From a virus (lineage: Duplodnaviria; Caudoviricetes), in IMG/VR virus record IMGVR_UViG_3300031450_000014, positions 1-27,592 of that record: a DNA stretch of 27,592 bases; one strand, written 5' to 3'. Below the pieces are notes generated by a model. That model did not search any database. It was given only the letters and a program-made list of their open reading frames with translations, and was not told the DNA's origin. A program made the position numbers and the translations under genes. Below are positions 1 to 27,592 of this stretch, in pieces (within the stretch, counting starts at the first letter, position 1; each line of letters begins with the position of its first letter).

Positions 1-714
<714 letters not shown>

Positions 715-718
<4 letters not shown>

Positions 719-906
719 GGCGTGGGCGCCAAGCCCCTCTCGCGGGCACAGGCAAGCGCGGCCTCACAGCGACCTACGTCTACGGACGGACCGCCCGTTA
801 TCAGCCCGTAGGCACGAGCGCTCTCGATGAGGAGACAGGCGCCAGCTAGGCGTGCCGCTACCCGTACTGCCTCGTCGTTCATCGCGGCGAAGCTCGTGGG
901 CGTCAT
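715..906 (-). CDS. Hypothetical early protein, 63 aa
   Basis: 4-bp start/stop overlaps with both neighbours; part of a tiled early operon. Confidence 0.7.
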
Positions 907-1121
907 GGCGTGGCCTCGTCGGGCGTTCGAGGCGGCGTCGCGCAGGCCCGGAGAGGAGGGGGCCTTTGGTCAAGGGTGGGTGAGCCCTTGGGCGACGCCG
1001 CCTCCAACGCCGCGGCAGACGTCCACTTCTCACGGCGATGGTCCGCCGCTTCCTGCTCGAGCTCGAGCTCGGCGGCCTCGTTCTCGTGGCGCCGGTGACG
1101 CTCCTCCTCGTCAATCCACAT
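903..1121 (-). CDS. Hypothetical early protein, 72 aa (MWIDEEERHRR...)
   Basis: ATG 1121 preceded by GGAGGG; tiles between neighbouring genes. Confidence 0.6.
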   Translation of the reverse strand: MWIDEEERHRRHENEAAELELEQEAADHRREKWTSAAALEAASPKGSPTLDQRPPPLRACATPPRTPDEATP

Positions 1122-1335
1122 CGCCCATCCCCTCCCATGTGGACGTGCTCCCCAAGCGCCACCAGTCACGCGGCGGGAACTCCACCCCGCCTTGATGCCG
1201 ATGCACCCAGTGCCAACGCAGACGGCGCCACCGGGCTCGCCACGGAAAGAGCCGACCGCGTCCGTAAGCGCGATCACCGCACGGCCACGAAACGACTAGC
1301 ACTGGACTGCCGCTTACCCGGGTCGCTATGGCCAT
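1111..1335 (-). CDS. Hypothetical Trp/Arg-rich early protein, 74 aa (MAIATRVSG...)
   Basis: ATG 1335 overlaps the end of the upstream gene and fills the operon gap. Confidence 0.5.
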   Translation of the reverse strand: MAIATRVSGSPVLVVSWPCGDRAYGRGRLFPWRARWRRLRWHWVHRHQGGVEFPPRDWWRLGSTSTWEGMGDVD

Positions 1336-1514
1336 GACGGCACCGTCCCGCAGGTAGGGCAGGTAGAACCCCAGCGGTCCGTCCAGCAGTCGCCGCACCG
1401 GCCACACAGAAACTCGTAGCGGTCGTCGTACTCGTCGGGCGAGGGCTTCTCGATCGGGAACTCGTCCCTCGGGTCCCACGGGTCGCGGTAGCCGACGTCG
1501 ATGAGCTCGGTCAC
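1326..1514 (-). CDS. Small Zn-ribbon protein, 62 aa
   Basis: GTG 1514 coupled to the upstream TGA; CGRC and CPTC motifs. Confidence 0.7.
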   Translation of the reverse strand: MTELIDVGYRDPWDPRDEFPIEKPSPDEYDDRYEFLCGRCGDCWTDRWGSTCPTCGTVPSWP

Positions 1515-1780
1515 GCCGCCCGCCTTTCGGCCCTCGACGCGCCCGCGAACGCAGCACGCTCGGGATGCAGCAGGCGCTCGATCCGGTCGTACCGGTCGAC
1601 CGCCTGGTTGTGCGCGCAACGAAGCCGCGCACTGGCATGAAACGCCACGGGCGCCCCCTGCGGCGAACGCGTCGGTAGTCCGGCGTGCTCAGCCTCGATG
1701 GCAGCCTCGATGGCGACGGCCTGCTCGTACGCTTCGCGGAGCTGGGCGCGTCGGTGGTCGCGAGCGGAGAGGACCTTCAT
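1511..1780 (-). CDS. Hypothetical helical early protein, 89 aa (MKVLSARDH...)
   Basis: ATGA coupling at 1777-1780 with GAGG upstream. Confidence 0.7.
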   Translation of the reverse strand: MKVLSARDHRRAQLREAYEQAVAIEAAIEAEHAGLPTRSPQGAPVAFHASARLRCAHNQAVDRYDRIERLLHPERAAFAGASRAERRAA

Positions 1781-2004
1781 CGCACAACCTCGCGGAACCT
1801 TATGAACACGTCGACCGCGCACGACTCGCACAGGTCGCCCTTGTGGGTGGCGATCGGCGGGGCGCTCTTCCCGCGCCCGCCGGAGCGCACGGTGACGCCG
1901 ACGTGAACGCGATGCGTGGCGGGCTGATCGCAACGACGACACATCACGGTCCCGCTTATGCTCTGCAGGTCAGCGAAGCTCTTGGGGAGCGTGCCGTCGG
2001 TCAC
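1777..2004 (-). CDS. Small Zn-finger protein, 75 aa
   Basis: CRRC...CESC motifs; GTGA-coupled to the cro-like gene. Confidence 0.75.
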   Translation of the reverse strand: MTDGTLPKSFADLQSISGTVMCRRCDQPATHRVHVGVTVRSGGRGKSAPPIATHKGDLCESCAVDVFIRFREVVR

Positions 2005-2258
2005 GCCGCTTCCCTCTCGGGCTCAGGCTCAGGCTCGCTGTAGAGCGCCTGCAACGGGCACTCCAAGGCTTCGACTAGCGCAACAAGGTTCTCCGAGTTC
2101 GGCATGTTGGAGCCGCGCTCCCACCGCGAGACCGCCATCCCGTCAACGCGATTGACGAGAGCGCCGAGCTGGCGCTGCGTGAGGCCCTTCGCCTTTCGCA
2201 GCCGCGCGATGTTTCCGCCAACGGTCGCCATGAGATGTCTACTTTCGTTGGTAGCCAC
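2001..2258 (-). CDS. Cro-like XRE-family HTH regulator
   Basis: NIARLRKAKGLTQRQLG...AVSRWERGSNMP HTH_3 signature; divergent from the repressor; first gene of the early operon. Confidence 0.9.
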   Translation of the reverse strand: MATNESRHLMATVGGNIARLRKAKGLTQRQLGALVNRVDGMAVSRWERGSNMPNSENLVALVEALECPLQALYSEPEPEPEREAA

Positions 2259-2267
2259 GGTGTCGCT

Positions 2268-2296
2268 ACGCTAGCAGGCATCGTATTACTAGTCAA
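2268..2296 (-). promoter_or_regulatory. Lytic early promoter (PR-like)
   Basis: TTGACT (2296-2291), 17 bp spacer, TAGCGT (2273-2268), 9 nt before GTG 2258. Confidence 0.8.
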
Positions 2297-2317
2297 GGGA
2301 GACGTGACGCCGTGCTG

Positions 2318-2353
2318 ACGACAAACGCTGCGCGTCGCCGTAGGTTCGAGCTA
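2318..2353 (+). promoter_or_regulatory. Repressor promoter (PRM-like), probably giving leaderless mRNA
   Basis: TAGGTT at 2341-2346 lies 7 nt before ATG 2354; weak -35 (ACGACA at 17 bp spacing); no SD. Confidence 0.55.
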
Positions 2354-2803
2354 ATGGCGGCTGAGCACGCGGAGGCGCTTGCCGCTCGAATCGCGGAGCG
2401 GCGCAAGGAACTCCGCCTGAGTCAGGGGGAGGTCGCCGCTCGGTTCGCCAGCTTGAGCGTCAACAAGGACTACATCTCGCGGTGGGAGCGCTCGCAAAAT
2501 CTACCCAGCCCGGAGCACCTCGAAGGGTTAGCGAGGGCGCTCGAAACGACGGTCGCCGATCTGGTTGGCGGCCCATTGCGGCCAGAGCAGAACGGGCAGA
2601 CGCCCGACCTCATGGCGACGGTCAGCCCGAACGGCTCCCAGCTCGCTCGCGTCGAGGAGCTGCTTACCGAAGCGCTACAGCTTCTCCGTGGCCTTCACGA
2701 GGAGGATGCGGCATCGACCGCAGAAGGGGAAGGCCCGCCGCCCGAGACGCTGCCCGGTGAATCCGACGAAGCCGAGCCCGGGTCGGCTCGGGCAGACCAG
2801 TGA
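2354..2803 (+). CDS. CI-like immunity repressor (XRE HTH, short zipper, acidic tail)
   Basis: RIAERRKELRLSQGEVA...YISRWERSQNLP; divergent to cro. ATG 2354 is preferred over GTG 2312 from promoter geometry. Confidence 0.85.
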   Translation: MAAEHAEALAARIAERRKELRLSQGEVAARFASLSVNKDYISRWERSQNLPSPEHLEGLARALETTVADLVGGPLRPEQNGQTPDLMATVSPNGSQLARVEELLTEALQLLRGLHEEDAASTAEGEGPPPETLPGESDEAEPGSARADQ

Positions 2804-2936
2804 CCGTCAACGCTTCCTCGGCCGCTCCCACGATGATCGTCCACGCCTGCCGGCGGGCAAGTTCACTTTCACGATGAGGACCGGCCATCGACACGAGCGA
2901 AGGTACCAACGTTTCCGCGCCATCGAGAGTTTCCAT
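2664..2936 (-). CDS. Possible 90-aa protein antisense-overlapping the repressor 3' end
   Basis: ATG 2936; protein-like helical sequence (METLDGAETLVP...QAWTIIVGAAEEAL); covers an otherwise empty gap; weak SD. Confidence 0.35.
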   Translation of the reverse strand: METLDGAETLVPSLVSMAGPHRESELARRQAWTIIVGAAEEALTVTGLPEPTRARLRRIHRAASRAAGLPLLRSMPHPPREGHGEAVALR

Positions 2937-2974
2937 AAATCCCAGCGCCACCCAAACTAGGACAGGAGCAATAG

Positions 2975-3523
2975 ATGACCAAGACGATCGCGGCTTCCCT
3001 CGTCGCAATCCTCCTCTTTGCGGGACTCGTCGCCGTCGGAGCGCTCGCTTCGCCATCCAGCGACAAACAGGCCAGTTCGGCCGCGACCAAGCGGGGGCCC
3101 CGCGGCAAGCGAGGCCCCCGCGGACCCATCGGCCCTCAAGGACTACGCGGGTTCACCGGCGCCACAGGTGCGCCTGGTGCGCCGGGTGCACCCGGCGTCG
3201 TCGGGCTGGTAACCGTGGATGCGGTCGTGCGTGTCCCCGCCAGGATGTCCGGTGGCCCGCAAGCGTTCTGTCCAGCCGGCACGTCGGTCGTGGGCTCAGC
3301 CTTCAACGCTTCCATATCGACCGTGGCGTTCGTCCAGTTCTTCGGTAATTCGGTCGGCGGGTTCTTCTTCAACGACTCGAGTATCGGCGTTGACGTGGAG
3401 GTGCAGGCGCGCTGCGCTCAGTTGCCAGCGGGGGCGGTCGCCGCGAGCAGTGGTCGCACGGCAGCACGCCGGACGTTCCAGAGGGAGGGCACCCAGGCCC
3501 GTCGGCTGTCTGCCCGGCGCTGA
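2975..3523 (+). CDS. Secreted collagen-like protein with C-terminal Cys-pair beta domain (lysogenic-conversion candidate)
   Basis: AGGAG SD; signal peptide; about 12 Gly-X-Y triplets; CPAGTSVVG...QARC motif. Confidence 0.85.
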   Translation: MTKTIAASLVAILLFAGLVAVGALASPSSDKQASSAATKRGPRGKRGPRGPIGPQGLRGFTGATGAPGAPGAPGVVGLVTVDAVVRVPARMSGGPQAFCPAGTSVVGSAFNASISTVAFVQFFGNSVGGFFFNDSSIGVDVEVQARCAQLPAGAVAASSGRTAARRTFQREGTQARRLSARR

Positions 3524-3541
3524 AACGAAGCTCACCTGCCG

Positions 3542-3575
3542 TGGGCTCTCGGACGTCCACCGTGCGGGGGGCCCA
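3542..3575 (+). terminator. Hairpin, putative terminator of the plus-strand unit
   Basis: TGGGCTCTC...GGGGGCCCA stem whose G-U pairs work only on plus-strand RNA; 18 nt after stop 3523; no U tail. Confidence 0.45.
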
Positions 3576-3591
3576 GCAGCCGTTGTGGCCC

Positions 3592-3628
3592 AGAACGAGA
3601 AGCGCCCCCGGCTGAGTGCCGAGGGCGC
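3592..3628 (-). terminator. Intrinsic terminator of the late operon
   Basis: Minus strand GCGCCCTCGGC-ACTCA-GCCGGGGGCGC (11-bp stem, one G-U) followed by TTCTCGTTCT. Confidence 0.75.
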
Positions 3629-3667
3629 GAAGAGCCAGCTATACGACGACGGAAAGACCCCGTCTAT

Positions 3668-3778
3668 CTACCGCCGTCTGAGCGGCCGGCCGGCGAAGAG
3701 GAACAGCGCCAGGTCGATGACGTGAACGGCCGCGCGGGCGAAACGGTCCGCCAGATCCGGGCCCTGCGGAACGATCAC
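3668..3778 (-). CDS. 36-aa hydrophobic/cationic peptide (MIVPQGPDLADRFARAAVHVIDLALFLFAGRPLRRR)
   Basis: GTGA-coupled to the upstream stop; ends before the terminator. Confidence 0.5.
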   Translation of the reverse strand: MIVPQGPDLADRFARAAVHVIDLALFLFAGRPLRRR

Positions 3779-4077
3779 GCCGGCACCCACTCCCCGCCAC
3801 GAATGAAGCCATGGTGGCCGCACGTCCGGCAGAGCACAGACGGCTCGATGTGCAACGGGTCGAGCGAGTGGACAGTCCATCTTGCCCGCGGGCCGAGATC
3901 CGCTGTCTCCGGCACGTCGAACGTGACCGCGCCGCTGCACCGCCCACCCCCGTCTGGCCGAGGATGCGACTCGATCAGACCGGCCGTAGCCCCGCCGTAG
4001 GTCGTGAGCCGAATGCGGACCTCGTGTCCGAGATCGAGCACGCCGGCTTCGTCGGCGGGGCAGGGGTCGTAGCTCAT
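3775..4077 (-). CDS. DUF6527-like small Cys/His protein, 100 aa
   Basis: W...L.IEPSVLCRTCGHHGFIRGGEW motif; ATGA-coupled to the holin. Confidence 0.7.
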   Translation of the reverse strand: MSYDPCPADEAGVLDLGHEVRIRLTTYGGATAGLIESHPRPDGGGRCSGAVTFDVPETADLGPRARWTVHSLDPLHIEPSVLCRTCGHHGFIRGGEWVPA

Positions 4078-4289
4078 CGCCGAGGGAGCTCGGGCTGCAC
4101 CCTGTTGGGAGCCGCGTAGACGGGCAGGCCAAGGAACGCGAGGAGTAGGCCGAGGAGCGCGTCGCGATCCCACTGGCCGGTGACCGCCCCGACCACGACG
4201 TAGCCGGCGAGCGCACCGCCGCCGGCCGCGACGATGGCTTTCGCCTTGACCTGGAGGCGCGGGGGGAGTAGAGCGATAAGAGCGTTCAT
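4074..4289 (-). CDS. Holin (2 TM), 71 aa
   Basis: ATG 4289 coupled to the lysin stop; KAKAIVA plus two hydrophobic segments and a VYAAPN end typical of actinophage holins. Confidence 0.8.
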   Translation of the reverse strand: MNALIALLPPRLQVKAKAIVAAGGGALAGYVVVGAVTGQWDRDALLGLLLAFLGLPVYAAPNRVQPELPRR

Positions 4290-4960
4290 GGTCGGTCCTT
4301 TCGCTTGAGTGCCGTCTTGATCGCCTCCGCGCGACGGCGCAGATACCGGAAGCGTGCCTCCGACCACCGCCCGGCGACGCGCTGGCGGATGCGTGCCAGC
4401 TCGGCGCGCAGACTCGTCTCTCGCGGATCGCCCGGCAAAATCGCGGCGCCGAGGCCCTTCATGCGACCCCACCACCGAACACGGTCGTCCCACCCGTTGA
4501 AGCCGCCGTTGATGCGTCGCGTGATCTCGCGGAAGTCGCCGCGGTCGGCCAACTCATTGAGGCCTCGTGTCCGCCAGAACCATGCGGCGATACGGAATCC
4601 CACCTTGGGCGTGGCGGCCAGCCCGGGGTTACGCTCGAGCGGCACGCGGAGCGCCTGCCCAGCGGCACGGTAGTTCGACCGGCCAGTGAGCTGAATGGGC
4701 CCGCGGCCCTTGTAGCGTCGCCCGTCGCCCGCCCGGGTGTTGCCGAGATCGCGCCGTCCCTCATACGCGGCGCCGGAGGCGATCTCCTCCCAGTAGTAGA
4801 GACCAGCGCTCTCATGCGCCACCTGCGCCAGGAAAGCCGCGGCGCGCCTACTCGTGGTGATCTTCGCCTCGCTCATCGCTGCACTCAGCAGCGGGGCGTA
4901 AGACTCCGCTTTGTCGGCGCTTACGTTGGGGAAGGCTCGACGGAGCGTCGCGGCGTTCAT
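4286..4960 (-). CDS. GH19 (chitinase/lysozyme-fold) endolysin, 224 aa
   Basis: FLAQVAHES, YEGRRDLGN, YKGRGPIQLTGRSNY, ITRRINGG motifs; start ATG 4960. Confidence 0.93.
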   Translation of the reverse strand: MNAATLRRAFPNVSADKAESYAPLLSAAMSEAKITTSRRAAAFLAQVAHESAGLYYWEEIASGAAYEGRRDLGNTRAGDGRRYKGRGPIQLTGRSNYRAAGQALRVPLERNPGLAATPKVGFRIAAWFWRTRGLNELADRGDFREITRRINGGFNGWDDRVRWWGRMKGLGAAILPGDPRETSLRAELARIRQRVAGRWSEARFRYLRRRAEAIKTALKRKDRP

Positions 4961-5049
4961 CCTCGCCACCTGTCCTCGCGCGAGCCCGTGCGCAGACGCC
5001 GCACGAGCCAGCGGATCCCGTCGAGCAAGCTGCCCAGGTAGACCCTCAT
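4957..5049 (-). CDS. 30-aa cationic amphipathic peptide (MRVYLGSLLDGIRWLVRRLRTGSREDRWRG)
   Basis: ATGA overlaps at both ends exactly bridge the two lysin genes. Confidence 0.65.
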   Translation of the reverse strand: MRVYLGSLLDGIRWLVRRLRTGSREDRWRG

Positions 5050-5678
5050 GCCAGCTTCCTGCCCGCCACTGCGTCGCGGAGAAACCCGAGGCGCTTCCGC
5101 TCGCGCGCGGTCGGGTTGCGCTTCGCCTTGAGCGCGCCGATCTTCTTTCGGAGGTAGTTCCGCTTGATCGAGTTCGCGCGCTTCTTCTCCGACTCGAGCC
5201 ACTTGCCGCGGCGACCGGCGCCCGAGCGGATCGCGGCGAGCTCCTTGACGAGGCGCTCGTCGTCCTCGTCCAAGACGTCGTACGGGTCCTCCTGGCCGAA
5301 CTTGGCGAGGATCTGCGCGCTCGACACGCCCTGAAACTCCAGGTGCCAGGACTCGCCACGCACGGTCCTGACGAGCCGCACGCCCTTGCTGGCCGCGTAC
5401 GCGATCAGCGCGTCCGTGCCCTCCAAGTCCCCGGCGTGATCCCAGCGGCCGACGCGGATGTGCGGCGCGGTCGTGCTCGGCTTGGCAGTGAGCGGGCGGT
5501 TCGGCCGCCGCGTGCCGTCTGGGTACATGTTCTGCGCGTAGAGCACCCCCTGCTCGCCCATGTTGCGGCGCAGCGAGTTGCAGGAGAACTGCACACCGTC
5601 GCGGCGGGCCGAGCCAAGGAAAGCCGCCCATTCGACTGAGCAGGCCTTCCCGTCGAACTTGACGTAGCGAACGGACAT
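5046..5678 (-). CDS. M15-like Zn peptidase endolysin, 210 aa
   Basis: S.RR...Q..LY, H...AGD and ESWH motifs; GGGAGG SD. Confidence 0.8.
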   Translation of the reverse strand: MSVRYVKFDGKACSVEWAAFLGSARRDGVQFSCNSLRRNMGEQGVLYAQNMYPDGTRRPNRPLTAKPSTTAPHIRVGRWDHAGDLEGTDALIAYAASKGVRLVRTVRGESWHLEFQGVSSAQILAKFGQEDPYDVLDEDDERLVKELAAIRSGAGRRGKWLESEKKRANSIKRNYLRKKIGALKAKRNPTARERKRLGFLRDAVAGRKLA

Positions 5679-5744
5679 GTCTAAGCCTCCCGTTGAGGGT
5701 GAGGTCGAGGGTTGAGGGTTGCTGCGGTTCAGCGGTGGTGGGCG

Positions 5745-5790
5745 TGTCTAGCCCTTGACAACTAGGCGTCTAGTCCTATACACTCCATGC
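5745..5790 (+). promoter_or_regulatory. Cassette promoter with operator palindromes
   Basis: TTGACA 5755-5760, 18 bp, TACACT 5779-5784; ACTAG-gcgt-CTAGT in the spacer; TGTCTAG..CTTGACA overlapping the -35. Confidence 0.85.
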
Positions 5791-5820
5791 ATGGAGTCCA
5801 CCACCACCAAGGAGCGCCAG

Positions 5821-6039
5821 ATGACCACCACCACCATCGAAGATGCGGTTCGCGACCTGGAGCGCGACGACGTGCTCGCCACGCTTCAGGAGGTCGAGTG
5901 GTACGGCGACAACCCCGCCAAGGTGACGACCACCGATCCGGACGACGCTCCGCTTACGGTGGTCAACCACCACGGCGAAGCCCTTACCGGCATCGAGGCG
6001 GCAGGGGAGCTCCGCAGCTACCTCCACACCATCCGATGA
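5821..6039 (+). CDS. Acidic hypothetical protein, 72 aa (alternative leaderless start at 5791)
   Basis: AAGGAG 6 nt before ATG 5821; ATGA-coupled to the HTH gene. Confidence 0.8.
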   Translation: MTTTTIEDAVRDLERDDVLATLQEVEWYGDNPAKVTTTDPDDAPLTVVNHHGEALTGIEAAGELRSYLHTIR

Positions 6040-6244
6040 GCATGGCTGCTGCCTCTGGCGTGCGCGAAGACCTCTCCGAGGCCGGCGAGCGTCTACTCCG
6101 CGCCCAGAACGACCGCGCCGAGGCGATCACCGACATCACCCGCCTCGCCAGCCAAGCGCAGAAAGCGGGCGTGTCGATCGCTGAGATCGCCCGGCTTGCG
6201 ACCGTGACCCGCCAGACCGTCTACAGCTTGATTCGCGGTCGCGC

Positions 6245-6248
<4 letters not shown>
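6036..6248 (+). CDS. Small HTH DNA-binding protein, 70 aa
   Basis: N-terminal helix plus GVSIAEIARLATVTRQTVYSLI HTH. Confidence 0.85.
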
Positions 6249-8525
<2,277 letters not shown>

Positions 8526-8539
8526 TGGGCCTCCAAGTC

Positions 8540-9295
8540 TTAGGGTGTGCCGATGCGGAACACCGAGAACTGCCTGCGAAGAAGCGGCGACGTGATAGGC
8601 CCGCCTTCACAGGACCACCGAACCTGGATGGTCCTGCTCCCGGCAGGTGGCCGCCAAGCGTGCAGGATGGATACCGTTCCGCCGTCACTGCCCGCCGTTA
8701 GATCAACCCGACGGTAGGAAGCAGGCAACAGGACGCCATTGTCATAAATACCAAAGTCGACGTAGTAAGCGCTGTTGTTCTCCTCGTTGTACAGACCAGC
8801 CGAAAAGAACGCGATGAGCGGATAACCGCCGTAGTCGCCCGTCTGGCTCATCTGTGGCACCACTGCCATGCTTTGACCATCGATGAGTGGGGCATTAGGT
8901 CCAGAGGTAGTTGGATTTGAGGTAAAGACATCTGTGAACTGCAACACAGCGACCGCCGCATTCGCCGCGTTGGCCGCCCCTTGCGCAGCGTTGATTGCCG
9001 GGTTGATCTGGTTCGGAATAATGTTGTTGGTGATGTTGTCGGCCGCGTTGAGCGCAATGCCAGCGTTTGTGTTGGCCGTATTGGCCGCGGTCTCCGCCCG
9101 CCCAGCCGCCTCGTTCGCCGCATTGGCCGATAGCTGTGCAGCGACAGCCGCGGCCTCTGCGTCCTTGATCGCCTTCTCCGCCTGCGCAACCCGCGCGCTC
9201 AGCTTGTCCGCCAACACCAGCTCCGAGTTTCTTAGCGACTGCGCCTGATCCCGCAGCCCGCGGATGACGCTCGTCTGACGCGGCACCCGGCCCAC
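8540..9295 (-). CDS. Minor tail protein (Ala/Asn coiled coil plus beta-sandwich)
   Basis: Long Ala-rich helix then a beta-rich C-terminus; follows the Tal-like gene. Confidence 0.7.
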   Translation of the reverse strand: MGRVPRQTSVIRGLRDQAQSLRNSELVLADKLSARVAQAEKAIKDAEAAAVAAQLSANAANEAAGRAETAANTANTNAGIALNAADNITNNIIPNQINPAINAAQGAANAANAAVAVLQFTDVFTSNPTTSGPNAPLIDGQSMAVVPQMSQTGDYGGYPLIAFFSAGLYNEENNSAYYVDFGIYDNGVLLPASYRRVDLTAGSDGGTVSILHAWRPPAGSRTIQVRWSCEGGPITSPLLRRQFSVFRIGTP

Positions 9296-10536
9296 TACGC
9301 GCTCACCACCGAGATCACGCGCGGCACGGAATGGACCGTCACCTGAATATTGCCGGCCTTGTCGACCTCCTCGATCGTCGCGCCAACCACCCGACCCGAA
9401 AGGTCAGCGGTGCGCCGGCCGCGCCGGCCGATCGCCCGGAACGAGTCACCCAGCCACCACTCGCCGCCCGGCCCGAACCTGGGCGGCCGGCCCAGCCCGG
9501 CGACCCTACGCACCTGCCCGTCGTCGCCGACCAGATAAGCGCTGCCGTCCTGGAGCGCGGGCACGACGTCGAAGTGGTCGACCGGGAACGCCTGCGTCGC
9601 GACGACCTCGCCGACATGCTCGGCAACCCTCTGAAGATTGTCGATGCCCGTCAGCCCACGGTAGTCGCCGTGCAGCCCGTAGGCGACCTGAGAGGCCGGC
9701 TGATCGGCCGTATACCTGGGGGGCTCGGGCGCGTCGCCCTCACCGTCGTAAGGCGGCGCCTCACCGACGCCGGTCATGCGGTTGACGACGTCGCCGGACG
9801 GCTTGAGGATCAGGTTCGCGGCCGTGTTGTCCCCCACGCCGAACTCGAGGCGCACCCGGTCGGTGAGGTCAGCGCCCATCCGGTCGAAAGTGTCGAGCTC
9901 AGCGAGCACGCCAGACCGTGCCGGATCGTAGACAGGCCGCAGGTCGAAGTCGCACCCGTCGATCACCTCTGAGAGCTCCGTGATCGCCTCCCATAGTTGC
10001 TTGCCCGGGTCGTACTCACGGTCGCGCAGGTTGCCGCCGTGAATGTTGCCGCGGGCGATGCCGTGATCAGGGACGCCCGCGGCCTGCTCCGCGGCCGTGG
10101 GGGAGGCGTGCTGCACGAGCCTCCACATGATCTCCCCTTCCGCCACCTGCTCGAGGCGGTAGGGCAAACCCGCCGCAGCGCCGACCAGGCCCGCCCCATC
10201 CGAGCGCTGCCCGACGAACGCCCGCTCCAGCCGCAGGCTCGGCCCGAACGCCGGCACCTGACAGGTACCCGCGCCGAAGTCGAAGGTCGGCTCGCCAACC
10301 ACTCCGGCGAACACGGGGGCCCCGTCAAGCCACGTCATGACCACAACCGCGAGCGGCTCGACCAGGTCGGCCATCTCGTCCTCCAGCGAAAGGTTGAGCT
10401 GCGCGCTGTAGCGGCCGTTCAGCGCGGGCTCGACCCGCGAGCCCGGCAGGCGATTCGTGACCGGCCCGAGCAACCCGCCAGCGAGGTCGTACAGACCCCA
10501 CGAGAGCCCAGCGATCACCCCCACGCCGACGAGCAC
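9295..10536 (-). CDS. Tal/baseplate-hub-like minor tail protein
   Basis: Size and position; RDREY...LWEAITELSEVIDGCDF and W.LGD motifs of actinophage hub proteins. Confidence 0.75.
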   Translation of the reverse strand: MLVGVGVIAGLSWGLYDLAGGLLGPVTNRLPGSRVEPALNGRYSAQLNLSLEDEMADLVEPLAVVVMTWLDGAPVFAGVVGEPTFDFGAGTCQVPAFGPSLRLERAFVGQRSDGAGLVGAAAGLPYRLEQVAEGEIMWRLVQHASPTAAEQAAGVPDHGIARGNIHGGNLRDREYDPGKQLWEAITELSEVIDGCDFDLRPVYDPARSGVLAELDTFDRMGADLTDRVRLEFGVGDNTAANLILKPSGDVVNRMTGVGEAPPYDGEGDAPEPPRYTADQPASQVAYGLHGDYRGLTGIDNLQRVAEHVGEVVATQAFPVDHFDVVPALQDGSAYLVGDDGQVRRVAGLGRPPRFGPGGEWWLGDSFRAIGRRGRRTADLSGRVVGATIEEVDKAGNIQVTVHSVPRVISVVSA

Positions 10537-10588
10537 TTCTCACGCAAAGCAAGCGTCATCGAGAGGTCGCCGTGCAAGGGGGCGTAGA

Positions 10589-12610
10589 TCACGAGAGCAC
10601 CGAGACGAGCGCGCACTTGTCCGCTAGGAATCGCTCAAGACCGCGACGCTCAGCATCGGTCAAGGGCCGCGAGTAGTAGGCGATACTGGCTATGCGACCC
10701 TGGAAAAAAAGGCTCGTTCCGCGAGAGCCAATCCATAGATCGCCGCCATTTACGTCCGCCGTGGTATTCACCGACCCATAGAGGACGCCATCGACGAACA
10801 ATTCCAGGCCGCCGGTAGAGGCATTGAACCGCCCCAGCAACAGGTGGTAGCCCAGTTTTGTGACCAGCATCGGGGCGGTGGCCGACCCCTCGGGAGCGCC
10901 CGTCACTTCGGGCCGCCCAGTCGCCGCGGAACCGCGGAGCTCATTTAGGGCCCATGAGAAGACCATCGGATAGTTACCGAGAGCATCGAACCGCGCTACC
11001 GATGCCATCGTCCACCCGGTCCCACCCGTGAAGGTCGCTGCCGTCCTGCCGAGCGAGTCGTCGACTCCGTCAAAGTCCGCGACGCCGAGTCCGTTGAGCG
11101 CCGATGCGCGGTAGAGCGGCCGGTTAGAGCCGGTCGCCTGCGTCACGTCGCGGCTGTTGCCCGAGGCGTCGGCCCACGTCGCGATGGCCGCCCCGTCAGA
11201 AAGCGACGAGAGGGCTTCGGGGCGAAGCCACAACTGCAATCCACTGATCGTGTCTGGAGACGCCGAGGCGGGGCCTAAACGGGGGAGCTGCCAGCCGTAA
11301 GTACCGTCCGCGCGCTTCTGGCACACATAGACGGCATCAACTACGCCGGCCGCCTCGACGCGAAGCAAGTGGCCGCGCCACGCCTCCGATGCGGTAGGTA
11401 GCGTCGCTACCGCTTGTGGACGGATGTCGGCGCTACGTCCACCACTGGCGCGCTGGGGGCGGGAGTGCTGACGCAAAACGTCGGCGACGCCCAGCTTCTT
11501 CCGGTAGAGCTTTACGGGCTGATTAGTGACAACCCACAGGTAGCCATCTGATTCCTTGATTGAGGTCGGGCCGCCAAGGTAGGGCGCAGCCTGTGCTCCG
11601 CTGGCGTTTCGGAACGCTCCGAGGTAGTCCCACTTCGCCGTATCCCAGCTAAAGGTGGCGATCCCCTTGTAGTAGTCGAGGTAGTACAGGGTGTCGCGGA
11701 CCCCTATCAGGGGGCCGACGGGCATGGTGTCAATATGGCCGCCGGCCAGCGTGGTGCCAGCCACGAATCCGTCGCCGTTCCATACCGAGAATGTCACCCC
11801 ATCCGAGGCTGCGGCGCTGACGGCGACCAGCTCGCCGTTGAAGTTCGCCATCCGGTAGATCGTGGCCCCCGAGTACATGAGGCGGCTACCCCCAGACGAG
11901 GAGATCGCCCACACCTCGCAAAGCGTCCTCGCCTCATTCACGGCGCTGACCCACAAGCCCCCATCGAACGGAACAAGCGACAACACGAAACCGCTGATAC
12001 CGATGGTGGTGAGACTCAGCACCTGCGAAACGGTGGTGCCATCGTACGTGTAGACGCCCGGAGGGACGAACGGTGCGGCCTCGTTGAAGGCGTTGCCGAA
12101 CGTGCCGATGTAGAGCTTCCCCCACAGCACGGGACCGGGGAACACGTCCTCGCCCCCAACGGTTGCCGCATCGGTCAGAGCATTGAAGGACCCGTTCGAG
12201 TAGAGGTCGAGGCGGCGAAGCTGCCCGCTGCGACGGTCACCGGCGTGGAGCTTGCCCTGGTATTCGGAGGCGCCGTAGACGCCGAGGCCGTTGAAGTCCT
12301 GGGTCCCTAGCGCGCTGAGTTGAGTCCACGCCCCGTTGCGGTAGCGCCACACTCCTTTCATCGCTCCGGCCGCTTCTCCGGCCGAGCCGAACAGGTACAG
12401 CTCGCCGGCTAGCACGCCCAAGAAGCAGGCCCCCGCCGAGCCGCTCGACAGCCCGGAGTCGAGCGAAACTTCCCACGCTCCGTCAGTGACGAAGGCACGG
12501 CTGGTTTCCACCGAAAGCATCTGTCCTTCGAGCGTGCCCACGCGCGGCTCCAGGCCGCCCGCCGACCCAGCAAGACCAGCGGGCCCACGAGGCGGAACGA
12601 GGAGGGTCAT
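10589..12610 (-). CDS. Fibre/adhesin: beta-propeller plus LamG/ConA-like domain, 673 aa
   Basis: ATG 12610 with GGGAGG SD; repeated blades (GELYLF, GKLHAG, GKLYIG, GGLWV, GELVA, GYLWV); GLQLWL...W.D.SGN...FDGVDD...F.GRIA...Y.R.L. Confidence 0.8.
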   Translation of the reverse strand: MTLLVPPRGPAGLAGSAGGLEPRVGTLEGQMLSVETSRAFVTDGAWEVSLDSGLSSGSAGACFLGVLAGELYLFGSAGEAAGAMKGVWRYRNGAWTQLSALGTQDFNGLGVYGASEYQGKLHAGDRRSGQLRRLDLYSNGSFNALTDAATVGGEDVFPGPVLWGKLYIGTFGNAFNEAAPFVPPGVYTYDGTTVSQVLSLTTIGISGFVLSLVPFDGGLWVSAVNEARTLCEVWAISSSGGSRLMYSGATIYRMANFNGELVAVSAAASDGVTFSVWNGDGFVAGTTLAGGHIDTMPVGPLIGVRDTLYYLDYYKGIATFSWDTAKWDYLGAFRNASGAQAAPYLGGPTSIKESDGYLWVVTNQPVKLYRKKLGVADVLRQHSRPQRASGGRSADIRPQAVATLPTASEAWRGHLLRVEAAGVVDAVYVCQKRADGTYGWQLPRLGPASASPDTISGLQLWLRPEALSSLSDGAAIATWADASGNSRDVTQATGSNRPLYRASALNGLGVADFDGVDDSLGRTAATFTGGTGWTMASVARFDALGNYPMVFSWALNELRGSAATGRPEVTGAPEGSATAPMLVTKLGYHLLLGRFNASTGGLELFVDGVLYGSVNTTADVNGGDLWIGSRGTSLFFQGRIASIAYYSRPLTDAERRGLERFLADKCALVSVLS

Positions 12611-12960
12611 CCGACCTCCCTCCACCGCACGCTGACCGACCCGGACGCGGCGACCACCCACACCGCACCGAGGAACGCATCCTCGATAAAGGTTGCGCCG
12701 TCGATGACCTTTGGGACGCCGTTGGCAGTCGTCAGCGTGTTGTCCTCGCCGAGGTAGATGTCGCCACCTACCGGCTGAACCAGGAGGTAGAGCCGCTCAG
12801 CGTTGGCGGGCCGCAACAGCACGGCAGCGGTGACCGCGAGCACGTTCTTGACGATCGTCGTCGACGTTGGCGACGACGTTTCCTGGACGAGCTCTCCGTC
12901 GACCTCGCGGCCCCGGAAGGTCAGCAGCGCGCCGCGGCCATTGTCTATAGGGAACCCCAT
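12607..12960 (-). CDS. Small beta-sandwich virion protein, 117 aa
   Basis: GGAGG SD; N..R..L.VQ...DIYLG...NG pattern; coupled to the fibre gene. Confidence 0.7.
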   Translation of the reverse strand: MGFPIDNGRGALLTFRGREVDGELVQETSSPTSTTIVKNVLAVTAAVLLRPANAERLYLLVQPVGGDIYLGEDNTLTTANGVPKVIDGATFIEDAFLGAVWVVAASGSVSVRWREVG

Positions 12961-12975
12961 CTGTGGCCTCCGTGT

Positions 12976-13959
12976 CTAGGGGTAGGCGGGATAGAACGAG
13001 AGCTCAGCGCTCGGCCCGAGGCTTTCGCCTTCGAACCTCAGCCGTGTAGTGCCGGGCCGGATGGTGCGGTAGCGGTTGTCCCACCAGGTCGACGCGGGCC
13101 ACGAGAGCGCCCACCGAGCGTCCTGCCCGTCGAGCATGATCGTGCCCTGCCCGAGATCGACGACGACCGCGCTGCCGGCGGGAACATCGAGGTCAAGCTG
13201 GAGCGACACGCCTCGATCCAAGTCCTCGACGTAAGGGCCCGCCCACGGCCCGTCGAAGCGAATCGCAACGGGTGACGCGACCAGCCCCGGGTTGACCACA
13301 TCGACCTCGCCGACAGGCAGAGGGACGGGGCCCAAGGATGAGGACAGCACCACCGGCAGGACCCACGGCAACGCCAGACCGCCTCCCGCCGCCGGCGCGC
13401 CGAGCGTGGCCGACACGACCCGTAGTGCGGCGTCGTAGATTCGCGGGTCGCTCAAGGCGATCGCCACGACGAACGATGCCTGAAACGGCGTAGGGACCGC
13501 GTTCAGCGACTCGGGCAGCGCGTCGGCCACGTTGACAGTGCCGCGCCCTCGGAAGAAGTAGGCGTTACCGCGATAGCCCTCGTCGAAGGTGATGTCCATT
13601 CGCTGCTCCCGGTCGACCTCCTGGAAGGCCGCCTCGAGCGCATCCGTGGCCGCTCGCAACGCCATCGCCGACAGGGCCTCGATGCGACCCGTGTACACCA
13701 CGTTTTTGCCAGCCCGTGCCCCCGGGCGGGGGATCGTGCCGATGCCGCCAACGACCGGGTCGGACGGGAGGGTCGGCTCGGCCATGTTGCGCAGGTCGAT
13801 GTCGTCGCACCAGTAGCGCCAGGAGCGCACGCCCGGCTCGAGCGGCGCCCGGTCGTGCAGAACCACCCCCGCAGCCCAGGTGTGGGTCGCCTCGAGCGTC
13901 GGCACTCCGCCGGGAGCAATACGGCCAGCGCCTCCGGCAAGGAAGGGGGCGATACTCAC
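12976..13959 (-). CDS. Distal tail protein (Dit)
   Basis: Immediately after the tape measure; DPRIY, V.NPG...P.IRFDGP, VVVD, I.PG...LRF motifs. Confidence 0.85.
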   Translation of the reverse strand: MSIAPFLAGGAGRIAPGGVPTLEATHTWAAGVVLHDRAPLEPGVRSWRYWCDDIDLRNMAEPTLPSDPVVGGIGTIPRPGARAGKNVVYTGRIEALSAMALRAATDALEAAFQEVDREQRMDITFDEGYRGNAYFFRGRGTVNVADALPESLNAVPTPFQASFVVAIALSDPRIYDAALRVVSATLGAPAAGGGLALPWVLPVVLSSSLGPVPLPVGEVDVVNPGLVASPVAIRFDGPWAGPYVEDLDRGVSLQLDLDVPAGSAVVVDLGQGTIMLDGQDARWALSWPASTWWDNRYRTIRPGTTRLRFEGESLGPSAELSFYPAYP

Positions 13960-16900
13960 CGGAATCCCCCCTGCTTGCGCAACTGCTGCTCCATCAGCGC
14001 GACGGTGTGCCGCGGGTCCGGCTGCGCCCCGGCGAGCGCGGGCGGCACGTTCAGGTTGAACGTGCGCTGGTCGTTGGTGACCGGCCCCGATGACGCGGCC
14101 ATGGCGCCGGCGCCCCCGGCGAGGACGGGGACGGCCGCGAGCTCCGCCACGAGCGCCTTGTCGAGCGCGCCAGCCCCGAGCTGGAGGCCGGCGGCGAAGT
14201 TCTCCATCGTCGCCCGGCCAGCGCCCTTCAGATTGCGGAGCGGCGACCGAGGGTCCTTCGGCTCCGAGCCGGGGAGGAGATTACGGATGCTGTCAGCGAT
14301 GCCTTTCACGCGGTCCCAGATCCCGCGGGCGAGACTCGCGATGCCGTTCCCGAACGCGCTCATGATTTTCTGCCCAGCCTCGTAGAAGTCGTTGGCGAGC
14401 CCGCGGATGAACCCGATGGCCTGCCTCACGGGCCCGGTGACGGCCTCCTTGATCGACTCCCACTTGCGCTCGGCGACGATCTTGATGGCCTCCCAGATCA
14501 CGCCGAGGTCACGCTTGAAATCTGACCACTTGTCGCCGATCCAGCCGATGGCGGCGCGGACCGGATCGATCGTCACCGACTTGATGCCGCCCCAGATCGT
14601 TGAGGCGACCGTCTTGATCCCGTTCCAGATCGTCGAGAGCGCGGACTTCGCGCCCTCCCACTGAGACTTCGCGAGGCCCACGCCGGCGGTGATAGGCGCG
14701 GTGATGGCGGTCTTGATGCCGCCCCAGATCGTTGAGGCGACCGTCTTGATCCCGTTCCAGATCGTGTCGAGGGCGGTCTTCGCCCCTCCCCACAACGTCT
14801 TGACCGCCGTGACCGCCGCGTTGACCGGCGTGGTGATGAGCGTCTTGATGACGCCCCACGCGATCGAGGCGACGGTCTTGATGCCCTCCCAGATCGTCGA
14901 GAGAACGTCCTTCGCGGTCTGCCACGCCGTGGTGATCGCAGAGGCCGCCCCGGCGGCGCTGGGGAGCGTCCCGGCGAACGCCTGCCCGATTCCGTAGATC
15001 AGCCCGCCGAGCCCCGTGAAAATCTGGAGGAGCGGCATCAGCGCGGCCGTGACCTTGATGACAGCACCGAGGATCGCGTTGATGACCCCGACGAGAATCG
15101 CGAGACCTGGGGCGACCGCCTGGATGATCTGGAAGAACAAGACCGTCAGCCTCGCGATGAAGGTCACCAGCTCTTTGACGAGCGGCATGACGTCGGTGAA
15201 GAACTGCTTGATCGTGGAGGACCCCTTGGCAGAGTTCATCCAGCCTGCGAGCGCCTGGGCGCCCTTGGTCAGCCACTCCACGAGGCCCTGACCGGATGGG
15301 GCGGCAGCCTTGAAGAACGCGAGGAAGACACTGGCGATCGCCCCGCCGAGCCTCAGCCACGACCCGAGCTGCGACACCAGTCCGCCAATGACCTCGCGCA
15401 TCCGGCCGGCGTCGCTCGTCCCCTTCGCCCAACCGCCGAACAGCTTGGCCACCTCCTTCATCCCCGCGATCAGTAGGGGCATGGCGGCCACCGCAATGTT
15501 GCGCAGGATCCGCAGGAAAGAAATGAAGATCGACGAGAACGGCCCCATGAGACTCGTGGCCCCCCGAATGAAGACGAGGAACGCGCTGGTCCACTCGGGG
15601 CGAGCGAACTCCCGGCCAAGCTGAGAGAGCACCCCGCCGATGCGGGAGCCAAGCTGCGTGAACGCGCCGCGCAGCGGGGCCATGATCTGCGGCAGGCGCT
15701 GGATGGCGCTGGTGAGCCCACCGAAGATCGCGTCGGTCGCCGGGCCAAAATACCCCTTCAGGTACGCCCCGGTGCTCTTCAGCGCGCCGAGGAACTTCAG
15801 CTCAGCGCCCGACAGCTCGTCGGTCGCCGCCTTGGCCTTGAGCGCGCCGGCGGTCGCTGCGCCGGCAGCAGCCGTACCCGCGGTGGCAGCGCGGCGCCTT
15901 GCCTCCGCGAGCTGGTCGTTGGCATTCGCGAGCGCCTGGACGGCGGCGACCACACTGGGCGCCCCAGCGACGCCGAGCTGGTCAAGGCGGTTCGATTCGC
16001 GCGTGGCCTCCGCGGAAGCCCGACGGCTGTCGGCCAGGGCGTCCGTGGCGGAGATCACCCCGGCCGCGCCGGCGATGCCCGCCTTCTCGAGCGCCGCGTA
16101 TTCGCGGGTCGCGTCGTTGAGGCCGACGCGCGCACTGCGCAGCGCCTCCGCGGCGGCGAGAACGCCAGGGGCCCCCGCCACCCCGGCCTCCTGCGCAACC
16201 CGCGCCTCGTCGGTCGCAATCTTGAGGTCCTTCTGCGCCTCGGTCACGCCGACCACCGCGTCGCGGTACGGCCCGTAGGCGCCGATCCCCTGCTCGCGAA
16301 ACGCCTGCTCGTCCTTCTGCGCCTTCGTCAGGTTTCGCGTGGCGTCGGTTTGCGCGTTCGTGGCGTTTAGCTCGGTGAGCTTCGCCGACCGGACGCGGAG
16401 GATCGCCTTTTCGAGCTCCGTCGTCTGGTCGGCGGTGAGCTTGATCCCCGCGGCGGAAAGGGACTGGCCCAGCAGGTCGTCGCTGAAGTCGACGTCGAGG
16501 TTGGTCAGCTTCGCGAACAGGTCGTCGACGCCGGCTCCGGTGAGCTTCGCGCCCTTGAGGAAATCGGCGAGCTCGCTCTGCGCCTCGCGGGTGTTGAAGT
16601 CCGCCTCGTCGACCGACTGGTTGGCATCGGCGAGGCCTCGTACGGCGTCCGCGGTCTCTTCTGCCGCGTCGGCGATCGCCTTGAACGCGGCGACGGACTC
16701 GCGCTCGAGCGTCTGATTGGCGGTAACGAGTCGAGCGGCGGCGTCGACCTCGCGCTGCACGGCCTGGGTGATTGTGCGGCTTGCCTCCGCGCGCGCCTCC
16801 TGGAGGCTCTTGATCGCGTCCCGCACGTCGCGGGTCGCGTCAGCCTCGGCGCGTCGCGCGTCGGCAATGTCGGCTGTGGCCTGGCGCCGCGCGTCGGCGA

Positions 16901-18320
16901 GCGCGCGCTGGGCGCGCTGAACGCCCCGTAGCGCGTCCTCCTCCGCCATGTTGCCGCGACGGATTGCTTCAGCGGCCTGCCGGCGAGCCTCGACGAGACC
17001 GCGCTCCGCGTTGGAAACCGCCTGCAAAGCTCCCTTGACGGCAAGCTCGGCCTGACGCCGCTGCTCAGCGGCCTGCGCGGCCTGCTGGTTCGCGCCGGCG
17101 GCCCCCTGGGTGGCCTGTGCTGCCTCCGCGTTCTGCGCCTTGTTAGCGGTGAGCACCTTCCCGAGCCGCGCGGCGAAAGCGCCGGCGAGAGCAACGACCG
17201 GGCCGATGGCAGCCATCAGCGCCGCGCCGAGCGCAGCGATCCCGCCGATCGCGGCTGCGGCAGAAGCGGCCAGGGCCGCCAGTCCAGCGACCAGCGCGCC
17301 GGCGGCGATGACGATCGCCGCTATGAGCGGACCAACGGCGGCCAACGGCCCAAGCACCCCGCCGATCGAGCCGCTCAGGCTCCCAAACCCCCCACCCGCG
17401 CTCGCCGCCGCCGAACCGGCACTTGTCGCCGCCGAACCGGCGTTCTGGATCGCGCCCGCCAGTCCAGCGATCCTCTCAGCGGCGCCACGCCGAACGTCCA
17501 CGTCGATCGTGATATCCCCACGGTCGGCCGCTGCGACCATCGACTGCAGGCCGGCGAGCTCCGCCTCCGCCCGCGCCACGCCCGACACGCTGACCTCCGC
17601 GTCATACCTCTTCGCCGCCAGACGATCCAGGTCGGAGACAAGCCGATCGCGCTTGAGTAGCGCCGCCGCGATCGCCAGTCCAACCTTCGGCGTGTACTCC
17701 TCCTGCGCGAGCCGCTGTAGATCGTTCTCGATCGCGTCTAGCTTGCCCTTCGCGATCGTCGTCTCGGCGTCCACGCGGGCCACCTCGTCGAGCCGCCCGA
17801 ACTCCCGCACCTTGCGGGTCACCCGGTCGATCGGCTCGTCCTCCACGTCGATCTTCACGCTCTTGGCGTCGAGCTTCGCGAGCTGAAGCTGTATCCGGTC
17901 GATCTGCGCCAGCGTCGCCGCGGTCTGGATGTCAACCTTCGGTGACGCCTCCTGCTGCGACAGCGCAGTCAGCCGTGCCGTGAGCCGGGTGAGCTTCGCG
18001 TTCGCGGCGGCCGCATCGACGTTGACGCGCGCGTTGGTGTCGGTGCCGGCGACCGCGGCGAGCCTTGCGCGGAGCTGATCGAGCGGGCCGGTCTGGACGA
18101 CCACTCCAGCGTCCGCCTCGACGTCCTCGACATCGAACGCTTTGAGGCGCCGGGCGATCCCATCGAGTGCCCGCTCGCCCGGGTCGACGTCAACGTCGGC
18201 GGTCGCCTCGACCTCTTCCTTGTCGAACCCGCGCAGACGACGAGAAAGACGATCCAACGCGCTTCCCGCGTCCGCGTCCTCCCCAGTCATCCGGAGCAGC
18301 AGTTCAGAGACAGTCGCCAT
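13956..18320 (-). CDS. Tape measure protein, 1454 aa
   Basis: Longest ORF; Ala-rich helical, hydrophobic segments, Trp-periodic repeats, LLPGSEPK..SPLR.L motif. Confidence 0.95.
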   Translation of the reverse strand: MATVSELLLRMTGEDADAGSALDRLSRRLRGFDKEEVEATADVDVDPGERALDGIARRLKAFDVEDVEADAGVVVQTGPLDQLRARLAAVAGTDTNARVNVDAAAANAKLTRLTARLTALSQQEASPKVDIQTAATLAQIDRIQLQLAKLDAKSVKIDVEDEPIDRVTRKVREFGRLDEVARVDAETTIAKGKLDAIENDLQRLAQEEYTPKVGLAIAAALLKRDRLVSDLDRLAAKRYDAEVSVSGVARAEAELAGLQSMVAAADRGDITIDVDVRRGAAERIAGLAGAIQNAGSAATSAGSAAASAGGGFGSLSGSIGGVLGPLAAVGPLIAAIVIAAGALVAGLAALAASAAAAIGGIAALGAALMAAIGPVVALAGAFAARLGKVLTANKAQNAEAAQATQGAAGANQQAAQAAEQRRQAELAVKGALQAVSNAERGLVEARRQAAEAIRRGNMAEEDALRGVQRAQRALADARRQATADIADARRAEADATRDVRDAIKSLQEARAEASRTITQAVQREVDAAARLVTANQTLERESVAAFKAIADAAEETADAVRGLADANQSVDEADFNTREAQSELADFLKGAKLTGAGVDDLFAKLTNLDVDFSDDLLGQSLSAAGIKLTADQTTELEKAILRVRSAKLTELNATNAQTDATRNLTKAQKDEQAFREQGIGAYGPYRDAVVGVTEAQKDLKIATDEARVAQEAGVAGAPGVLAAAEALRSARVGLNDATREYAALEKAGIAGAAGVISATDALADSRRASAEATRESNRLDQLGVAGAPSVVAAVQALANANDQLAEARRRAATAGTAAAGAATAGALKAKAATDELSGAELKFLGALKSTGAYLKGYFGPATDAIFGGLTSAIQRLPQIMAPLRGAFTQLGSRIGGVLSQLGREFARPEWTSAFLVFIRGATSLMGPFSSIFISFLRILRNIAVAAMPLLIAGMKEVAKLFGGWAKGTSDAGRMREVIGGLVSQLGSWLRLGGAIASVFLAFFKAAAPSGQGLVEWLTKGAQALAGWMNSAKGSSTIKQFFTDVMPLVKELVTFIARLTVLFFQIIQAVAPGLAILVGVINAILGAVIKVTAALMPLLQIFTGLGGLIYGIGQAFAGTLPSAAGAASAITTAWQTAKDVLSTIWEGIKTVASIAWGVIKTLITTPVNAAVTAVKTLWGGAKTALDTIWNGIKTVASTIWGGIKTAITAPITAGVGLAKSQWEGAKSALSTIWNGIKTVASTIWGGIKSVTIDPVRAAIGWIGDKWSDFKRDLGVIWEAIKIVAERKWESIKEAVTGPVRQAIGFIRGLANDFYEAGQKIMSAFGNGIASLARGIWDRVKGIADSIRNLLPGSEPKDPRSPLRNLKGAGRATMENFAAGLQLGAGALDKALVAELAAVPVLAGGAGAMAASSGPVTNDQRTFNLNVPPALAGAQPDPRHTVALMEQQLRKQGGFR
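14580..14765. repeat. 54-bp perfect direct repeat, 132 bp period, within the tape measure gene
   Basis: Identical sequence at 14580-14633 and 14712-14765. Confidence 0.9.
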
Positions 18321-18375
18321 TCAGGTTCTCCCGGACTTTGGGATCGCCGCGGGCCCCGACGTCGGACGCGGACGA

Positions 18376-18690
18376 CTAGCTAGACGAGCGCTGCTTGATC
18401 GACTGACGTGCCATGCGACGCGACGGCTGACGCTTACCGGCGGGGCGGCGGCGAGCCCGCTGACGCTCATTCAACGCCTTGAGGCCCTCCTCGCCCAAAT
18501 GCATCGCCAGGGCCAGCCGATCAAAGTCCCGCACCGCAATGTCTCCGTCGAGCTGCGCCAGCTCCAGCAGTCGCGGCACGGTGATTCCCTTCTCCTGGTC
18601 GACGTTAGGCTCAACCGACCAGAAGTCGTCGAGGGCTACTCCCCAGTGCTGCCAGGCGAGACGGGCGTAGTGAGAGTCGACGGCTGCCCG
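18376..18690 (-). CDS. Tail assembly chaperone T segment (-1 frame extension of G; 5' boundary approximate; internal GTG at 18579)
   Basis: The -1 frame is open across the G stop: HYARLAWQHWGVALDDFWSVEPNVDQEKGITVPRLLELAQLDG...; lies between G and the tape measure. Confidence 0.65.
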   Translation of the reverse strand, partial: RAAVDSHYARLAWQHWGVALDDFWSVEPNVDQEKGITVPRLLELAQLDGDIAVRDFDRLALAMHLGEEGLKALNERQRARRRPAGKRQPSRRMARQSIKQRSSS

Positions 18691-19130
18691 TTGGTCGCCT
18701 GTGTAGGAGGGGCAGCATCGCCCAACTTCTGCACATCGCGCACGGTCTCCAGGAGCGCGCCCAAGCGCTGCGCGCCGGACGCCTGGAACAGCGCGACCTC
18801 GAGCGCATTGACGATCTCGTCGGTGAGCGGCGCGCGGTTCTTGGCCTCGTCCTCCTCGCCTGCCTCCATCGCCTCCTGGGAGGCGTAGCCGACGAACTCC
18901 CAGAACGGCATCGGCTCCACCTGATAGCCGGTACCGTCCGGGTGCGACACGCCCAGCGTGATCGCCGGGATGAGGAACGACAGGAGACGGTACGCCGGCT
19001 CCGCGTAGGTTCCGTCCTGCAACCCCGCGAAGACCGCCTGGAGGTCCTCGCCGAGGGTCGCCTTGCGGAAACGGGTGTGGCGTTGTGCGACCACGGGGAA
19101 GACGTGGTCGCCGAGCTTGACGCGATGCAT
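18636..19130 (-). CDS. Tail assembly chaperone G
   Basis: Canonical position between major tail and tape measure; 164 aa. Confidence 0.8.
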   Translation of the reverse strand: MHRVKLGDHVFPVVAQRHTRFRKATLGEDLQAVFAGLQDGTYAEPAYRLLSFLIPAITLGVSHPDGTGYQVEPMPFWEFVGYASQEAMEAGEEDEAKNRAPLTDEIVNALEVALFQASGAQRLGALLETVRDVQKLGDAAPPTQATNGQPSTLTTPVSPGSTGE

Positions 19131-19819
19131 TAGGCGATGACTCCGGGCGTCTCTTCGTACACGTCGCCGTGCTCGCGACCGTTCGCGGCGCCCGAGAGCG
19201 GCGCGAAGTCGAACGTGACCTGGGCGTTGACCGGCTCCGAGTCGGAGAACGTGAACTCCGACTCGTCGTCGCCCAGTCCGACGTTGTTGCCGATGATGAT
19301 GACCGACGGTGGGCGGGTGCGGTTCGACGGTGCGGGCTCGGTCACGACCCCCGCGCCGGTGGGACGATCCGCGACAAGCGCGATCTGGTAGCGCTTGAGG
19401 TTGTCGTACAGGCCAAGGCCGACGCGCTTGTAGGCGGGCTTGCCCGCCGCCGCGGCGACGGTGGACGTGGACTGCGAGTTCGCGATGAGGGCGAGGTTGA
19501 GCTGCGCGATCCCCGCGAGCTGTGCCTGCACCTGGTAGCTCACGGACGTGACCTTCTTGAAGAGCTCGCCCTTGCCGGAGTACTCGAGCCCCGCCACTTC
19601 ACGTCCAGCCGAGAAGGCGAAGTCGTCTGCGGCCAGGCCGGTGTAGCGCCATGGCGAGACCGGCGCGTACTCGCCGCTTGAGTCGGCGACGGGGGAGACC
19701 ACCGCGGCCGGATCGGCCGGAACCGTCGGAGAGCCCGGGAGATCGCGGATGAGAAGCCACGCCGGTCCGGCGAGCGCCTCGAGAATGTCGATTGGATTAC
19801 GGCCACCTGTCATCGGCAT
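19130..19819 (-). CDS. Major tail (tube) protein
   Basis: 229 aa, beta-rich, AGPA...W...G motif; GGAGG SD; synteny. Confidence 0.85.
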   Translation of the reverse strand: MPMTGGRNPIDILEALAGPAWLLIRDLPGSPTVPADPAAVVSPVADSSGEYAPVSPWRYTGLAADDFAFSAGREVAGLEYSGKGELFKKVTSVSYQVQAQLAGIAQLNLALIANSQSTSTVAAAAGKPAYKRVGLGLYDNLKRYQIALVADRPTGAGVVTEPAPSNRTRPPSVIIIGNNVGLGDDESEFTFSDSEPVNAQVTFDFAPLSGAANGREHGDVYEETPGVIA

Positions 19820-19836
19820 GGTTCAGCCTCCTCTGG

Positions 19837-20031
19837 CTAGGACTTGGGGGGGTCGGCGGACTGGCCGGCCCCTTCGTGCTTGCGGATGTTGGATCCGGCG
19901 TCGCGCACGCGCTGCGCCTGATCGTCGGTCAGGGCGACCGGGTCGCCGCCCTTGTAGAGAACGACGTCGTCAACCTCGACGGTGTCGGTGTTCGCGTCGG
20001 AATCGACGAGAACGTAGGTCTTTGATGCCAT
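19837..20031 (-). CDS. Small hypothetical virion-module protein, 64 aa
   Basis: GAGGAGG SD; fills the gap before the major tail gene. Confidence 0.75.
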   Translation of the reverse strand: MASKTYVLVDSDANTDTVEVDDVVLYKGGDPVALTDDQAQRVRDAGSNIRKHEGAGQSADPPKS

Positions 20032-20088
20032 GCGAGCCTCCTCGCAGATCGGGGTCAGTTATTCGGAGAGGCGCCCGCCGAGCGGGCT

Positions 20089-20508
20089 TCAGACGTTGCG
20101 GTCGAGCAGGTCTTCGACCCGGTCGGCCATGAGCCGCTCGATGTCGTCCTGCCGGTCGCGGCCCGCGCGTTGTGCCATCTCCAGCCGCGGAATCTGGATC
20201 GGCGCGCCGCTCGGGGCGATCGTCCCGCCGAACTCCCACACCTTCGCCGCCGGGTGACTAGAAACCACGCCGCGGGCCTGGCCGCTGATCGTGTCGCGAA
20301 TATGCGGCAGGCGATCGTCGTTCGGGTTCTTCGCCGCGAGGCGGGGGCCTGGCCCGTAGCGCATATTGCCCCGTGCGCCCGTAGCAACGAGCTCCGCCGC
20401 CTCACGCTTCATCGCGGTCAACTCACGCGACAAGCCAGCCTTAACCGACTCCAGATCGCGGGCGAGCTCACGGCCGCCGAAGCCCTTCGCGCGCAACGTA
20501 GCCGCCAT
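20089..20508 (-). CDS. HK97 gp10-like neck/tail completion protein
   Basis: Basic 139-aa protein with a WEFGG motif; synteny. Confidence 0.75.
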   Translation of the reverse strand: MAATLRAKGFGGRELARDLESVKAGLSRELTAMKREAAELVATGARGNMRYGPGPRLAAKNPNDDRLPHIRDTISGQARGVVSSHPAAKVWEFGGTIAPSGAPIQIPRLEMAQRAGRDRQDDIERLMADRVEDLLDRNV

Positions 20509-20934
20509 TCAGAGCACCGCCGCTACGTCAACACGCACCGAATCCCGGGCGATCCACCCGTCCGAGTAGGCGTAGACGAGCTCGTCCGACGGGAACACGT
20601 CGACGACCCCAACGACCGTCAGGTAGTTGTCGGCCACCAGAGACTCTTCGATCGCGGTGACGATCTCCCACATCCGCTCTTCCGTCGCCTGCACACCATC
20701 CCGGTCCGCGCGGTGAACCTCAACGACCAGCTCGAGCCCGTACGTCTCCTGCCGGAACGTGCCCTTGGTTCGGCGCGTCAGGTTGACCGTCCTGGCCAGG
20801 TACACCCGCTCGCGGCCTTGGGGTAGCCTCACTGGCAGGCCCCACTCCACCAGCACCCCGTTGAGATCGTCGAGGCCTCGGAGGCGCGCGAGCAAAGCTG
20901 CCTTGGCGGCTGGGACCGTCACCGTGCGCGGCAT
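20509..20934 (-). CDS. Tail terminator-like protein
   Basis: Acidic 141-aa alpha/beta protein with a typical terminator pattern; synteny. Confidence 0.65.
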   Translation of the reverse strand: MPRTVTVPAAKAALLARLRGLDDLNGVLVEWGLPVRLPQGRERVYLARTVNLTRRTKGTFRQETYGLELVVEVHRADRDGVQATEERMWEIVTAIEESLVADNYLTVVGVVDVFPSDELVYAYSDGWIARDSVRVDVAAVL

Positions 20935-20935
20935 C

Positions 20936-21508
20936 TCAGATGCCCGAGTCGCCCTTCGGCTCCGAGTAGAACCGGATGGCCGCGTCGACCTCGGGAAGCC
21001 CGACGATAGAACCGAACACGCCTGGCGTGGCGAGGTTGGTGACGCCGCCGTCCCCGGTCGCGATCTGGGTGGCCCGCTGGGTGATCGGTCCCTCCAGTAG
21101 CCACTCTTTCGCGAGGATCAACGCTGCGCGCTTGATCCGGCGCGGTGGCTGGTCGTAGCCGTGGAGGTAGGTGAGCTCGATGTTGCGGTCCCCCCACGGC
21201 CACCCCGCGTCACGGCGCAGCCTGCGCGACCCGACAACCCGGATCGTCGACAGGTCGGTCACCGCGGCGCCGTCGATCACTGCTGCGGTGATCGCCCGTA
21301 CCCGGTAGCGGCTCGCGTAGATGTGCGGCGAGCCGCGACCGGAGACAGTCTCGCTCGCCGTCCGTGGCACGAACGCGACGTCTGCGGCGTGCTCGATCTC
21401 CTCCTCCGCATCGACACGCGCCGTCTCAAGACGGGAGTCGGGGAACTTGACCGTGTTCGCGAGCTCCGAGTCCTGCGCGCGCAGCTCCGCGACGGTGAAG
21501 TAGGCCAT
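20936..21508 (-). CDS. Head-tail adaptor (gp15/gp6-like with beta insertion)
   Basis: MAYFTVAELR, IELTYLHGY..PP.IKRAAL, GLPEVDA motifs. Confidence 0.85.
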   Translation of the reverse strand: MAYFTVAELRAQDSELANTVKFPDSRLETARVDAEEEIEHAADVAFVPRTASETVSGRGSPHIYASRYRVRAITAAVIDGAAVTDLSTIRVVGSRRLRRDAGWPWGDRNIELTYLHGYDQPPRRIKRAALILAKEWLLEGPITQRATQIATGDGGVTNLATPGVFGSIVGLPEVDAAIRFYSEPKGDSGI

Positions 21509-21526
21509 GTGGGGCGGCCCGGGCGG

Positions 21527-21853
21527 TTAGCGCCCCGGGCCCGTCTGGACGCCGCCCTTGACGCCCTTCTCGTCGCCGATGTCTGCGGCGCGCGGGCGCT
21601 GCGCCTCGACGCGGGCCTTGGGCTCGCCCTCCTTGGCATCGGGGACGGCGACGATCTGGTGGGGCTGGTAGCCGCCGGGGCCGACCCGGTCGCGGTAGTC
21701 GCCGCGCTTGGGGCCGGCACCGAGCGCATCCTCGGGCCCGACGGGCTCGGAGGGGTCGCCGGGGAGCATCGGGACGCCGAGGTCGGTGGCGTCGCTACGA
21801 GTCGTGGTCTCGGTGTCGGTCTTGGTCTGGACGTCGGTCTTGGTTTCGGCCAT
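21527..21853 (-). CDS. Hypothetical capsid-associated protein, 108 aa
   Basis: Follows the capsid gene; AAGGTG SD; GVPMLPG...GPEDALG..RGDY segment. Confidence 0.7.
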   Translation of the reverse strand: MAETKTDVQTKTDTETTTRSDATDLGVPMLPGDPSEPVGPEDALGAGPKRGDYRDRVGPGGYQPHQIVAVPDAKEGEPKARVEAQRPRAADIGDEKGVKGGVQTGPGR

Positions 21854-21893
21854 CAGCCGTTCACCTTCACTTTCAGGGGGTTGGGATGAGCTA

Positions 21894-22829
21894 CTAGGAG
21901 GCGAGGATGCCCTTGAGTCGGCCGGCGGCCTTGCCGCCGAACACGCCGATACCGCAGAAGAACTCGAGGCGGACGCGGTGGACGGGCTTCGAGTCGATCT
22001 CCCCGAGGTCGCGCACCGAGATACCGCCGTTGGTCAGGCCCGACACGGCCTGGTCGGCCTCGCCACGCCCGAACTTCACCGCGTAGATCGACGACGCGAC
22101 GCCCGAGCTGCCCTGCGTCTCGGTCTGGGTGATGATCTGCGTCCCGTCGGCCTTGAGGCCAATGTCGATCATCGGGAGCCCCTGGTAGGACGGCGCCTGC
22201 TTGACGCCGACCGGGGTGGTCGCGATGTTCAGGCGCCGCATCGCCGAGAGGATCTTTCCGCGGACCGCGTTGTTCATGTACAGCGCCTCGGCGCCGGGGA
22301 CGGCGGCGAGAAGCGCGTCGAGCTGGTCGAGGAACGTCTGCCGTGCGGCGTCGTCAGCGCCGAGAACGGGCAGCCCGTTCGTCGCGGCCGAGATGACCTG
22401 CGCGCCGGTGATGCGCTTCGCGAGCCCGTCGAAGCTGTTCGCGTCGACCGCGGTATCGCCGTTGATGAACGCGTCCTGGAACTTGTAGCTCGACGCCTTG
22501 ACCTTGTCGTGGACCTGGATGGCCTTCTGGTCGTTGAGGTTGCCGCGGGTCTTGATGATGAACGTGTCGACGTCGGCGTCGCCGCCGAGGATCACGAGGC
22601 TCTCGGTCTTCTGGTTGACGGTGCCGGTGCTCTCGGCGTACGCCGCGTTGACCGCGCGGAACTCGACGCCCGGGAGCGTCGCCTCCTCGTTGTAGGCGTA
22701 GGCGTTGCCCTCGATCGGGACCAGGGGCAGCCTGTCGAGGACGGGGGATTCCAGCACGAACGTCTCGACGACGCCGCGCTGGAGGGTGTTCTGTGAGAGC
22801 TTCGCGCTCTCGGCGAGGGTCAGTGCCAT
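21894..22829 (-). CDS. Major capsid protein (HK97 fold, no delta domain), 311 aa
   Basis: MALTLAE.AKL, FRAVN..Y, VD.FI, FINGD...FDGL, SSIYAV.FG motifs; AAGGAG SD. Confidence 0.92.
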   Translation of the reverse strand: MALTLAESAKLSQNTLQRGVVETFVLESPVLDRLPLVPIEGNAYAYNEEATLPGVEFRAVNAAYAESTGTVNQKTESLVILGGDADVDTFIIKTRGNLNDQKAIQVHDKVKASSYKFQDAFINGDTAVDANSFDGLAKRITGAQVISAATNGLPVLGADDAARQTFLDQLDALLAAVPGAEALYMNNAVRGKILSAMRRLNIATTPVGVKQAPSYQGLPMIDIGLKADGTQIITQTETQGSSGVASSIYAVKFGRGEADQAVSGLTNGGISVRDLGEIDSKPVHRVRLEFFCGIGVFGGKAAGRLKGILAS

Positions 22830-22854
22830 GAGGGGTGTTCTCCTTCTCGTGTTC

Positions 22855-22873
22855 CCCCAGGCACGGCCTGGGG
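22855..22873 (-). promoter_or_regulatory. Hairpin in the capsid gene leader
   Basis: CCCCAGGC-CGT-GCCTGGGG on the minus strand. Confidence 0.6.
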
Positions 22874-22877
22874 CGTG

Positions 22878-23534
22878 TTAGCTGTCTTGCGGCGGCGGGG
22901 ATGTCTCCCCAAAGGCCTGCATGAGCGTCCCGAGCCCCCCGCCGATCGCCTGCGCCTCGGTGCTCGCTGTCTCGCCGGGCCCGGGCTCGTTGACGGGCTC
23001 GCCGTCCTTGAGGACCTTCTGCAGGCCGGTCCGCTCGGGCTTGTCAGGCTCGATCAGGTATTTTTTCTGCTCGGCGATCTTCTTGAGGTCGCGCTTGATT
23101 GCGGCGCGGTCGTCGAGGACGTCATCGGGGAGCCGGCCGATCACATCGTCGGGGTCGCGGAATTTCAGCTCCCGCGCGATCTCGGTGACCGCCTGCTGCC
23201 GGCGACTGGTCTGCAGCTCGTCGCGGGCCTGCTCGCGCTCGGTCTCGTACTGCTTGGCGAGCTTCTCCCACTCGCCGGCCTGCTCGGCGTCCTTGCGCTT
23301 GCGTTCCTCGAGCTCGCGCTCGGTGTCCTGCGCCCGCTTCTCGGCCGCTTCCTTCTCGCGACGCAGCCTTGCGAACGCGGCATCATCGGGCTTGGGGTCA
23401 GGGGCAGGGTCCGGAGGGTCCGGAGGGTCCGCCGGAGGGGGCGGGTCCGCCGGCGGGTCTTGACCGCCGGCGATACGCGGATAGCAGGCGAGGAACTCCT
23501 CGAACGTCAGGGAGGCGATCGGGGGTCGGTGCAT
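22878..23534 (-). CDS. Capsid scaffolding protein
   Basis: Pro/Asp-rich N-terminus, charged coiled coil, F.DP.D...KKYL motif; directly before the capsid gene. Confidence 0.85.
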   Translation of the reverse strand: MHRPPIASLTFEEFLACYPRIAGGQDPPADPPPPADPPDPPDPAPDPKPDDAAFARLRREKEAAEKRAQDTERELEERKRKDAEQAGEWEKLAKQYETEREQARDELQTSRRQQAVTEIARELKFRDPDDVIGRLPDDVLDDRAAIKRDLKKIAEQKKYLIEPDKPERTGLQKVLKDGEPVNEPGPGETASTEAQAIGGGLGTLMQAFGETSPPPQDS

Positions 23535-23571
23535 GGTGTGGCTCCTGTTCTCCCGCGCGGTTCGGTTGATG

Positions 23572-23589
23572 CCCAGGTGCGACCTGGGG
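23572..23589 (-). promoter_or_regulatory. Hairpin in the scaffold gene leader
   Basis: CCCAGGT-CGC-ACCTGGG on the minus strand. Confidence 0.6.
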
Positions 23590-23615
23590 CCGATGCGGGC
23601 TCGGCGGTTTGGTTG

Positions 23616-24911
23616 CTACTCGCCGCGGGGTAGCGGCGGCGGGTCGCCGCCCGGTGGCGGCGGAAGGACGGTTGGGTCTGTCCCGAGGGGTCTCAGGTTG
23701 TTGATCGGCATGTACGCCTCGTTGGCCGCCGGGTTGGTCAGCCGCGAGCGGTTCTGGATGTCGCGGCCCTCGTTCGGAGTCAGCGTGCCCGACGAGATCT
23801 CCGTCTGGATCTGCTGGGCCACAGCGAGGGGATCACCCTTGAGCTGCTCGCCGAGATCGAACTCGACGAAGTAGCCCTGCCAGTCGGGCTCCGGGTCAAT
23901 CAGCTGCGCCTGGATGGTCTCCTCGATCATCGTCAACGTCGGACGCAGAATCGTCTTGTAGAGCATGCGATGAATCTCAAAGACGTTGGAGTAGGTCCCG
24001 TGCGTCAGGTCGCCGATCAGCGGGCCGGGAACGTCGTAGACCATCCCGACCTCCTCCCGGCTGACCTGCCTCGTCCTGGAGAGCTCAACCTCGACGGCGG
24101 TCTGCGTGACGGGCTTAACGTCGGCCCCCCCACCGAGCACCAGCGTCCGGAACGCCTTGTCCACGCCGCCGTACTTGACGTCGACCTCCTCGCGGATCTC
24201 GTCGCGCAGATCGCCGTCGGCGCGCGCGTCAGGCGGGAGCACCACTGCGAGGCCCGGGCGGGCGGCGTTCGCGAACGATGACTCCTGGTAGCGCTGCGCG
24301 GCATCCTCGCGGCGGACGGTCACCCCGAGCTGCTTGAGCGGCGAAACGCCTATCCCGCCCGGGACGAACCACGCGAAGTGGACGGTCTCCTCGACCGGTA
24401 TCCGTCGCGCGGGCCCGATCTGGGTGGTCTCCCACACTTCGACGGGGCCGCCGGGGCGCGCGTAAGCGGAGATGTAGCGCCAGTCCAGCGGCAGAAGCTC
24501 CGTCGGGGGACCACCCGGCTCGCCGCGGTACTTGGCGAGCAGGCCATTGCCCTGGACGTGCATCGGCCAGGCAATCCACTGCTTGAGGTCCGTCGGGCTA
24601 CGCCGCGGCGCCGGACTGTTCAGCACGGTGTCGGGCCCTTCGCCGCGGACACGCTCACGCTCCCCGTTGGCCTTGCGCCTGTAGGTCTTGAGCGGCAGCG
24701 TCGCGATCTGGTGGACGAGCTTGTTCACCGCGGCGGCGACGATCGGCTGCGTCTCGTAGATCTCCGAGTAAGACAGTGTTCGCGCCGGGTCGACAGTGTC
24801 GACGCTGCCTTCCCCCGACGCCCCCGGCGCGGTCAGCCACCGCACGGGGAGCCCCTCGAGCATCCGGGCTATGCCGGGACCGAAGACCCGCGTCAGAACG
24901 TCAGCAGCCAA
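23616..24911 (-). CDS. Portal protein, HK97 family
   Basis: IATLPL, GN, GVSPL, F.N.ARP, Y.VP...G...TYSN, TPNE.R motifs; TTG start with AAGGAG SD. Confidence 0.93.
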   Translation of the reverse strand: MAADVLTRVFGPGIARMLEGLPVRWLTAPGASGEGSVDTVDPARTLSYSEIYETQPIVAAAVNKLVHQIATLPLKTYRRKANGERERVRGEGPDTVLNSPAPRRSPTDLKQWIAWPMHVQGNGLLAKYRGEPGGPPTELLPLDWRYISAYARPGGPVEVWETTQIGPARRIPVEETVHFAWFVPGGIGVSPLKQLGVTVRREDAAQRYQESSFANAARPGLAVVLPPDARADGDLRDEIREEVDVKYGGVDKAFRTLVLGGGADVKPVTQTAVEVELSRTRQVSREEVGMVYDVPGPLIGDLTHGTYSNVFEIHRMLYKTILRPTLTMIEETIQAQLIDPEPDWQGYFVEFDLGEQLKGDPLAVAQQIQTEISSGTLTPNEGRDIQNRSRLTNPAANEAYMPINNLRPLGTDPTVLPPPPGGDPPPLPRGE

Positions 24912-24923
24912 GGAGGACTCCTT

Positions 24924-26447
24924 TTAGACGGCTTGGATGAATCCGGCGGCGTCGCTGATCCGCGGCGCCGGCGCGATCCGCCGCTGCCGGTTGGCCATCG
25001 CGAGCGCGATCACCGCGTCGACCGGCGGGCCATTACGCGCCTTGACCAACTTCCAAGCGTCCGGGCCCACGTCTTTAGCGACCCCCGCAGCGACATGCGC
25101 CGCAAGCACCACGTCGCCGTCGTGACACAACCTGCCCTTCAGGATGTCCTCGCGCAGATCACCCGACGCCGGGCACATCCGCTCGTTCGACTGGGGGAAC
25201 GGCACGATCGCGACGCCCTCCCCCTCCAACTCCTCGCCGGCCTGATCGAAGTAACGCGGATCGAAGACGACCTCCAAATCGGCGCCCAGCATGTCATGCA
25301 GACCGCGGATCGCCGCCTTGATCTCCGTGTAAGGAACCGGATCGTCCCACGCACCCCGCCGCGTATACACCCGGTGCACGACGGCCGGCTCGTCGCCGCG
25401 GTCCTGCACCGCCACGACCGCCGCCGTGTCGCGATACCGGCCCATGTCGACCGCCGCGAACGTCCGACGCCCCCGCTCAAGACCAACACCGTCCCCCGCG
25501 AGCGCGCCCCAAGCACCGGGCGGCAACCACGACTCGAACCCCAGCGTCCACACGCCCGCCCGGTAACGAGCGAACTCCCACGGCGCGATCCCCGGAGCCT
25601 CAAACGCGTCCTGCAAAGAGTCGAGCGACACGAGCCGCGAAGGATTCGCGCGCTTCACCACCCGCATGTCCGCCAAGTCATCCGCCGGGCCGCCGTCCTT
25701 CCCGTCGCGACACGCCCACTCCACCATCACGTTGCGGCCAGACCGCGACTCAGCGACCGTCAACCGGCCAGCCGCGGAGCGCACCGCCCGCGCGCGACCA
25801 TCCACGCGCAAGCCGCGGCGCACGCTCCCGCCCTGCGCCTCGACAGCCAGGAACTCCGTGCGTAGCTTCCCCAGCGTCGACTCCTGGTCCCACCCGGCCG
25901 TCGAAATGTCCAGCACGAGCGCGCCGCGCTTGAACGCCGCGGAGCGCATCGCGACGTACGCGTTCGCGTTCTCGTGAGCGTGCAGCTCCTCGATGATCGC
26001 GAGCGTCGGATTGTACGAATGCTTCTTCCCGCCCTCCCTCGTCTTATCGCTGGCGAGCACCCGCAAGAAGCCCTGGTCGCGCCGCGACCGGATCCGTCGC
26101 GTAGACGCCCGCACCAGCAGATAGGCGTCCAGCGAATGGTCCGGACACTCAATGAAATGCTGCGCGCAGCGGTACAACTCGTCGGCCTGCTCCACGTCCG
26201 CCGCGACGACGAACGCCTGCGCGTTCGGGGTGACCAGCAGATGAAACACCGCGAGCGCAGCGAGGACCGTAGTCTTGCCATTGCCCTTCGGCAACAACAC
26301 CAACAGCTCGACGAGGCCCGTCCGGAACACGATCCGCAGGACGAATCGCCAGAACGCCTCGAGCTCCATCGGCCCGCCCGACGGCACCGTCAACAGCGAG
26401 CAGAACCAGTCGAAGTCGGTGAAGCACCACGACCTAGAACGCGTCAG
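24924..26447 (-). CDS. terL: Terminase large subunit (start uncertain: CTG 26447, ATG 26501 or GTG 26543)
   Basis: Walker A PKGNGKT, Walker B IIEELH, ISTAG, nuclease VDMG...D, FDP, DAVIALAMA. Confidence 0.93.
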   Translation of the reverse strand: MTRSRSWCFTDFDWFCSLLTVPSGGPMELEAFWRFVLRIVFRTGLVELLVLLPKGNGKTTVLAALAVFHLLVTPNAQAFVVAADVEQADELYRCAQHFIECPDHSLDAYLLVRASTRRIRSRRDQGFLRVLASDKTREGGKKHSYNPTLAIIEELHAHENANAYVAMRSAAFKRGALVLDISTAGWDQESTLGKLRTEFLAVEAQGGSVRRGLRVDGRARAVRSAAGRLTVAESRSGRNVMVEWACRDGKDGGPADDLADMRVVKRANPSRLVSLDSLQDAFEAPGIAPWEFARYRAGVWTLGFESWLPPGAWGALAGDGVGLERGRRTFAAVDMGRYRDTAAVVAVQDRGDEPAVVHRVYTRRGAWDDPVPYTEIKAAIRGLHDMLGADLEVVFDPRYFDQAGEELEGEGVAIVPFPQSNERMCPASGDLREDILKGRLCHDGDVVLAAHVAAGVAKDVGPDAWKLVKARNGPPVDAVIALAMANRQRRIAPAPRISDAAGFIQAV

Positions 26448-26838
26448 CGAACGCGCCGCCCCGGACGGGCTCCGGCTGACCGGCGGCTTTCTGCCGGGCA
26501 TCGGGGGAGAGAAGGAGCGCCTTGGCGTACTCGTGCGCGTCACGCTCAGCCTCCCGGGCCGTCTTCACATTCGGATGCTGAACCAGCTGGCCCTGCGACC
26601 CGACCGTCGTAAGCACCATCCGCTCAAGATCCTCGTCCCACAGCTCGCCGCGAGCGACCCGCGCGCGCTCCAAAGCACGGACGTAACGCTCCAGCAACGC
26701 CGCGTCCGAATCCCGCCACACGCCCGCCTCCTGCAACTGCTTGCGAGTCAAGCGCCACAACCGCTTCGACAAGTCGTCGAGATCCTTGACAGGACCCGTC
26801 GGATCGCGGCGAGGTACCGACGGCTCAGGTGACGGCAC
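26434..26838 (-). CDS. terS: Terminase small subunit, P27 family
   Basis: D..LLERY...G.QGQLVQHP...LLLSP.AR motif. Confidence 0.9.
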   Translation of the reverse strand: MPSPEPSVPRRDPTGPVKDLDDLSKRLWRLTRKQLQEAGVWRDSDAALLERYVRALERARVARGELWDEDLERMVLTTVGSQGQLVQHPNVKTAREAERDAHEYAKALLLSPDARQKAAGQPEPVRGGAFADAF

Positions 26839-26855
26839 GGAATCAGCCCGGCCGC

Positions 26856-26871
26856 CGCGCGCGCGCGCGCG
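26856..26871. repeat. (CG)8 alternating palindromic tract
   Basis: CGCGCGCGCGCGCGCG, 17 bp upstream of the terS start. Confidence 0.9.
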
Positions 26872-26884
26872 TTACCGGACCACC

Positions 26885-26990
26885 GTCGAAAAACCGGCCG
26901 CTGGGCAGCACTTTTTCGCGCGGGCTTGGCAGGGTGTCCGGGGAAATCGTCGAGCTGGTGATCGCGAGGCCCCCCCTCATCTCGACCCGT
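26885..26990 (-). other. Putative cos/packaging-signal region
   Basis: Minus strand G7 run ... ACCCTGCCAAG ... CGCGCGAAAAA ... TTTTTCG just upstream of a P27 terS, resembling the layout seen in cos phages; exact nick site unknown. Confidence 0.45.
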
Positions 26991-27056
26991 CCCGCATGGC
27001 CTGGGCGGCCGACATCCATTGGGCTGCGCTGCGCGACTAACCCGCGTATCGGCCAG

Positions 27057-27233
27057 CTAAGGCCCGCGCGTGTTCGTTCTCCCACGGTTGCACGGCTGCG
27101 CCAGGGGGCCGTGGCGCCGGTTCCGTTCAATAGCGAGTAGAACGCCGATCTGGAAAGCCACACCTTCCAGGGACTCACGAGAGCGACGAAGGCCCGTTGC
27201 CTTCCGCGGGAGCATCGGACCCTGGGGAGGCAT
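27057..27233 (-). CDS. Possible leaderless 58-aa ORF (MPPQGPMLPRK...)
   Basis: TAGCGT -10 at 27245-27240 lies 6 nt before ATG 27233. Confidence 0.3.
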   Translation of the reverse strand: MPPQGPMLPRKATGLRRSRESLEGVAFQIGVLLAIERNRRHGPLAQPCNRGRTNTRGP

Positions 27234-27287
27234 GGCGCCACGCTACAGGTTTCTAGACGGCGCGGGAAACAGCCTATGCTGCGTCGC

Positions 27288-27545
27288 GTGCCTGACCGCT
27301 CACGCAAGCGCCCACGCGATCTGAACCGGCTCGCCAAGAGCTTGGTCGACGACTCCACCAGCGAAGCGCCGCGCGAAGAGCCGGCCGAGCCGGCGAAGGA
27401 CCCCGCCGCCGTTGAGCTGGGCCGGCGTGGCGGACTCAAGGGCGGGAAGGCAAGGGCCGAGAAGATGTGCTTGCGCCGCCCGCTGTCGTCGCGCGGCGTG
27501 ACGCTCTTCAACTCTTCGAGAACCCCTGGGGCCAAGCGCTTGTAG
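27288..27545 (+). pseudogene. Small basic RPRD.N.LA...GGLKGGKARA family protein, truncated after about 27467
   Basis: PDRSRKRPRDLNRLAKSLVD...KDPAAVELGRRGGLKGGKARAEKM; the usual T.E.R.EIA..AA..RW ending is replaced by antisense P63C sequence; TATGCT -10 lies 7 nt before GTG 27288. Confidence 0.7.
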
Positions 27546-27592
27546 ACAATGTCGTTGGTTAGGTGGCCGAAGTACTGCGGACGCTTGACGGT
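27467..27592 (-). pseudogene. P63C-domain protein fragment, entering from the right edge and truncated
   Basis: TVKRPQYFGHLTNDIVYKRLAPGVLEELKSVTPRDDSGRRKH, after which similarity stops abruptly. Confidence 0.75.

Follow-up and report, generated by a model that had tools for sequence, protein, structure and literature searches.

A reverse-strand two-gene unit flanked by a 14-nt direct repeat in a phage late operon, a candidate moron-type accessory unit

The late operon of the phage described here is interrupted by a short unit that reads in the opposite direction and lies between two exact copies of a 14-nt sequence. This raises the question of whether the unit arrived as a mobile element, was acquired by recombination between phages or is an old resident whose flanking repeat arose by chance. 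The window, i.e. the whole stretch of DNA analysed (27,592 bp), is IMG/VR record IMGVR_UViG_3300031450_000014 and covers ~33% of the estimated genome; two rock-metagenome runs match it word for word and are its probable source. Most of the window is occupied by a minus-strand late operon, running from 27.5 kb down to 4.07 kb in the order terminase, portal, head genes, a 1,454-aa tape measure and minor tail proteins, and then the collagen-like genes and the lysis genes. The phage belongs to a lineage without cultured relatives, whose hosts are probably high-GC actinobacteria. A repressor-like gene and a divergent Cro-like HTH ORF (read by eye at about 2232-2040) make up a CI/Cro-like switch at about 2040-2803, suggesting that the phage is probably temperate. 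The genes and spacer that form the setting of the unit are:

2312-2803, plus strand: repressor-like XRE gene, from a domain search
4286-5041, minus strand: GH19 endolysin gene, following the peptidase gene, from Pfam and PHROGs
5046-5678, minus strand: gene for a putative VanY-like (M15) cell-wall peptidase, first of the lysis module, with homologues at 58-79% identity
5679-5728, minus strand: 50-nt spacer ahead of the peptidase ATG at 5678, with a GGGAGG Shine-Dalgarno sequence, from sequence reading
6245-6979, minus strand: ORF of the collagen-like repeat gene next to the unit (Collagen PF01391, E 1.1e-9)
6880-7683, minus strand: first of the two collagen-like repeat genes of the late operon

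The collagen-like gene next to the unit probably starts at ATG 6883, overlapping the stop codon of the upstream gene, and its product has a hydrophobic helix at the N terminus, then Gly-X-Y repeats, and closes with a Cys-containing tail of 17 aa whose last residues are AHHR; tail-fibre PHROGs match it through the repeats only. The VanY call for the peptidase is weak (three of five family members, best E 0.011). The late genes are otherwise tightly packed, with stop/start overlaps at 6880-6883, 7680-7683 and 9295. The sole 566-nt gap among them is the site of the unit, and would shrink to 50 nt without it, this 50-nt spacer being presumed to represent the original intergenic region. The unit and its boundaries comprise the following features:

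5731-5744, no strand assigned: left repeat copy, followed on the minus strand by an in-register TGA (5731-5729)
5744-5754 and 5766-5776, plus strand: two GYGTCTAGYCC direct repeats of 11 nt, 22 nt apart, a putative operator
5745-6246, plus strand: 502-bp insert between the repeat copies, carrying a promoter-like site, a small ORF and an HTH gene
5755-5784, plus strand: sigma-70-like promoter TTGACA-18-TACACT, 10 of 12 consensus positions, predicted by consensus match only
5791-6039, plus strand: cargo ORF with two possible starts, supported by codon-position GC
6036-6248, plus strand: gene for a 70-aa HTH protein (HTH_28/HTH_7, phrog_7061)
6247-6260, no strand assigned: right repeat copy, on the minus strand the last codons A-H-H-R plus the first base of the stop codon
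6251-6274, no strand assigned: hairpin with a 10-bp stem and a 4-nt loop, lacking a U-tract, in which the right repeat copy pairs with 6265-6274

The anatomy of the locus, as claimed in the initial annotation, was upheld in its particulars. A window-wide search for AGCGGTGGTGGGCG returned exactly two occurrences at up to one mismatch, those at 5731-5744 and 6247-6260, where 0.03 occurrences would be expected and at least two copies appeared in none of 100 shuffles; tolerance of three mismatches added only chance-level matches (18 found vs 9.8 +/- 2.9 expected), so that no further copy stands out from the background. Similarity between the flanks of the two copies ends on both sides immediately beyond the 14 nt. 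Both reading registers were likewise borne out by the sequence: read on the minus strand, the collagen-like gene has its last codons (...C-A-H-H-R) in the right copy, which runs into the present stop codon of that gene, TAG 6247-6245, while the left copy, presumed to be a vestige or a duplicate of the 3' end of that gene, runs into an in-frame TGA. With 516 bp deleted, the collagen-like gene indeed ends 50 nt ahead of the peptidase gene, and the plus-strand stop codon of the HTH gene (TAG, 6246-6248) does take its A and G from the right repeat copy. The reported lack of a transposase, an integrase and terminal inverted repeats agrees with the Pfam and PHROGs searches of the unit and with an inverted-repeat search of 5679-6300, in which the best pair (18 nt, 72% complementary) is non-terminal. 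The GC content of the insert (0.61-0.69) is near that of its flanks except for a dip at the promoter. The interpretation in the initial annotation is partly supported: the anatomy looks like that of an insertion, a self-contained reverse-strand unit bounded by what appears to be the duplicated 3' end of a neighbouring gene.

The promoter-like site of the unit is directed against the late genes; its -10 element could alternatively be TATACA at 5777-5782, and a promoter scan of positions 3500-8000 found 2 sites against 0.1 expected. The two GYGTCTAGYCC repeats are located around the -35 element and the spacer, a placement that would suit an operator. Window-wide this motif is not rarer than chance (3 matches vs 2.5 expected). 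The window contains fewer CTAG tetranucleotides than expected (22 vs 80), and three of these 22 sites fall within 5744-5776, a fourth in the unit being found at 6245. RNA folding of the promoter and leader was not significant (z -1.4), and a terminator scan found none after the HTH gene. The hairpin at 6251-6274, located just past the HTH stop codon and inside the last codons of the collagen-like gene, could act as a terminator or as a recombination-prone structure; the fold of the whole 151 nt around it was not significant (z -1.8), and Rfam and tRNA scans of the region returned nothing relevant. The two ORFs of the unit display the GC1/GC2/GC3 pattern of coding sequence (0.68/0.44/0.84 for the cargo and 0.68/0.54/0.83 for the HTH gene), which is lacking in the alternative frames of the same stretch. 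Their overall GC content is 0.65-0.68, compared with 0.68-0.73 in the neighbouring genes, and their GC3 of 0.83-0.84 is inside the range of the phage's own genes, suggesting that any donor would have been a similar high-GC phage.

The cargo ORF has two candidate start codons. ATG 5791 would yield 82 aa and lies 6 nt after the -10 element, and so could be a leaderless start; leaderless mRNAs are common in actinobacteria. ATG 5821, which is positioned behind AAGGAG and was chosen by the public gene call (P0009), would yield 72 aa with a pI of 4.3 and a net charge of -10. The stop codon of the cargo and the start codon of the HTH gene are joined in an ATGA overlap at 6036-6039, which suggests that translation of the two genes is coupled. 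No match to the cargo was found in Pfam, PHROGs, NCBIfam, PADLOC or PDB sequences, and no homologue in a protein search of 5.8 billion clusters or in the ESM Atlas. Its single-sequence structural model reached a pLDDT of 70, with a best Foldseek E of 0.75 and a best Z score of 3.3 in the VIA wide search. By its sequence the cargo is an orphan acidic protein without a toxin-family match, and it does not look like the RNase toxins.

The HTH protein matches the Pfam families HTH_28 and HTH_7, in all cases below gathering scores, phrog_7061 over its full length (E 7.6e-8) and the DNA invertase family phrog_125 (E 0.006). Its predicted structure (pLDDT 94.9) comprises one long helix, extending over residues 3-43, and a C-terminal helix-turn-helix, which in the model resembles the resolvase/transposase type. 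The Foldseek matches, to the DNA-binding ends of serine recombinases, DeoR and IstA, were weak, with none at E <= 0.001 and those to 2r0q, 5cy1 and 8b4h all at E > 0.1. The build of the protein recalls the E-helix and DNA-binding end of a serine recombinase, and it has relatives next to IS1595-family transposases; both observations touch on the possibility, weighed below, that it serves as a handle for a recombinase. Homology searches showed the protein to belong, at the level of sequence, to a small family of actinobacteria and phages: 62 small HTH relatives were recovered at E <= 1e-3 among 1.84 billion representative proteins, and the ESM Atlas groups it with clusters of proteins 60-72 aa long, the majority of them from Actinomycetota and phages.

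The relatives differ in their surroundings. P0002, located on a 34-kb contig, is 93% identical to the HTH protein over the shared part and ends at the same residue position, and the part upstream of it, 44 codons, is unrelated to anything in the window. That contig may therefore have a different cargo, or its HTH gene may occupy another setting. An identical HTH protein is encoded on a 40.7-kb contig, and P0004, the peptidase relative at 79% identity, on one of 1.6 kb. The initial annotation had proposed testing whether HTH homologues each sit in a promoter-cargo-HTH unit with direct repeats. No homologue of the whole unit was found in the collections searched, and the only close HTH relative has unrelated upstream sequence, so that the unit is not conserved as a whole. 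The class to which a Solirubrobacteraceae MAG encoding a peptidase relative belongs was also searched for the HTH gene (401 genomes), which gave four matches in three genomes, the best three of the four directly adjoining an IS1595-family transposase. The HTH proteins next to these transposases (68-69 aa) belong to the same family as that of the phage unit (39-47% identity, E about 2e-7) and share its layout of a long helix and a C-terminal HTH. Their loci carry a DDE transposase (PF12762, E 3e-40), whereas the phage unit has none, and two of them also have a conserved ORF of 250 aa downstream of the HTH gene, which in the phage unit is itself the downstream gene. No DNA similarity was detected between the cassette and these loci, and no convincing IS ends were found in the latter. 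A search of 401 genomes of the phylum with the HTH profile gave matches in 21, nearly all partial and inside larger regulators. At one of these matches (L013) two small HTH copies lie in tandem near an excisionase-like gene.

Other forms of the site were sought in phages, metagenomes and genomes. Among cultured phages, neither megablast of positions 4800-7400 nor tblastn of the peptidase, the HTH protein and two members of its family gave a match. Scans of IMG/VR with the peptidase, its alignment, the HTH protein, the HTH alignment, TerL and a 281-aa neighbour identified no relatives, the yield being limited to two TerL fragments at 34% identity, and the HTH query against JGI metagenome contigs recovered nothing but the present contig (2 mismatches in 12,210). 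No homologous whole unit was found in cultured phages, IMG/VR, JGI metagenome contigs or the protein collections. A genome scan with the peptidase alignment returned four loci, none of them a close phage relative. Prophage G036, which is very distant (37.5% identity in the peptidase, weak similarity in the tape measure), displays the same module order, with 30 nt between the peptidase gene and the preceding small membrane-protein gene; its 9 kb contain no reverse cassette and no match to the HTH protein or the cargo. The initial annotation had also called for a look for the joint of an excised circle or an empty site. The contigs of the two source runs hold the filled form only, with no joint skipping 5745-6246 and no alternative contig, a weak check given that contigs can hide rare variants. 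Extra depth at two bins in a first contig mapping was not reproduced in a second mapping and was discarded; in this second mapping a third run had nothing over 5560-6420.

Several known systems offer points of comparison. In the mycobacteriophage LRRHood, direct repeats of 29 bp enclose a 1.35-kb insert that includes a captured repressor gene; in related phages the repeat is single and lies at the very 3' end of a gene, and recombination with another phage is the origin that the authors prefer for the insert (PMC3029335, Pope et al. 2011). The two cases share a regulator-type gene, short exact direct repeats, a repeat copy at the 3' end of a neighbour and intact neighbours. They differ in repeat length (14 nt here vs 29 bp) and in the number of genes (two here vs four); moreover, the gene captured by LRRHood is known to encode the repressor of another phage cluster, and empty-site relatives are known there, whereas the searches made here returned no close phage relative. 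In the same source, a moron is described as an ORF with a promoter and a terminator that one genome has and a relative lacks (PMC3029335). Similar to the morons of lambdoid and actinobacterial phages known from such accounts, the unit has its own promoter, is inserted between late-operon genes at the tail/lysis border and would likely be expressed from the prophage; in contrast to them, its base composition is not deviant and a terminator could not be recognised. The ultra-small mycobacteriophage mobile elements MPME1 and MPME2 possess inverted repeats, and identical copies of them occupy several sites among near-identical phages; the elements add 6 bp next to IR-L and duplicate nothing (PMC3029335). 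On that description the unit resembles the MPMEs in its size of about 440-500 bp, its actinobacteriophage setting and its position between or at the ends of genes, and differs in being single-copy, in lacking inverted repeats and in its 14-nt duplication.

The reading favoured here, with somewhat more confidence than doubt, is that of a moron-type accessory unit whose flanking 14-nt repeat was likely left by recombination between phages and not by transposition. It is preferred because the anatomy is that of an insertion, because, the one duplication aside, there is no indication of a transposon and because LRRHood provides a precedent. The 93% conservation of the HTH protein in P0002 next to unrelated upstream sequence describes a mosaic joint of the kind made by recombination. 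One insertion cannot show a constant duplication length, and recombination explains the 14-nt duplication as well as transposition does. The two classic moron features named above, a terminator and deviant base composition, are lacking, which counts against this reading.

The most serious competitor, itself rather unlikely, holds that the cassette is an old resident of the phage lineage and that the left 14-mer matches the end of the collagen-like gene by chance. Markov simulations of the whole window (60 per order) gave a mean of 1.8 (order 1) or 2.25 (order 3) exact direct repeats of at least 14 nt at a spacing of 100-3000 nt. With about two such repeats expected by chance within 3 kb, the repeat alone is not unusual window-wide, and at least one other, unrelated and non-tandem pair, of 15 nt, does occur at 6946/9105 (among 60 of the 91 repeats). 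The 14-mer is G+C-rich, and GGTGGTGG-type words recur in the cassette; in addition, an empty site was seen in no relative, the searches having returned no close phage relative. Against chance stands the placement of the two copies exactly at the boundaries of the unit. When the 77-nt space left of the promoter was compared with the +/-20 nt around the HTH stop codon, a 14-mer common to both boundaries arose in 11 of 200,000 simulations, which becomes about 2e-3 once some 30 gene junctions are taken into account; this test is post hoc. The left copy, furthermore, is followed by an in-register stop codon, for which the chance is about 3 in 64 (about a 1-in-20 coincidence), and by a normal intergenic distance with a Shine-Dalgarno sequence. 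Judged from the post hoc boundary test, the 14-nt duplication is probably real.

If the duplication is real, it could also have been made by a non-autonomous mobile micro-element, moved in trans, that generates a 14-bp target-site duplication at gene ends. An exact flanking duplication with both neighbours intact, an HTH stop codon completed by target-derived AG, an HTH fold resembling the DNA-binding end of resolvases and transposases, distant homologues adjoining IS1595-family transposases (the best three of four matches, in 3 of 401 genomes) and a close relative, P0002, with a different upstream part would all suit such an element. The same P0002 shows a unit that is not conserved as a whole, and the absence of terminal inverted repeats, of a second copy in the window, of a homologous unit in the collections searched and of a joint skipping the insert in the contigs of the two source runs makes this a distinctly unlikely origin. 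The proposal of a mobile element of a new class is accordingly not supported, given the single copy, the missing inverted repeats and the lack of an empty-site or circle joint in those contigs. To our knowledge, a 14-bp duplication would moreover be unusual for bacterial IS elements and typical only of casposons; the IS1595 family duplicates 8 bp of its target, and casposons have inverted repeats and Cas1. A more elaborate version would make the unit a recombinase-less, self-regulated cassette bearing a 14-nt duplication, in which the HTH protein is the handle for a recombinase or transposase acting in trans and the cargo slot is swapped freely, with landings at the last codons of a gene and movement between actinobacteriophage genomes; this is very unlikely. 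Hardly probable at all is the integration of a circular cassette by a tyrosine recombinase whose gene would lie in another part of the phage genome or in the host, with the 14 nt as a common core and the two copies as attL/attR-like sites. Integrase-type recombination leaves identical short cores flanking an insert, as seen here, the recombinase could lie outside the window, which represents about a third of the genome, and the hairpin overlaps the right core. Nevertheless, no integrase or recombinase was identified in the ORFs scanned, no attC-like or dif-like features were recognised at the ends by eye, the core occurs nowhere else in the window and the contigs of the two source runs contain no excision joint.

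Under the moron-type explanation, the left 14 nt together with the TGA would be the original end of the collagen-like gene, and the junction before insertion would have read ...CACCACCGCTGA, followed by the 50-nt spacer and the peptidase gene. The unit may have entered by an out-of-register illegitimate crossover with a donor phage that already had the HTH gene beside the end of its collagen gene, such that 14 nt of the recipient's gene end were kept, or else by a short-homology, Campbell-type crossover inside the 14-mer. By either route the last 14 nt of the collagen-like gene would be doubled and both neighbours left intact. If this ordinary reading is true, the locus provides a clean example of phage mosaicism, with a recombination scar readable at single-base resolution; a novel mode of movement of small cassettes would be indicated only by additional, independent insertions that each bear a 14-nt duplication.

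As regards function, the arrangement of the unit suggests that it is likely expressed in the prophage and autoregulated by the HTH protein. It would be transcribed in the lysogen from its own promoter, which the HTH protein might repress through the two GYGTCTAGYCC repeats. The acidic product could then be a prophage-expressed accessory factor for exclusion of, or defence against, other phages, or alternatively the partner of the HTH protein in a toxin-antitoxin-like pair, the two roles being equally possible on the sequence. The orphan acidic protein and the small HTH protein together are thus a candidate for a prophage-encoded exclusion or toxin-antitoxin-like function. In RelS-RelI of Mycobacterium tuberculosis, a 78-aa effector is encoded upstream of a small HTH protein of 85 aa (PMC13284704). 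On that account the phage unit is similar in having two small genes in one operon, an actinobacterial setting and the HTH gene downstream, and differs in its acidic cargo (pI 4.3), which has no match to RelE/ParE or another toxin family. The likeness of the HTH family to RelI is itself marginal and partial: the family profile matches the RelI chain 9sdc_A with an E of 6.2e-4, in the HTH part only. The layout of toxin-upstream systems of the RelS-RelI, HigBA and MqsRA type, i.e. two overlapping small genes with the HTH gene downstream, is present in the unit.

Distant relatives of the cassette HTH lie directly beside IS1595-family DDE transposases in three genomes of the bacterial class searched, where the HTH proteins measure 68-69 residues. 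The loci extend over the following intervals:

L007, 1480-2712: HTH and IS1595-family transposase
L008, 535-2542: HTH and IS1595-family transposase
L009, 1489-2639: HTH and IS1595-family transposase

In L008 and L009 the stop codon of the transposase gene overlaps the start of the HTH gene. L007 and L008 display a TTGACA/TGTCAA palindrome upstream of the transposase start and, 3' of the HTH, a conserved 250-aa ORF that matched no Pfam family. This arrangement may represent an insertion sequence carrying passenger genes; alternatively, it may constitute a small module of defence or TA-like type. The small HTH family also occurs at L013, a locus recovered by profile search:

L013, 1501-2203: two tandem small-HTH-family paralogues of 66 and 69 aa

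The neighbours of these paralogues are a gene for an excisionase-like HTH protein and a large ORF (at least 476 aa), and the locus therefore looks like an integrative element or a defence island.

In the window itself, region 2040-2803 comprises a divergent gene pair resembling a CI/Cro switch:

2312-2803, plus strand: XRE-type repressor-like gene
~2232 to 2040, minus strand: XRE-like HTH ORF, read by eye

The 80-nt spacer of this pair contains a -35-like word, CCCTTGAC, which resembles that of the cassette promoter, together with two of the rare CTAG sites of the window. CTAG is strongly depleted over the whole window (22 sites versus ~80 expected from base composition); GATC (205) and TCGA (227) are common. 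Repeated sequences comprise:

1-200 (window start): GGC-rich array with a 9-nt period
6946-6960 and 9105-9119: exact 15-nt direct repeat, GCCGCCTCGTTCGCC
7012-7257: tandem or periodic 9/18-nt collagen repeats
14428-14925: three copies of a 132-nt repeat within the tape-measure gene

The two copies of the 15-nt repeat, located inside two different genes, were taken as a chance match, which served as a yardstick for the 14-mer flanking the cassette.

Three collagen-repeat proteins are encoded in the window:

2975-3523, plus strand: collagen-repeat protein
6245-6979, minus strand: collagen-repeat protein
6880-7683, minus strand: collagen-repeat protein

All three start with an N-terminal hydrophobic helix (signal or membrane anchor), and one additionally displays a coiled coil. 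Because their matches to tail-fibre PHROGs involve the Gly-X-Y repeats only, these proteins may be membrane-anchored rather than tail fibres. The corresponding position in the distant prophage at locus L039 is occupied by two small membrane proteins lacking collagen repeats.

The putative VanY-like peptidase (5046-5678, minus strand) and its homologues P0004-P0007 gave no above-threshold match to a Pfam or PHROG model; they share the conserved motifs PHIRVGRWDHA..D and E.WH.EF and a basic, coiled C-terminal tail. In P0008 this tail is joined to a GH19 domain, and it therefore constitutes a C-terminal module common to two lysin types.
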